NCBI GenBank assembly: GCA_965263035.1
Contig: OZ253580.1
Coordinates: forward strand, 3,456,001-3,520,000
Source: Acidobacteriota bacterium
Lineage (GTDB): Bacteria > Acidobacteriota > UBA6911 > RPQK01 > JAJDTT01
Reading direction: 5' to 3'
DNA: 64,000 nt
The notes below the pieces were generated by a model, which was not told the origin of the DNA, did not search any database, and was given only the letters and a program-made list of their open reading frames with translations. The translations under genes and the position numbers were made by a program. Of the stretch, positions 1 through 64,000 are shown piece after piece. Position 1 is the stretch's first letter, and every line of letters begins with the position of its first letter.

Positions 1-2
1 AG

Positions 3-2336
3 CGGCCGCAAGCGGAGATCCAGAGCTATCGACGCCATGCCAAGGGCAACTCCTTGTTCGCGAATCGAGGTGACGGAACGTTTGAGGAAGTTGGCGCACA
101 AGCGGATGTCGAGTTGGGCCGGTGGGCCTGGAGCAGCGATTTCTTCGACTTCGACAATGACGGCCATGAAGACCTGTACGTCGTGAACGGCTTCATCACC
201 AACGAAGACACGAAGGATCTCTGAAGCTTCCTCTGGCGGCAGGTCGTGTCGCAATCGCCATCGGAAGCCGCAGTTGCTTCCGCCCCGCCTGGAGCGCGCA
301 TCGGCTCCGATTACCGGAACGGATGGGATGCGGTGAACCTGCTGATCCGGCAAGGTGGATCTCTGAGTTCACGCGAGACCAACAATTTCTATATCAACTG
401 CGGCGACGGAACTTTTGCCGACGCCTCGGGCATCACGGGACTGGACTTCCCCGAAGACGGGCGAGCCTTCGCCGTCGGCGATCTCGACCAGGACGGCGAC
501 CTGGATCTCATTCTGAAGAATCGAAATTCGCCGCAGCTCAGGCTGTTGCGGAATCAGGCCGGGAGTGGCTACAACGCGGCCAGTTTCGATCTCAGGGGCA
601 CGCGCAGCAACCGGGACGCGGTGGGAGCGAAAATCACCATCGAGACCGATGCGGGTTCCAGGTCGAAATTCGTCAAGATCGGATCGGGTTTCCTGTCGCA
701 GAGCTCCCGCCGGGTCTGGTTCGGCCTCGGGAACCAACCGGGGATCCGGCGGGTCAAGATCGAATGGCCCAGCGGGGAAGTCCAGACCTTTCGGGATCTT
801 CCGGTAAACCACCGGATTGTGATCGTCGAAGGGGTGGACAGGACGGAAACCATTCCTTTTCGGTCTCCCCAACAGGACGACGACAGGCCGGACGACGCGA
901 GGGAAGCGCCGGTTGGTGATCCTCCCCCGTACAGCGGAACCTGGCTGCTGGAAAAACTTGCCGCCCCCAAGTTCCGGTTGCCGAGCGTGAATGGAAGGCA
1001 TCATGACCTGGCCAGGTACAAGGGCCGCCGGTTGTTGTTGAACTTCTGGGCGACCTGGTGCCCGCCGTGCCGGGAAGAGCTGCGCGACCTGCGATCCCAT
1101 CGGGAGGATCTGGAAGACCTCGGCGCCACGATTCTGGCGATCTCCGTCGATGATCCTTCAGACCACGCGAAGGTACGAGAGTATGCCCGGCAGGAAGAGC
1201 TTCCGTTCCCGATCCTGCTTGCCGACGACGGCGTCATCGCTGCGTATAACCTGGTCAATCGCTTCCTTTTTGAAAAGATACGCGACTTGGCCGTACCCAC
1301 TTCGATGCTTCTGGATCGGGACGGGAACATCATCAAGATCTACCGGGGCAGAGTTCCCGCTCGGCAGATCATTCGGGACCTTCAGGACACCCCTCGATCT
1401 GAAGAAGAGCTGGTCCGGGCGGCCTTTCCGTTTCCCGGTCAAACCTTCGGCATGGAATTCGTGCGAGACTACACTTTGATTGCGGATGCGTTCCGAAGGG
1501 CCGGACTCGACGACCAGGCGGCGGTTTACTACCAGCACCAGCTCCTGGACCAGGGCCACGACACGCCCCAATCGTGGAACAGCCTTGGGCTCCTCTATGA
1601 ACGTGATGGTAGGTTGGACCAGGCTCGTGAGGCCTACGAAAAGGCCCTCCGTCTGAATCCCGACTACGCGGACAGCCACAACAATCTCGGCGCAATTCAC
1701 TTGAGAACGGGGGAGATCGACAAGGCCATAGACAGCTACCGAACCGCCGGCCGACTGGCTCCCTGGTCAGCCGATGTCCAGAACAACCTCGGACATGTGC
1801 TGCTGGAAAAAGGTCTGCGCGCTGAGGCCGTACGTGCGTACCAGCGGGCCCATGAAATCGACGGTCAGGCTCCTCAGCCCCTGGTCAACCTCGGCAACGC
1901 CTATCTTCAGATGAAGCGCTTTCAAGAAGCGATCTCGGCATACGGCAAGGTCTTGCAGATGCGGCCGGATTCCGCGGACGTCCACCACAACTTGGGTTTC
2001 GCATTTTTGGAGTCAGGGCGGCTCGACGACGCTTTGACGTCGTTCGACAGTGCGCTTCGGCTTCGGCCTCAATACGCAAGTGCCTATAACAACAAGGGGA
2101 CGGTCTTCTTGCGAAAGGGCAGGTTTGAAGAGGCGGGACGTGCGTTCAAGGGGGCGATCCAGGTCGACTCCGATTTCAGGCCCGCCTACATCAACCTTTC
2201 CATGACGCACCTTCGAGCAAACGAAATTGAAAAAGCCGTGGACGTGCTCCGCCGGCTGCTCAAGGTGAATCCGGACGATCCGATGGCGCTGGACCTGTTG
2301 GCACAGATCGAGCAAGTGAAGTCGTCGGCGCCGTAG
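3..2336 (+). CDS. FG-GAP/ASPIC-UnbV (CRTAC1-like) + TlpA-like redoxin (CPPC) + TPR fusion protein; 5' partial; in-frame TGA at 222-224 (candidate selenocysteine)
   Basis: Frame 3 from base 3 reads [75 protein letters not shown] and continues in the same frame into the 246..2336 ORF. That ORF has GDLDQDGDLDL, NRDAVGAKI..GSGFLSQSS..FGLG..IEWPSG (UnbV), LLNFWATWCPPC (redoxin) and multiple TPRs. Confidence 0.85.
225..268 (+). promoter_or_regulatory. Candidate bacterial SECIS element
   Basis: Directly after the in-frame TGA. Upper stem GCGGCA(236-241)/TGTCGC(247-252) with apical loop GGTCG starting 17 nt after the TGA; lower stem GCTTCC(226-231)/GGAAGC(263-268). Confidence 0.6.
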
Positions 2337-2389
2337 AAAGGAATCCGGCGGAGCCGGTCAAATCCTGCGGACTCTTCCGATCTCGCGGG

Positions 2390-2776
2390 CTAACGCGATT
2401 CGTCGTGGGTCTCGAACTCGGCCGGCATGGTGATCTCCAGGACCTGCCAGTCGTCGGAGTATTCCAGCACCTCATGTTTGATCCCGGGCGGCTGGTACCA
2501 GACGTCGCCCGCCTCCACGCGAATCTCGCCGATATCTTCGAAGTAGAGCAGCGCCCAGCCCTTGATCAGGTAGACCATCTGGAATTCCAGATCGTGTGAG
2601 TGGTAGCCCATGGGGCCCCCGCACGGTTGCTCGGCCCGAATGACGTGCGCCAGCACCCTGCCTTCGGTGGCATCCTTGATTCCCAGGTCCCGGTAGGCGA
2701 AATAGGGCCGCAGGTCCTTGCCCCACCGGGCATCCTTTGCATGCGCCGCAAATGATTGGGTCCGCTTGTCAGTCAT
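2390..2776 (-). CDS. Cupin domain protein
   Basis: YHSHDLEFQMVYLIKG...GDVWYQPPGIKH cupin motifs; AAGGAG RBS upstream. Confidence 0.85.
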   Translation of the reverse strand: MTDKRTQSFAAHAKDARWGKDLRPYFAYRDLGIKDATEGRVLAHVIRAEQPCGGPMGYHSHDLEFQMVYLIKGWALLYFEDIGEIRVEAGDVWYQPPGIKHEVLEYSDDWQVLEITMPAEFETHDESR

Positions 2777-2910
2777 GGAACAACTCCTTTTTCGGTATCG
2801 TCAGCCGATTCTACGAGGCGCCGATGCTGGCTGCAAGTTCCCAAGTTCTTGAAATACAGTGACTTCTATCGCCTCAGCAGGCTCCATATTCAGGCGCGCT
2901 TTGGGATCCC

Positions 2911-3981
2911 TTACGAGCCCGGGACCACTCGTTCCGCACGGCCGCCGGCCGCCGACCGGTAGGCCGCCTCCAGCAACTCGACGGTGCGGGCGGAGATCTC
3001 TCCCGGCGACCAGTTCTCCCGGCTCCGGCCGAGGATCAGATCGATGAACCGATTGGGCGGACCGTCACAGGCGTAGTCCCCCTCGCCCAACTCGACCTCC
3101 AACTCGAAATTGTCGCCGTCGTCGCGGTGGATGGTCAGGTGCTCATGAAAGAGATCGAGACTCAACTCCCCCTCGCTGCCGTAGATGCGAATGTCCATCT
3201 CGTGCTTGGGTTTGCTGGAAGGCTGGGTGCCGGCGGCGGAAATGGTCGCTATGGAGCCATTGTCGAATTTCGCCACGATCGCGTCGTACATCTCGACCGG
3301 CGCGCCGGCTCCACTCATGTAGGCGAACACTTCACTGCCGCGCAGTCCCGTGAGCCAGAACAGGATCGCCACGCTGTGAGACAACTGGGAGTATCCCTGC
3401 CCGCCGCCGGCGAGATCGGGATCGCTGTAGAAGGCTTCGGGGTCGGGGATTTTTTCCATGGGATAGGGCCATTTCTGTCCCATGTAGAGCGCCCGCAGGG
3501 CCGAGCCCATGTGGCACACGACGTACTCGACTTCGCCGACCGCTCCCTGATCCATCCTTTCTTTGGCGGCGGCGACCATGCGGTTGTAGTGCCAGCCGGT
3601 GGGAATGGAGAGCACCAACCCGTTCGCGTTTGCCGTTTCCACCAGGTCCCAGGCCTCGGCAGCCCGCAGCGTCAAAGGCTTCTCCACCAGGACATGCCGG
3701 CCCGACTCGAGGCTGGCCTTGGATTGCTCGTAGTGAAATCCGTGAGGCGAGGCGATCACCACCGCGTCGATGGGCTGTTCGAGCAGTTCGCGATAGTCGG
3801 AAGTAGCGTAAGGAAATCCGAATTTCTCCACCGCAAGGTCCCGCGATTCCTTCGTGGGCGTGGCGACCCCCGCCAACACCACGTCGTCGCAGGCCTGCAG
3901 CACCGGCATGTGATTCGTCTGGGCCCAGTTTCCCGCGCCGATGAAACCCACTCGGACTTTTTGTCCCGTCTCCAATGTCAT
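2911..3981 (-). CDS. Gfo/Idh/MocA family oxidoreductase
   Basis: VGFIGAGNWA Rossmann motif, HVLVEKP; start taken at MTLETG. Confidence 0.9.
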   Translation of the reverse strand: MTLETGQKVRVGFIGAGNWAQTNHMPVLQACDDVVLAGVATPTKESRDLAVEKFGFPYATSDYRELLEQPIDAVVIASPHGFHYEQSKASLESGRHVLVEKPLTLRAAEAWDLVETANANGLVLSIPTGWHYNRMVAAAKERMDQGAVGEVEYVVCHMGSALRALYMGQKWPYPMEKIPDPEAFYSDPDLAGGGQGYSQLSHSVAILFWLTGLRGSEVFAYMSGAGAPVEMYDAIVAKFDNGSIATISAAGTQPSSKPKHEMDIRIYGSEGELSLDLFHEHLTIHRDDGDNFELEVELGEGDYACDGPPNRFIDLILGRSRENWSPGEISARTVELLEAAYRSAAGGRAERVVPGS

Positions 3982-4050
3982 GGTCTTTTGCCTTTCGGAG
4001 GGGCGATTTCCCAATCGCCCATTCTTCATGCGCCCGTTCCTTATATTTCC

Positions 4051-4115
4051 GTGGGAGGTCGGCGGTTAGAAACCGCCGCTCCGCGGTTCGGCGACTGGAA
4101 GTCGCCGCTCCTCAC
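4051..4115. repeat. REP-like hairpin cluster
   Basis: CGGCGGTT-AGA-AACCGCCG-CTCC and CGGCGACT-GGA-AGTCGCCG-CTCCTCAC; same architecture as the repeats flanking the RAYT gene. Confidence 0.7.
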
Positions 4116-5626
4116 CGGGGCTCATGGCGGAGGACGGCCGGCCGAAGTCCCGGAATATCCTCCTGTGCCGGGAAATAGGGCCCCTTGAGCTCCGTGAACC
4201 GAACATGGCGCAAAACCGCCGGGGTCGGTCCCGGCGTATCCAGCACCAGTGCCTCCTTGAATTTCCCCGCATAGCCGACGCGGTAGTTCATGGGATTCTT
4301 TACCACGATGAACTTGGCGTTTCGAGTGTCCATTCCCATGGACCGATACTGCTCGTCCGCCCAATCGTAGGTCGGGTACGAGCAGATCAGCACTTCGACC
4401 GAGCCGATCCGGAGCCGCACCGAAGGTCCCATGTTGGCGACCTGGCCTCCCCAGATGCCGCCCGAATAGACGAACTTTCCGTCGGTCAGCCGCTCGATCC
4501 GTCCGGTCACCGACAGTGGCCAGCCCCAGCGCGGATCCACTTTGTGACCCAGCGTCAGGTCGATTTCCGTACCGGCTCCTGCCTGATGGCATCTGGCCGC
4601 GGCTTCCGGATCGACGACAGGAACCAGGGCGGGCTGGGGAACGGAGCTCTCCAAGAGGGCTCTCAACGTGGCCACGCTGTCCCCGGCGGCGCCTCCGCCG
4701 ACGGAATCCGCAGTTTCCAGCAGCAGGATGGGTCCTCCCTCCAACTCCAGGCCATGGGCAATCGCCTCGCGCGGAGTCCAAACTTGGGGTTCCAGGTCGA
4801 ATCTGCGCTGCCAGTACATCTCGGCGATCCGCGTGGACAACTCGACGGCCTTCGAGACGTCGCCGTCGGTGATGACCAGGCCGCCTCCCCCCATGCCGGG
4901 AAGATCGAGATAAGGCTGGACCAGAAAAGTGCTCGTGGACAGCACGCCGGGCCGCTGCTCCATGGCCTTGGCGAAACGCATGACGTCGGCGAAGGGAGCC
5001 GAACCTTCCGTAGAGCCCATGAACCCGCCCACGATGACCGGCACCTTGGCCATGGCCATGGCCGGCCGGACCCTCCCGTCGAGGATATCGAGCAACATCC
5101 GGGCTCCCCGGACTCCGGTCGTGTACGTGTCCCGGTGGGGATAGGTCTCCCAGGCGAGCAGTGCGTCGGTGCATTCGACCATCTGCTCGCTGACGTGGGC
5201 GTGCAGATCGAGCGTCCCGACGATGGGGACCTCGGGTCCCACCTCGTTACGCACGGCCTCCACGAGATCCCCTTCCAGGTCGCCGATCTCCTCGACTGCG
5301 GAGCCTCCGTGCAAGGGGAGCAGCACTCCGTCCACCGGCATGGAATCACGCAACCATTGCAGAAGCTCCGTCTTCAGCGTCAGGTAGCAGTCCCGGCTCA
5401 GGATACCCCCGGGAACGGCCGTGGCCACCAGGAGCGGCACAATGTCCGCGCCACGATCCCTCAAACTGGCCAGCATTCCCCCGACGACGCCGTCCGTCGA
5501 CTCCAAAACCTGTTGCCCCCGGCGCAGCTCCGTCCGTTCGAAGCAGGCTAGTTCGGTGAACGAACCGACCAGATGATTGGACTCCGTAAAGATCGTGCCG
5601 ACGGCGATTCGATACGGTTGGCTCAT
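4112..5626 (-). CDS. M81 family metallopeptidase (MlrC-like)
   Basis: RIAVG..TESN, LPLHGG, TLDLHAH, ETYPHRD, DSVGGGAAGD motifs; start taken at MSQPYRI. Confidence 0.85.
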   Translation of the reverse strand: MSQPYRIAVGTIFTESNHLVGSFTELACFERTELRRGQQVLESTDGVVGGMLASLRDRGADIVPLLVATAVPGGILSRDCYLTLKTELLQWLRDSMPVDGVLLPLHGGSAVEEIGDLEGDLVEAVRNEVGPEVPIVGTLDLHAHVSEQMVECTDALLAWETYPHRDTYTTGVRGARMLLDILDGRVRPAMAMAKVPVIVGGFMGSTEGSAPFADVMRFAKAMEQRPGVLSTSTFLVQPYLDLPGMGGGGLVITDGDVSKAVELSTRIAEMYWQRRFDLEPQVWTPREAIAHGLELEGGPILLLETADSVGGGAAGDSVATLRALLESSVPQPALVPVVDPEAAARCHQAGAGTEIDLTLGHKVDPRWGWPLSVTGRIERLTDGKFVYSGGIWGGQVANMGPSVRLRIGSVEVLICSYPTYDWADEQYRSMGMDTRNAKFIVVKNPMNYRVGYAGKFKEALVLDTPGPTPAVLRHVRFTELKGPYFPAQEDIPGLRPAVLRHEPR

Positions 5627-5666
5627 TTCTCGAGATCCGCTCCGGGAGGCGTGAGGTCTGGACGTC

Positions 5667-5692
5667 TGGGAGCGGGGGTTTCCAACCCCCCC
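5667..5692. repeat. REP-like hairpin
   Basis: TGGGAG-CGGGGGTT-TCC-AACCCCC, the reverse-complement form of the RAYT-flanking REP. Confidence 0.6.
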
Positions 5693-5856
5693 GAACAAGT
5701 AAACCAGAAGCAGAGGTCGACTGGAAAGTCCCTCTCCTGCGGGCTCCGAAAATTTTCTCGAGAACGTGCCTGTCCCCTTCCAGCCCGCATTTGAGAGGTA
5801 CATGCTTGATATAGTCAGAATTCAAGGTTATTCCAAAAGTCAGCAAGGAGATTCCC

Positions 5857-6573
5857 GTGACTGTTGTTGTGATCATTTCAGACAATATTGAATGGAACGC
5901 CGTCAGGAGAATGTTTCCCGAAGCTGCCCCCCAAGAATCTCCTTATGGACAATGGTTTGAGACGCATCTTGACATTAATGATGACCGGCAGTCAGTCATA
6001 TTTGTTCACGGTGGATGGGGCAAGATTTCGGCGGCAGCATCAGCGCAATATGCGATTGATCGATGGTCTCCAAATCTGGTGGTGAATCTGGGCACTTGTG
6101 GTGGATTTGAAGGAGAAGTCGAAAAGTATGCAGTGATGCTGGTTGAGCGGACGGTTGTATATGACATTATCGAGCAGATGGTGGATGCCGAGGAAGCGAT
6201 CAGAGACTATACGACGGAGATCGATCTTTCGTGGTTACGTGAGCCATATCCCCATCCTGTGATGAGAACCGTTCTCGTATCGGCAGACCGCGACCTAATG
6301 GCAGAAGAAATTTCAGACCTGAAGTCCAAATACGGTGCAGTGGCAGGAGATTGGGAATCGGGTGCAATTGCCTGGGTAGCAAACCGAAATAGGGTCCGAT
6401 GTCTCATTTTGCGTGGTGTTTCGGATTTGGTGGGTGATGGAGGCGGCGAAGCTTATGCGGGCAATGTGCAGATTTATGTAGAAAATACGGAGCAGATTAT
6501 GAACGATCTGATTCTGCACCTTCCCAAGTGGATCGTATTCGGACGGCAAAAGCCGGACCAGTGCATAAGTTGA
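5857..6573 (+). CDS. MTA/SAH nucleosidase-like (purine phosphorylase superfamily) protein, low GC
   Basis: GGWGKISAA, VVNLGTCGG, DWESGAIAWV, ILRGVSDL motifs; AAGGAG RBS; visibly AT-richer than the flanks. Confidence 0.85.
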   Translation: MTVVVIISDNIEWNAVRRMFPEAAPQESPYGQWFETHLDINDDRQSVIFVHGGWGKISAAASAQYAIDRWSPNLVVNLGTCGGFEGEVEKYAVMLVERTVVYDIIEQMVDAEEAIRDYTTEIDLSWLREPYPHPVMRTVLVSADRDLMAEEISDLKSKYGAVAGDWESGAIAWVANRNRVRCLILRGVSDLVGDGGGEAYAGNVQIYVENTEQIMNDLILHLPKWIVFGRQKPDQCIS

Positions 6574-6586
6574 CAACCGGGTCATA

Positions 6587-6637
6587 ATCGGGTGACGAGG
6601 CACGATTGTAGACGGCCACCTCATCTACCATCCCACC
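6587..6637 (-). pseudogene. Remnant of a LamG-like jellyroll domain
   Basis: Minus strand reads GGMVDEVAVYNRASSPD, resembling the GxxDEVAxYNRALS C-terminal motif of LamG domains, with no intact ORF around it. Confidence 0.45.
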
Positions 6638-6743
6638 AAGCCGGGTATGCTCGAGCCTGACAAGCAGACGATCCGGCGTTGATCCTGAAGTTGACGCCAC
6701 TCCAGACGACTGCGCCCGGTTGCGGTAGAATGGAGGCCTTAAG

Positions 6744-8345
6744 ATGAAGCAGGCGACATCGGCAATTCGTTTCCTGGCCTTCACACTGTCCTTCCTGGCT
6801 TTCCTGTCGCACTCGGTCGCCCAGTCTCAGGAAGAGCAGATCGATCCCTATGCACAGTGGCTGAAGGAGGACGTCTTCTACATCATCACCGACGATGAGA
6901 AGAACGTCTTCCAAAAGCTGACGACGGCCGTCGAGAAAGAGAACTTCATCGAGCAATTCTGGCGGCGAAGAGATTCGGACCGCTCTACGAACGAGAACGA
7001 GTTCAAGGAAGAGCACTATCGGCGCATCGCGTACGCCAACGAGAAGTTCCGGTACGCCGGAATTTCCGGGTGGGTGACGGATCGGGGCCGCGTCTACATC
7101 ATTTTCGGTGAGCCCCAGAGCCGCGAGCGATACTCGTCGGGATCCATGTATTTCCGGCCCCTGACCGAGGGTGGCGGGAGGACTCGAACCTATCCCTACG
7201 AGAGGTGGCATTACAACCACCTGCCGGGAATCGGTCAGGGAATCGATCTGGAATTCGTGGATCGGTCCCAGACCGGCGACTACAAGTTGGCCCTGCGTCC
7301 CGAAGAAAAGGACGCCCTGCTGATGGTGCCGGCAGGCGGTTGGACGTTCTACGAAATGATCGGTGCGGAGACCCGGCCCGGGCGGCTCATCACCAGGGAT
7401 CTGATGCGAACTTCAGGGTTCGACGGGGAAGGACATCACCGCACGTCATCGAATCCCTTTCGGATGCTGGAAACCTATTTTCAGGTCCAGAGGCCTCCCA
7501 CGATCAAGTTCGAGGATCTCCGGTCCGCGGTCCTGACTCGGATCACGTACGATGAGCTTGCCGTGCAGGTGATCGATTCCTACCAGGTGTTGAACGAGAA
7601 GACCTTCCTGGTGCCGGTGACCGTCGTCGTTCCAGGGGCGCAGTTGGCCTACGAGGACCTGGCTGACGGGACGCGCCGCGCCACGGTTGAGCTGTACGGG
7701 TCCATCACCGCATTGGGTGGCCGGATGGTCCACGAGTTCGAGGAATCGATCTACCGGGACCTGACGAGTGAACGGGACCGCGTTGCTCGTGACGTCTATT
7801 TCCAGAAGAAGCTTCCCCTCCCTCCCGGGCTCTACAAACTCAACGTCATCGTCCGCGATCACGAGAGTGGCCGGATGGGAGCGATCCAACGGCGGTTGGG
7901 CCTTCCCATGAAGGTGGCCAGTGAGTTGAATCTCTCTTCTCTGACCTTGGCCGATTACATCGTCCCGGCAAAGGGGGAAACGCTCTCTGCGCCTTTCGTC
8001 ACGCCGCTCGGCTGGAAGGTCTACCCGTCTATGAACGGAGAGTTTCAGCCCGGAGATCCGCTGGGAACCTATTTCGAGATCTACGGTTACGCCGTCGACG
8101 GCAGCACCCAGGCTCCGGATCTGGGTATTCGCACAAGGATCTGGGACCGGAAAGGCAAGGCGATTCTCGACTCTCCGGGACAGAATCAGGTCGTTCCCTT
8201 CTCCGACCGGGTTCTGGTCGCTCAGGTCTTCGACCTCAAGTCGCTGGAACCGGGCGATTATCGGTTGGAGATCAAGGTCGAGGATCGGATCGGCGGCGCG
8301 GCCGCGGCCGGGGAGGCCCTCTTCCAGGTCAAGGCTCCGCAATAG
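6744..8345 (+). CDS. GWxTD domain-containing protein
   Basis: Signal peptide; WLKEDVFYIIT..FIEQFWRRRD..EEHYRRIAYAN..GWVTDRGRVYIIFGEP. Confidence 0.92.
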   Translation: MKQATSAIRFLAFTLSFLAFLSHSVAQSQEEQIDPYAQWLKEDVFYIITDDEKNVFQKLTTAVEKENFIEQFWRRRDSDRSTNENEFKEEHYRRIAYANEKFRYAGISGWVTDRGRVYIIFGEPQSRERYSSGSMYFRPLTEGGGRTRTYPYERWHYNHLPGIGQGIDLEFVDRSQTGDYKLALRPEEKDALLMVPAGGWTFYEMIGAETRPGRLITRDLMRTSGFDGEGHHRTSSNPFRMLETYFQVQRPPTIKFEDLRSAVLTRITYDELAVQVIDSYQVLNEKTFLVPVTVVVPGAQLAYEDLADGTRRATVELYGSITALGGRMVHEFEESIYRDLTSERDRVARDVYFQKKLPLPPGLYKLNVIVRDHESGRMGAIQRRLGLPMKVASELNLSSLTLADYIVPAKGETLSAPFVTPLGWKVYPSMNGEFQPGDPLGTYFEIYGYAVDGSTQAPDLGIRTRIWDRKGKAILDSPGQNQVVPFSDRVLVAQVFDLKSLEPGDYRLEIKVEDRIGGAAAAGEALFQVKAPQ

Positions 8346-8396
8346 TCATCGATTCACCTGGATTTCCGACGGCCAGGCATTGCCGGGGCGTCGGCA

Positions 8397-8708
8397 TCAA
8401 TCCATGTGGAAGACTTCTTCCCAGGGTTCTGCCTGCTGGGCTTGGATGCTGCCAACGAAATAATCTGCCATGTACGTGTTCCAGCGCTTGACGACGTCCT
8501 TCTCCGATAGCTCACGTGCGGTTGCCGCGTAATCCTCGGTTTCGAGGTAGATGATCACAGCATTTCCTCGGACGAAACAACTGTGGTTCCTGATTCCGGC
8601 TCTGGTCCCCGCCTCGATCAACTCAGGCCAGACCTGCTGGTGGGCCTCCTTGTAGCCCTGAACCATGTCCGGTTTCAGTCTCGCGATGTAAACGATACGT
8701 TCCATCAT
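8397..8708 (-). CDS. L-rhamnose mutarotase family protein
   Basis: YKEAHQQVWPEL..GIRNHSCF..W..EEVFHMD. Confidence 0.85.
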   Translation of the reverse strand: MMERIVYIARLKPDMVQGYKEAHQQVWPELIEAGTRAGIRNHSCFVRGNAVIIYLETEDYAATARELSEKDVVKRWNTYMADYFVGSIQAQQAEPWEEVFHMD

Positions 8709-8956
8709 TCCTCATCCAAGTGTGTCGCAACGTTCATGGGCTAGACTTCTTCCGGTCAGTCTATCTCAAGCCGCGCGGCCTGGCCTCGTTTTTGAACGGT
8801 GGGTTCGCCCAGTGCGGTCTGCATGAGGAAGAGGTCGGGAAGACATAAGAAGTAAACTGAAGGGCAGTGCATTTTCGTCATATACTTGCGACGCGGTGAG
8901 AGTTTCCGGCTAACCGGTTTGCGCGTCATCTTCAGGTTCGAAGGGAGAGTCAAGGC

Positions 8957-10396
8957 ATGTCGTCAACACTTTACGCGGGTGTCGCCCGCCGGGTGATCAA
9001 TCCCGAGATCGGCACGGCCATGGGAGGACTGAGACTGTTCGGGAGTCCGATCCAGGCCATCGAAAGCGACTTGACGGGAACCGTTCTGGTGCTGTCGAAC
9101 CAGACCACCAAGGTGGCCATCGCCGCTCTGGATCTTGCCGTGCTCTCCCCGGTCGAGGGCCTCGCCATGCGCGAGAGCATGGGAAACGCCATCGGTGTCC
9201 CCGCGACCAACGTCATGCTGAATCTGAGCCACAACCACAGCTCGCCCTGTCTGCCCGGTTGGGTTCCGGACACCGACGAGCAGACCCGGCTGAAGACTCG
9301 ATACCGGGACCACCTGAATGAGTGGCTCGTAGAGGCGGTGCAAGAGGCAGATTCCGGTCTCCAACCGGCGCGCATCGGCGCCGGCTGGGGGGAGAGCGAC
9401 ATCGGCATTTACCGGCGTGAGACCGGACCCGACGGCCGGGACGTCCTGGGGGAAGTGCCGGAGCACCCCATCGATCCGGCCGTGGGTGTGGTCCGGGTGG
9501 ACGACCTGGACGGCAACCCCATCGCGGTCCTGTTCAGCTATGGTTGCCATCCGGTCACGGTAGGACCACGTTCCATGGTGGCCTCGACCGACTTTCCCGG
9601 TCCGGCACGAGAGGTGTTGGAGACGTGCCTGGGTACGACGGCGGTCTTCCTGCAGGCGTGCGGGGGCAACATCAATCCCCGGCCCGGTATCGGTTACGAG
9701 GTGGATTGCCGGGACGTGAAGGAGCGTATCGGAAAGGCCTTGGGGGCAGAGGCTCTACGGGTCGCCGCCGGGATCCGGACCCACCTGGAGCCCGGAGATC
9801 GAATCCCGTTCGGCAACATTCCAAACATCCTGTTCAGGCCCTGGCTGCACCTGCAAGGGGACACCTGCAGCTACCTGGGGGCCGTTGAAGAGACCATCGG
9901 GCTCGAATACGGGACTCTTCCTTCCCGCGAGGACGCTCAGCGGGTCCGCGACCAATGGAGAGCCGAGCTGGAGCGGCGAAAAACCGGCAATGCCCAGCAG
10001 TGGGAGATTCGTGTCGCGGCCCGGTTTGCAGAGTGGTCCGAGAATCTGCTGGCGGCTGCCATAGCGGACAAACCGACGCTGGATTTGGAGGCGCAGGCCA
10101 TTCGGGTCAATGACATCGTCCTGGTGGGCATGAACATGGAGATCTTCTTCGAGACCGGACTGGCCATCAAGGCGCGGTCGCCCCTGAAGCACACTCTCCC
10201 GTTGGGGTACACCAACAGCTCCATCAGCTACCTGCCCCGAGAAGCGGACTATCCCGAGGGCGGATGGCAACTGGGTGAGACCTACCACGTGCCGGACCTG
10301 TTCTTCCAATCCTATACCGTGCCGGTCGCACCGCGGCCCGATGCCGAGGAGATCGTCGTCGAGAGAGTGTCGGCGCTGGTTCGGGAGCTGGTATAG
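8957..10396 (+). CDS. Neutral/alkaline ceramidase-like N-terminal domain hydrolase
   Basis: LYAGVARRVINP, SHNHSSP, FSYGCHPV, STDFPG, FLQACGGNINP, GYTN..YLP pattern. Confidence 0.7.
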   Translation: MSSTLYAGVARRVINPEIGTAMGGLRLFGSPIQAIESDLTGTVLVLSNQTTKVAIAALDLAVLSPVEGLAMRESMGNAIGVPATNVMLNLSHNHSSPCLPGWVPDTDEQTRLKTRYRDHLNEWLVEAVQEADSGLQPARIGAGWGESDIGIYRRETGPDGRDVLGEVPEHPIDPAVGVVRVDDLDGNPIAVLFSYGCHPVTVGPRSMVASTDFPGPAREVLETCLGTTAVFLQACGGNINPRPGIGYEVDCRDVKERIGKALGAEALRVAAGIRTHLEPGDRIPFGNIPNILFRPWLHLQGDTCSYLGAVEETIGLEYGTLPSREDAQRVRDQWRAELERRKTGNAQQWEIRVAARFAEWSENLLAAAIADKPTLDLEAQAIRVNDIVLVGMNMEIFFETGLAIKARSPLKHTLPLGYTNSSISYLPREADYPEGGWQLGETYHVPDLFFQSYTVPVAPRPDAEEIVVERVSALVRELV

Positions 10397-10401
10397 CCGC
10401 C

Positions 10402-11229
10402 CTATCCTGAAGAGCTCAGGTAGTCCATCCGTCCCCCGTCGACGGTCAGAATCTGCCCGGTCACGAAGCGGGCCTCGGAGGAGGCGAGGAAGGCTACGGC
10501 GGCGGCGATGTCGGCCGGTTCACCGATCCGTCCCAGGACACTGCGTCCGGCGAACTCTTGAATGACCCGCTCCAATTCCTGGGGCGGGGTTAGCTGCACC
10601 AGGAGATCGGTTCGAACCAGACCGGGCGCCACGGAATTGACGTTGATGTTGTCGGGGCCGAGTTCCAGGGCGAAGCGTTTGGTCAGGTTCATGACGGCCG
10701 CTTTGGTCGCACTGTAAAAGGTCCTCAGTGGGGAGATGTTGCCAAAGCCGGCGATGGAGGCGATGTTGACGATGGAGCCGGAGCGCCGTTTCCGCATCTG
10801 CGGCAGGACCGCCCGGGTGCAGTTGATGATTCCCCGGACGTTGACCCCCCACATGGCATCCAGATCCCGTTCCAGGTCCGCGTCGGAGGCAAACGACGTC
10901 AGGTCCCCGTCGAGCACGATGGCTGCGTTGTTGACCAGAACGTCGATGCGGGAAAATTTCTCCAAGATCCGGTCGACCATGGCATGGACCGCTGAGCGAT
11001 CGGAGACGTCCGCTTGCACTGCCTCGGCCTCCGTTCCCAATTGGTTCACTTGCTCGACGGTCTCGGCGGCGGCCGGCTCGTTGCTCACGAAGTTGACCCC
11101 GATCCGGGCTCCTTCCCGAGCCAGGCGCAGGGACACGGCCCGGCCGATCCCCCGGGACCCGCCGGTGACGAGGGCCACCTTGCCCCGAAATCTTTGACCT
11201 GGATTTCCGCCGTTCGTCCGTGCCGCCAT
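10402..11229 (-). CDS. SDR family oxidoreductase
   Basis: VTGGSRGIG, VNNAA, YSATK, VNSVAPG, VDGG; start taken at MAARTNG. Confidence 0.92.
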   Translation of the reverse strand: MAARTNGGNPGQRFRGKVALVTGGSRGIGRAVSLRLAREGARIGVNFVSNEPAAAETVEQVNQLGTEAEAVQADVSDRSAVHAMVDRILEKFSRIDVLVNNAAIVLDGDLTSFASDADLERDLDAMWGVNVRGIINCTRAVLPQMRKRRSGSIVNIASIAGFGNISPLRTFYSATKAAVMNLTKRFALELGPDNINVNSVAPGLVRTDLLVQLTPPQELERVIQEFAGRSVLGRIGEPADIAAAVAFLASSEARFVTGQILTVDGGRMDYLSSSG

Positions 11230-11294
11230 CGAACCTCTCACATGTAGCCTATCAGTCCACCTTGCCGCCATCAAAATCAGGTCAAATCTCTGCC

Positions 11295-11382
11295 GTAGGG
11301 GCGACCCTTGTGTGGTCGCCCTCCCCGGGCCGATTAGTAACGTGCGACAGCGGGCACCCACACACACAAGGGGTGCCCCTAC
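11295..11382. repeat. Inverted pair of GTAG-family REPs (REPIN-like)
   Basis: GTAGGGGCGACCCTTGTGTGGTCGCCC (11295-11321) and GGGCACCC..GGGTGCCCCTAC (11352-11382). Confidence 0.8.
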
Positions 11383-11585
11383 GTCGCGATCCTCGTTCAA
11401 TCCTGCTTCCCCGGTTCTCCCGAACACTCGGAAATATGGGGAAGGTCCAGATTGAGAGCATATTTCGCCGCGATGGTCTAAAATGACTTCTGTCCGATTC
11501 GCTCTCCGCCCCGGAGAGAGTGGCCACTTTCCAACGCCGGCAATCCGGATCGCGGGGAGTCTCAAAGTCATAGGGAGACAGTCTT

Positions 11586-13901
11586 TTGTCCTCTGTCAGA
11601 CATCGACTCGGAGTTCTGACCCTTCTGGCGGTGCTGGTCGCCGGGATCGGCTACGGCAATGACAAGGGCGTTCGCCTTCCCCACCTGGAAGCCATGCGTC
11701 CCATTGGGGGGCAGGCCGGCGCCCAGGTCGAGGTCGCACTTCTGGGGGACATGCTCTCCAACGCCGAATCGGTCGAGTTCGATTGCGACGACCTCGACTT
11801 CACCTTGACCAAGGCAACGGCGGAACGAATCGAGGGAACGATCCGAATCTCGAAGCATGCCCCCCTGGGACAACACATCTTGAGGGCCAAGACCAAGGAC
11901 GGCTACACCACCGCCCTCTGGTTCACGGTGGGGCAATTCGAACCGGTTCCCGAACAGGAGCCCAACGAGACCCTCGCCGGCGCTCAGGCCATCTCTCCAC
12001 CCTGTGAGATCTACGGGACCATGGAGAAGAAAGAGCGCGATTTCTATGCTCTCAAGGCGAAGAAGGGGGACCGTTGGATCTTCGAAGTTCGGAGCATCCA
12101 GTTCGGATCCATGTTCGAAAGCTATCTCAATCTGCGAGACGAAACCGGGAGAGAATTGGTCTTCAACGACGATCGCGCCGATTTCGATGTGAACTCGCTG
12201 ATCGATCACACGTTCGAGAAAGACGGCACCCATTTCATCGAGGTCGATTCTTTCCGGGGCGTTCGGGGGTGGGGTTTTACCAAGAACAACGGATACGTCC
12301 TGCGTGTCTCCCGGGTCCCCCTGATCGACCACGTCTCGCCTCTGGGAGGCCGCGCGGGCAGCCGGGTCACCGTCCGGTTTTCGGGTCGGGGCTTGCAGCA
12401 GGTGGAACAGGTCTACTTGTCACCCACGCGCCGGGGGGAGCATGTCACCCTGACGATTCCTTGGACCATGGACGTCCGATTTGCCGACGATTATTCCACC
12501 GCGTCGGCCATCCCCAGGGTGGAGGGGAACATTCTGCGTCGAGCATCTGAGGCTATGGAAGTCGAGTTCGACCTGCCGGAGGAACCACTGGGCATCTGGT
12601 CGCTCTTTGTGAAGGACACGAATGGGATCGCGGATCCCAAGTATTTCGAGGTCACACAGTCAGAGGAGATCGCGGAAACCGAATCCAATGACCGGCGCGA
12701 CGAACCGCAGGAATTGCCTTTTTCGGCCGGCAAGAACTTGGTGGTCAACGGCAGGCTTGAGCGGCGAGAGGTTACGGAGCTGAGTCAGGACAAGGATTTC
12801 TATGCCCTCGACGCCAAGAAGGGCGTGTCGCTACGGATTCACACCAACGCCTACCAGCTCCTGTCGCCCAGTATCGACACCGTCGTCAGCCTGTTCGATA
12901 CGGACGGAAAACTGTTGGCGGAGAGTGACGATCTGACGCACGGTCGTGGGTTCTACACGGGAAGTGTCGACAGCAACCTGTATTACATCCCCGAACGGGA
13001 TCAAAAGCTCGTCATCTCCGTATCGGACCGGGTCGGCCGAGGCGGTCCCGGGTATGACTACCGTCTCCATGTCAAGTCGGAGGAGCCGGGGTTTCTCCTC
13101 ATCGTCTCCCCGCAGTTCGGACTACAATCGATCTCCCTGTCCAACTTCACCGTGGAGCAGGGGGGAGAGAGCAACATGGTGGTGGGCATGATCCGGATGC
13201 CCCCCAAGATTCATTCCGACGATCCAGTTCCCGCCGCCCTGGCCCCGCCTCCCGGGGCCGTTATGGAAGGGGAGGTTCGGGTCTGGGTCGAGGGGCTTCC
13301 GCCGGGGGTGACCGCCGAGGAGCATCGGTTTCGCGCCGATGAGATCGTCGAGCCGGGCGGGGATGGAGCCACCTTCATGGTGCCGGAACGGCTGCTCACG
13401 ATTCGCGCCGGTGACGCGGTGCCGCCTGGAACTTACCCCTTTCGTGTTTTGGGCGAAGTCGTTGGAAATGAAGGGGTCACCGCAGTCGGCAGAGCCATGG
13501 ACTCCATGGGCGGCATCACCGAGCTGTACAATTTTCCGGGCCGGCCCGTCGCCGAAACGGCTCTCACCGTCATCGAGCCGGGTGCGGTGACCGTTGAACT
13601 GGATGCGAAAGAGGACAAAGTCGTGGTGATGCAGGGGGAGACCTCCCTGGTCGGGATCAAGAACCGGCTACCCGTCGGGGCGGGCGATAAACCGAGCGTC
13701 TGGCTGACGAACGCCCCTGAAGGTGTTTCGGCGCATCTGGATTCGGACCCGGAGGGGAACCTGCTCGTGGGCTTCCGGGCGGCGGAGGAGACGGGGATCG
13801 AGTCCACCGAGAATGTCTACGTTGAGTTCGACGTCGGCAGGCGAGTCGTCTCGAGCCACCGCTTTACCGTCCAGGTCGTTGCGAGGGAGCATATGCCGTG
13901 A
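11586..13901 (+). CDS. Exported PPC (pre-peptidase C-terminal) domain protein of a DUF1549/DUF1501 operon
   Basis: Signal peptide; PIGGQAG, EQEPNET..AQ, DFYAL, PLGGRAG, ETESND repeats. Confidence 0.8.
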   Translation: MSSVRHRLGVLTLLAVLVAGIGYGNDKGVRLPHLEAMRPIGGQAGAQVEVALLGDMLSNAESVEFDCDDLDFTLTKATAERIEGTIRISKHAPLGQHILRAKTKDGYTTALWFTVGQFEPVPEQEPNETLAGAQAISPPCEIYGTMEKKERDFYALKAKKGDRWIFEVRSIQFGSMFESYLNLRDETGRELVFNDDRADFDVNSLIDHTFEKDGTHFIEVDSFRGVRGWGFTKNNGYVLRVSRVPLIDHVSPLGGRAGSRVTVRFSGRGLQQVEQVYLSPTRRGEHVTLTIPWTMDVRFADDYSTASAIPRVEGNILRRASEAMEVEFDLPEEPLGIWSLFVKDTNGIADPKYFEVTQSEEIAETESNDRRDEPQELPFSAGKNLVVNGRLERREVTELSQDKDFYALDAKKGVSLRIHTNAYQLLSPSIDTVVSLFDTDGKLLAESDDLTHGRGFYTGSVDSNLYYIPERDQKLVISVSDRVGRGGPGYDYRLHVKSEEPGFLLIVSPQFGLQSISLSNFTVEQGGESNMVVGMIRMPPKIHSDDPVPAALAPPPGAVMEGEVRVWVEGLPPGVTAEEHRFRADEIVEPGGDGATFMVPERLLTIRAGDAVPPGTYPFRVLGEVVGNEGVTAVGRAMDSMGGITELYNFPGRPVAETALTVIEPGAVTVELDAKEDKVVVMQGETSLVGIKNRLPVGAGDKPSVWLTNAPEGVSAHLDSDPEGNLLVGFRAAEETGIESTENVYVEFDVGRRVVSSHRFTVQVVAREHMP

Positions 13902-16543
13902 CCCTCAAACTCCGAACCGCCAAGATGACAGCCGTCTCCGGATCCGGCCCGAGACCCAGGCACACACGGGGGATCCTGAGGATCACAGCAACGGCCCTGG
14001 CCGTTTTCTGCCTGATCGGTTTTCCGGGTCGCACGGTGGCCTTGCCGGGGGCTGCGTCAGAGAATCGGGGAGAAACGGCGAAGCCGGATACGGCAACAAC
14101 GGACGCCCGTCAAGCCGCCGAGTCGGCCACGAGCGTACTGACCGACCCGACAGCCGATCTTCGGCGAATCGTCCTGGAGCCGGCGGAACTCGTTCTGGCC
14201 CATCCCGGCGCGACCCAGCGATTGGTGGTCACGGGTTACTACGCCGACGGGACTTCCCACGACGTGAGCCTCTTCTGCCGCTATGTCTCATCCTCTCCTC
14301 AAGTCGTCTCGGTCAGTTCCGATGGCGTGCTCCGGGCTCTGACGCCGGGACGCGCCGAAGTCGAAGCCTGGCTGGGGAAGGCTCGCTCCGGCCTCCAGGC
14401 ACGCGTCTCCGATCAGGCCACCGAGGTGAGCATCAACTTCAGCCAGGACCTGCTGTCCATCTTTACTCAAAGGTCCTGCAACACTCCCACGTGCCACGGC
14501 GCAATCACCGGCCAGGCCGGCTTCAAGCTCTCGCTGTTCGGTTACGATCCCCAAGCCGATTACGGGATGATCGTCGAAGCGGACGACGGCCGCCGGGTCG
14601 ATCTGGAACACCCGGAAAAGAGCCTGCTTCTGATGAAGCCGACATTCAGCGTGCCCCACGGTGGTGGCAAACGGCTGACCCTGGACTCGGCCGAATATGG
14701 CACGATCGCCACTTGGCTGAAGCAGGGAGGCCGTTACAACTCGGACGGACCTCGTGTGACCGACATCGCCATCTATCCCCGGGAGCGGATCCTGCTCGGT
14801 TTGGGGACCACCCAGCGCTGGGTGGTATTGGGGCGCCTGTCCGACGGGACCACGCGGGACATGACCGGGGAAGTCAAGTATCAGGTGGGAGACGACAACG
14901 TCGTCCAGGTGACGCCGGAGGGGGAGTCGAAGGCGGTCGGGCGCGGACAGACTCACGTGATGGTCCGGGCCATGGGCCGGGTCGCAGTGGCCAGGGTTGG
15001 CGTTTTGGATGAGCCCCCCATGGCGGACTATCCTCCCCTGTCGGCTCACAACTTCGTCGATGAGGCCATGATCCGGCAGTGGAAAGAGCTGAATCTGGTC
15101 CCGTCGGAGATCTGCAGCGACGAGGAGTTTCTGAGGCGGGTCTATCTGGATGTAATCGGGTTGCTGCCGACGGTCGAGGAGAGTGAGCGCTTCCTGGCGG
15201 ATACCCGGGCCGACAAGAGGACGGCCCTGATCGACGAACTGTTGGAGCGGGACGAGTACGCCATCTACTGGACGACCAAGCTCGGAGACAGTTTCCGCGT
15301 CCACCAGACAAACATTCCCAGTCGCGCGCAGGGATTATTCAAGAGATTCATCCGGACCTTTCTCAGGGAAGACCGCCCCTACGATGAGTTCGTTCAGGAG
15401 ATACTGACCAGCACCGGAGACCAGACCAGGAATCCTGCAGCCATGTTCTGGTCCCCCATGTCCAACACCGTTCTGGACATCACCAATGTCAATCAGGTGA
15501 CGACCACGGTCAGCCGCCTCTTCCTCGGTATCCGGATGGAGTGCGTGGAATGCCACAATCATCCCCTGGAGAATCTGACCCAGGACGACTTCTTCGACTT
15601 GAGTGCGTTTTTCGGACAGTTGCGTCAGAAACGGGGATACGAGACCTACCGCCGAGTCTGGTGGCTGGACCCGAAGTCCCATTTTGTGCACCCGCGGACC
15701 AAAAAGCCGGTGCAGCCCAGAGTCCCCTTCGACCCCGATTTTCCCGTGAGGGCCAACGGGGACCACCGTAAGGACTTGGCGGCGTGGATCACCTCACCCG
15801 AGAATCCCTTTTTCGCCCGGTCCATCGTCAACCGCATCTGGAGGGAGTATTTCAACCTGGGAATCGTGGAGCCCTACGACGATTTCCGAACCACCAACCC
15901 TCCCTCCAACGAGGCCCTGCTGGACGGATTGGCCAGGCATCTGATCGACAATGGATTCCGTCTGAAGCCGGTGCACCGGGCAATCCTCAACTCCACCACC
16001 TACCAGCGGACGTCCTCGCCCAATCCCCTGAACAAGGTGGATGACCCTCACTTGTTCACCCGCTACAACATTCGGATTCTTCCCGCCGAGGCCATGCTTG
16101 ATGCCTTGTCGCAAGTCGCCGGAGTCGAACACTCTTTCCAAGTCAGTCCCAAGGGAACCCGGGCCCAGGAGGTCATCTACTCCGACTACGCGGGTTATTT
16201 CCTGAGTATTTTCGGTTACCCGGAACGCTTGAGCTTGGAGGAGCGGCCCAAGGAACCCACGCTGAGCCAGGCCCTCCACATGAGATTCGGCGACACGGTG
16301 ATGGACAAGGTCCAATCGGATGAGAATGTAGTGGCCAAGTTGCTCGAGTCCGGCAAATCCGATCGCGAGATCTACGATCATGTCTTCATGAGCGCCTACA
16401 GCCGCAGGGCGACGGATCACGAGTGGGATCTCGCCTCCAACTACCTCGCCAGCATGGATTCGCAGGGCGTGGAACGGAAGCAGATTCTTGATGACCTGCT
16501 TTGGACCGTGATAAACTCCCAAGAATTCCTAGTCAATCATTAG
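13898..16543 (+). CDS. Ig-like + DUF1549 + DUF1553 domain protein
   Basis: CNTPTCHG..GFKLSLFG, HGGGKR, EFLRRVYLDVIG.LPT, FLGIRMECVECHNHP, VNRIWR..GIVEP.DDFR. Confidence 0.9.
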   Translation: MTLKLRTAKMTAVSGSGPRPRHTRGILRITATALAVFCLIGFPGRTVALPGAASENRGETAKPDTATTDARQAAESATSVLTDPTADLRRIVLEPAELVLAHPGATQRLVVTGYYADGTSHDVSLFCRYVSSSPQVVSVSSDGVLRALTPGRAEVEAWLGKARSGLQARVSDQATEVSINFSQDLLSIFTQRSCNTPTCHGAITGQAGFKLSLFGYDPQADYGMIVEADDGRRVDLEHPEKSLLLMKPTFSVPHGGGKRLTLDSAEYGTIATWLKQGGRYNSDGPRVTDIAIYPRERILLGLGTTQRWVVLGRLSDGTTRDMTGEVKYQVGDDNVVQVTPEGESKAVGRGQTHVMVRAMGRVAVARVGVLDEPPMADYPPLSAHNFVDEAMIRQWKELNLVPSEICSDEEFLRRVYLDVIGLLPTVEESERFLADTRADKRTALIDELLERDEYAIYWTTKLGDSFRVHQTNIPSRAQGLFKRFIRTFLREDRPYDEFVQEILTSTGDQTRNPAAMFWSPMSNTVLDITNVNQVTTTVSRLFLGIRMECVECHNHPLENLTQDDFFDLSAFFGQLRQKRGYETYRRVWWLDPKSHFVHPRTKKPVQPRVPFDPDFPVRANGDHRKDLAAWITSPENPFFARSIVNRIWREYFNLGIVEPYDDFRTTNPPSNEALLDGLARHLIDNGFRLKPVHRAILNSTTYQRTSSPNPLNKVDDPHLFTRYNIRILPAEAMLDALSQVAGVEHSFQVSPKGTRAQEVIYSDYAGYFLSIFGYPERLSLEERPKEPTLSQALHMRFGDTVMDKVQSDENVVAKLLESGKSDREIYDHVFMSAYSRRATDHEWDLASNYLASMDSQGVERKQILDDLLWTVINSQEFLVNH

Positions 16544-16557
16544 GGATACAGCACGCC

Positions 16558-17847
16558 ATGAGAATCTATCCTGCAGAGTTGTCCTGTAGTCCGTCCCGAA
16601 GGGACTTCATCCGCATCGGCATGGCGAGTCTGGGAGGCTTGAGTCTCGCCAGCCTGCTGCGGCAGCAGAGCGCATTGGGATCGAACAAGAGAGATCTCAA
16701 CTGCATCGTGCTGTTCCAAGCGGGCGGCAACAGTCAGGTCGACACCTGGGATCCCAAGCCGGACGCCGAGGCGGAGATTCGAGGCTATTTCAAGGCGATT
16801 CCGACCGTGATCCCGGGGATCCATTTCTCCGAGTTGTTGCCCGAGTCGGCGAAGCGGCTCGACAAGTACGCGGTGATCCGGTCCATGTACTCGGACGATG
16901 CGGTCCACGAGAGCGCCCAGCAATACGTGATCAGCGGCACCAAGCGTAGAAATGACTTGGTTCATCCCGCTCTGGGTTCGGTCCTGGCCCATGAGTGGGG
17001 CTCCTCGGCAGGCCTTCCACCCTATGTCGCCATTCCCAAGAACAGCCGTTCCGGTGGAGCCGGTTTTCTGGGTTCGGTCTATGATCCCTTCCAATCCGGA
17101 GATCCCAACCAGAAGAACTACTCGGTCAAGGACCTGACTCTGCCGCTGGGAATGAAGCTGGATCAGGCCCGGGCCCGATCGGAGCTGCTGAACGCTTTGG
17201 ACAACCGTTTCCGCAAGGTGGAGAGTTCCGGTCTGTTGGATCGGATGGATCAGTTCTCCCAGAAAGCCCACGACCTGGTGAGTTCGCCCGCCGCCAAGAA
17301 GGCCTTCAACATCTCCGAGGAGAGCGAGAAACTGAGGGACGCATACGGGCACACCACGGTGGGACAGGGAGCCCTGCTGGCGCGCCGGCTGATCGAATCC
17401 GGCGTTCGTGTGGCGACGGTCTTCCACGGCGGCTACGACACGCACTTCGACAACAAACCCGGGATGGAGAAGGTCAACATTCCGTTCGACCAGGCCTTCG
17501 GCGCGCTCTTGGACGATCTTGAGAATCGCGGCCTTTTGGAGACGACGCTGGTCCTGGTCCTCTCGGAGTTCGGACGGACGCCGCGCATCAACAACCAGGC
17601 AGGACGGGATCATTGGCCACGATCGTTTTCCGTGGCTCTGGCTGGAGCCGGAATCAGCGGAGGAGTGGTCTTGGGCAGCACCACACCGACCGGTTCCGAT
17701 CCCCACGACAGGCCGGTGTCGGTGGAAGATCTGATGGTTACGGTCTACCGTATCCTGGGAATCGACCCGGAAGGGGAGTTCCACGCGGGCGGGCGCCCCG
17801 TCAAGATCGCCACCAACGGCAAGTTCGTCCACGAGTTGTTCTCGTAA
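16558..17847 (+). CDS. DUF1501 domain protein
   Basis: SRRDFIRIG Tat-like signal, GGNSQVDTWDPKP, LLARRLIESG, SEFGRTP, GRDHWP. Confidence 0.92.
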   Translation: MRIYPAELSCSPSRRDFIRIGMASLGGLSLASLLRQQSALGSNKRDLNCIVLFQAGGNSQVDTWDPKPDAEAEIRGYFKAIPTVIPGIHFSELLPESAKRLDKYAVIRSMYSDDAVHESAQQYVISGTKRRNDLVHPALGSVLAHEWGSSAGLPPYVAIPKNSRSGGAGFLGSVYDPFQSGDPNQKNYSVKDLTLPLGMKLDQARARSELLNALDNRFRKVESSGLLDRMDQFSQKAHDLVSSPAAKKAFNISEESEKLRDAYGHTTVGQGALLARRLIESGVRVATVFHGGYDTHFDNKPGMEKVNIPFDQAFGALLDDLENRGLLETTLVLVLSEFGRTPRINNQAGRDHWPRSFSVALAGAGISGGVVLGSTTPTGSDPHDRPVSVEDLMVTVYRILGIDPEGEFHAGGRPVKIATNGKFVHELFS

Positions 17848-17866
17848 ACCCGGGTTTTCCAATGAA

Positions 17867-17944
17867 CAGGAGCGGCGGCTTTCTTGCCGCCGATCTTACG
17901 ACCAAGCATCGGACAATAGGAGACTGGCAAGTCTTCCCTCCAGG
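17867..17944. repeat. REP-like hairpin pair
   Basis: CAGGAG-CGGCGGC-TTTCTT-GCCGCCG then GGAGACT-GGCA-AGTCTTC-CCTCC. Confidence 0.55.
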
Positions 17945-18019
17945 TCACCCCTCCGATTCGCGTCTCTCAGGGTGCAGGCCACGCCGTCCCGCAGATGCGG
18001 CGGACGCGTCAGGATTGCC

Positions 18020-19942
18020 GTGAATCTCCACTCTTCGGCTTGGAATTCGGGTTTTCTCACCAAAACACTTTCCTCGATCGCCCTGCTCTTGCTGAGTCCC
18101 GCCGGGAAGGCTCTCGCCCAGGATGAGAGCGCCGTGGCCGCAGGCGCTCCCCGGGCGCCGGTGCGTGACGAAATGATGCGTCCCATCACGGCGGGCGGTT
18201 TCGTCGACGGAGCACCCGTGGTCTTCTCCGACGCCACAGCCCGGAGCGGGCTGGACGGTTTCCGCCATAGCGCCGGATCGCAGGTGAAGCGGTTCCTGAT
18301 GGAGGTCCCGTCGGGTGGCGTGGCTCTTTTCGACTACGATCGGGACGGTTGGATAGACATCTACTTGGTCAACGGTTCCAACTTCGAGGCTCTCCGAGGC
18401 CAGCAGGAACATCCGAGGGCGGCCCTCTATCGCAACAACGGGGACGGCACCTTCACCGACACCACGGCGGTGGCGGGAGTGGCCAACCAGGGTTGGGGAT
18501 TCGGCGTCGCCGTCGGAGACTACGACAACGACGGCTGGCCCGATCTCCATGTCACCAACTTCGGCAAGGATCGGCTCTATCGCAACAACGGCGACGGGAG
18601 CTTCAGCGACATCACGGACCGGGCCGGGATCTCGATTCCGGGATGGTCGACGGCGGCGTCCTTCGGAGACTTCGATCGGGACGGAGACCTGGACCTCTTC
18701 GTCTGCGGATACCTGGAATTTCCGCCATGCTCTGAATCGACTTCCAACCCGCCGGAGGAATGTCTACGGGACCGGAAAGCGGAAATGGGGACGGCTCCGG
18801 AGATTCGGCTCTCGGAGGAGGCATTGGCCCGGTCCTTCGCCATGATTCCCAAACACGCCTGCAGCTTCCGCGGGAAACAGGTCCTTTGCGGTCCCCTGGG
18901 CCTCATCGGAATCCGCGACTTCCTCTTCCGCAACAACGGGGACGGTACTTTCACCGACGTCGCGGCCGACGCGGGCGTCGACGATCCGAACCGGTACTAC
19001 GGGTTCGCCAGCACCTTCGTGGACGTGGACGGAGACCGTTGGGTGGACCTGGTGGTGGCCAACGACTCCAAGCCCAACTACCTCTACCGGAACCGGGGGG
19101 ACGGGACCTTCGAGGACATGAGCTATCCGTCCGGTTTCGCGTTCAACCAATTTGCGAAGGCCCAAGCCGGAATGGGATTGGCAGTGGGTGACTACGACAA
19201 CGACGGGCAGGTCGACTTCTACGTGACCAATTTCTCCGACGATCACAACACCCTGTACAAGAACGAGGGAGACAATTTTTTCCTGGACGTGACTTTTCAA
19301 GTCGGATTGGGGGAAGCCACCATCCCCTTTCTGGGGTGGGGGACCGGTTTCCTGGACTTTGACAACGACGGCTGGAAGGACCTGTTCGTGGCCAACGGAC
19401 ACATTTATGCGGCCGTGGACTCCTACGATTGGGGGACGACCTATTCTCAGCGGCCGCTGCTTTTCCGGAACATCGGGGGAGAACGCTTCCAGGCCGTCCC
19501 GCCCGCCACGGGGAGCGGTCTGGCCGCCGTCGTGTCCGCCCGCGGAGCCGCCTTCGGGGACCTGGACAACGACGGGCGCGTCGACGTGGTGCTCAACTGC
19601 GCCGACGGTCCGCCAGTGGTCCTGAAAAACGAGGCCTCGACGCCGGAGCATCACTGGTTGTCCCTGCGGCTGGTGGGTGGGGAGAAGAGTCCCCGCGACG
19701 CCATCGGGGCCACCGTCTTCGTGACCGCCGCCGGCCGGCGGCAGCGGGGAGACGTCATCAGCGGAGCCAGCTATTCCTCTCACTCCGACTTCCGGCTGCA
19801 CTTCGGCCTGGGTCGAGCCGAAAGGGTCGAGTCGGTGGAAATCCACTGGCCCAGTGGCCGAAGACAGACCCTGTCCGATCTGCCCGTGGACCAGATACTC
19901 ACGATCCGGGAGGGACAGGAACCGGCCGGTCCGGACAGTTGA
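18020..19942 (+). CDS. CRTAC1 family protein (FG-GAP repeats + ASPIC/UnbV)
   Basis: Signal peptide, multiple DYDNDG/NNGDGTF repeats, [24 protein letters not shown]; start uncertain (17972 possible). Confidence 0.92.
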
Positions 19943-19965
19943 GTCCGGTTCTCTGGAGAGGGAAT

Positions 19966-21675
19966 GTGATCCAGGAATGGGTCAGAGCGAAGTTGGCCGG
20001 AGGGGTGGTCCGAGCTCGCTTTGGCGGGTTCCGGTTGAGGTGGGTTGCCGCGACGCTGCTCTGGCTCACTCCCGCCGGCGCAGCGGAAGAACCGGCCGGT
20101 CCCGGGATCGTCTTCGAGGAAGTCCTACCTCAGGCCAGCGGCATCCGTTGGGTTCATGAGAATGCCATGTCGGCCCAGCGGCACCTGCCGGAGACGGTGG
20201 GGCCCGGCTGCGCCTTCTTCGACTACGATAACGACGGATGGATGGATCTGTATCTGGTCAACAGCGGAACCTCCGACTTCTACGCTCCCGCGACGCCGCT
20301 CAGGAACGCCCTTTACCGCAACGACCGGGATGGGACCTTCACCAACGTCACCGAAGCAGCGGGTGTCTCAGGGGGGCGATTCGGCATGGGTGTCGCGGTT
20401 GCCGACTACGATGGCGACGGCTGGCAAGATCTCTACGTCACCAACTACGGACCCAACGACCTCTATCGCAACAACGGCGACGGAAGCTTCTCGGAAGTGG
20501 CAAAGGATGCGGGGCTCCTGGCTCCCGGATGGTCCACCAGCGGCGTCTGGTTCGACTACGATGGAGACGGAAGGCTGGACCTGTTCGTCTGCAGCTTCGT
20601 CCGTTACGACACATCCCTCATCCGGCTGTGCTTCGATCACCTGCGAAAGCGAACCTACTACTGCCTGCCGACCCTCTTCGATCCCACCCCCAGTCATCTC
20701 TTTCGCAACGACGGCAACGGCCGCTTCACCGACGTCAGCCGGGAGTCGGGGATCTCCGGGCACCCAGGCAAGGCGTTCGGGGTGGTGGCCACCGACGTCA
20801 ACAACGACGGGCATCTGGACCTGTTCGTCGCCAACGACACGGTGGCCGACTTCCTCTTCGTGAATCAGGGAGACGGGAAGTTCCGGGAGATGGGCCTCTG
20901 GGCCGGCGTCGCATTCGACGACGGCGGCAAGCCGCGCTCCGGGATGGGTGTGGACGCCACCGACTACGACGGCGACGGCTTGCAGGACCTCTTCGTCTCC
21001 AACATCGACCACGAAGTGTTCAGTCTCTACCGGAATCAGGGAGACCTGTCCTTCACCGACGAAGCGGCCGACGTGGGGAAACTGACCTGGCTGCTGAGTG
21101 GCTGGGGATTACGCTTCTTCGATGCGGACAACGACGGCGACGAGGACCTGTTCCTGGCGAATGGACACCCGGACGACATGGTGGAGAAATTCCGGCCGGG
21201 GCTGGGGTACAGGCAACCCCTCCTCTATTTTGAAAACGTCAACGGCCGCTTTCACGACCGCAGCCCCCAATCGGGCGCCGTCTTCTCTCGCACTTTCTCC
21301 GCCCGGGGACTGGCCACCGGGGACCTGGACAACGACGGCGATCTGGACCTGCTCATCACCGACAACGGGGGACCTCCGGTGCTGCTCCTGAACCGGGGAG
21401 GCAACCGCAACCATTGGCTTGGCCTTGATCTGGTGTCTCGCCACGGCCACGCTCCTGTCGGCGCCGTCATCACCTGGTCGGCGGGAGGGGTCGAGCACCG
21501 CCGCTTGAAGCGGGCAGGCGGCAGCTACCTCTCCTCCAGCGATCCGCGAGAGATTCTGGGTCTGGGCTCAGCTGAAGCTCTCGACTGGGTGGAGATCCGA
21601 TGGCCCAGCGGCGCCAAGACCCGCCTGACCGACCTACAGCCGAACCGCTACCACAAGCTCGTCGAGTCGCCATAG
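19966..21675 (+). CDS. CRTAC1 family protein (FG-GAP repeats + ASPIC/UnbV)
   Basis: GTG at 19966 after GGAGAGG; [35 protein letters not shown]. Confidence 0.9.
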
Positions 21676-21741
21676 GAGGGGGGATAGGAGGGGGGACATC
21701 CTTGTCCCCCAAGAGTCGGGGGTTAAAAACCCCCGCTCCCA
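21672..21741. repeat. REP doublet left of RAYT
   Basis: (ATAGGAGGGGGG)x2-ACATCCTTGTCCCCC-AAGAGT-CGGGGGTTAAAAACCCCCGCTCCCA. Confidence 0.85.
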
Positions 21742-21777
21742 TCTCGTCGAATTGACCGTGCGGTCGTTGGGATTATT

Positions 21778-22464
21778 GTGACCGACATCCGCAAGAATCG
21801 GGGCTTGGAAAACCCCCACTCCTATCTCGACCCTTACGGTGAGATCGACGTCACCTACAATCACCTTCCCCACTGGCAGCAAGATGAAGTCTACGTCTTC
21901 GTGACTTGGCGGCTGAAAGATTCTCTGCCCCAAGAGAAACTGGATCAGTGGAAGGAGGAACAGGGTATCTGGCTGAAACGCCGCCCTCGTCCTTGGGATG
22001 CGCGAACGGCAAAACGCTATCACAAGCGGTTTTCACGACGAATCGAGGACTGGTTAGACTAGGGAAGCGGCTCCTGTATCTTGAAGGATCCGGTTCTGGC
22101 GAGGGTGGTGGCTGATGCGCTCCGTCACTTCGACGGCGAACGTTACGAGTTGGCTTCCTTCGTCGTGATGCCCAACCACGTCCATGTCCTGTTTCGTCCT
22201 CTTGGCTCACACCAAATTCCGAAAATCGTGAAATCGTGGAAGTGGTTCACAGCGCGACAGATCAACAGGAGAGCCGGAAATTCGGGCGCCTTTTGGCAGG
22301 AGGACTATTGGGACCGGCTGATCCGGCACCCGCTGCACTTTTCTAATTGCGTCGAATACGTGCGTGAAAATCCGACGAAAGCCGGACTGTGCGATGGAGA
22401 GTTCCTTCTCTTCGAGAGAGTTGGGAGAGGGGACATCCTTGTCCCCCAAAGAATCGGGGGTTGA
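21778..22464 (+). pseudogene. REP-associated tyrosine transposase (RAYT, Y1/IS200-like HUH) interrupted by in-frame TAG at 22060-22062
   Basis: LPHWQQ..FVTWRLKDSLP, WLD*GSGSCILKDP, VVMPNHVH (HUH), FWQEDYWDRLIR, YVRENP; both ORF pieces are in the same frame. Confidence 0.85.
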
Positions 22465-22480
22465 AAACCCCCGCTCCTAC
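22422..22480. repeat. REP doublet right of RAYT
   Basis: TGGGAGAGGGGACATCCTTGTCCCCC-AAAGAAT-CGGGGGTTGAAAACCCCCGCTCCTAC; direct repeat of 21685-21741. Confidence 0.85.
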
Positions 22481-24057
22481 GGCAAACTCGGATCGATCTT
22501 TCGCATTCCCGGCTTCCGGCTCGACTTGGGCTTTCTCTTCTGCAACAGGTCGAACCGGTCGAAGTATTTCCGGGCAGTGGCCGGATCTTTCAACCGGTGG
22601 TGGAGCCTTCCCAGCAAATAGTGGGTCTCCACGTGGTCGGGATTTTGGGCCAGGGCCTTCTGGAGATGCCCCAGCGCCTCACCGATCTCCTTCCCTTTCA
22701 ACAGGAGGCGGCCCTTCTCCAAGTGCAGCAGGAAGGAATCGGTATTCAACTCGATTCCTTTGTCCAGCCATTCCAATGCTTTGCCAGTCTGACCTGAACG
22801 GGAATGTGCACTGGCGAGCTGGTGCAAGATTTCCTCTTGGCCGGGTCGAAGCCGTAGCGCCTCGAGCAACGCTTCGGTGGCATGGTCGAACTGGTCCAGG
22901 GAGTTCAGGGTGGCTCCCAGATAGTAATGGGCTTCCCAGTTCCCGGGGTCCCGCGCCGTCAGCCGTTGGAGGACCTCCTTGGCTTCTTGGAATCGGCTCT
23001 GGTCTTGATAGAGCGTGACCAGCCGCAACTGGGCCGAGGAGGAAGAGAGGGGCTTCAGAATCCGCTCTCCCTCGTCGTTGTACTTGAAGCGAAGGAGGAT
23101 CCTCGCCGCTTCTTCTTGTTCGTCCGGATTGAGCTGGAGTCGATTCAGATAGGCCAGAGCCTCGTCGGAGCGCGCCAACCAGAAGAGCTGCTCCGCCAGC
23201 CTCAAGCCCAATCTGTTGTCGAGCTTCTTCCGGTCCACCTTCTCCAGCACGGCTGAGGACAGTTCCAGATCGCCCCGCTCGAACGAAAACCTGGACTTGA
23301 GGATCAGCAGCTTGGGATCGCGGGGATTCTGCTTCAGTGCCTGTTCCACCTGTCCGGCCGAGATCTCGACCGCCGCCAACTGGGTCAGGTCGGCGTCCAG
23401 ATTCGCCGCGTTTCTCAAGTGATCGGCGGCTTCCCGCAATTGTCCCTGCGAGACCAGAAACTTCCCCCAACCGTAACGGACCCGGCCTGAATCGGGGGCG
23501 AGCCGAAGAGCTCGGAAGTAGGCCGTCCGGGCCTCCGCCAACTTTCCGATCCGGGCATAGGAGGAGCCGAGTTTGGCCATGGCTTCAGCCAGATTCGGGT
23601 CGCGCTCCAGCGCCTCCCGGTACACCTCGATGGCCCGCTTCCACTCGCCCTCCTGGCGCAACCGGTCTCCCTCTTCCTCCAGACGGCGAGCCCGCTCCTG
23701 GAAATCCGCCGGCATGTGGTAAAGCAGCGCGTAGTCGAAACCGGAACGGAAAATGGAGCTGTAGGCGCCGGGACCCAGCCCCGTGGCGGCCTGTTGAAAC
23801 TCGCGGTTCATCCGGGTCAGGGAGATGCTTCCCAGGTAACCGCCGTCCGCAGCCGTACGGTCGATGGAATGTTGGCGCGCCAGATCCGCAAATGAGGCCC
23901 CACGGTTCAGTTCTTGGAGGATCTGCTCCGCCAGAGAGAGGTTGCGTACCACCAGAATGCGCAGGAACATGCTCTTTCCGTCCGAAGAGGGAAACGCCGG
24001 GACGGAGACGAGCAAGACCAGAAGGCAGAGCACGCCGGCACTGAATGGCCGTCTCAT
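22477..24057 (-). CDS. Parvulin-type peptidylprolyl isomerase domain + TPR protein
   Basis: Signal peptide; GASFADLARQHSID..ADGGYLG..F..A..L.PG..S rotamase motif followed by TPRs. Confidence 0.82.
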   Translation of the reverse strand: MRRPFSAGVLCLLVLLVSVPAFPSSDGKSMFLRILVVRNLSLAEQILQELNRGASFADLARQHSIDRTAADGGYLGSISLTRMNREFQQAATGLGPGAYSSIFRSGFDYALLYHMPADFQERARRLEEEGDRLRQEGEWKRAIEVYREALERDPNLAEAMAKLGSSYARIGKLAEARTAYFRALRLAPDSGRVRYGWGKFLVSQGQLREAADHLRNAANLDADLTQLAAVEISAGQVEQALKQNPRDPKLLILKSRFSFERGDLELSSAVLEKVDRKKLDNRLGLRLAEQLFWLARSDEALAYLNRLQLNPDEQEEAARILLRFKYNDEGERILKPLSSSSAQLRLVTLYQDQSRFQEAKEVLQRLTARDPGNWEAHYYLGATLNSLDQFDHATEALLEALRLRPGQEEILHQLASAHSRSGQTGKALEWLDKGIELNTDSFLLHLEKGRLLLKGKEIGEALGHLQKALAQNPDHVETHYLLGRLHHRLKDPATARKYFDRFDLLQKRKPKSSRKPGMRKIDPSLP

Positions 24058-24187
24058 TGGAGACTATTCTAGCAGTCCCAAAATAAGACGGCTTTCCTCC
24101 TGTCGTCGACGTTCCCTCCAGTGCCGTGACGCGCGGTTCCGAGAAGAAAGGGATCCCTGGATTTGGTAGCCTCGTTCCGGAGGCGCC

Positions 24188-25465
24188 ATGAGACATATCT
24201 CTTTTCCGGTCGTCGTTTTCCTGCTTGGAATGGGTCCGGCCTGTCATCCGGAGGCGGAACCGCACGACGCACCGGATCATCGGGTCAAGATCAAGCTGGG
24301 CAAGAGCCTGCAGATGCTGCCGGTGGGCAGAAGCGCCGGAATGATGAAGCTGCTCCGTCATCCCGACGGCACCCTCTACTTGAACACCCAGTCCGCGGAC
24401 CTCTCGCGGGGATTGGCCAAGAGCACCGACGGAGGGAAGACCTGGACCGTCCATCCACTGAGCTTCGAGGGGACGCCGCCGCGGCAATTCGCGTCCGGTT
24501 TCGGCATCACTCGCGACGGACGCCTCTGGATGCTGCACCAGCAGTTGCGGCTGTACGGGCAGAAGAAAGATCCGGACGAGGATAGGACGGTGTTTCTCTC
24601 CCATTCCGACGACGGGGGCATGACCTGGAAGAGCCGGCCGTTCGAGTATGGCCGGTTCTCCCCTGGAGCGCCCGATGATCCCTACACTTCAATGGATGTG
24701 GCGGCCTGCTTCCCCAACTTCGTCCAGAGGCCCGATGGGACGCTCATGTTCTCGGCCAGCATGCGCTATCCTGATTGGGAGGACTACGGGCAAGAGGACC
24801 AGTCACGCCCCGGGATCCGCGATGTCCTGGTCCGGTCCCGGGACGGGGGAGAGACCTGGGGCGATTCGACCATCGTTCACCAACACGCCACCGAGACCGA
24901 TTACGCGGTCGACCCCGCCGATCCGGATCACATCCTGGCCATGACCCGCAAGCAGCGGCTGCTGCTCCCGGGAGAAGACCGGGAACAGGTGGAGAAGGAG
25001 GCCAGCATCCGGGGGACTCGTTTCTCCGGAGCCGAGTGGCTCTGGAAAGGGGGCTTGTTGCTGGAGTCGACCGACGGCGGGCGCAGCTTCCGGGAGATCC
25101 CGGGCAGCTACGCCGGCTACTATGCGCACCGCGGGGCCATCCTTTGGACCACGAACAACGTGGTTATCGTGACCCACAACACCGGCTACTACCATGACTC
25201 GGTACCGCCCGTCCCCACGACCTGTGCCCGGATCAGCCTGGACGGGGGCCGGACCTGGGTGGACGGTACCCGGAGCGGGACCAAGCGGATGAATCAGTCG
25301 ACGCAGTTTCTGGAGATCGTCGGCGCGGCCACCATCGAGCTGGAGCCCGATCGCTTCTTCACCGCGTACAAGATCATGGCGGAGCCCCGGGGGGACCGGA
25401 CCGTGGGGTCGGTGCAAGGGTTCTTCTGGGAGCTGGAACGGGCCTCCGGAAAGCCCTCCGGGTGA
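24188..25465 (+). CDS. BNR/Asp-box (sialidase-like) beta-propeller, probable lipoprotein
   Basis: KSTDGGKTW, SHSDDGGMTW, RSRDGGETW, ESTDGGRSF, ISLDGGRTW Asp-boxes; ..GPAC lipobox-like. Confidence 0.8.
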   Translation: MRHISFPVVVFLLGMGPACHPEAEPHDAPDHRVKIKLGKSLQMLPVGRSAGMMKLLRHPDGTLYLNTQSADLSRGLAKSTDGGKTWTVHPLSFEGTPPRQFASGFGITRDGRLWMLHQQLRLYGQKKDPDEDRTVFLSHSDDGGMTWKSRPFEYGRFSPGAPDDPYTSMDVAACFPNFVQRPDGTLMFSASMRYPDWEDYGQEDQSRPGIRDVLVRSRDGGETWGDSTIVHQHATETDYAVDPADPDHILAMTRKQRLLLPGEDREQVEKEASIRGTRFSGAEWLWKGGLLLESTDGGRSFREIPGSYAGYYAHRGAILWTTNNVVIVTHNTGYYHDSVPPVPTTCARISLDGGRTWVDGTRSGTKRMNQSTQFLEIVGAATIELEPDRFFTAYKIMAEPRGDRTVGSVQGFFWELERASGKPSG

Positions 25466-26815
25466 TCACCCGGCCTCGGGCGGTTCCTCCGGGGCGTTCT
25501 CCAAGTGCCAGAACACCGCCCGAAGCCCCAACCAGGGGCAGTCTCCGACTTCAGTGCCCTGTGGACACGGACTCTTGGGCGCTTCGTAGTATCGCTTCAG
25601 CGACTCGTTCTCCCAGTAGGCGTACACTGACATAAAGTGATTGGGCGACAATTCCAACATGGGACTGGTGAAGGAGACGGTGAGGGGCGGCGTGAGGAGT
25701 GGGTGCCTCTTCGCCTGATTGAACTCCCGCGTACCCTCTGAAGTCCCGTCCACCCAGGTCTGGCCTCCGTCCAGGCTGATTCTCAAGACCCGGCTCGAGT
25801 TCTTTCGGTTAAAGTTGGCGGCGACCACCACCAGGTTGTTGCTGCCCCAGACGATAGTCGCCCGGTGCCCGTAGAACTCGGTCAAGCCGCCGGGCACTTC
25901 ATGGAAGGTCCGTCCGCCGTCAGTGGATCCCATCAGCAGGCCGTTCTTGTAGATGGAAGGCATGTCGGAGGGCATATCGGAGGGAGCACCGGTTCTCTTG
26001 ATGGTCGCTTCCCGGTCCTCGCCGGCCAGGAGCTCCCGCTGGGTTCGGGTCATGGAGAGGATCCGGTTGGGATCGAAGGGATCCAGGGCGTGACCCACCT
26101 CGGTGACGTGAGGGTGCATCAGGGTCACGTCTCCCCAGGTCTTGCCCCCGTCGGTGGAGCGGAAGATCATCTCTCCCCCGAAGTCCAGATCGGAACGCAT
26201 GAGACCGTCGATCCGGTTTTTCGGGTCCTTGTAGTAGGACCCGTCGTAGCGTAATCCCACCGAAAACATCAGGGTGCCGTCGGGCTGTTCGATGAAGGTG
26301 TTGTAGTCGTTGTAGGAGTGGACATAAGGAAGTTCCATCCCCCGGGAAGCCAGCGGCGGGAAGTCGATGGGAGTCGTGTTCCAGGTTTCGACGTCGACGG
26401 ACCAGGAGACGAAGAGCTCCTTCGAGGTGCTCTGATGCAGGAGCCAGAGGCGTCCGTCTCGAGTGACCCCCGAACCGATCAGGCGTTGGCCCGGCGGAGC
26501 GTCGGCGAGGTTCACCCGCACCGGTTCCCAGGTCTCGCCCTGGTCCGTGCTCTTGAAATATCCTAACGCCTCATCCGTCCCCTGGGTCTCGGTGTTCACG
26601 AAGATGGTCCCGTCCGGACGGCGGACCATCCCCACCATCTCATGGGCCAAGCCGGTCTCGGGTCCGGGCCCGATGATGTTGATCTCCTTGTCGATCTTGA
26701 GGACCAACCGTTCAGGATCGAGTTCTTGAGCCTCCTGATCGGTTTCCGGCGGTGAGCAGGCAGGGAGAGACAGGAGCAGGGTCAAGATGCTGACGCGACT
26801 AATGGACGAAGCCAT
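25466..26815 (-). CDS. BNR/Asp-box (sialidase-like) beta-propeller lipoprotein
   Basis: LPAC lipobox; KSTDQGETW, RSTDGGKTW, GSTDGGRTF, ISLDGGQTW. Confidence 0.8.
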   Translation of the reverse strand: MASSISRVSILTLLLSLPACSPPETDQEAQELDPERLVLKIDKEINIIGPGPETGLAHEMVGMVRRPDGTIFVNTETQGTDEALGYFKSTDQGETWEPVRVNLADAPPGQRLIGSGVTRDGRLWLLHQSTSKELFVSWSVDVETWNTTPIDFPPLASRGMELPYVHSYNDYNTFIEQPDGTLMFSVGLRYDGSYYKDPKNRIDGLMRSDLDFGGEMIFRSTDGGKTWGDVTLMHPHVTEVGHALDPFDPNRILSMTRTQRELLAGEDREATIKRTGAPSDMPSDMPSIYKNGLLMGSTDGGRTFHEVPGGLTEFYGHRATIVWGSNNLVVVAANFNRKNSSRVLRISLDGGQTWVDGTSEGTREFNQAKRHPLLTPPLTVSFTSPMLELSPNHFMSVYAYWENESLKRYYEAPKSPCPQGTEVGDCPWLGLRAVFWHLENAPEEPPEAG

Positions 26816-26984
26816 GATGCCTCCAGGGAAAGGGGGTGAAGATTGGAGTCTAGTCTAGGGTCTTGGCGCTCCCGATACAACCGGACCGGAAACCCGGCTT
26901 CGCAGCCTGACTTGTTCAGTATGAGGATGACTGCTAACTTGAGCCCGAACAGTGATTCTCCCTCCCACTTCGTGGTTTCTTCTC

Positions 26985-27899
26985 ATGAACCGGACACCGG
27001 CTGAGGCCCCAAGTTGCAAGAGATCCAGCGCAACGGCACTTCTGTTCGTGCTGTTGGCCATCGGTGGCGATGGTTCGGTCGCCCAGACGACTGCTGAAGA
27101 GACCGACGATCTCACCGCCATCGGCCGTATCGTGGGCACCGATATCAATCGGATCGCAGCCGTCGTGCGTTACCACAGTGCCATCCTGATGACCCGGATG
27201 GAGCAGTTCGAATCGGCCTACGAGGCATTGCAGCAGTTCGTCTATCAGAACGACACCAGTCCGAAAGTGGTCGAGGCCCTGGGGCTGTCCATCCTGCGCA
27301 TGCGGTATTTGCCTTCCGAGTATCCGCCATCCAAACGGGAACTCGTCATGCTGGCGGGACGGGCCGCTTACGAGACGGCGGCCCGCCGAGCCGAGAACGC
27401 CGATCGGCTCTATCAGGAGCTCGTCTCGCGCTACCCGGACGAAGCGACGGTGCACTATGCCTATGGGGCGTTCCTGATGGGCAGCAAGCCTGACCTGGCG
27501 GTCCGGCAATTCCTACAGGAGTTGAAGAATAATCCTGATCATGCGCCGAGTCTCCTCCAGGTCGCGATGGAGTACCTGCGGCAGGGCAGGTACCAAGAGG
27601 CTTTGCCTCTGGCGGAAAGAGCCCACCGGCTGATGCCGAACTTCTTTACTTCCAGAAAAGTCCTGGGCCGGGTTCTTCTGGAAACGGGCCAAGTTGAACG
27701 AGCCGTCCAGGAACTGGAAGTCGGAATTCAACTGAAACCCGAGGACGCCGAAATGCACTTCGCCCTGTCCCGGGCTTATGCGAGAGCCGGCCGCAAAGCG
27801 GAGGCGGAACGGGCGCGGCGTGAATTCCTGCGGCTGGACCGGATCTACCGGAGCCAGCGAGAGGGTCCGCAGTCCGTCGGTGGTCAGACGCAGCCCTGA
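26985..27899 (+). CDS. TPR protein
   Basis: VHYAYG, LGRVLLETG, MHFALSRAYARAG TPR patterns; start uncertain. Confidence 0.78.
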   Translation: MNRTPAEAPSCKRSSATALLFVLLAIGGDGSVAQTTAEETDDLTAIGRIVGTDINRIAAVVRYHSAILMTRMEQFESAYEALQQFVYQNDTSPKVVEALGLSILRMRYLPSEYPPSKRELVMLAGRAAYETAARRAENADRLYQELVSRYPDEATVHYAYGAFLMGSKPDLAVRQFLQELKNNPDHAPSLLQVAMEYLRQGRYQEALPLAERAHRLMPNFFTSRKVLGRVLLETGQVERAVQELEVGIQLKPEDAEMHFALSRAYARAGRKAEAERARREFLRLDRIYRSQREGPQSVGGQTQP

Positions 27900-27997
27900 C
27901 GCTGCTGGCGATCAAAGACGATGTGGACTCGGCGGAAGCCGCGGCGAGAGATGGTCACAAGGCCCATGAGATTGACGAGTGATTTGTTGGAGCGCCC

Positions 27998-28948
27998 GTG
28001 ATCCGTGAGCACCAAACGGAGGAGGCCTTGGCCGAGGACCGTGTTTCCAGGATACTCGATCCTTACCCCATCACTGAAGTACTGCCGGAATGGATTCGTG
28101 AAGGTGAAGAGATGGGAAGTAAGAGGAAGTTTTGGTACGTCTGCTCGGGTCCGGAAGAGGAAACAGAATGGCTCTTCAAATATCCTCAACCGAACACCGG
28201 TCAGCATTGGTCCGAGAAGATTGCCGCCGAGGTCGCTTCCGTGTTGGAAATCCCCCATGCGAGGGTAGAATTGGCGGTATTATCGAAGCATAAAGGATCG
28301 GTGACCAAGTCATTCGCGGACAATGGCCGCGAATTGGTTCACGGCAACCAGATATTGGAGAGGAAAGTACGGGGCTATGATCCTGAAAGAAGATTTCGTC
28401 AGTCGAGTCATACTCTGGCTAACATCTGGAAGGTACTGGACCATGTGTTTGTAACGCCTGAAGGCGCAAGAGACGCGAAGGTCCGCATGGCAAAGTACGT
28501 GGTTTTGGACGCGGTGATCGGGAACACGGATCGTCACCATGAGAACTGGGGTGTGCTTCGAACGCGGGAGGGTAACCGCTGGGTGGGGAGGGTGGCGCCA
28601 TCGTTCGATCATGCATCGTCTTTTGGGCGAGAACTCCTGGATTCGCGTCGAAGTCGACTCCTGAGAGAGGGGCGCGTGGGTGTCTACGCCGAAAAGGGAC
28701 GAGGCGCGGTCTACTGGTCGGAGGATGAGCGGCGCGGGCCCAGTCCACTGGAGTTGACACGGCGGGCCACTCGCGATTACCCGGACCTCTTCTGTCCGGG
28801 GCTGGTGAAACTTGAAAGATTGGACGTGAAGACCATCAACGATCAGGTTGATCGTGTCCCGACCGATTGGATGTCGCCGACAGCCAGAGACTTCGCGATC
28901 GAGTTGATGCGCTACAATGTTGAACAATTGTCGGAGATGTTCAGATGA
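27998..28948 (+). CDS. HipA-like serine/threonine kinase domain protein
   Basis: GSKRKFW, WLFKYP, HWSEKIAAE, DAVIGNTDRHHENWG, APSFDHASS. Confidence 0.85.
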   Translation: MIREHQTEEALAEDRVSRILDPYPITEVLPEWIREGEEMGSKRKFWYVCSGPEEETEWLFKYPQPNTGQHWSEKIAAEVASVLEIPHARVELAVLSKHKGSVTKSFADNGRELVHGNQILERKVRGYDPERRFRQSSHTLANIWKVLDHVFVTPEGARDAKVRMAKYVVLDAVIGNTDRHHENWGVLRTREGNRWVGRVAPSFDHASSFGRELLDSRRSRLLREGRVGVYAEKGRGAVYWSEDERRGPSPLELTRRATRDYPDLFCPGLVKLERLDVKTINDQVDRVPTDWMSPTARDFAIELMRYNVEQLSEMFR

Positions 28949-29688
28949 GTGAGAAGACCTTGTTTCTGGCTTGGCAGGACAAAGCGCAGAGCCGCCGGTG
29001 GTTCCCCATCGGTCGGCTGGACGCCGACATTGAACGCCTGCAGTATCGCTTCCGTTACATTGTCGGCGCCGCACGGGCGCAAGAGATGGCGGGATTTCCG
29101 TTGTTGATCGAGTTTCCCGAGTTGGAGGCGGATTATCGATCTCCAGAGCTTTTTCCCGTGTTCCGGAACCGGGTGATGAATCGGAGCAGACCGGACTTCA
29201 ACGACTACCTGCGCATTCTCGATCTTTCTTCCAAGGCGGACCCCGTCGAGATTCTGTCAGCGAACGGCGGCCGCCGCGTGACGGACACCTACGAAGTCTT
29301 CCCGAAACTCGTGAAGCGCGCCGACGGCAGCTTCACTTGCCGCTTCTTTCTGCACGGTTGGCGGCACGTCAATGCATCGGCTCAAGAACGAATCGATCAG
29401 TTGTCCAAGGGCGAAGAATTGTATGTCACATTAGAGTTGACTAATCCGGTGTCCAGAATGGCCGTGCAGATTCAGACGACGGATTACCATATGGTCGGGT
29501 GGGCGGCTCGTTACCTCGTGGCGGATCTGGTCGAGGCGATGGCCGAATCTCCCGAATATGCTGCTCAGGTGGTTCGGGTGAATCCCCAGCCCGCTCCGTC
29601 GAAGCAGCGCGTATTGATCCAGATGCGTGGCAGTTGGGATCAGCATGAACCCATGAGCGGACCGGAATTCCGGCCATTGGTCACTTGA
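28945..29688 (+). CDS. HIRAN domain-containing protein (putative partner/antitoxin)
   Basis: LFLAWQD..WFPIGRL, LFPVFRNRV..SRPDF, TDTYEVFP, FFLHGWRH..ELTNP..VGW HIRAN-like C-terminus; ATGA overlap with the kinase. Confidence 0.75.
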   Translation: MSEKTLFLAWQDKAQSRRWFPIGRLDADIERLQYRFRYIVGAARAQEMAGFPLLIEFPELEADYRSPELFPVFRNRVMNRSRPDFNDYLRILDLSSKADPVEILSANGGRRVTDTYEVFPKLVKRADGSFTCRFFLHGWRHVNASAQERIDQLSKGEELYVTLELTNPVSRMAVQIQTTDYHMVGWAARYLVADLVEAMAESPEYAAQVVRVNPQPAPSKQRVLIQMRGSWDQHEPMSGPEFRPLVT

Positions 29689-29738
29689 AAGCTTGTTGAG
29701 AGGTCGTCTGTGGCTAGAAGTCGGCGCCACAGGAGATA

Positions 29739-31187
29739 GTGGAGGGACAGTCTCCGGTTCGTATGGTTCTTGGTGCTCTACTGCTCGCGACCTCGATTGC
29801 GCCCTTCCTTCCAGAGCAGCGGCAGCTCCTGACTCCCGTTCCCGATCTGGCCCCTCGGATCCATGAGTTCGACGCACCGAGCCGAAAGCAGATCCGGGAC
29901 GCCGGCGAAAAGGTTCGCCTGAATCCCAGGAATGCGGAAGCCAACGGCAGGTTGGGCATGCTGCTGCATGCTCATCAACGTTACGAGTTCGCGGAACCGC
30001 TCTACCTGCGAGCCCGGCTTCTGGACCCCGACTCGTTTTCGTGGGCCTACTTTCTTGGGATCATTCAGGGACGCTTGGGGAAACCAGCCGAAGCGGTGGC
30101 ATCGCTTCGGCTGGCAACGAAGCTCAAGCCGAACTATCTGCCTGCACGATTGGCGTTGGCCGATTCTCTACGGAAGATGGGAGCGTTGGAGGAAAGCAGG
30201 GACCTCTACCGCGGAATCGTCAAGGACCATCCCGAGTCCGCTTCGGCTTGGGCTGGTCTGGGCCGGATCTCCTGGGAAGTGGGAGAGGTCTCCGAAGCCG
30301 CCGAAAACTACCAGAAGGCTGTCGAGCGGTTTCCCGGGTACGGCGCCGCCCATTACGCCCTGGGGCTGGCGCACCGGAGTCTGAGCAATCTGGAAAAGAC
30401 GCGAGAGCATCTCTCTCAGTTCCAACGCCATTCGGCGCAAGAGCCACCCCTGGAGGACCCTCTGCTGGACGCGGTCCGGTCCTTGGAGTCCCGCGCCGGA
30501 TACTTCCTGAGGGAAGGCTTCGTTCTGAGAGAGGAGCGGAAATTCCGGGAGGCGGCCGCCGCCTTCGAAGAAGTGCTGAAGCTGGAACCCGGCCACGCCA
30601 TCGCGCACGCCAATCTGGTCTCCCTCTACATCGCTCTCCGCAATCCCGCCAAGGCCGAGCACCACTATCGCTCGGCTGTCGCCGGCGACCCCGGCTTGTA
30701 CAAGACTCACTACAATTTCGGGACCTACCTGGGGTGGCGGGGGCGCACCGGAGAGGCCATCGTCGCACTTCGAAAAGCCATCGAGATCAATCCGTTTCAC
30801 GCGGACAGCCACAGCAATCTGGGACATCTGTTGGCGCAGTTGGGCAAAGGCACCGAGGCGGAGAAACACATGCGGCTCGCCATCCGGCACCAACCGAATT
30901 TCCCCCTCCCGCATTTCAACCTGGGACGCCTGTTGCTGACCCAGGGAAGGTATGAAGAAGCCATTCGGCATCTTCACAAGACGCTCGACGGCGAAGACGA
31001 CGGCAACCCCCTGCACCTCTACACTCTGGCTCTGGCCTATGCCCAACTGGGCGATCTGTCGAAGGCCGAACACTATGCCCTGAGGGCGAAGCGTAAAGCG
31101 GTTGCTCCAAACCAAGCCGGAATAGCCCGTGACATCGAGAGCCTGCTGGCCGAGCTCAAGAGAGCGGCCGATTCCCATGGGAATTAG
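29739..31187 (+). CDS. TPR protein
   Basis: Many TPRs (LGMLLHAH..AEPLYLRA, AHYALG, HYNFG, HSNLG, HFNLG); overlaps the start of the next gene. Confidence 0.88.
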   Translation: MEGQSPVRMVLGALLLATSIAPFLPEQRQLLTPVPDLAPRIHEFDAPSRKQIRDAGEKVRLNPRNAEANGRLGMLLHAHQRYEFAEPLYLRARLLDPDSFSWAYFLGIIQGRLGKPAEAVASLRLATKLKPNYLPARLALADSLRKMGALEESRDLYRGIVKDHPESASAWAGLGRISWEVGEVSEAAENYQKAVERFPGYGAAHYALGLAHRSLSNLEKTREHLSQFQRHSAQEPPLEDPLLDAVRSLESRAGYFLREGFVLREERKFREAAAAFEEVLKLEPGHAIAHANLVSLYIALRNPAKAEHHYRSAVAGDPGLYKTHYNFGTYLGWRGRTGEAIVALRKAIEINPFHADSHSNLGHLLAQLGKGTEAEKHMRLAIRHQPNFPLPHFNLGRLLLTQGRYEEAIRHLHKTLDGEDDGNPLHLYTLALAYAQLGDLSKAEHYALRAKRKAVAPNQAGIARDIESLLAELKRAADSHGN

Positions 31188-32922
31188 GAAGCTGCCGTCC
31201 GCGTTCGCAATCAATTGCTTGCTCTCCATCGCTGTCCTGGGAGTCTGCTCCCTCTCCCGGGTTCTTTTCGCTACCGGCGACCCGCCTGTCTTTCGAGAAG
31301 CCGCTCAAGAAACGGGTCTGGACTTTCACCACTTCATCGGAGCGACGGGCGAGTATTTCTTTCCTGAGATCATGGGCTCGGGGGTGGGCGTGTTCGACTA
31401 TGACGGCGACGGCGATCTGGACCTCTATTTCGTCCAGGGAGCGATGCTGGACCCGTCCAAGGAAGTGTCCCAATCGGTGTTTCCCTTTTCCGGAGAGGGA
31501 CCGCCCCGGAACCGGCTGTTCCGCAATGAGCTGAATCCGAAGGGAGAACTCAGGTTCACCGACGTCACTCGTGAGGCCGGTGTAGGACACCGGGGGTACG
31601 GCATGGGCATGGCCGTCGGAGATTACGACAACGACGGCCATCTGGATTTCTACCTGACGAACTTCGGTCCCAATGTTCTGTATCGCAACAATGGAGACGG
31701 GACCTTCACCGACGTGACCGATGATGCCGGCGTCGACGATCCCCGTTACAGCGCCAGCTGCACCTTCCTCGACTACGATTCCGACGGCGACCTGGACCTC
31801 TACGTCGCCAACTACGTCTCCTTCACCATCAAGGGAAACCGCAGGTGCGGCGGGGAGCGCCGCGACTACTGCGCGCCCGATGTCTACCAGCCGTTGCCTG
31901 ACCGCCTCTTTCGCAACGAAGGAAACGGAAGATTCACCGACTGGTCGGAGGAGGCCGGTCTGGGCCGGGCCTTCGGCGCCGGTCTTGGAGTCGTGGCCGT
32001 GGATCTGGATCTCGACCGCCGCGTGGACGTCTACGTTGCCAACGACGGGACCCCCAACCAGTTGTGGATCAACCAGGGGGATGGGACGTTCCAGGATCAG
32101 GGCCTGGTGTCCGGGACCGCCTACAACATCGACGGAGTGGCCGAGGCGGGCATGGGCGTCACGGCAGCCGATTTCGACGGCGATGGGGACGAAGACCTGT
32201 TCGTGACTCACAACAAGAAGGAGACCCACACGCTCTATCTGAATGGACGGCAAAAGGGATTTGCGGACGCCACCTCCCGCTTCGGGCTGGCCAACGCGAG
32301 CGTTCCCTATTCCGGTTTCGGCACCCTCTGGTTCGATTACGACAACGACGGTTGGTTGGACCTCTTCGTGGCCAACGGAGCCGTGGTCATGGACGACCGG
32401 CAGCCGGCCGATTTACCCTATCCCTACGCGCAGGAGAACCAGCTCTTTCGGGGCGACGAAACCGGCCGGTCTCAGGAGATCGGATCCGACCTTGCGGGCC
32501 CGGCTGTGGATCTTGTGGAGGTCAGCCGGGGAGCCGCTTTCGGGGATATCGACAACGACGGGGACGTGGACATCGCCATCGCCAACAACAACGGACCGGC
32601 TCGTCTTCTGCTCAACCAGGTCGGCTCCCGGAACCATTGGCTGGGTGTTCGGCTGGAGGGTGAGAGGAGCACCCCGGCAGCCGTCTATCAAGCTAGAGTC
32701 GCGTTGCTCCGAGATGGCCGTAAGCCCCTATGGCGCCGCTGCCACACCGACGGCAGCTATCTCAGCGCCAACGACAGCCGGATCATCTTCGGGCTGGGCT
32801 CATCGAAGATTGTGGGCCGAGTGGAAGTTCACTGGCCCGACAGCGGGTGCGAAGCGTGGGACGGCATGGAGGTCGATCGATATGTCACCCTCCGGAGGGG
32901 GACCGGCCGACCTTGCGAATAA
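31177..32922 (+). CDS. CRTAC1 family protein (FG-GAP repeats + ASPIC/UnbV)
   Basis: PEIMGSGVGVFDYDGDGDLD, GDYDNDG, SRGAAFGDIDNDG, GSYLSANDSRIIFGLG. Confidence 0.92.
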   Translation: MGIRKLPSAFAINCLLSIAVLGVCSLSRVLFATGDPPVFREAAQETGLDFHHFIGATGEYFFPEIMGSGVGVFDYDGDGDLDLYFVQGAMLDPSKEVSQSVFPFSGEGPPRNRLFRNELNPKGELRFTDVTREAGVGHRGYGMGMAVGDYDNDGHLDFYLTNFGPNVLYRNNGDGTFTDVTDDAGVDDPRYSASCTFLDYDSDGDLDLYVANYVSFTIKGNRRCGGERRDYCAPDVYQPLPDRLFRNEGNGRFTDWSEEAGLGRAFGAGLGVVAVDLDLDRRVDVYVANDGTPNQLWINQGDGTFQDQGLVSGTAYNIDGVAEAGMGVTAADFDGDGDEDLFVTHNKKETHTLYLNGRQKGFADATSRFGLANASVPYSGFGTLWFDYDNDGWLDLFVANGAVVMDDRQPADLPYPYAQENQLFRGDETGRSQEIGSDLAGPAVDLVEVSRGAAFGDIDNDGDVDIAIANNNGPARLLLNQVGSRNHWLGVRLEGERSTPAAVYQARVALLRDGRKPLWRRCHTDGSYLSANDSRIIFGLGSSKIVGRVEVHWPDSGCEAWDGMEVDRYVTLRRGTGRPCE

Positions 32923-32927
32923 CGACG

Positions 32928-34640
32928 TTATTCTTCCGTGAGGGTCACGTAGGTGTCGAGGGGTAGGTTCTCGAATCTCTGGACCCGGTTGCTGGGACTG
33001 GGCCATTGAATCTCGATCCAATCCAGCTTGTCTGCCTTGCCTAGTCCCAAAACCTCCCGAGGATCGTGGGACGCCAAATAGCTTCCCCCGCTGGTCTTCA
33101 AACGGCTCCGGACCACTCCTCCGGCGGACCACCGGATCAGTGCGCCGATGGAGTCCCGGTTACAGGTCTTGCCCACCAGTTTCAGACCGATCCAGTGATT
33201 TCCGGTCCCCCATCGGTTCCGCAATAGAATGGGCGCCTGTCCGTTGTTGGCCACCAGAACGTCGACTCTCCCGTCATTGTCGATGTCGCCTACCGTCAAC
33301 CCGCGAGCCGGATATTTCTCCGCAAAGACGGCTCCTGCCCGCTCGCTGATGTCCCGGAGCCTGCCGTCCACGTTTTCGAAGAGCAGCAGAGGCATGGCGT
33401 AGGTGACCTGGAGGGAATAGGAGGCGATCATGTCGTCGGGATGCCCGTTGGCCAGAAACAGGTCCATGTCCCCGTCCACGTCGAAGTCCAGAAACTTCAG
33501 TCCCCAGCCGCTCAGGAGCCGGGTGGACTGAGCCACTTGATTGGGATGGGAGAGATCGCGAAACAATTCATTCCGCTGATTCTGGTAAAGGGCGAACATC
33601 TCCTGGTCCACGTTGGCCACGAACAGATCCTGCCATCCGTCCTGATTGAAGTCGGCGGAATCGACCCCCATGCCGGAGCGGGCTTTCCCGTTGGCGCTGA
33701 ACCCCACCTCCGCGAGAAAACCGATCTCGTCCCACCGGTCGTTTCCCCGGTTGACGAACAGGAAGTTCTGCACCGTGTCGTTGGCGACGAAGAGGTCCAT
33801 CCTGCGGTCGTTGTCGATGTCAGTGGCGACGACGCCCAGCGCCTTGCCCAGTGACCGGCCGATGTCGCTCTTGCCCCCGACTTCGGCAAAGGTGCCGTCG
33901 CGGTTGTTTTGGAAGAGCAGGCTCGGCGTCGGTTCGAAGAAGGTGGGGATGCAGTAGTAGTTCTTGCCCAGTTGGTTGTTCCCGCACCGCACCGGGTTGT
34001 CGATCTGGTATTTGACGAAGCTGCAGACGAACAGGTCGAGCCATCCGTCGCCGTCATAGTCGAACCAGACGGCGCTGGTGGTCCACCCGGGAGCGGCCAG
34101 ACCCGAAACTCGGGTGACGTCCCGGAAGGTCCCGTCCCCCTGGTTCTCGTAGAGAATGGCGCGGCCGTAGGCGGTGACATAGAGATCGGTGTCTCCGTCG
34201 TTGTCGTAGTCGGCGGCCGCGGCCCCCATGCCGAAACTTCCCGCGGCGACGCCCGCCTTGCGGGTGACGTCGCTGAAGGTTCCGTCGCCGTTGTTCCGGT
34301 AGAGGGCATTGCTGAGCCTCTTCTCCGGTGTGAAGAAATCCGACGGTCCGTAATTGACCAGGTACAGGTCCAACCACCCGTCATTGTCGTAGTCGAAAAA
34401 GGCGCAGCCGGGTCCCAGGGTTTCCGGCAGATGCCGCATCTCCGACATGGCGTTCTCGTGCACCCAGGCGATGCCGCTGCTGGAGGGCGGGATTTTCGTG
34501 AAGAGGCCCGGTCGGGACGGATCGGTCTCGTTCCCCGCCAATCCAGGGGTCAGGAACGCCGCCAGTAAAAGGAGTGGCAATCGGGGACGGAGGGCAAGGA
34601 GGAAACCGAGGTCGCCGGTCTCGGCCTCGAAATCGGTCAT
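32928..34640 (-). CDS. CRTAC1 family protein (FG-GAP repeats + ASPIC/UnbV)
   Basis: Start MTDFEAET overlaps the upstream stop (ATGA); [35 protein letters not shown]; close paralogue of 19966..21675. Confidence 0.9.
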
Positions 34641-35611
34641 GAAACTGGTTGGTTCCGTCTTCCGATCTCGGCAGCGAGTTCCTGGGCGCGTTTCAGGGAC
34701 GTCGACTTCTCCTCCAGCATGAGCCGGCGGACCTTCTGCAGCGTTTCCTTGTCCGCGTGGGTGGTCACGTAGAGCGCGCGGCTGGTGATGACGGCGTCGA
34801 TCTTCTGGGCGACCCGCCGCACGTCGGGGCCCGGCGTATGGGCGACCCAGTTGACCGTGTCTTTGACGGACTGGTAGCGGAAATCGCACGAGAGCCGGAT
34901 CCGGTCGGAGCGGTTCACCAGTCCGCGATGAGCCGTGACATGGCCGAAGAAAATGGCGTCGCCGGGATGGTAATCGGTGGTGCCCCAGGCGAATTCCGTC
35001 GAATCCAGTCCGAATCCCTTGGACCTCGCTTTCTTCGCATCGCTGGGACTGGAGCCCGCGTGTTCCAGGAATCCCATCTTGTGGGAACCGAGAGCGAGGG
35101 CCAGACCCCCGATGTCCAGATTGATGTCCATGAGCGGCAACCAGCAGGTGTAGAACCGGTCGGCCTGGTACCCGAGGTTCTTGGCACCGTCCTGGTGGGT
35201 GCCCACGCCGACATCCTCCGCCGCATCGGGATCGGGAAACATGACCCGGATGAGTCGTTGTTCCCAGACCGTGACGGCTTCGCCGATCATGCCCTCCATG
35301 ACCGCGACGATCTCCGGCGACTCCGCGAGACGGTTGAAGGAATCGAGGCGTACGATCTTGTCGTAGTACCTCATGTGTTCCGCTTCCGAAGGGTGGGGTC
35401 CCCCGCTCCACATGGGGTCCTCGCTGTCTTTCTCTTCGATGATGTGAGTTTCGTGCAGGACCCCCACGATGTCTCTCTTGACCTGCAACACCCGATGGGG
35501 ATCGAGCAGGCGCCGCAGGAGGAGATAACCGTCTTCAGCGAGGTTTTCCGAAAGGCGCTTGACGTCGCCCAGGTGCCCGGTGGAATCCCTCAGCGCTCGA
35601 TATTCCATCAT
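34637..35611 (-). CDS. Phytanoyl-CoA dioxygenase (PhyH) family protein
   Basis: [50 protein letters not shown]. Confidence 0.88.
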
Positions 35612-35618
35612 GGCGTTG

Positions 35619-36395
35619 TCAACTTCCTTTCTCTGATCCGTGGAAGGCGTCGATTCCGGCCCGGACCGCATTCAGCATCAGGTAGTAGTCGGGACCGAAG
35701 CCCAGGAAGGTCAGGCCCTGGGCCTTCCGCAGATTCAATTCGTCAGGCGTCGTGGAACCGATCCCGATGGCGACCCCGTTCTTCTTCCCGATCTCCGCTG
35801 CGTATTCGATCACCGCGTCCGTTTCCGGAAAGGGCATCTCCATGGGATTGAAGCCCATGGAGAAACAGAGATCCCACATGCCCAGGTAGAGGGCGTCGAG
35901 GCCCGGAACGGAAGTGATCTCTTCCAGGTTCTCGACCGCTTCTCGGGTCTCCAGGAGTGCGGCGACCAGGATGTTGTCATTGGCCCGTCTGATGTAGTCG
36001 TCGGTGTCGATGGTGTACTGGCTGGCGCGCATCGGGCCCCAACCCCGGATCCCGTGCGGCGGGTAGCGGGTTGCGGCCACCAGGGCCTCGGCCTCGGCCG
36101 CGGTCCTCAACATGGGAGCGATGATCCCCAGGGCGCCCATGTCCAAGGCGCGTTGAATGAACACATGTTCATGGGAGGGGACGCGGACGATGGGTACGGT
36201 GTCCGTCCCCTTGATGGCCATGAGCAGATGCTCGATCTCGGCCGAATCCAACCCGTTGTGCTCGGTTTCGATGACCAGGAAGTCGAGGCCGACCTGAGAC
36301 AACAATTCGGCAACATTTGGACTGCCCAGCCCCATGAAGGTGCCGAGGACCGCTTCCCCGGCGTTCAGTTTTTCTTTGGTCCGGTTGGTCTGCAT
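35619..36395 (-). CDS. HpcH/HpaI aldolase family protein
   Basis: VIETEHN, PIVRVP, RALDMGA, RYPPHGIRG, ETREAVENLEEI..GLDALYLG..DL. Confidence 0.9.
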   Translation of the reverse strand: MQTNRTKEKLNAGEAVLGTFMGLGSPNVAELLSQVGLDFLVIETEHNGLDSAEIEHLLMAIKGTDTVPIVRVPSHEHVFIQRALDMGALGIIAPMLRTAAEAEALVAATRYPPHGIRGWGPMRASQYTIDTDDYIRRANDNILVAALLETREAVENLEEITSVPGLDALYLGMWDLCFSMGFNPMEMPFPETDAVIEYAAEIGKKNGVAIGIGSTTPDELNLRKAQGLTFLGFGPDYYLMLNAVRAGIDAFHGSEKGS

Positions 36396-36427
36396 AGCTC
36401 AATAATGGGGTCTTGTCCGCCGGGACT

Positions 36428-37402
36428 TCAATATTCCGTCCCGCTCTCGCCCAAGTCCTGCGTTCCCTCACGGGTGATGTAGGACGCCTTCGAGTCGTAG
36501 AGCCGCCGCTGGTAGTCGACGGAAGTTTCAACCGCCTTCAGAAAATTGATCTGTCTCTCCAGGGCCTCCTGCAGGCCGGGCATCGCCGCCTCTTGGCTGA
36601 TTCCGGCGTGATACGAGATTTCCGGAGGAACCAAGCCCATGTAGATGGAGAGGAATCCGTCGAAACCGATTTCCTTGAGGACGCCCAAGATCGCCGGATA
36701 GTCGGCATGGCCTTCGCCCATGAAGCAGTGATTGGTCTCGTTCATGTGCATGACCTTGATCCGGTCCCCCGCCGCCATCAGGGCGCTGGTGGTCGAGGCC
36801 TCGGAGATGTTCATGTGGTAGACGTCCGGCTGGACGCCGAGATTGGGCAGACCCAGATCGTCGATCAAGCTGATGGCGTCGAAGACGGAGGTCATGATGC
36901 CGGAATAGGCCTCATAACGGTTCAGCGGCTCGAACAGGACCGTGATGTCCCGCTCTCCCCCGTATTCACAGATCTCCCTTGTGGACTCGAGAAAATTGCT
37001 TCTCAAGACGTGCAGAGGCAGCTTCGGGAAGGGGATCTGCGGGACGGGAGTCTGGGAAGCGCAGATCTGGTAATACTTCGCCCCCAAGGCCGACGCCAAG
37101 TCGATGCAGGCCTTGCCGTAGTCGATGCCTCTACGCCGGGCTTCCACGTCGTCGCCGGCCATGTCCCTGTTTTCTCCGGCGTGATGATAAGCCCAGGCAC
37201 CCAAAATTTCGTTGACCTCGAGTCCCGTGGAATCCAGAAGCCTCCGGAACTTGTCGACATCGAGCTTTTGCGGATTGCCCGGCAGGTCGACGGCGTCGAA
37301 CCCGGCCCGCTTGATGGCTTCCAGGATCGGCTCCGGCGTCTCAAGTACGTAGTGTCCGATTCTCCCGATGGTTTCGGTGATGATGGAGTATTTGAACGAC
37401 AT
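36428..37402 (-). CDS. Sugar phosphate isomerase/epimerase (xylose isomerase-like TIM barrel)
   Basis: FEPLNRYE, DVYHMNISE, HMNETN..GEGH motifs. Confidence 0.85.
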   Translation of the reverse strand: MSFKYSIITETIGRIGHYVLETPEPILEAIKRAGFDAVDLPGNPQKLDVDKFRRLLDSTGLEVNEILGAWAYHHAGENRDMAGDDVEARRRGIDYGKACIDLASALGAKYYQICASQTPVPQIPFPKLPLHVLRSNFLESTREICEYGGERDITVLFEPLNRYEAYSGIMTSVFDAISLIDDLGLPNLGVQPDVYHMNISEASTTSALMAAGDRIKVMHMNETNHCFMGEGHADYPAILGVLKEIGFDGFLSIYMGLVPPEISYHAGISQEAAMPGLQEALERQINFLKAVETSVDYQRRLYDSKASYITREGTQDLGESGTEY

Positions 37403-37417
37403 TGGAGGACCCCTCCT

Positions 37418-38458
37418 TTAGGTGGATTTCAAGTCTACGGGCTTCCTCGTCTTCATGGACTCATAGACGGCATCGATGACCCGCATGTTGCCCAGGCTGA
37501 ACTCCGGGGAAATCCGGTGCGGCGTGTTCGTCTCGAGGCATTCCACCAAGTGGTCGAGCTGCAGGGCAAACTGATCCACGGGGGAGAAGCGGTGGACTTC
37601 ATGGTCGAAGTTGTCATGGAACACTTCGATGGTGGCGGGCAGGTCTTCCTTCTCGACGAACTCCTGTTCCCTCACGCTCCGTTGGTCGAACGGCAGGTCG
37701 GCACGGATCCACCCGGTCAAGCCCAGCACCTCCGTCGCCTGGCAGTAGCCGTACTGACAGCTCGTGGTCAGTTGGGCTGTAGCACCTCCCGGAAACTCAA
37801 GCTGGATGACGGCCGACATATCCGCGTCGGATGACTCGATAAACCGGCCCACCGCATAGGCCCGGTGGGGCTCCTCGCCGATGACGAACCGAGAGAAATG
37901 AATCAGGTAGCATGCCGTGTCGTAGACGGACCCGCCGCCCCGGCGGCGATCGTAGCGCCAGTTGTCCGGCTCGGCGAATCGAACCAGAGGGGAAGAGAAG
38001 GTGCCCTGGACCGAGACGACCGTCCCGATATGGCCGGCATCGATGATCTCCTTGATCCGGACGTGTTGCGGATCGTGCCGCCACTTGAATGCTTCCGCCA
38101 GCAAGACGCCGTTCTCGCGGGCCGCGGCGATCATCGCTGCGCACTCGGCGGCGTCGCTGGCGATGGGTTTCTCGCACAGGATGGCCCGGACGTTTCCCGA
38201 GTTGGCCGCCGCGATGCTGACGGCGGCGTGCGCAGGGCCCCAGGGGGCGACGATGGCGATATCGAGCCGTTCTTCCGACAGCAACTGGTTCAGATCCGTA
38301 TAGCGATTGGGGACCTGGAATCGGTCGCCGAAGGCGTTCAAAGCCTCGGCGGAAAGGTCGCAGGCCGCGGTCAATTCGACTTTGGGATTCCCGAGGCAGG
38401 CCACCGCATGGTCCAGTGAGATGGTTCCCGTACCGATGATTCCTGCTTTCAAGGCCAT
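37418..38458 (-). CDS. Gfo/Idh/MocA family oxidoreductase
   Basis: GIIGTGTI, ILCEKPIA, EAFKWRHDP, GGGSVYD. Confidence 0.9.
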   Translation of the reverse strand: MALKAGIIGTGTISLDHAVACLGNPKVELTAACDLSAEALNAFGDRFQVPNRYTDLNQLLSEERLDIAIVAPWGPAHAAVSIAAANSGNVRAILCEKPIASDAAECAAMIAAARENGVLLAEAFKWRHDPQHVRIKEIIDAGHIGTVVSVQGTFSSPLVRFAEPDNWRYDRRRGGGSVYDTACYLIHFSRFVIGEEPHRAYAVGRFIESSDADMSAVIQLEFPGGATAQLTTSCQYGYCQATEVLGLTGWIRADLPFDQRSVREQEFVEKEDLPATIEVFHDNFDHEVHRFSPVDQFALQLDHLVECLETNTPHRISPEFSLGNMRVIDAVYESMKTRKPVDLKST

Positions 38459-38598
38459 GGTCAGGTTCCGGCCATTCTATTGGAAAGCTCGCGCCGCCGA
38501 TAGCTGCACCGGTGCCATTGCTGGGTCGAGGACGTATACTCGCTCCCAGCAAGGATGCAGGCGTCGTTCCGTTGTCATCCAGGAGGAGGAAAACGCAA

Positions 38599-39927
38599 AT
38601 GAAGTGGTTCTCGACGATATTCGGTCTCTTGCTCGCCGTCTCCATACAGCCGGACGCTGAAGCTGGTGACAAACCGAACGTTATCTTCATTCTGGTCGAC
38701 GATATGGGATATGGCGACGTGGGTCCCTACGGCGCCACGGATCTCCAAACCCCTCACCTGGATCGCATGGCTCGGGAGGGAGTCAAGCTCACGGACAATT
38801 ACGCGGCTGCCCCTGTGTGCACGCCGACGCGCATCGCTTTTCTTACCGGGCGCTACCAACAGCGTAGTGGGATCGAATGGGCGTTCGCGGGCGCGGGGTC
38901 TCCGGGACTGTCCACGTCGGAGACATCCGTGGCCAGGATGGTGAAGAATAACGGCTATGCGACGGGACTCATGGGGAAGTGGCACGTGGGAATCACCCCC
39001 GAGACGGGACCAAATGCACACGGATTCGATGAGTTTTTTGGTTTCCTGGGTGCAAACATCGATTTCTACACCCATCGCGAGGTGATTCCAGAGAGAGGTC
39101 TTCCCGATCTCTACGAAAACGGCAAACCGGTGAAGAAAGATGGGTACATGACCGATCTCATCACCGAGGGGTCCGTCGACTTCATCGAACGCCACGCGGG
39201 CAAGCCGTTCTTCCTCTTCGTCTCCTACAACGCACCTCACTGGCCGTTCCAGCCACCGAACCGGCGCTGGGTTGCGACGGCGGAGAATCGGCTGGAAGGG
39301 ACCCGCGAGGACTACAACGGCATGGTCGAACGAATCGACGACGGGGTCGGCGAAATTTTGGATGTGCTCGATCGGAAGGGTCTGGCCGCCAACACCCTGG
39401 TCATCTTCACCAGCGACAACGGAGGCGAGCGCCTCTCGCGCACCGCACCTTTTTTCAATCACAAGGCCACATTGTGGGAGGGCGGGATTCGGGTTCCCGG
39501 CCTGGTCCGTTGGCCGAAACGCCTCCCGGCCGGCAAGACCTCAGATCAGGCGGTCATCACCATGGATTTCTCGGCCACCATCCTGGCAGCCACGGGGAGT
39601 GCGCCGCCGGAGGGACGCACCCTGGACGGAATCGACATCCTCCCCATACTGAACGGAGAGAAACCTTCACAGGAGCGCACCTTCTTCTGGCGCATCCAGT
39701 TCGTGGGCGAATGCAATCCACAGCGGCCCTACTGGCAGTGCTATGTACAGAAGGCGGTCCGCAAGGGGCACTGGAAGTACGTCTTGGACGGCGTTGAGCA
39801 GGTGGACATGTTGTTCGATCTGAGGACCGATCCGAGTGAGCGCCAGACGCTGACCTACGAGAAGCCGGAAGTCGTAGAAGAAATCAAGCGCCTGTTCGCA
39901 AACTGGGAGCAGGACGTAGACCGGTAG
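38599..39927 (+). CDS. Sulfatase (arylsulfatase family)
   Basis: Signal peptide; KPNVIFILVDDMG, CTPTR..LTGRY, GKWH, SDNGG, EGGIRVP. Confidence 0.93.
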   Translation: MKWFSTIFGLLLAVSIQPDAEAGDKPNVIFILVDDMGYGDVGPYGATDLQTPHLDRMAREGVKLTDNYAAAPVCTPTRIAFLTGRYQQRSGIEWAFAGAGSPGLSTSETSVARMVKNNGYATGLMGKWHVGITPETGPNAHGFDEFFGFLGANIDFYTHREVIPERGLPDLYENGKPVKKDGYMTDLITEGSVDFIERHAGKPFFLFVSYNAPHWPFQPPNRRWVATAENRLEGTREDYNGMVERIDDGVGEILDVLDRKGLAANTLVIFTSDNGGERLSRTAPFFNHKATLWEGGIRVPGLVRWPKRLPAGKTSDQAVITMDFSATILAATGSAPPEGRTLDGIDILPILNGEKPSQERTFFWRIQFVGECNPQRPYWQCYVQKAVRKGHWKYVLDGVEQVDMLFDLRTDPSERQTLTYEKPEVVEEIKRLFANWEQDVDR

Positions 39928-39992
39928 GGGCGACGGGAGCGGCGACTTTCTTGTCGCCGACAGGGGGGCAGGGGGGACGGAGTCCCCACTCC
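39924..39992. repeat. REP-like hairpin cluster
   Basis: GTAGGGGCG-ACGGGAG-CGGCGAC-TTTCTT-GTCGCCG ... GGGGAC-GGA-GTCCCC-ACTCC. Confidence 0.7.
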
Positions 39993-40018
39993 GAGTCCTC
40001 CACATCACTGAGGCAAAT

Positions 40019-41179
40019 ATGAACAGACGCCATTTCATAACATCCACGGCCGGAGCCTGGGCGGCATCCCGTCTCGCTGGCAACACCGCCAATCTCTATT
40101 CGGCCAACAAAAAATACCGTGCCGCCGTGATCGGTCACACCGGCGTGGGCGGCTACGGGCACGGTTGGGACGCCGCCTTCAATCCGTTCGACACCATCGA
40201 CGTAGTGGCCGTCGCCGACCCGGACGACACCGGCCGAAAAGAAGTCATGAGCCACACGGGAGCAAAGCAGGGCTATCGGGACTATCGCGAAATGCTCCGC
40301 AAGGAGAATCCGGATCTGGTGGCGATCTGTCCCCACGCGCTGGACCACCGCCTGGAGATGGTCACGGCCGTGGCCGAGTCCGGTGCCCATATCCTGATGG
40401 AGAAACCCTTCGCGCGCGACTTGGTGGAAGCGGACGCCATGGTGCAGGCCATCCGGAAGAGCGGCGTGAAGGTCCAGGTCGGCTTGGTGACGGCGACGCT
40501 GCCCATGACGCGGCGCGTCCTGCAGATGGTCCGGCAAGGCGAGATCGGCGTGCTTCAGGAGATTCGGGCCCGAGGCAAGGAAGACCGGCGTGCAGGCGGA
40601 GAGGATCTGATCGTGCTGGGGTGCCACCTGATGCATCTGCTGAGGATGTTTGCCGGCAACCCGCAATGGGTGTTCGCCCACGTGACGGACCACGAGTCCG
40701 AGTTGAAACCAAGCCACATCCGCGAGAAGCAGGGACCGGGAAGCATGGGATCGCTTGCGGGAGACCAGATCGCCGCCATGTTCTATCTGGGGCAGGGCGT
40801 CCACGCCTACTTCGGATCCAAGGCAAATGACGTCAAGACAGGACGGCGTTTTGGAATCTACCTCTATGGCAGCAAAGGAGTGATCTACCTGCCGACCGTT
40901 GCGGGTGCGGCGATACTTCGTTCCCCCGATTGGCACAGTGGAGCTTGGGAGACCATCGAACTGACGGCGGAAGAGCGGGCCGGATCCGGCCAGTTGGCCA
41001 CCCTCATGGTGGCCGATCTGCTCCAAGCCATCGAGGAGGATCGTGAACCGGCCGTCAACGAGATGGACGGCCGCTGGACCACCGAGATGATCTCATCCGT
41101 CTACCAGTCCCAGTTGACGGGTGCGCGGGTGAGGTTCCCGCTAAAGGATCGGAGCCATCCGCTCGAGCGAGGAGCGTGA
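40019..41179 (+). CDS. Tat-exported Gfo/Idh/MocA family oxidoreductase
   Basis: MNRRHF Tat motif; VIGHTG.GGYGHG, HILMEKPFA, GKEDRRAGGEDL. Confidence 0.88.
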   Translation: MNRRHFITSTAGAWAASRLAGNTANLYSANKKYRAAVIGHTGVGGYGHGWDAAFNPFDTIDVVAVADPDDTGRKEVMSHTGAKQGYRDYREMLRKENPDLVAICPHALDHRLEMVTAVAESGAHILMEKPFARDLVEADAMVQAIRKSGVKVQVGLVTATLPMTRRVLQMVRQGEIGVLQEIRARGKEDRRAGGEDLIVLGCHLMHLLRMFAGNPQWVFAHVTDHESELKPSHIREKQGPGSMGSLAGDQIAAMFYLGQGVHAYFGSKANDVKTGRRFGIYLYGSKGVIYLPTVAGAAILRSPDWHSGAWETIELTAEERAGSGQLATLMVADLLQAIEEDREPAVNEMDGRWTTEMISSVYQSQLTGARVRFPLKDRSHPLERGA

Positions 41180-41241
41180 TAGGACCCGACGGCAACACTC
41201 TGGCCGCCGGCCGCTCCCGATCCTTGTTTCTCGTCGTTTTC

Positions 41242-42624
41242 CTAGAACTTCTCCGGAATCACATAAGGCGAACGGTAGTTCCGGGTCAGCATGGCGTTGG
41301 CCTCGTCATCACCGGTGTAGCGCTCGGTCCCGGGGTCGAAATCCAGGGTTCGGCCGAGCCGGTATGAAGTATTGGCCATGTGAATCAGGGCACAACTGCG
41401 ATGCCCTTCGACGATGTCGCCTTCCATGATGGAGCGGTCATTGGCGCGGATGGCCTCCACGAAATTGCGGAACATGTTGCCGCCACCGCTGCCCGAAGGG
41501 CCCGGTTCCCGTCCCTTTCCCATGAACGTCCGCCAGTTGCCCCCTCCATCGATCACCATGTAACCCTCGGAGCCGTAGAAGAGGTTGCCGATGTTGTTGC
41601 CGGCCCCTTTCCCCAATCCCCCTTCGTGATTGGTGGCCCAGTGGCGGACCTCGAACTGCATGATCTTCTTCTTGTCGCCGCCCCCCTGTTCGCTGGGGAA
41701 CTCGAAAAGAGACATCTGTGTATTGGGGGTCTCCTGATCGTCGTCGAACATGAAGTGGCCGCCCATGGATGAGATCTTGGTGGGCAAGGTGACGCCGAGT
41801 CCCCAGCGTGCGATATCCACCTGGTGGGCGCCCTGGTTGCCGATGTCTCCGTTGCCGTAATCCCAGTGCCAATGCCAGTTGTAGTGGAACCGGTTCCGGG
41901 TGAATTCACGCTTGGGCGCAGGCCCCAGCCAGAGATCGTAGTGGACGCCCGCGGGAACCGGCTCGGGTCCCTTGCGTTTGATGGTATTGCGCCACTTGTA
42001 GCACATCCCCTTCGCCAGGTAGACCTCGCCGAGTCCGCCCTCGTGCAGGAACTTCATGGCGGCTTTGTAGCCTTCGAAGGTCCGGCGCTCCGCGTGGTGC
42101 TGAATCAAACGGTCGTATCTCTTGGCCGCCTTGATCAGCTGCTGCCCTTCGAAATAGTTGTGGGTTCCCGGTTTTTCCAGGGTGGCGTGCTTGCCGGCCT
42201 GAACCGCCCAGAATCCGGCCAGGGCATGCCAGTGATTCGGCGTCGCCACGCTGATGGCGTCAATGGTGGGATCGTCCAGCACGCGGCGCAGGTCGTAATA
42301 GGTCGCGGGCCGCGGCAGGCCCATTTCTTCCATCTCCTTCACCCGCTTGGCGCTGATGTTCTCGTCCACGTCGCAGAGGGCCGCGACCTCGACGTTTTCG
42401 AGTCCTGCGTAGCCATTGACGTGGCCCCATCCCATCCCGCGGAGACCCACCACGGCGACTCGCACCCGGTCGTTCGCGTCCTTGATCTTGGCATAGCTCG
42501 CCGCGTTGAATCCCAACGACAATCCGGCTCCGACCGTTCCGGCCGCCACCGATCTCACGAAGGTCCGGCGTGACTCCGTCGAGTCCTGGCCAGTGTGGAC
42601 ATGGTTGCTGTTTTTCGTCGACAT
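41242..42624 (-). CDS. Tat-exported Gfo/Idh/MocA family oxidoreductase
   Basis: SRRTFV Tat motif; VVGLRGMG, ATPNHWH, EKP, YDLWLGPAP, GNGDIGNQGAH. Confidence 0.92.
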   Translation of the reverse strand: MSTKNSNHVHTGQDSTESRRTFVRSVAAGTVGAGLSLGFNAASYAKIKDANDRVRVAVVGLRGMGWGHVNGYAGLENVEVAALCDVDENISAKRVKEMEEMGLPRPATYYDLRRVLDDPTIDAISVATPNHWHALAGFWAVQAGKHATLEKPGTHNYFEGQQLIKAAKRYDRLIQHHAERRTFEGYKAAMKFLHEGGLGEVYLAKGMCYKWRNTIKRKGPEPVPAGVHYDLWLGPAPKREFTRNRFHYNWHWHWDYGNGDIGNQGAHQVDIARWGLGVTLPTKISSMGGHFMFDDDQETPNTQMSLFEFPSEQGGGDKKKIMQFEVRHWATNHEGGLGKGAGNNIGNLFYGSEGYMVIDGGGNWRTFMGKGREPGPSGSGGGNMFRNFVEAIRANDRSIMEGDIVEGHRSCALIHMANTSYRLGRTLDFDPGTERYTGDDEANAMLTRNYRSPYVIPEKF

Positions 42625-42674
42625 AGGTTCTTCCTCGTTTTACGGTCCTGTAAACACCCAATTTATCGGCATGG

Positions 42675-44081
42675 TCACCGCGCCGGTTTCATATCAGCCT
42701 CCCATTTTCCCAGGAGGCCCTTCAATCGATTGGCGGCTTCCGATCGGGATCTGAGCAGGTCGTTCTCCTCGTGGATGTCGCTGGACAAGTCGTACATCCA
42801 TTCCTCCGTCTGTTGCCCCTCAATCTTGCGGACATACTTGAGATCGCTCTCGCGCACGGCCGACCAGGTTCTGTCGCCGCGGCGGCCGCGCCAAAACAAG
42901 GTCCGGTCGAAATCTTCTCGATTCTCCGCCACGTGACCGATGATGTCGTAGCCGTCCAGCCGTTCAGCCGGCACGCCGGCGCCGGCCAATGTGAGGAACG
43001 ATCGAGTCAGGTCGAAGGTCGCCGAGACTTGTCCGCTCCTGGTTTCCGATTCGATTCGACCGGGCCAACGAATGATGAGGGGGACGCGGATGCCTCCTTC
43101 CAGAGTCGTCCCCTTGGCGCCCCGCAAGGGAGCCATATTGGCTGCCCCCTTCAGACCGCCGTTGTCCGAGACGAAGACGACGACGGTCTTCTCTCGGATC
43201 CCCGCTTCGTCGATGGCGGTTAGCAACCGGCCGACTTCCGAATCCATATCCTCCAGCATGGCGGCGTAGGTGGCCGGGTCGCTCTCCATCCAGTTCTCCT
43301 TGGTGACCACCTTGTCCTCGTCCTCAGGCCCCTGAAAGGGGAAGTGAGGGGTTTCGTGGGCCACATACAGAAACATGGGCCGATCTTTGTGCCGCTGGAG
43401 GAAGTCGATCGAAGCGTCGGTAATCAGGTGGGTCATGTACCCCTCCCGATAGACCGGCAATCTCCCGTCGAAGAGAACGTGCAGGTCGCTCAGTTCCCGG
43501 TGGTTGAAGTAGTGTACGTTCCCGCCCTGGTAACCGAAGAACTCGTCCCAGCCGTGCTCCAAGGGGTTGAACTGGGGTTCGTAACCCAGATGCCATTTGC
43601 CGAAGACGCCGGAGACGTAGCCGGCGTCCTTCAAAGCCCCCGGCATCACCGTCTGTTCCGAGGGGAGCCCCAGCTCCCGTTGCTCGGCCAGCCGGATCGC
43701 GTCGTCGTAACGGCCGACGTTGCCGGTGCCGATGGCGCACTCCAGTCCGCCGGCCCGTTGCTGGTAGCGCCCGGTCAAGAGCGCGGTCCGGGTCGGAGTG
43801 CACTCCGGCCCATTGGCGTAATGCTGGGTGAAATGCGCGCCTTCTTTCGCCAAGCGGTCGATGTTGGGGGTCTTGGCCATGGGATGACCGTAAAGTCCCA
43901 GGTCCCCGTAGCCCAGATCGTCCGCCAGGATCAGGACGATGTTCGGCTTTTCCGAAGTCTCAATCGAGGTCTGAACGTCCGGCGCACTCTCGGGAGGACT
44001 GCAGGCAGCGAAACCAAGAAGCAGGAAGGCGAACGATCCAAGCAGGCCGAATGTGGACTGCTGTTTCGCTGGTCGTAACAT
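42675..44081 (-). CDS. Sulfatase (probable lipoprotein)
   Basis: FAAC lipobox; KPNIVLILADDLG, ECTPTRTALLTGRY, GKWHLG, SDNGG. Confidence 0.92.
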   Translation of the reverse strand: MLRPAKQQSTFGLLGSFAFLLLGFAACSPPESAPDVQTSIETSEKPNIVLILADDLGYGDLGLYGHPMAKTPNIDRLAKEGAHFTQHYANGPECTPTRTALLTGRYQQRAGGLECAIGTGNVGRYDDAIRLAEQRELGLPSEQTVMPGALKDAGYVSGVFGKWHLGYEPQFNPLEHGWDEFFGYQGGNVHYFNHRELSDLHVLFDGRLPVYREGYMTHLITDASIDFLQRHKDRPMFLYVAHETPHFPFQGPEDEDKVVTKENWMESDPATYAAMLEDMDSEVGRLLTAIDEAGIREKTVVVFVSDNGGLKGAANMAPLRGAKGTTLEGGIRVPLIIRWPGRIESETRSGQVSATFDLTRSFLTLAGAGVPAERLDGYDIIGHVAENREDFDRTLFWRGRRGDRTWSAVRESDLKYVRKIEGQQTEEWMYDLSSDIHEENDLLRSRSEAANRLKGLLGKWEADMKPAR

Positions 44082-44134
44082 CGCGTCAGTCTACAGGAAT
44101 CAGGAAGGAGAGGCTGTTCGCTTCGGAGGGGCGT

Positions 44135-44319
44135 AAAACCTATGACGCCTTCAGGGCTGCCGGCGCGCCTGACGACAAGGCCCGAGACGCAGTCGTGGAG
44201 ATTGCGACTTACAAAACCGTCCGGCAAACATCGAAGCGGACGTGAGGCTCCTGATGTGGATGGTCGGTCTGGTTCTGGCCGGCGTTCTAAGCCTCGTTCT
44301 AAAGACCTTTATTTCCTGA
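44135..44319 (+). pseudogene. Frameshifted small coiled-coil/TM protein (DUF1640/CCDC90-like)
   Basis: KTYDAFRAAGAPDDKARDAVVEIATY, then a frameshift near 44213 into NRPANIEADVRLLMWMVGLVLAGVLSLVLKTFIS*; no clear start codon. Confidence 0.55.
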
Positions 44320-44454
44320 CTAATCCTTTCCGACTGACGCACTCTCCGCACGGATGCCCCTTGTCTGAGGGCGTCACCGACGAAATCTTGAAGCCGTTCC
44401 GAATCGCCTGCTCCCCGAAAGGAGAATCCCGTGGTTTCCTATGACCGGTAGACT

Positions 44455-45483
44455 TCACGAGCGGTCCTGTTCGAATGGGTCGGCATCAACCGATTCGAGA
44501 CGAGGGTCTGTGGATTCGAAGTTCACGGGCGATCTGGAGGACCGGTCCACACTGAGCTTGAAGATGTCGAACCGGTTGTACCCGCCCACCACGTCGTGGA
44601 TCTGCTTGGGGGCCACCGTTTGGGAGAGATCGATCTCTGCGTAGAGGAGGCCTTCCTCATCCTGCAGAATCTGGCTGACCGGGGTTCCCTCCGGACCCAT
44701 GACCACCGAGATGCCTCTGGGGCTCCCGTCCAGAATGCTGCCGGCCTCCGGGGTCAGTCGGCCCAGACGGTCCCGGGCCGCCGCATCCAGGAATCCGGAG
44801 GCCACCACGTTGAAGACCTTGCCTTCGAAGGAATGGGCACCGGCCCGAATCAGTATCGCCTGTTTGAGATCGTAGTTGCCGCCGGTGGCAGGATCGCGGG
44901 TGGGCCACAGGGGCGGGTAGGTGGATAGATGGACCTGCTCGCCCTGGGCCAGCAGGGCAAAACGAGCCAGGGGATTGGTGTTCTCCCCGCAAATCAGCAT
45001 CCCCACTCGACCCAGCCGGGTCTCGGACACCTGAAGTCCACTGCCGTCCCCGGGCGCCCAGACCAGTTTCTCGTAGAAGGTCGGAACCAGCTTGCGGTGG
45101 TGGCAGAGCATGTCCCCCCGGTCGCTCAAGAGCAGGTTGGCGTTCCAGAGGCAACCGTCGCTGATTGGCGAGACCTCGTTGAATCCCAGGGAGACGAAAA
45201 TGCCGCTGCGGCGGGCCGCGTCTGCAACCTTGCCTATTTCCGGCCCGTCCACCCGCAGACTGCCGGCAGCGAGTTGGCAGAAAAGATCATGGTTTTCAAT
45301 GGGGGCCTGCAGCGCGCACCAGAGCGGAAAGGCCGGTATGTAGGTCTCCGGGAAGACGATGAGCTGAGCCCCGTTGCGGGCGGCTTCCCCGATCAGGGCG
45401 CAGGCCTTTTCCAGCGTGGCGTCCTTGTCGAGGAACACCGGGGCCACGTGAGCGGCAGCCACCTTGTAGGCCGGAGGTTGCAT
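44455..45483 (-). CDS. Nitrilase (carbon-nitrogen hydrolase family)
   Basis: IVFPET, HRKLVPTFYEK, LICGEN catalytic E-K-C triad; DVVGGYNRFDIF tail. Confidence 0.9.
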   Translation of the reverse strand: MQPPAYKVAAAHVAPVFLDKDATLEKACALIGEAARNGAQLIVFPETYIPAFPLWCALQAPIENHDLFCQLAAGSLRVDGPEIGKVADAARRSGIFVSLGFNEVSPISDGCLWNANLLLSDRGDMLCHHRKLVPTFYEKLVWAPGDGSGLQVSETRLGRVGMLICGENTNPLARFALLAQGEQVHLSTYPPLWPTRDPATGGNYDLKQAILIRAGAHSFEGKVFNVVASGFLDAAARDRLGRLTPEAGSILDGSPRGISVVMGPEGTPVSQILQDEEGLLYAEIDLSQTVAPKQIHDVVGGYNRFDIFKLSVDRSSRSPVNFESTDPRLESVDADPFEQDRS

Positions 45484-45687
45484 GGTGAATGGGCGTCTCT
45501 TTCCCGCTCACTCCAGCCGGGCCGCCAGCGCCTCGAGAATTGGATCCAGGAGGCGATTCAGCCGGGTAAAGCGATGGGGATCGGACAGCATCAGGTCGGC
45601 ACTTTGAATAAACGGTCTGTCAACGAGCTCGTCGGCACAGCCGTGAGCCAGGTCCTCAAGGGCTTCCCGGGTGGTCTCAAGGTGGAA

Positions 45688-46644
45688 TCACTTCTCCTCT
45701 CCATATTGTCGCAACATTTCCGCGATTCTTTCCGGGGGCAGCTCACCCCGGTGGATCAGCATTCGGTAGCGCAGCCGGACCGGTGTCTCTTTGGAAATCG
45801 GGACGGGAACCCTTCCGGGGTAAACCTGGTTCTGCATGCTTCTGCCCCGGCGGAGAACCCAGCGGCGGGGCATTCCCGGTGTTTCCGGATGGCAGAGTAT
45901 GGTCAACCCGGAAACTCCGGTCTCGGCGTCGAAGGTGCCGGCCAGATCCATCCAGGGACCAGCCGTCAGCGGGGTCTCTATGGGCTCGAGCTCCCCAATT
46001 TCGCTGGTGAAACGGACGTCATCCGGCAAGCCGAGCCGGATCGTGAAGCCCCCATAGGCCTTCTTTCCCGCGGACCCGCCCAACCGGACACCCTCGACCA
46101 TGGCTTGCAGCCGGATGTCGAAGTCGATGGGACGGACGTCGTCCCGGACGGCGCCCACTTGAATTCTCACTTTTTCCCGAACGATCGGTTTGGGCTCGCC
46201 GTTGGAATCGCGCAGGAAGTGTGATCTCCACCAGACATGGGTGGCGAGGGTCAACCGATTCTTGTCTCCGGACAGAATCTCGATGTCGCGCACATCGAAC
46301 TCGATATTCTCGGCCCGCCACGGATTTCCTGCGGGCTTTCCGTCCACCGTGAGTTGGTGCCACCCCAGGAAAACGCCCCGGTGGTGAAGGTGGTCTTCCG
46401 GAAAATCCTCCGTCAGCACATGGCCGTCCAGTCCATACAGCGGATGAATGTAGTTGGCCCGGGGCATCTTGCCCTGATGAGACTTGGTGCGCCGCTGGTA
46501 AAAAAGGACCGGTTGGCCCCCGTCCGTGATCAAGACGCCCTCTTCGGTTTCCCTGGCATCGAGCGCGTCGAGCTTGGCTCCCACAGCGGTGCCGCCGAGC
46601 GACAGCAGGAGTGGGATCAGAGAGAGTCTGGCGAACCGATTCAA
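45688..46644 (-). CDS. PmoA-like family (DUF6807-type) exported protein
   Basis: YIHPLYGLDG..LTEDFPEDHLHHRGVF, YGGFTIR, WMD, LRYR pattern; signal peptide from TTG 46644 (start uncertain). Confidence 0.7.
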   Translation of the reverse strand: MNRFARLSLIPLLLSLGGTAVGAKLDALDARETEEGVLITDGGQPVLFYQRRTKSHQGKMPRANYIHPLYGLDGHVLTEDFPEDHLHHRGVFLGWHQLTVDGKPAGNPWRAENIEFDVRDIEILSGDKNRLTLATHVWWRSHFLRDSNGEPKPIVREKVRIQVGAVRDDVRPIDFDIRLQAMVEGVRLGGSAGKKAYGGFTIRLGLPDDVRFTSEIGELEPIETPLTAGPWMDLAGTFDAETGVSGLTILCHPETPGMPRRWVLRRGRSMQNQVYPGRVPVPISKETPVRLRYRMLIHRGELPPERIAEMLRQYGEEK

Positions 46645-46703
46645 GACAGTTGCGATCGCTCCTGAACTCCGTGGGGGTTGGTGTCGGCATCGAGTATACA
46701 TCG

Positions 46704-46797
46704 GAGAGGAAAGAGGAAAATAGGAAATCAGGAAAGAGAGAAGAGTTCGCGCCAATCCCACTCTTTTCTCTTTGCTCTTTTCTCTTTGCTCCCTCCC
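46704..46797. repeat. Purine heptamer array followed by pyrimidine heptamer array (imperfect hairpin)
   Basis: AGAGGAA AGAGGAA AATAGGA.. then (CTCTTTTCTCTTTG)x2 at 46761-46788. Confidence 0.6.
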
Positions 46798-46817
46798 TTG
46801 CTATTCTGACCCCGGTT

Positions 46818-49106
46818 TTGAAGTCCTCCCTGGCCCTGTTCCTACTGATTCCAGCCTTCGTTCTCGGAGCCGCATTCTGGCATTCCGGTCGATCTCAGGA
46901 ACCTCTCCTCGTTTCCGGGACGGACGCAGGCTACCTTAGTGCCGATTCCTGCCGGCCCTGCCACTCGAACGTCTACGAGACCTACCAACATACGGGGATG
47001 GGGCGCTCCTTCTATCGTATGCGGCCCGAGAAGTCGGTCGAAGACTGGACCGGGAACAACGTCTACTACCACGCGGCCTCGAAACGCTACTACACCATGG
47101 TTGAGCGGGACGGCCGGTACTTCCAGCGGCGCCACCAGATCGGGTTCGGCGGCAAGGAAGTGAACGTGGTGGAGAAGGAGATCCATTTCGTCGTGGGTTC
47201 CGGCAACCGAACGCGGACCTACCTCCACCACTCGCCCGACGGCAAGCTCTTCGAGCTTCCGGTGAGTTGGTACAGCGAGAAAGGGTCCTTCTGGGCCATG
47301 AGTCCCGGATACGACTCCCGTTCCCACCATGGATTCCAGCGGAGAATCCATCACGGTTGCATGTTCTGTCACAACGCCTATCCGGAAATCGAGCCGGGAA
47401 GCGACTCCTTCGGACGGGCCTCCTTTTTCAGGGGGAAAATCCCGGAAGGCATCGACTGTCAGCGCTGCCACGGGCCTGGGCGGAACCATGTCGCCGTGGC
47501 GAAAAAGGCGGACGCCTCGTTGGAAGCGGTTCGGACCAGCATTCGGAACCCGGGAAGGATGAGCCCGGAGCGGCAGATGGAAGTCTGCATGCAATGCCAT
47601 CTGGAGACCACCAGTGCCCGGCTGCCGCCGCTCATTCACCGCTTCGGGCGGGGTGTGTTCTCCTTTCGGCCGGGCGACGAACTGTCGGACTACGTCCTCC
47701 ATTTCGACCATGCACCGGGCGCCGGACATGACGACAAGTTCGTCATCGTCAATGCTGCGTACCGGCTGCGTCAGTCACTCTGTTTCCAGAAGAGCGGCGG
47801 AGCGATGACCTGCGTCACCTGCCATGATCCTCATGACATCCCAAGGGGTGAGAAGGCCGCTCGCCACTACGCGGAGGTCTGCCGGAGCTGCCACGCGTCG
47901 GCGCTCGATGAGCAGATCGCGTCACGAAGGCACACTTCTTCGTCGGGTTGCCTGACTTGTCACATGCCGAAGCGCCGAACGGACGACGTCGTTCACGCTG
48001 TGATGACCGATCACTACATACAGCGCTTCAAGCCGGAGCGGGATCTTCTGGCCCCGTTGGAGGAGGAACCCTTTTACAAGCGGCCGTATCGAGGCGAAGT
48101 GAAGCTCTACTATCCAAGCCAGATCGCAACGCGGGAACGGGACCTCTACCTGGCAGTGGCACAGGTGGAGGACAAGTCCAATCTGGAAGCGGGGATCGAG
48201 AATCTGGAGAGGGCCATCGAGACCCACCATCCGTCAGAGCCCGAGTTCTACCATCGTCTGGGCGAGGCCTATTTCGAGGCGGGACAGTTCGCCAAGGCGA
48301 TTCCCATGTATGAGGAGGCCCTGCGCCGCCAACCCGATCTTTGGACCACCCTTCACCGTCAGGGACTGGCCCTGGCCAGATCGGGGCAGCTTTCCCGAGC
48401 GGTGACCGTCCTGGAACGGGCGTCGCGGAACGATCCGGAACCGGGAGCGATTCTGAACGACCTGGCTCTCCTCCACTGGGAATCGGGGCGCGTCGACCAG
48501 GCCGTGAGGACCTTGAGGGAGGCCATCGAGCCGGACCCGGAGCGCTCGGAGGTCCACAGCAACCTGGGAGCGCTTCTGCTCGAAAGGGGGCTGTTCGGCG
48601 AGGCGGAAACGGCGCTGCGTGAGGCCGTCCGTCTGGAACCGGACCTGCCGGCCGCCCACCACAACCTCGCCACCGTCCTGGTGGCTCGGGGAGACTGGGC
48701 CGAGGCCGAATATCATCTCGAGAGGGCCATCGAAAACAATCCGTCCGACGTTCAGATCTACCTGGACTATGCGGCCATCCTGGCCCAGAGGGGACTCTAC
48801 GAGCGAGCTCGAGGTTATCTGGAGGAAGCCCTCAAGCTGGACCCCAGGCGTCCGGACGCCCACAGTCTATTGGGGGAGATTCTGGCGTCAGACGGCAAGA
48901 TCGAAGAGGCCTTCTCCCATTTCGAGAAGGCTCTTGAACTGAACCCTTCGCATCATCGGACGCACTTCAGTTTCGGTGCCGTCCTCGCTCTCTCGGGGGA
49001 TGTGAAACAAGCCATGAGCCATCTGCGGAAAGCGTCCGAAAGCCCTGATCCCGGAATTCGCCAAGCCGCGCTGGATCTGTTGAGGGAATTGAATCGAGCC
49101 CCGTAG
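46818..49106 (+). CDS. Multiheme cytochrome c (7 CxxCH) + TPR protein
   Basis: CRPCH, CMFCH, CQRCH, CMQCH, CVTCH, CRSCH, CLTCH followed by TPRs; signal/TM segment from TTG 46818 (start uncertain). Confidence 0.88.
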   Translation: MKSSLALFLLIPAFVLGAAFWHSGRSQEPLLVSGTDAGYLSADSCRPCHSNVYETYQHTGMGRSFYRMRPEKSVEDWTGNNVYYHAASKRYYTMVERDGRYFQRRHQIGFGGKEVNVVEKEIHFVVGSGNRTRTYLHHSPDGKLFELPVSWYSEKGSFWAMSPGYDSRSHHGFQRRIHHGCMFCHNAYPEIEPGSDSFGRASFFRGKIPEGIDCQRCHGPGRNHVAVAKKADASLEAVRTSIRNPGRMSPERQMEVCMQCHLETTSARLPPLIHRFGRGVFSFRPGDELSDYVLHFDHAPGAGHDDKFVIVNAAYRLRQSLCFQKSGGAMTCVTCHDPHDIPRGEKAARHYAEVCRSCHASALDEQIASRRHTSSSGCLTCHMPKRRTDDVVHAVMTDHYIQRFKPERDLLAPLEEEPFYKRPYRGEVKLYYPSQIATRERDLYLAVAQVEDKSNLEAGIENLERAIETHHPSEPEFYHRLGEAYFEAGQFAKAIPMYEEALRRQPDLWTTLHRQGLALARSGQLSRAVTVLERASRNDPEPGAILNDLALLHWESGRVDQAVRTLREAIEPDPERSEVHSNLGALLLERGLFGEAETALREAVRLEPDLPAAHHNLATVLVARGDWAEAEYHLERAIENNPSDVQIYLDYAAILAQRGLYERARGYLEEALKLDPRRPDAHSLLGEILASDGKIEEAFSHFEKALELNPSHHRTHFSFGAVLALSGDVKQAMSHLRKASESPDPGIRQAALDLLRELNRAP

Positions 49107-49284
49107 GGGCGATAGGAGGGGGGACATTCCTGTCCCCCCTCTTCATTGTTGGTCGGGAATCGGCGGTTGGAGAACTCTGCTCCCACGCCGAAATGCGGAG
49201 GGGGGGCTGCCGTCCCCCCCTATACCCCCCAAGAGGGCGACTGGAAATCGCCCCTCCCGGCGGTTGGAAACCGCCGCTCCTATC
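49103..49284. repeat. Composite REP cluster (BIME-like) between convergent genes
   Basis: GTAGGGGCG-ATAGGAGGGGGGACATTCCTGTCCCCCC; GGAGGGGGGGC..GTCCCCCCC; GGGCGACTGGAAATCGCCC; CGGCGGTTGGAAACCGCCGCTCCTATC. Confidence 0.8.
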
Positions 49285-50656
49285 CGAGGAGTTCCGGAAT
49301 GGGCTTCCCGGTCTTGTCCTCGAAGGAGTTGGCGATCTTTACGGGACGTCCGATGGGAGTCATGTACTCCTTGGTCCAGTCGATTCCCATCGCCTTGTAC
49401 ACGGTCGCGAAGATGTCTCCGATGGAAACCTCCCGCTCCGCCACATGGGCGCCCTTCTCGTCGCTGGCTCCGAGCACCTGACCCCCCTCAACTCCGCCTC
49501 CGGACATGAGCAACGTCCAGGCATGGGGCCAGTGGTCCCGTCCACCGCTGGCGTTGTGGTTCGGTGTCCGTCCGAACTCGCCCATGACGATGACCATCGT
49601 CGAGTCCAACATCCCTCTCTCGTCCAGGTCGACCAGCAGGGCGGACAGGGCCTGATCGAGCGGCGGAACCAACGCATCCTTGTGCTGCTTGTCGTTGTTC
49701 CCGTGCGTATCCCACTCGTTGAACTTGTAGCCGGCCGCCGTCACGAAACGGGATCCCCTTTCCGCCAGGCGCCGAGCCAGGAGCACGCTCTGGCCGAAGC
49801 CGTTTCTTCCGTAGGCGTTTCGGACCTTTTCCGGCTCCCGGGTCAGTTCGAACGCTTCCCGGACCTCCGGTGTCAGAATCATCTGCAGCGCCTTCTCACG
49901 GAACCCGTCCATGGCGTTGAACTCGGCCAATTCCACCTTCTTGCGGTAGGCGGAGTCGACCATCTGCAACATCGAAAGCCGGGACTCCAACCGCTCGACC
50001 GGCAATCCCTTGGGGAGGGTCAGATCCGCGACGGCGAAGTTGGGGTCGCAAACCGTGGTGATGTCCTTGAAGCTGCAACCCGTCGGGTCGCCCAGGATCA
50101 GGGGATCGTATTTCGCCCCCAAGTGCGCGCTCTTGAAGAGCTGCTCGTATTGCCGGTCCACGTCGAACTGGGGGGCCAGGACATACGGGGGCATGGTGTT
50201 TATCGGACCCAACTCCTTGGTGATGATGGAGCCGACGCTGGGGAACGCCATGGCCGCACTGGGACGATGCCCGGTGAGCACGTTGTGCGCGCCCTCGAGG
50301 TGATTGGCTTCCTCCGTGCGGACCGACCGGACGACGGCGATCTTGTCCATTTGCTGGGCGACGAGAGGACAGAGCTCCGTCACCTGAATCCCCGGAACGT
50401 TGGTGGAAATCGGCTTGAACGAACTGTTCGGCTTGGGATCGTAGGTGTCGATATGACTCGGTCCACCCTCCAGCCAGAGCAGGATGATCGATTTCGCCGT
50501 GGCCTCCTTCTCGATATCCACTCCCGCACTCGCCATCAGGCTCTTGAACTGAAGGTAATGCGTGAGGTTGGCTCCCAGCAGGCTGAGAGAGCCCAATCGC
50601 AAGAAGTCTCTTCGACTGGCGAGCCTGGCATCCAGGCAACCCACTTTTCTCAACAT
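49280..50656 (-). CDS. DUF1501 domain protein
   Basis: SRRDFLRLG, EGGPSHIDTYDPKP, LLARRLAERG, WDTH, GEFGRTP, GRDHWP. Confidence 0.92.
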   Translation of the reverse strand: MLRKVGCLDARLASRRDFLRLGSLSLLGANLTHYLQFKSLMASAGVDIEKEATAKSIILLWLEGGPSHIDTYDPKPNSSFKPISTNVPGIQVTELCPLVAQQMDKIAVVRSVRTEEANHLEGAHNVLTGHRPSAAMAFPSVGSIITKELGPINTMPPYVLAPQFDVDRQYEQLFKSAHLGAKYDPLILGDPTGCSFKDITTVCDPNFAVADLTLPKGLPVERLESRLSMLQMVDSAYRKKVELAEFNAMDGFREKALQMILTPEVREAFELTREPEKVRNAYGRNGFGQSVLLARRLAERGSRFVTAAGYKFNEWDTHGNNDKQHKDALVPPLDQALSALLVDLDERGMLDSTMVIVMGEFGRTPNHNASGGRDHWPHAWTLLMSGGGVEGGQVLGASDEKGAHVAEREVSIGDIFATVYKAMGIDWTKEYMTPIGRPVKIANSFEDKTGKPIPELLG

Positions 50657-50700
50657 CGTTGGCTTCTCCTTTTGCGACTTCGCAAAAAGCCTATAGGCGC

Positions 50701-53298
50701 TCAATGGTTATACGCGAACTCCCGGGAACTGATCAAAGCCCAGGTCAGATCCTGCAGGGTCGTCTTCCGGGACGGGCTCTCCTCGAGCAAACGCTCCAGG
50801 CGATCGAATTCATCCTGGCTCGGAAGTCTGGTAAACGCCAGCAGATAAAGTTCTTCCACGATCTCTCTATTGGAGCGGCCGCTCCGGATCATCTGGTCCA
50901 GCCGTCCGCCTTCGCGTCCCAGTTTTTCGTTGTAGGTCCGTCCCGAAAAGGAGTGCAGGGCCTGCAGCAGGGTGGGGCCGGTCCGGTTCGGCTTACCGGC
51001 CCGGTCGTAGCGGCCATGGACTTCCATGAACATGCTGTGGTCGATGGACCAATTCTTCAGGTTCATGGCCCGGGTTCCCACCGGCTCATGACCTCTCGTC
51101 GTATCCAGGTACTCCTCGTCGGTCACTCCGGTCACGAAAGAGATGGCATCGAGGAACAGCTCGGCGTCCAGCGGCCGGGGTTGGAAGTGGGAGTAGTTCG
51201 TGGTGTCGTGCCGGTTCGTCTCGTTGGGGACCGAAGTCAGTTGATAGGCTCGTGAGCGGACGATGGTCCGGATCAGTTTCTTCAGATCGTGCCCCTGGTT
51301 CCTGAAGTCATCAGCCAGGGCGGTGAGCAGATCCGGGTGCGAGGGGGGATTGGTGGACCGGAAGTCGTCCACCGGATCAACGATCCCTCGCCCGAAGAAA
51401 TAACTCCAAATCCGGTTCACCGTTGCTTCCGCGAAGTGGGGATGTTCGGTGATCCATTCCGCTAGGGCCATCCGCGGATCGAACTGCCTTTCCGGGGGGA
51501 GAGGGGTGCCGTCGGGCAAGGTCGCTTTCACTTCTTTCTTGGTGCGCGGATGAATGACCTTGGCGACATCCTCGGACTGGCCCCAGGCATAGTCCCGGCC
51601 GGCGGGGTTGTCGAAGATCACCATGTCGGACTCGTCAGACCATCCGACTTGAACCAAGCTGCCGAAGAACGCCGTCAGCCCCCAGAACTGGTCCTGGCTC
51701 CAACTGTCGAAGGGGTGGTTGTGACACTGAGCGCAATCCAGCCGGCGGCCTATGAAGAGTCGGATCTGCTCTCCCATCACCTGTTGGGGACCGGTGGGAT
51801 CGTTCTCGGTGGCGAACCTGGAGAAGTGCCGGGAGGGCCCGTCCCATCCCTGCGCGGAGATCCGTTCCCGAGCCATCTGGTCGTAGGGTTTTCCATCGAT
51901 GACGCTGTCTCGGATCCATTCCCAATACGCCGCGTTGAACTCGGTCGTGCCGCCGTTCACAAGGCGTCCCACTCGAAAGAGCTGGGAAAATCGGTACGTC
52001 CAGTAGTCGACGTATTCGGGGGAGTCCAGCAGCGTCTCGATCAGTTTATCCCGCTTCTGCGGGTCCTGCGAGGCCAGGAATTCGCGGACGCGGTTGGGCG
52101 GCGGCAGCGTGCCGGCCAAATCGAGGCACACGCGCCTCAGAAACTCGGCGTCGCTCGAAAGGTCGGAAGGAACGATGTTGAAGCGCCGGAGTTTGCCGAA
52201 GACGTATTCGTCGACGTAGTTCTTTTCGGGTACGGACGGATAGTTCGGAATCAGGTCCGTGATCACACCGGCGAGAGCGCTGACCGCGTGGCCCGCAGCC
52301 CGGATCATGATCGCCGTCTCTCCTTTGCCGACCGCCTTCACCGTCCCGTCGCCGCCCACGCTTACGATCGAGGGATTGATGGAGGAGTAGAGCACCTGGT
52401 CGCTGATATCCTCGCTCCGCCCGTCCGAAAGGTGAGCCATCACGACCAATTGCTGGGTTCCTCCCGGCTCCAGCACGAACTTCCTCGGGAACACCTCCAC
52501 GCCGTCGACTCCGGCGGCGCTGTTATCCGTTTCCTCGCCGAAGGGGGCCCCCGCCTGAATCCAACCCAGTATGGTCCGGTAATCGGGAGAGTCGAGGGAA
52601 AACTTGGGCCCGCCGCCGTGAGCCATGGCCATGGTCGGCTTCAACAGCAGCAGGCTCTTCTCCGGTTCCTTCAAGTCGATCCGGGGAACCTTCGGGTCGT
52701 CCGACTTGTCCGTGAGGACATGGAAGGTGCCGCCCTCCAGGATCCACTTGTAGTCGTCCTCGGGGTAGAGGGAGTTCTGCGAGAGCTTGAATCCGCCCTG
52801 CCCCTTGACGCTGCCGTGGCAGTCGGTGCTGTTGCACCCGTGTTTGGTGAGAATCGAGCCGACGTCCCGGGTAAAACTGAAGGTCTTCTCCCGGACCAGG
52901 TCCTGGACCCGGATCGCTGCTTCTGCGGCGTGGCCCTCGAGCTCAACCCGGACTCGCGTCTCGCCCTGGGAGACGCCGACGATTCGGGAAGATCCCTCGA
53001 TCTTGGCGACCTCGTCGTCCGCCACGTCGAAACTGCTACGCGACGTCACGTCTCGTTGCAGCCCGTCGGAGAAGGTGCCGAGCACCACGAATCGCTGTGA
53101 AGGATCCGCTCCCCTCAGGTCCACATCATCGGGGAACATTTCGATGGAGACGAGGGTCAGGGCGTGGCTGCTGGCCGGCCGCAACGGCTCTCCCTGGGGA
53201 GAGGCCGCCGACAGGCCCAGGACGACGGCCAGCACCAACAGCATGACCGTTGGTGATCCGTCGAAGCCGGTCGCAAATTTCAGCTTTTCCAGTCTCAC
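50701..53298 (-). CDS. Ig-like + DUF1549 + DUF1553 domain protein
   Basis: GCNSTDCHG..GGFKLS, HGGG, EFLRRVCLDLAG.LP, CAQCHNHP, VNRIW..GRGIVDPVDDFR. Confidence 0.9.
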   Translation of the reverse strand: MRLEKLKFATGFDGSPTVMLLVLAVVLGLSAASPQGEPLRPASSHALTLVSIEMFPDDVDLRGADPSQRFVVLGTFSDGLQRDVTSRSSFDVADDEVAKIEGSSRIVGVSQGETRVRVELEGHAAEAAIRVQDLVREKTFSFTRDVGSILTKHGCNSTDCHGSVKGQGGFKLSQNSLYPEDDYKWILEGGTFHVLTDKSDDPKVPRIDLKEPEKSLLLLKPTMAMAHGGGPKFSLDSPDYRTILGWIQAGAPFGEETDNSAAGVDGVEVFPRKFVLEPGGTQQLVVMAHLSDGRSEDISDQVLYSSINPSIVSVGGDGTVKAVGKGETAIMIRAAGHAVSALAGVITDLIPNYPSVPEKNYVDEYVFGKLRRFNIVPSDLSSDAEFLRRVCLDLAGTLPPPNRVREFLASQDPQKRDKLIETLLDSPEYVDYWTYRFSQLFRVGRLVNGGTTEFNAAYWEWIRDSVIDGKPYDQMARERISAQGWDGPSRHFSRFATENDPTGPQQVMGEQIRLFIGRRLDCAQCHNHPFDSWSQDQFWGLTAFFGSLVQVGWSDESDMVIFDNPAGRDYAWGQSEDVAKVIHPRTKKEVKATLPDGTPLPPERQFDPRMALAEWITEHPHFAEATVNRIWSYFFGRGIVDPVDDFRSTNPPSHPDLLTALADDFRNQGHDLKKLIRTIVRSRAYQLTSVPNETNRHDTTNYSHFQPRPLDAELFLDAISFVTGVTDEEYLDTTRGHEPVGTRAMNLKNWSIDHSMFMEVHGRYDRAGKPNRTGPTLLQALHSFSGRTYNEKLGREGGRLDQMIRSGRSNREIVEELYLLAFTRLPSQDEFDRLERLLEESPSRKTTLQDLTWALISSREFAYNH

Positions 53299-53319
53299 GG
53301 TGCCTTTTCCTGGGAACTC

Positions 53320-55179
53320 CTACCGCTTTGAGGCGAGCTGTTGCTTTTCCTCATTTCCATCCACCAGCAGAGGGAGCGTGGCGATGGCGAAAGCCTCGCC
53401 CATTTTGCCCCCCTTGACGGGCCGGGCCGTCAAATCGATGAGCCAGGGGCTGCGTGACGGCAAGGCGTTGGAATCGGCCAGCAGCGCGACTGTGGCCTTC
53501 TGGTTGGATGCCCGGTAACGTTTCTGATCCTTCAATGGGGGCAAGTCCTCCGTCGACCGGCTCTGCTTCGGGCTCGCAACCACCGGAAACGCCTTCACGC
53601 CGGCTGGAAGGTTTTCGACGCTGAGCAGGACTTCGCCTTGGAATCCCTCTTCCAGATCCACCGACAGTTCCAGCGTACTCACCTGTCCCGGAGTGACCCG
53701 AACGTGATCTTCTTCGGGACGGATCGCTCCGACATGTGGAACCTGGTCCCGGACCAGCAGTCTGTACCTGAAATCGGAGCCTCCCTTCCGGGACGTTATG
53801 TCGCGAAGCTGGAGGATGTACTCGCCTCCCTTTTCGAAGCTGTAGGTGGTCTTGGCCTCCAGGTACTTGACGACGAAGTTCCCGCTCCTGCCCCAGACTT
53901 TATTGAGGTTTTCGACGACTTCCTCGCCGTCGGCGCTCATGACCTTCATCCAGGGGACGAAATAAGAGGGTTTCCTGAGCGGGGTCTCGATCTCGAAGGC
54001 CACGAGAGCTCCGTCGGGCACCTTGAATTTGAAGGTGTCGATGTCACCCGGCCCTCCGATGACCCCTTCCAGAGCCGCGGGGATGGCCCCCACGTCGAGG
54101 GCTTGACCCGACTGGTCATTCGGCTCCTGCTCGGTGAACGATTCGAACGAGATGCCTCCGCCGGAAGCCTCATTCGAATCCTCTCGGACGCTCCGGGCCT
54201 GGAGTCTCTCGATCCAATCCGCCTCGATCTTCCGGGCGAAGTCCCGTTCGGATACCATGGGCACGAGGGACTGGGGAGCTTCTCCCGCCCAGGTCCATTT
54301 CAGGGGGCCCTCATGGGCCGGCCGATCGGGTTCGAAGGCACAGGATGTCTCCTCGGAACTCCCGCCGGGTAAGACCTTCAACTGGTAGCCGGGATTTTCG
54401 AACATCCCGACCTTGCCCGAGACCTCTGCCACGGCCAGGAAGAATTCGCCGTCCCGGGGGAATCTGTAAGCCAAAGTCGGCCGATGCTGCATGTGGTCAT
54501 TGATGACCAACCGATGATCGCGGTCGGGATCGAACCAACTGCCTCCCCGCTCATGGATACTCAGCTTCGGCCGCATCGTCCAAAGGCCGAGCGGAGCGGT
54601 ACTCGAAAAGAAGTCCACTTGGAAACAGAGGACCTGGTCTTGAGTTGCCTGCAAGCGATAGTAGTCCACCTCGCCCAGCTCCGGCAGCCTGCCCTGAACC
54701 ACGGAAGGAAAGGAGTCGATGGGTTGGGCGGTGTCCAACTCATTGTGTTTGGTGCCGATTTCGCGAACGTTGGGCTCGGACGTGACGCGGAACCTCAGGG
54801 GATTGGATATTCCGCCGGGGGTCACAGCCCGAAAGTAATGGGCTCCCAATTCGGCGTCGGGGGCGATGCGAACCTTTAGGAGCGCCCGGTATTTCCCCTG
54901 ATAGGGATCGGCCTCGGAGCCGTTCTCCTGGTCGGCGCCGTCTTTCTTGGCTTCCTCGGTCCGTTCCAGATTCAGGATCTCCGCCTCCACCTGATCGCAA
55001 TAGAACCAAGCCACCTGAAGCGGGTCCAGAAACTTGCCGCGAAGCTCGACTTCGAGCGTCTCCCCGGCCTGTCCTCCCAGGGGATACAGGGAGATCAGCT
55101 TGGGCCTGGCGGGTGGATCCGCGGCTTCGAGTTGAACTGAAAGGAAAGCCAGAATCAGAAGAGCTGGAATGGACCGCAT
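53320..55179 (-). CDS. Exported PPC-domain protein of a DUF1549/DUF1501 operon
   Basis: Signal peptide; SLYPLGGQAG, GISNPLRF, EVDYYR, EQEPND, GDIDTFKF. Confidence 0.8.
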   Translation of the reverse strand: MRSIPALLILAFLSVQLEAADPPARPKLISLYPLGGQAGETLEVELRGKFLDPLQVAWFYCDQVEAEILNLERTEEAKKDGADQENGSEADPYQGKYRALLKVRIAPDAELGAHYFRAVTPGGISNPLRFRVTSEPNVREIGTKHNELDTAQPIDSFPSVVQGRLPELGEVDYYRLQATQDQVLCFQVDFFSSTAPLGLWTMRPKLSIHERGGSWFDPDRDHRLVINDHMQHRPTLAYRFPRDGEFFLAVAEVSGKVGMFENPGYQLKVLPGGSSEETSCAFEPDRPAHEGPLKWTWAGEAPQSLVPMVSERDFARKIEADWIERLQARSVREDSNEASGGGISFESFTEQEPNDQSGQALDVGAIPAALEGVIGGPGDIDTFKFKVPDGALVAFEIETPLRKPSYFVPWMKVMSADGEEVVENLNKVWGRSGNFVVKYLEAKTTYSFEKGGEYILQLRDITSRKGGSDFRYRLLVRDQVPHVGAIRPEEDHVRVTPGQVSTLELSVDLEEGFQGEVLLSVENLPAGVKAFPVVASPKQSRSTEDLPPLKDQKRYRASNQKATVALLADSNALPSRSPWLIDLTARPVKGGKMGEAFAIATLPLLVDGNEEKQQLASKR

Positions 55180-55420
55180 AAAAGGGATCTCCGCACACGT
55201 ACGAATGGGCGAAATTGTATATCAGCAGCCGTGGGGAAAACAAGGAGGGGCGTCCGGCGTCAAATCCCGCATCCCGGCGGCTGGATATCCAGCGTCGCGG
55301 CCTTCCCGACGCAGGCTTGATTCCGTCGCCGACAGCCGGGCCGGAGAATGGGTGCGGTCACCGCTCACCGGGGGCCGCCTCCCCAATGGGATCTCCCATA
55401 GGGAGATTGCAATACTGAAC

Positions 55421-55670
55421 AAATAAAGGCGAACCGCTGGAAATAAGAAAGATAATTAGAGGTATAAATATAATTTTATTAATATTTTAGTGTTACATTT
55501 ATTTATGTATTTAAAGAGAGGACAGGAAAATTGACACTTCGCGTCCGGAGAGCTTCTTCAGATTCGATCCCAACGATGCCCCATCGAATTTAATTTAAGT
55601 ATGGACTAAATTATATTTAGATGTAGACTCGCTTATCGAATAGTATCATAACCACATTGATTATTGTCTG
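55421..55670. promoter_or_regulatory. Very AT-rich intergenic tract upstream of the PPC-DUF1549-DUF1501 operon (probable promoter region)
   Basis: 55441-55515 is almost all A/T in a GC-rich genome; TACAT-N6-ATGTA inverted repeat at 55494-55509; TTGACA at 55531. Confidence 0.4.
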
Positions 55671-55672
55671 TC

Positions 55673-56686
55673 TCAGCATTCCAGGCGGTAGATTCGCTGG
55701 ACGTTCCCTCCGAGGATAAGTCTCAGATCCTCCTGGGACATGTAGGGGCAGTTGTTTTGCAGGTAGTGAAACCGCCGGGAGTACTCGGCTGGACTACGGA
55801 GGCCCGTCTTGACGAATTCCGAACCCCAGGCCAGCCGCCTGGGACCGAAGTTGTCGTAGAAGCTCTTGAGGACTTCGTCGTTGGGTCCATAGTTCAGGTG
55901 CACCGGCAGAACGCCAAGGATCACGTTGTGTTCCTTGACCAGTCGGATGGCCGTTTCCGGGATCTTGACCGAGTTGTCCGGCTGCAGGCAGGGCTGGGGC
56001 GGGATGCCATGGACGATCATGACCGGAAGGTCGGGAAATTTCTTGAGTAGCCGCAGGAGAATGGGCCACAGACTCTCGAAATTCGTTTCGTAGCCGATGG
56101 AGGGACTGCCGGTGTAAGTAACGAAGGAGACGGGAATGTTCAGTGAGGTCACCGCCTTCCACAAGGGTTCGTACTTGGAAGTGGCCAGGTTATCGTGACC
56201 ATCGGAGCCCGGAGGAGGATCGTAGTACAAGCCTCGGAACCCCCAATCTCCGACGTAATGGTGAAGCTTGTCTATTTGTTCACTCGTGTACGCCTTCCGC
56301 TCGTCGAGCTTGCACACGGCAATGAATCGGTCCGGGAACTCTCGCAGGACTCGGGCTTGATACTTGTTGGCCCACACTCTGAGAGTGTGAAGCACTGCCA
56401 TGTCCACACCGGTTGCATCCATCGCTTCAATCAGTTCGCGGGCAGAAAGCCCGAGTTTGGAGTTGGTGATCTCGAAGATGCTGCGATCCAGCTGTGGATT
56501 GTAGCCCTCCAGGAGATCCTCGGGCTTCAGGGCGCCTACGTGTCCATGGTTATCGATGACCAGGGTAGGTTTCCGAGCAGGCTCTTCAGGAGACGCCCCT
56601 GTCGTGAATGACCTCCCGTACATCGCAGGGGTGAGGAAAGCGGTCCCGAGAAACCTGCGGCGGTTCCATCCCGGTTTGGGTTTCAT
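55673..56686 (-). CDS. Tat-exported amidohydrolase family protein
   Basis: NRRRFLG Tat motif; IDNHGHV, MDATGVDMAVL, PDRFIA, FGPRRLAWGSEF, ILGGN. Confidence 0.85.
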   Translation of the reverse strand: MKPKPGWNRRRFLGTAFLTPAMYGRSFTTGASPEEPARKPTLVIDNHGHVGALKPEDLLEGYNPQLDRSIFEITNSKLGLSARELIEAMDATGVDMAVLHTLRVWANKYQARVLREFPDRFIAVCKLDERKAYTSEQIDKLHHYVGDWGFRGLYYDPPPGSDGHDNLATSKYEPLWKAVTSLNIPVSFVTYTGSPSIGYETNFESLWPILLRLLKKFPDLPVMIVHGIPPQPCLQPDNSVKIPETAIRLVKEHNVILGVLPVHLNYGPNDEVLKSFYDNFGPRRLAWGSEFVKTGLRSPAEYSRRFHYLQNNCPYMSQEDLRLILGGNVQRIYRLEC

Positions 56687-56969
56687 GTTCTGGTCTCCTT
56701 GAATGGTTGGACTCCCTTCCCGTTCGTCACCGGTTCGGACACCACGTAAAATCCTGCTGCCATGGGCCATGGGCCATGGCCACTACGCCTCTGGGAAGAT
56801 GGCGAACTGTTGGTTCAGGCTCCACTTTATTCTGCGGCATGAAGGCGCACTTCACCAGAGGTCCACTGGAAGACGCAGACCACCGTGTCGTCACGCTGCA
56901 CTCTTCTCTTCTTCCCGGTTCGAGGAGGTTCTGGTAAAATCGCGGAAAATCCATATCGTTGAGCGACTT

Positions 56970-59900
56970 ATGCTGATTTATCGACGGTGGTATTCGGGAC
57001 TGGTTCTGCTCTCCCTCGCGCTCTTCGCCGCTCCTGGCCTGGGTCAGAACCAACCGGCCGGAACCCTGGATTTCAAGCGGGACATCGAGCCCATCTTCAG
57101 CCAGCGGTGCCACCATTGCCACGGTCCCGCTCAGGCCGCCGGTGGACTGCGTCTCGATGTCCGGGAATCGGCCCTGAAGGGCGGCGCCTCAGGTCCCGCG
57201 ATCGTGCCGGGCGACAGCTCGGGCAGCCGGCTGATTCAACTGGTCTCGGGAACCGGCGGCATGATCATGCCGCTTCAAGGCGAACCTCTGAGCTCCGACC
57301 TGGTCGACCGGCTTCGCGCCTGGATCGATGAGGGAGCCCCCTGGCCGGCGGAGAATTCCGGCGGCGACGCCGACCTGCAGGCGGGAGCGAACGGACACTG
57401 GTCGTTTCAGGAAATCGGCGACCCGGCAGTCCCAAAGGCGGGAAACTCGGACTGGGTCCGGAATCCCATCGACTCGTTCGTGCTCGAAGCTCTGGATAAA
57501 CGAGGACTCCAGCCGTCGTCCCGCGCTTCACGGGAGACTCTGGTCCGCAGGCTGCACCTGGACCTGCTGGGACTCCCTCCCACTCCCGCCGAGGTGGAGG
57601 CGTTCGTGAACGGCCCGCTTCCCAACGCCTACGAGCGTCTGGTCCGGCAGTTGCTCGCCTCTCCTCATTTCGGGGAGCGCTGGGCGCGTCACTGGTTGGA
57701 CCTGGCTCGCTACGCCGACAGCGACGGATTCGAGAAGGATCGTCCCCGCCCCCACGCCTGGCGTTACCGGGAGTGGGTCATCCAGGCCATCAATCGGGAC
57801 CTCCCCTACGATCGATTCGTCATCGAGCAGATGGCCGGAGATCTGCTGCCGGATGCCGGAACGGAACAGCGCGTGGCGACCGGGTTTCACCGCAACACGC
57901 TCACCAACCGCGAGGGGGGAGTCGACAAGGAACAGTTCCGGATCGAACAGATCGTGGATCGGACCAACACCACGGCCTCCGTCTTTTTGGGGTTGACCGT
58001 GGCGTGCGCCCAGTGCCACGACCACAAGTACGATCCGCTTTCTCAGCAGGAGTACTACGAGTTCTTCGCCTTTCTCAACGAGGCGGAGGAAAAGAACGTC
58101 CCGGCGACCCTGGAGCCGGAGCTGGCGGCCTATCGAAGGGCCAAGCGGGAATGGGACGTGAGACAGGAAATGCTCATCGGAAAGATGGAGGCGGAGAGAA
58201 ATCCTCTGGAGGAGGAACTGGCTCCGAGGCTGGCCGATTGGGAGGCTCGCAACCCGTATCCTCTGCTGGGGCAGTGGCAGGTGCTCGATCCCGTCAGCTT
58301 CACCACCACCGACTCCAAGGAGACCGAGCTGGTCAAGCAGGATGACGGCAGCCTGTTGGCCCGGGGGGACAATCCCGCTCACATCAACTACAAGATCGAG
58401 GTCAGGAGTTCGCTGGCCGGGATCACCGCGTTTCGAATCGAGGTTCTCAAGGACCCGACGCATCCGAATTCGGGTCCGGGCCGAGCCGCTAAAGGGGAAT
58501 TCGCCCTGTCGGAGGTGGTCATCGAGGCTTCGACAGGTGAAGCCGGCAAGGAGCCCCGGAAGCTGGAGATCGAGTCGGCCGTGGCCTTGCAGGAACTGGA
58601 CGGGTATGAGGTCTCCCGGGCGGTCGACGGGGAAGAGCAGACGGGGTGGTCGCCGGGTGGACTCGAGGGTCCCAACCACAACCGTCAGATCGTCGTGATC
58701 CTCAAGGAGGATGCCGGCTCGTCTTCCGGCGCCACCTTCAATTTCAGGTTGGAACAGCGCCTCGGCGACCATCGCACCATGGGCCGGTTCCGGCTCTCGG
58801 CGACGACGGCCTCAAGGCCGTCGTTGCAGTCCCTGGTCCCCATCGACGTGGAGCGAGTGCTGGCGCTGAAGCCGCAGGACCGGTCCGGCGAGCAGACGGC
58901 GTTGCTGTTGGACTACGCTGTCGATCAGCAGCCTCGGATGCGGGAATGGCACGCGGCTCTGGAAGGGCATCACAAAGCGATGCCGCAAGTCCCCGAGACG
59001 CTGGCGCAGACCATCGCGCAAAACGCGGATCCACCCAAGACCCACATTCACGTCCGGGGCGATTTCCTGCGCAAGGGCCGGCAGGTGATGCCGGGAATCC
59101 CAGGCGTTCTGCCTCCCTTGCGGTGGCGGGGAGAACGGCCGGACCGGCTCGATCTGGCCCGATGGATAATGGATCCCTCTCATCCGCTCACGGCCCGCGT
59201 GGAGGTCAATCGAATCTGGGAGAAGCTTTTCGGGAGAGGGCTCGTGGCGACCAGCGACGACTTCGGGACCCGTGGCGAGAAGCCTTCCCACCCGGAACTG
59301 CTGGACTGGCTGTCCCGCAAGTTCGTGGAGCTGGGTTGGAGCCGCAAGGATCTGATCGAGCTGATCGTCCTGTCCTCCACCTATCAGCAGTCCTCGCAGG
59401 TGGACCCCGAGCTTCTCCGGACCGATCCGAACAACGTCTGGCTGACCCGGCAGAATCGATTCCGCGTGGAGTCGGAAGTCACCCGGGACCTCTTCCTGGC
59501 CGTTGGAGGGCTGTTGGAACGCAGTGTGGGCGGCCGGAGCATTCGTCCGCCGCTGCCGAAAGACGTGGCGAAGGTAGGCTACAGCTCGGGGGTCAAATGG
59601 CCGGAAAGTCCGGGGGCAGAGAAGTTCCGCCGCGGGCTTTACATCCACTTTCAGCGCACCGTTCCGTACCCCATGCTCATGACCTTCGACAGTCCGGACT
59701 CCAACACCGCCTGTCTCCGGAGAACCCGGTCCAACACGCCGCTTCAGGCGCTGACGCTGCTGAACGATGACGTCTTCGTCGAGTGCGCCCGGTCGTTCGC
59801 CCAGAAGATCACCTCCGAGGTGAAGTCCACGGACGAGGATCGGCTTCGCTACGCATTTCGGAGGGCGTTGGCGAGAGAGCCGGACCCGGTCGAAATGAGC

Positions 59901-60074
59901 GTGCTGACGAAGCTGTTGGGCGATCAGGAACAGGTCTTCGCGGCAGGGGAAGGATCGGCCGCCAAGGTCGCGGGACCGGGATTCCCCGGCGAGTTGTCCC
60001 TGGAAGAGGCTGCCTCATGGACGACGGTGGCGCGCACCATCCTCAACTTGGACGAATTCGTCACTCGGGAGTAG
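56970..60074 (+). CDS. Planctomycete-type cytochrome c + DUF1549 + DUF1553 (PSD1) protein
   Basis: [79 protein letters not shown]; start uncertain. Confidence 0.92.
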
Positions 60075-60077
60075 GAC

Positions 60078-61562
60078 ATGAGCTCTTTGAGGGAAAAAAT
60101 TCTTGAATCGCGTCGAGACTTCCTGACCAGCAGCGCCAGCGGTCTGGGCGGTATCGCCCTGGCGACGATGCTGGCCGAGCAGGGGTTGCTGGCGCAGGCC
60201 AATGCCGCCGGGGCCGTCCGCAAGCGGATGAAGTCCACCCATTTCCCGGCCCAGGCCAAGAGCTGCATCTTTCTCTTCATGGCCGGGGCCCCCAGCCAGA
60301 TCGACCTCTTCGATCCGAAGCCGAAACTGACCGAGCTGAACGGCCAGCCCATGCCCGAGTCCATGCTGGAGAAGGTCCGGTTCGCCTTCATCAAGAAGGA
60401 GTCGGCCGTGCTGATGGGCAGCAATGCCGGGTTTCGCAAGTATGGCGAATCGGGCACCCGGATCTCCGACTATCTTCCCAACATCGGCGGATGTGCCGAC
60501 GACATCGCCTTGATCCGGTCGATGCATACCGAGGCCTTCAACCATCACCCGGGGCAGTTGATGATGAATTCAGGGGTGCCCACCTTCGGCCGGCCGTCGA
60601 TGGGTTCCTGGATCAACTACGGCCTGGGCAGCGAATCGGAGGACCTTCCCGGTTACGTGGTCCTGACCGCCGGTGCCGGCACCAGCGGGGGTGCGTCCAA
60701 CTGGTCCAGCGGCTTCCTGCCCTCCAGTTACGAGGGGGTGCTCTTCCGGAACCAGGGAGACCCGGTGCTGCACCTGTCCAATCCCGAGGGCCTGCCGCAC
60801 GAGTGCCAGCGCCGGAGCCTGGACGCCTTGAAGCAGCTCAACCAGCAGCACTACAAGCAGTCCCGCGATCCCGAGATCCTGTCTCGAATCGCCGCCTACG
60901 AGTTGGCGTACCGAATGCAGGCGGCCACGCCGGAACTCATCGACCTTTCTCAGGAGAGTGAGAAGACGTTGGAGATGTACGGAGTCAACCGGAACGATCC
61001 CGAAGGCAGCCAAGGTCGGGGCTTCATCAACGGGGTGTTCGGCACCTACGCGCGCAACTGTCTGCTGGCGCGGCGACTGGTGGAACGGGGCGTTCGATTC
61101 GTCAACGTCTATCACGCCTCATGGGATCACCACAGTGGCCTGGACCGCCAATTGCCCGTCAACTGCCAGATCGTCGACCAGCCGGTGGCCGCCCTCATCC
61201 AGGACCTGAAGCAACGGGGCATGCTGGACGAGACGCTCGTCGTCTGGGCTGCGGAATTCGGCCGGACCCCGTTGGCGGAGAACAATGGAGGAGAAGACGA
61301 AATCAACACCGGCCGGGATCACCACCCCTTCGCCTTCAGCGTCTTCATGGCGGGCGGGGGCATCCAGGGAGGGCAGGTCATCGGCAGCACGGACGACATC
61401 GGCTGGGGAGTCGAGGAGGAGCCCGTCTCCGTCAATGACTTTCATGCGACGATCCTCCACCTCTTCGGCATCGACCACCTGCAATTGACTCACCGTTTTC
61501 AGGGACGCGACTTCCGGCTGACCGACGTCGGCGGTGAGGTGGTCAAGAAACTGTTGGCGTAG
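60078..61562 (+). CDS. DUF1501 domain protein
   Basis: SRRDFL, AGAPSQIDLFDPKP, GRPSMGSW..YGLGSE, CLLARRLVERGVRFV, WDHH, EFGRTP, GRDHHP. Confidence 0.93.
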   Translation: MSSLREKILESRRDFLTSSASGLGGIALATMLAEQGLLAQANAAGAVRKRMKSTHFPAQAKSCIFLFMAGAPSQIDLFDPKPKLTELNGQPMPESMLEKVRFAFIKKESAVLMGSNAGFRKYGESGTRISDYLPNIGGCADDIALIRSMHTEAFNHHPGQLMMNSGVPTFGRPSMGSWINYGLGSESEDLPGYVVLTAGAGTSGGASNWSSGFLPSSYEGVLFRNQGDPVLHLSNPEGLPHECQRRSLDALKQLNQQHYKQSRDPEILSRIAAYELAYRMQAATPELIDLSQESEKTLEMYGVNRNDPEGSQGRGFINGVFGTYARNCLLARRLVERGVRFVNVYHASWDHHSGLDRQLPVNCQIVDQPVAALIQDLKQRGMLDETLVVWAAEFGRTPLAENNGGEDEINTGRDHHPFAFSVFMAGGGIQGGQVIGSTDDIGWGVEEEPVSVNDFHATILHLFGIDHLQLTHRFQGRDFRLTDVGGEVVKKLLA

Positions 61563-61583
61563 GGGCGCCCCTCGTGGGCGCCC
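61559..61583. repeat. GTAG-family REP
   Basis: GTAGGGGCGCCCCTCGTGGGCGCCC. Confidence 0.7.
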
Positions 61584-61653
61584 TCTTAAGTCGTCTCAGG
61601 AGCGGCGTCCCTCCCATAGCCGGAAGTCCTGAAATCGTGTAAATTTGGGTGTC

Positions 61654-62661
61654 ATGTTGAAGAATCCGCGATTGTTTTTCTCCGTTTTTTTGCTGGCTAT
61701 GGCGGTGGCCGCCGTCCCAGCCTACCCGTCCTCACTTCAGGAAAAGAAGCAGTCTGAAGAAGACGACGAACGCCTGGACAAGCCGCTGGACAAGCCGCTG
61801 GACGAGACCCTGGACGAGCCCCGCACGGTGGGCAAGCCCAGGTCTCGCGCGGAGTACAGGGCGTGGCAGGAGATCGCAGAGACTGATGATCTTCGCAAGC
61901 AAGCCGGGCTGGCCGAGAAATTCCTGAAGAAATTTCCCGACAGCGGACTGACAGCTTGGGCCCACCGTGCTCTGGCCAACGCCGCTTTTGACCGGAATGA
62001 CATCGATCGCTTCATTCGGCACGGGGAAGAGGCTCTGCTCGAACTTCCCGATACACCCGAGCTGCTGGCGCCGCTGGCGAATATCTACTCCGAAAGCAAG
62101 AGGATCGACCGGGCGGCCGATTACGCCGCCCGGGGACTCCAACTGTTGGATCAGATGGAGAAACCGATGGGCCAGGACACGGCCGACTGGGTTGCCATGA
62201 AGCAGGGACTGGCGGCGGATGCGCATTATGCTCTGGGCCGATCCATCCTGGAAAAGTGGACCAAGTCTCCGAACAAACCGGTCAAGGACCTCGAGGAAGC
62301 GGTGGAACATCTGAAGCAGACTCTGAAGCTGAATCCCGGACACGGTTATGCCGCGTTCCGTCTCGGATTTGCCGCGTCCCGGACCCACGACTACGATACG
62401 GCCCTGTTGGCCTATGCGCGCGCGTCGGTAGTGGAAGGACCGGCGGCGGAATCGGCCAAGGGGCATGTGAGGAGGCTCCACGACGGTCTGCGAAACGTTC
62501 CCAATTCCCGGTGGGCCTCGACCAACGCCAGCAATATCATCAGGGACGAGAGAGAGCGGCTCGCGGCAGAGATGGACGCGAAGGAGCAGGAGTACTCGCG
62601 CCTGGCCGCGGAGTACGACAGCGCCGCGCCTGATATAACCGCCCCGCCGTCTCTGGAGTGA
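61654..62661 (+). CDS. Exported TPR-like helical protein
   Basis: Signal peptide; EKFLKKFPDS, AHYALG, AAFRLG, AYARA helical repeats. Confidence 0.7.
   Translation: MLKNPRLFFSVFLLAMAVAAVPAYPSSLQEKKQSEEDDERLDKPLDKPLDETLDEPRTVGKPRSRAEYRAWQEIAETDDLRKQAGLAEKFLKKFPDSGLTAWAHRALANAAFDRNDIDRFIRHGEEALLELPDTPELLAPLANIYSESKRIDRAADYAARGLQLLDQMEKPMGQDTADWVAMKQGLAADAHYALGRSILEKWTKSPNKPVKDLEEAVEHLKQTLKLNPGHGYAAFRLGFAASRTHDYDTALLAYARASVVEGPAAESAKGHVRRLHDGLRNVPNSRWASTNASNIIRDERERLAAEMDAKEQEYSRLAAEYDSAAPDITAPPSLE
61774..61821 (+). repeat. 12-bp coding tandem repeat (4 copies)
   Basis: CTGGACAAGCCG x2, CTGGACGAGACC, CTGGACGAGCCC = LDKP LDKP LDET LDEP. Confidence 0.8.
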
Positions 62662-62803
62662 TCCGCCGCAAGCAGTTTTCTTCCCCAGCGGACAGATGTG
62701 GGGAATGACGGGTTCGCGGTGCCCCATTCGTCACCTGAGGTCGCCGCGGCTCGTCTTTTGGGTCGAGGCCCGGCTCTTGATTTTTCCCTGAGGACCGATC
62801 GAC

Positions 62804-63544
62804 ATGAAACTGACGGAAGACGTCTATCTGGTGGGCGGCGGCGACACCGGTTTCAACATCTCCAATCGGATGGACTGCCACGTGTTCGTGATTCGGGGGG
62901 AGCACGAACTGGCTCTGGTGGACGCCGGGTTCGACGGGCCCGGGAAGATCCTGAGCAACATCGAGAACGATGGCCTGGACCCGGGAAAGATCGGGCGCAT
63001 CTTCGTCACCCATTATCATGCCGACCATGTGGGGGCCCTGGCCCAGTTGAAGCGCGAATTGGGCGCTACCGTCATCGCCGGAAAGGAAGCGGCGCCGACG
63101 ATCCGAAACGGAGACGCGGAACAGACCGGTCTGGCCTGGGCCCAAGAGTTCGGCTTTTATCCGCCGGAGTTCCGCTGGGAGGCTTGTGAAGTCGAGGAGG
63201 AAATGGCGGACGGGGACAGGTTCGAGGCTGGAGGTCTGGAACTCACCTCCATCGCCACGCCGGGTCACTGCAGCGGCCACTATTCCCTCCTCTTGAAGGG
63301 CCGGGACCGGACCTATCTGCTGGCCGGGGATCAAGTGTTCTGGGGCGGTGCGGTGGTCCTCCAGAACGTCCGTGATTCGAGCATTCAGGACTGTGCGGCC
63401 TCCATGCAGAAGCTGCTGAACTACGAGTTCGACGCTCTGCTCCCGTCGCATCTGGCTTTTTCTCTGGAGCGCGGCAAGCGCCACGTCGAGGCAGGAGCCA
63501 AGGCGTTCGAACAGACCGGCCTCCCCCGGAACCTCTTCGGTTGA
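62804..63544 (+). CDS. MBL-fold metallo-hydrolase
   Basis: LVDAG, THYHADHVG, TPGHCSGH, AGD, LLPSH. Confidence 0.9.
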   Translation: MKLTEDVYLVGGGDTGFNISNRMDCHVFVIRGEHELALVDAGFDGPGKILSNIENDGLDPGKIGRIFVTHYHADHVGALAQLKRELGATVIAGKEAAPTIRNGDAEQTGLAWAQEFGFYPPEFRWEACEVEEEMADGDRFEAGGLELTSIATPGHCSGHYSLLLKGRDRTYLLAGDQVFWGGAVVLQNVRDSSIQDCAASMQKLLNYEFDALLPSHLAFSLERGKRHVEAGAKAFEQTGLPRNLFG

Positions 63545-63584
63545 TTCGAGTAGACTTGTGCCGTTTTACCGGATGCCGGTTCTG

Positions 63585-64000
63585 ATGAAAGGCAGGAAAG
63601 GTTTGGCGAGACTGCCGGTCTGGGGCCTCCCCATGCTGGTGCTGGCCGCGTCGGCTACCTCCGGAGGCGCAGGACAGGATTCGTCCTCCAAGGGATTCTT
63701 TCTGGAAGTCCCCTATGTCCGCCAGGCGGACAACTACTGCGGTCCCGCCGTGCTCGCCATGCTCCTGCGCTACTGGAATCATCCGGCCGATCACCGTGAA
63801 CTGGCGGGACGTTTCCAGCCCTTTCCGAAAAAGGGCCTGAGCGGTCTCGAACTGAAGGAGCTGGCGGCCGCGGAGGGGTTCCAGGCCTACTCCTTTGCCG
63901 GCGACACTCCCGAAATGCTTGAGCACCTGCGGCAGGGACGGCCTCTGATCACCGTGATCGACCCTTCCGTCCTGACGGCCAACAATCACTACGTGGTGCT
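63585..64000 (+). CDS. C39-like cysteine peptidase family protein (3' partial)
   Basis: Read directly from the sequence: signal peptide then LEVPYVRQADNYCGPAVLAMLLRYW...GRPLI...HYVV, running off the window end. Confidence 0.8.
   Translation, partial: MKGRKGLARLPVWGLPMLVLAASATSGGAGQDSSSKGFFLEVPYVRQADNYCGPAVLAMLLRYWNHPADHRELAGRFQPFPKKGLSGLELKELAAAEGFQAYSFAGDTPEMLEHLRQGRPLITVIDPSVLTANNHYVV

Follow-up and report, generated by a model that had tools for sequence, protein, structure and literature searches.

A probable selenocysteine codon in a CRTAC1-like propeller gene with a fused thioredoxin-like domain in an Acidobacteriota bacterium

Introduction

Bacterial CRTAC1-like propellers have, to our knowledge, no known function. 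The protein described here shares with murine CRTAC1 (PDB 9etn) a series of FG-GAP repeats followed by an UnbV_ASPIC domain, and with oxidoreductases of the ResA/TlpA/CcmG type a thioredoxin fold carrying a W-C-x-P-C motif. The discovery of selenoproteins relies on pairs of selenocysteine (Sec) and cysteine (Cys), and homologues with Cys in place of Sec are the customary criterion for a catalytic Sec in prediction pipelines, where they serve as a search criterion and are not part of the mechanism. One current predictor discards any family that lacks Cys homologues, and its authors state that such homologues now seem to exist for every known family (PMC12013277). Published constraints on the bacterial SECIS (bSECIS) comprise a loop of 3-9 nt with G in the first two loop positions, a stem of 4-16 bp, a distance of 16-37 nt from the UGA and an MFE of at most -7.5 kcal/mol (PMC13188914).

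No published selenoprotein with FG-GAP, CRTAC1, VCBS or UnbV was found in the titles and abstracts of the literature. In PMC13188914, PMC13326102, PMC12013277, PMC2398784, PMC9312934 and PMC9402790, the main text makes no mention of FG-GAP, ASPIC or propeller, nor, for the subset of the six covered in each case, of UnbV, CRTAC, cartilage, integrin or repeat; the supplementary tables of these papers may list the family under another name. Here we describe a gene in a 64,000-nt stretch of an Acidobacteriota contig (hereafter the window) in which an in-frame TGA is very probably, as judged from sequence comparison, a real Sec codon in a large, probably exported propeller-thioredoxin-like fusion. 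The gene apparently represents a widespread selenoprotein family that has not been described so far.

Results and Discussion

The gene and its in-frame TGA

Bases 3-221 of the window form an open frame which is followed by a single TGA (222-224), after which the same frame continues through the peptide SFLWRQVV to a TAG at 2334-2336 (Table 1). The gene starts at C1:3454254, 1747 nt before window base 1 and outside the window, and comprises 1360 codons in all, with the TGA, at residue 657, as its sole in-frame stop. A 696 amino acid ORF with a GTG start is called at 246-2336, and this GTG, 21 nt 3′ of the TGA, falls within the 3′ arm of the hairpin described below. A reading of the DNA made beforehand from its letters and open reading frames (the sequence-only reading) had proposed that one TGA splits a continuous domain without a shift of frame, and this is borne out by Pfam, where FG-GAP_3 is found on either side of the TGA. 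Its statement that a signal peptide is lacking holds for the 696 amino acid fragment but not for the whole protein, where a hydrophobic helix (residues 50-68, read from the sequence) follows a basic tail; a signal-like segment is likewise found in the second paralogue group (group B). The 1360 amino acid protein is probably anchored in the membrane by its N-terminal helix, so that the rest probably faces outside the cytoplasm. No variant at 222-224 is seen in contigs that cross the TGA, which come from the RNA libraries of two studies and from a separate run; this bears on the codon and not on transcription or read-through.

Table 1. Coordinates of the predicted features of the gene within the window
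Feature	Position	Strand	Remarks
Coding sequence before the UGA	3..221	+	Residues 584-656 of the 1360-aa protein; FG-GAP blades
UGA, putative Sec codon (residue 657)	222..224	+	Only in-frame stop of the gene; conserved column
Coding sequence after the UGA, with TAG at 2334-2336	225..2336	+	Separate 696-aa ORF (246-2336) according to gene callers
Spacer between UGA and hairpin, 11 nt	225..235	+	Codons S-F-L and part of W
Candidate SECIS hairpin, 17 nt	236..252	+	6-bp stem, 236-241 with 247-252; 5-nt loop GGUCG, 242-246
Subfamily-specific propeller insert	225..400	+	Absent from 38/40 FG-GAP/UnbV paralogues of the genome
UnbV_ASPIC domain (PF07593)	618..818	+	Pfam, 66.4 bits
ResA/TlpA-like thioredoxin-fold domain	960..1358	+	AhpC-TSA, 87.1 bits; Redoxin, 73.8 bits
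CPPC of the active-site motif W-C-P-P-C-R-E-E	1059-1070	+	Within the thioredoxin-fold domain
C-terminal TPR repeats	1467..2318	+	Long form (group A) only

The genes next to it, which encode a cupin, a GFO/IDH/MocA oxidoreductase and an M81 peptidase, are located on the opposite strand, as is the upstream gene, while a phosphorylase-family gene and a GWxTD gene are found further along the + strand. The immediate gene neighbours provide no functional lead.

Domain architecture and predicted fold

The Pfam domain order is an FG-GAP propeller, UnbV_ASPIC, an AhpC-TSA/Redoxin domain with a ResA/TlpA-like CxPC motif, and TPRs, with FG-GAP_3 (Bitscore: 62.3) and UnbV_ASPIC (Bitscore: 66.4) both scoring above their cut-offs, as do AhpC-TSA and Redoxin; no NCBIfam family matches the propeller part. 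An AF2 model of 741 amino acids across the UGA (pLDDT: 89.4; pTM: 0.88) has a strand at 345-348, followed by Sec350 opening a helix at 350-358 (model numbering), and the Sec is succeeded by the helix SFLWRQVVS, then by a loop modelled with low confidence and another helix. According to this model, Sec657 comes directly after a β strand and opens a helix, within an insert that is restricted to this subfamily of CRTAC1-like FG-GAP/UnbV propellers. Such a helix start after a strand is the usual place of a redox Cys or Sec.

Against NCBIfam, the thioredoxin-fold domain scores 76.2 bits for ResA (cut-off: 170) and 55.5 bits for TlpA (cut-off: 230), and as such it is not an equivalog of either. The Glu three residues past the second Cys presumably corresponds to ResA Glu80, the PDB title 'ResA E80Q' being found among the structural matches.

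A conserved hairpin and the Sec machinery

The sequence-only reading had also placed a SECIS hairpin after the TGA, and a 17-nt hairpin 11 nt downstream agrees with this, as it covaries and passes all four of the published bSECIS constraints (constraints as given in PMC13188914), with a UGA-to-loop distance of 17 nt and an energy of -8.7 kcal/mol. All six pairs are formed in 29 of 32 TGA loci vs only 1 of 18 non-TGA relatives with the same xSFFWRQVV peptide, the exception being L064. Across 69 rows (54 distinct), 96.3% of cells pair and three of the six pairs vary on both sides, with GU, CG, AU, GC and UA all seen at one pair. For covariation, the hairpin scores 0.322, compared with 0.135 for shuffles (0/500 reach 0.322) and at most 0.108 for slid controls. 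Furthermore, in metagenome matches, retrieved by a pattern that excluded the 3′ arm of the hairpin, 6/6 pairing is observed in 108 of 123 cases.

Folding energy alone is unremarkable for a G+C-rich sequence (z-scores: 0.38 and 0.59), and single-sequence folding gave no significant energy (z-scores: 0.38, 0.59, -0.31, -1.11 and -1.15). A longer hairpin predicted by RNAfold from base 227 was set aside for the 17-nt hairpin because it is not conserved. Comparison of both loci against Rfam (E up to 10) yielded three chance-level matches, none of them at the hairpin.

The presence of sel genes in the source genome had been proposed as a check, and tRNA-Sec, selA, selB and selD are all found there, each above its family cut-off, the tRNA-Sec being the only tRNA of the genome with the anticodon UCA. 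Among the 59 genomes of the phylum sample with the TGA form, selA is present in 55 and tRNA-Sec in the other four.

Distribution of the TGA form

Exactly one TGA, always in the same column, occurs in 37 of the 46 matches listed, from 25 of 41 related genomes, and among the matches listed for 401 genomes sampled from the phylum the TGA form is present in 59. It is further found in 42 of 79 named loci, belonging to the Verrucomicrobiota (15), Acidobacteriota (14) and Planctomycetota (11) or unassigned (2), and carriers are common in members of these phyla from soil, sea and sponges. In total, more than 70 loci across the three phyla bear the TGA in this column, so that the retention of the codon in many lineages, put forward by the sequence-only reading as a test, is observed. 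A second copy in the same genome, sharing 37.5% identity, has a TGA in the same column, and the UGA and hairpin are retained among forms 30-40% identical, in three phyla and both paralogue groups. At least 120 metagenome stretches carry the TGA form, and the frame stays free of stops for 200 codons upstream of the TGA in 104 of 105 metagenome cases. In public databases the gene is split at the TGA, with 23 of the best 120 protein matches being fragments that start just past it, in line with the statement in the sequence-only reading that homologues are annotated as split pairs. Together, the conserved TGA, the covarying bSECIS hairpin, the sel genes and the split gene calls support its central proposal, a Sec-containing CRTAC1/UnbV protein.

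One expectation of that reading, the existence of Cys homologues, did not hold. Cys does not occur at the Sec column in any of 115 non-Sec forms or of the 95 full-length proteins among the best 120 protein matches, and a Cys-codon pattern gave no matches in the metagenomes searched, compared with at least 120 for TGA. Non-Sec relatives instead have N, S, A, G, D, E or Y at the column, next to a conserved SFFWRQVV. The absence of Cys had been listed as a point against Sec, but the remaining evidence outweighs it; the variable residue would also fit a position without functional weight.

Association of Sec with the fused thioredoxin-like domain

Among the 40 FG-GAP/UnbV paralogues of the genome, only the two Sec-bearing ones have the downstream thioredoxin-like domain, and a scan of four further Sec forms, drawn from group B and from three additional lineages, showed the domain in every one. 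The CxxC motif is intact in 66/66 Sec forms vs 7/115 non-Sec forms, and Sec forms from metagenomes retain it in 95 of 97 cases, while non-Sec relatives mostly lack the first Cys of CxPC as well. Twelve of 741 positions are Sec-specific, including Cys629 and Glu635 (model numbering), but these may be mere clade differences, since 112 of the 115 non-Sec forms belong to one clade. The link between Sec and CxxC rests on only about three independent losses of Sec on the tree, and one of these roughly three state changes (L069/L071) retained CxxC. With only two to three pairs, an independent-pairs test of Sec vs CxxC lacks power and significance is out of reach. The joint loss of Sec, never to Cys, and mostly of the first CxPC Cys has the pattern of a redox function that would have been given up whole.

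Proposed function and alternative explanations

We consider it a strong probability that, taken as a whole, the best explanation is a genuine Sec codon at 222-224, with the Sec forming part of a fused extracytoplasmic redox unit. On the basis of sequence comparison, our confidence is greatest for the decoding step, in which SelB and Sec-tRNA(Sec) would read the UGA as Sec because the SECIS hairpin (236-252) sits 11 nt 3′ of it; the product would be a single 1360 amino acid protein with the N-terminal helix as its anchor. The chances appear about even for a redox centre outside the cytoplasm in which the Sec acts as the reactive residue and the fused ResA/TlpA-like domain as its resolving partner. 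The Sec would react with a substrate held by the propeller to form a selenenylsulfide or selenenic acid, which the C-x-P-C-x-x-E domain would resolve, this domain in turn being re-reduced from the membrane, like ResA and TlpA. More tentatively, and with somewhat less than even weight, we suggest that the protein may carry out a reaction in the periplasm for which a selenol is indispensable, on a CRTAC1-like propeller, and that it may be recycled by its own fused ResA-like dithiol.

A different role for the inserted Sec, as a ligand of a propeller-bound metal or metalloid and not a redox nucleophile, appears unlikely. The thioredoxin-like domain would in that case only keep the selenol reduced in the oxidising periplasm. 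That Sec never alternates with Cys suggests chemistry beyond sulfur, several positions of FG-GAP DxDxDG type (D74, N328, D442 and D444, model numbering) are also Sec-specific, and many selenoproteins are predicted to bind metals, according to a review (PMC13188914). However, the DxDxDG differences may be effects of the single clade to which nearly all non-Sec forms belong, and a second conserved soft ligand (Cys or His) near the site was not found among the Sec-specific positions. Considerably less probable still is a gating role, in which the UGA and SECIS would chiefly make synthesis of the full-length protein dependent on selenium and the side chain of residue 657 would be of little weight. 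The range of residues tolerated beside SFFWRQVV would accord with such a gate, and a SECIS could arise easily here, since the sequence coding for this peptide in non-Sec forms is 1-4 mismatches from the full hairpin and is fully paired in L064. Yet a neutral residue would be expected to drift to sense codons including those for Cys, which is not found, while the UGA and hairpin persist in forms of only 30-40% identity from three phyla and both paralogue groups, and Sec goes with an intact C-x-P-C-x-x-E.

That the TGA is a true stop, arising from a pseudogene, a sequencing error or a pair of genes with products of 656 and 696 amino acids, is scarcely credible. Public records and gene callers do agree with a stop, as the matches that begin just past the TGA illustrate, and a GTG is available 21 nt after it. 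Against this, the same in-frame TGA recurs in the loci and metagenome stretches counted above and in independent runs, the break would separate a strand from a helix within a single domain that is modelled with confidence, the hairpin covaries and satisfies the bSECIS constraints, and the GTG sits within the hairpin itself.

The reading of the TGA as a Sec codon would have consequences beyond this locus. A widespread family that breaks the Sec/Cys-pair rule shows what pair-based discovery methods miss; it would be invisible both to pipelines that require such pairs and to gene callers that split the gene. Because the gene is stored as two fragments in public records, three large environmental phyla would be mis-annotated at one or two loci per genome. 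The family lends itself to the question of what selenium can do and sulfur cannot, and a reactive residue coupled to a reductase module of its own would offer a first way into the function of CRTAC1-like propellers.

Comparison with known systems

The in-frame UGA, SECIS and sel genes are shared with known bacterial selenoprotein families, from which the present family differs in that Cys homologues were not found for it in the sequences searched. As in the bSECISearch model (E. coli fdh type), the hairpin follows straight after the UGA, with a small G-G-U/N-G-U loop and a spacing within 16-37 nt (PMC13188914), but the conserved stem is short (6 bp), a conserved bulge is not seen and no Rfam family matches. 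The best structural match of the modelled protein is murine CRTAC1 (9etn_A; Foldseek E: 3.9e-28; target-normalised TM-score: 0.70; 20% identity). Compared with CRTAC1, the present protein adds a Sec-bearing insert after a late blade, a fused thioredoxin-fold domain and TPRs, and 38 of the 40 paralogues in the genome have neither the insert nor the thioredoxin domain. The latter domain aligns with ResA structures (2f9s and 1st9) at TM-scores of 0.88-0.89, but here it forms a module fused behind a propeller, whereas ResA and TlpA are a free-standing lipoprotein or an anchored protein. Finally, the ResA-like WAxxUGC selenoprotein (NF041054; a weak match at 54.5 bits, cut-off 300) is an exported thioredoxin-fold protein of Sec-using bacteria, as the present protein probably is. 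Whereas its family name places the Sec within the thioredoxin motif, the motif of the present protein is all-Cys and the putative Sec belongs to a different domain, about 280 residues before the motif.

Gene structure and conservation of the in-frame TGA

The source genome consists of a single contig (C1) of 6.2 Mb, of which the window covers positions 3456001-3520000. The propeller protein-encoding gene starts with a Met codon at C1:3454254, upstream of the window, and comprises 1360 codons in total. The sequence-only reading had proposed an open frame that is interrupted by one TGA and resumes without a shift, which is borne out, and FG-GAP_3 repeats were identified by Pfam on either side of the TGA, in agreement with its proposal that a single domain is split. 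The domains 3′ of the TGA are, in order, UnbV_ASPIC, AhpC-TSA/Redoxin with a WCPPC motif and TPR repeats. At the N-terminus, a basic tail precedes a hydrophobic stretch (residues 50-68), read from the sequence as a putative membrane anchor, which would place the remaining protein outside the cytoplasm. A 533 amino acid ORF with a GWxTD domain is located a few genes downstream (window 6744-8345, + strand), with no evident link to the selenocysteine (Sec) gene.

Coordinates of the features discussed (window positions, except for the tRNA-Sec and group B rows, which refer to the source genome)
Feature	Position	Strand	Remarks
Upstream coding part	3-221	+	Open frame
In-frame TGA	222-224	+	Codon 657; sole in-frame stop among 1360 codons
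Downstream coding part	After 224 to TAG 2334-2336	+	Frame unchanged
SECIS hairpin	236-252	+	17 nt: GCGGCA, loop GGUCG, UGUCGC; 11 bases past UGA
FG-GAP/UnbV paralogue	18425-19915	+	
FG-GAP/UnbV paralogue	20266-21666	+	
FG-GAP/UnbV paralogue	31507-32910	+	
FG-GAP/UnbV paralogue	32934-34349	-	
tRNA-Sec	c[2849762,2849859]		Sole tRNA with anticodon UCA in the source genome
Group B copy	C1:5512578-5514071		37.5% identity to the window's gene

In 41 related genomes searched in six frames, 37 of the 46 matches listed, from 25 genomes, contain exactly one TGA, and these reach down to 37% identity. The TGA column was identical in 27/27 loci checked, including L031 from the unpublished genome G016. Across the phylum, 111 of 401 sampled genomes have a match and 59 have one-TGA rows among the matches listed, a manual count outside which 22 further matches fall. 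The anticipated conservation of the TGA in many lineages was also observed in a pattern-seeded scan of species genomes (best 80 named loci, of which 79 were placed), where 42/79 loci have TGA at this column, derived from Acidobacteriota (14), Verrucomicrobiota (15), Planctomycetota (11) and unassigned taxa (2).

Sequencing error is countered by site-spanning contigs from four public runs, three of them RNA libraries from two studies, which show no variant at 222-224; the base calls are thus borne out by independent data, although such contigs are not proof of transcription. One RNA study is labelled as a sponge metagenome. Depth is raised at window positions 201-280 and 1036-1079 in runs X6, X15, X16 and X18, because short contigs from other organisms match the SECIS region and the WCxPC motif. 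One such contig has the same TGA preceded by a different upstream peptide, and related Sec forms thus appear to coexist in those samples. Two metagenome contigs (L190 and L211) each contain the TGA motif twice, so that Sec-form genes can sit close together.

The probable SECIS hairpin and the selenocysteine machinery

The SECIS hairpin predicted to follow the TGA was recovered as a conserved 17-nt element. For bacterial SECIS elements, a 2026 review (PMC13188914, Fig. 2 legend) sets a loop of 3-9 nt with G within its first two positions, a stem of 4-16 bp, a spacing of 16-37 nt after the UGA and an MFE no higher than -7.5 kcal/mol, and the hairpin conforms to all of these (5 nt, 6 bp, 17 nt and -8.7 kcal/mol). 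Its loop starts with GGU, and with CGU in group B. The folding energy alone is unremarkable against G+C-rich DNA, and an Rfam search returned nothing at the site. The 6-bp stem is fully paired in 29/32 TGA loci versus 1/18 non-TGA relatives encoding the identical xSFFWRQVV peptide, so that the stem is maintained as RNA structure, and only together with UGA. In the 69 Sec-form rows, 54 of them distinct, 96.3% of cells are paired, compared with 87.3% in shuffles, with 0/500 shuffles attaining the observed figure. Both-side changes occur in three of the six stem pairs, alignment pair 21:31 being GU in 18, CG in 12, AU in 10, GC in 8 and UA in 4, and the covariation score is 0.322, compared to 0.135 in shuffles and at most 0.108 with partners slid. 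The 3′ arm, which was excluded from the metagenome search pattern, gives 6/6 pairs in 108 and 5/6 in 14 of 123 metagenome matches.

The sel genes called for by the sequence-only reading are present in the source genome: alongside tRNA-Sec, selA (541.7 bits), selB (349.5 bits, including the C-terminal part) and selD (297.5 bits) all score above their family cut-offs. The selD match (C1:556908-557825) sits in a 756 amino acid open frame without an internal stop, which looks like a fusion protein itself lacking Sec. At C1:5613131-5613216, ARAGORN also places an unidentified tRNA whose anticodon is given as two letters (tt). The selA gene occurs in 300/401 genomes of the phylum and in 55 of the 59 genomes with the TGA form among the matches listed. 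In the other four (G009, G117, G333 and G279), three of which are 95-99% complete, selA was not found even at an E-value of 1e-5, while each has a tRNA-Sec of 68-76 bits (threshold: 47); these might form Sec-tRNA in a different way or carry selA in an assembly gap.

A rival explanation, that the TGA is a true stop, corresponds to the public gene calls, which split the gene: as the sequence-only reading had suggested, 23 of the best 120 database hits are fragments of 633-696 amino acids starting just past the TGA. Given the conserved column, the hairpin paired only alongside UGA and the Sec machinery, decoding of the UGA as Sec is well supported and very probable.

Sec forms, non-Sec forms and paralogues

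Two groups of Sec forms can be distinguished, A (~1360 amino acids, with TPRs; KDL-U-SF[LF]WRQVVS) and B (~950 amino acids, without TPRs; KDT-U-SFFWRHVVA), and the source genome carries one copy of each. Of the 40 FG-GAP/UnbV paralogues in this genome, counted as tblastn HSPs of 450 amino acids or more with E up to 1e-20, 38 lack the Sec insert, and a downstream thioredoxin-like domain is found only in the two Sec-bearing ones. A further paralogue lies just upstream of the window; neither it nor the four within the window has the insert or the thioredoxin domain. The residue preceding Sec is Leu or Thr, except in two Pirellulaceae MAG loci (L099 and L101), where Cys forms a C-U dyad (…GDC-U-SFFWRQV…). 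Four divergent loci from Planctomycetota or unassigned taxa (L119, L124, L138 and L134) also carry an in-frame TGA at this column, within altered motifs (EDL-U-SVLWRAVV; PDG-U-RCVWLAVV); the pairing of their hairpin seems shifted by one register, and they were excluded from the covariation count.

The close non-TGA relatives share 46-53% identity and mostly the same architecture. Cys homologues had been expected in other lineages, but no Cys occurs at the Sec column in any set scanned. The column holds A, G, S, N, D, E or Y in 18 non-Sec loci, S, N, N and D in four named loci, and N (40), S (28), A (23), G (3) or E (1) in the 95 full-length proteins among the best 120 database hits. Cys was likewise absent from the best 80 loci, though that scan was seeded with a Cys-bearing peptide pattern, and the motif with a Cys codon matched no metagenome stretches, versus at least 120 for the TGA version; in this pattern, Ser is AGY and the following codons are those of the Sec forms, so that Cys forms with unusual codons could be missed. 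As selA is retained in 14/18 checked genomes with non-Sec forms, Sec was not lost along with the machinery.

Association with a thioredoxin active site and possible function

A Redoxin/AhpC-TSA domain follows UnbV_ASPIC in every Sec form scanned (group B, Verrucomicrobiota, Planctomycetota and Pyrinomonadaceae). When 181 sequences were aligned with MAFFT, CxxC occupied the CPPC columns in 66/66 Sec forms versus 7/115 non-Sec forms, the remaining non-Sec forms retaining only the second Cys (56), only the first (1) or neither (51). Among the metagenome Sec forms whose open frame is long enough, 95/97 have a CxxC at the expected distance. Twelve of 741 positions are Sec-form-specific (64 Sec vs 113 non-Sec forms; at least 85% conserved in the former, at most 30% shared with the latter), including Sec, the first Cys of CPPC and a Glu three residues past the second Cys, which corresponds to Glu80 of ResA. 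On a FastTree phylogeny with trait columns removed, rooted on group B, the Sec state changes only three times: one clade (support 96), sister to the window's Sec clade, holds 112/115 non-Sec forms, and separate losses occur in L084 and in L069 with L071, the latter two keeping CxxC. The association is striking in counts, but rests on ~3 events, too few for a statistical test.

The AF2 model (741 residues over propeller, UnbV and thioredoxin domains; 91 aligned sequences) has a pLDDT of 89.4 and pTM of 0.88. Sec, at model residue 350, directly follows strand 345-348 and begins helix 350-358, after which a low-confidence loop leads to a second helix (378-392). The top Foldseek match is murine CRTAC1 (9etn; E: 3.9e-28; TM-score: 0.70), while the last domain matches ResA and TlpA structures (TM-scores up to 0.89).

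Because the insert places Sec at a helix start, the protein combines a ResA-like C-x-P-C-x-x-E module with a putative export signal, and Sec and the first Cys tend to vanish together, the protein may, with roughly even chances, represent an extracytoplasmic selenol/dithiol redox unit. Sec in the propeller insert and the fused module would act as a redox pair on a substrate bound by the propeller, outside the cytoplasm. Less probably, Sec might be inserted as a metal ligand, a reading that the absence of Cys at its column speaks for. The UGA is unlikely to serve as a selenium gate with the residue itself neutral; the varied residues of the non-Sec forms speak for that idea, and the co-occurrence of Sec with an intact CxxC speaks against it.

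Full-text literature searches returned nothing relevant on this selenoprotein family, the main texts of the selenoproteome papers word-searched do not mention it, and NCBIfam holds no model for the region. According to the 2026 review (PMC13188914), nearly all selenoprotein families have Cys homologues, and SECIS-independent searches rest on Sec/Cys pairing. If the UGA is indeed decoded as Sec, this family would represent an exception to the pairing rule.
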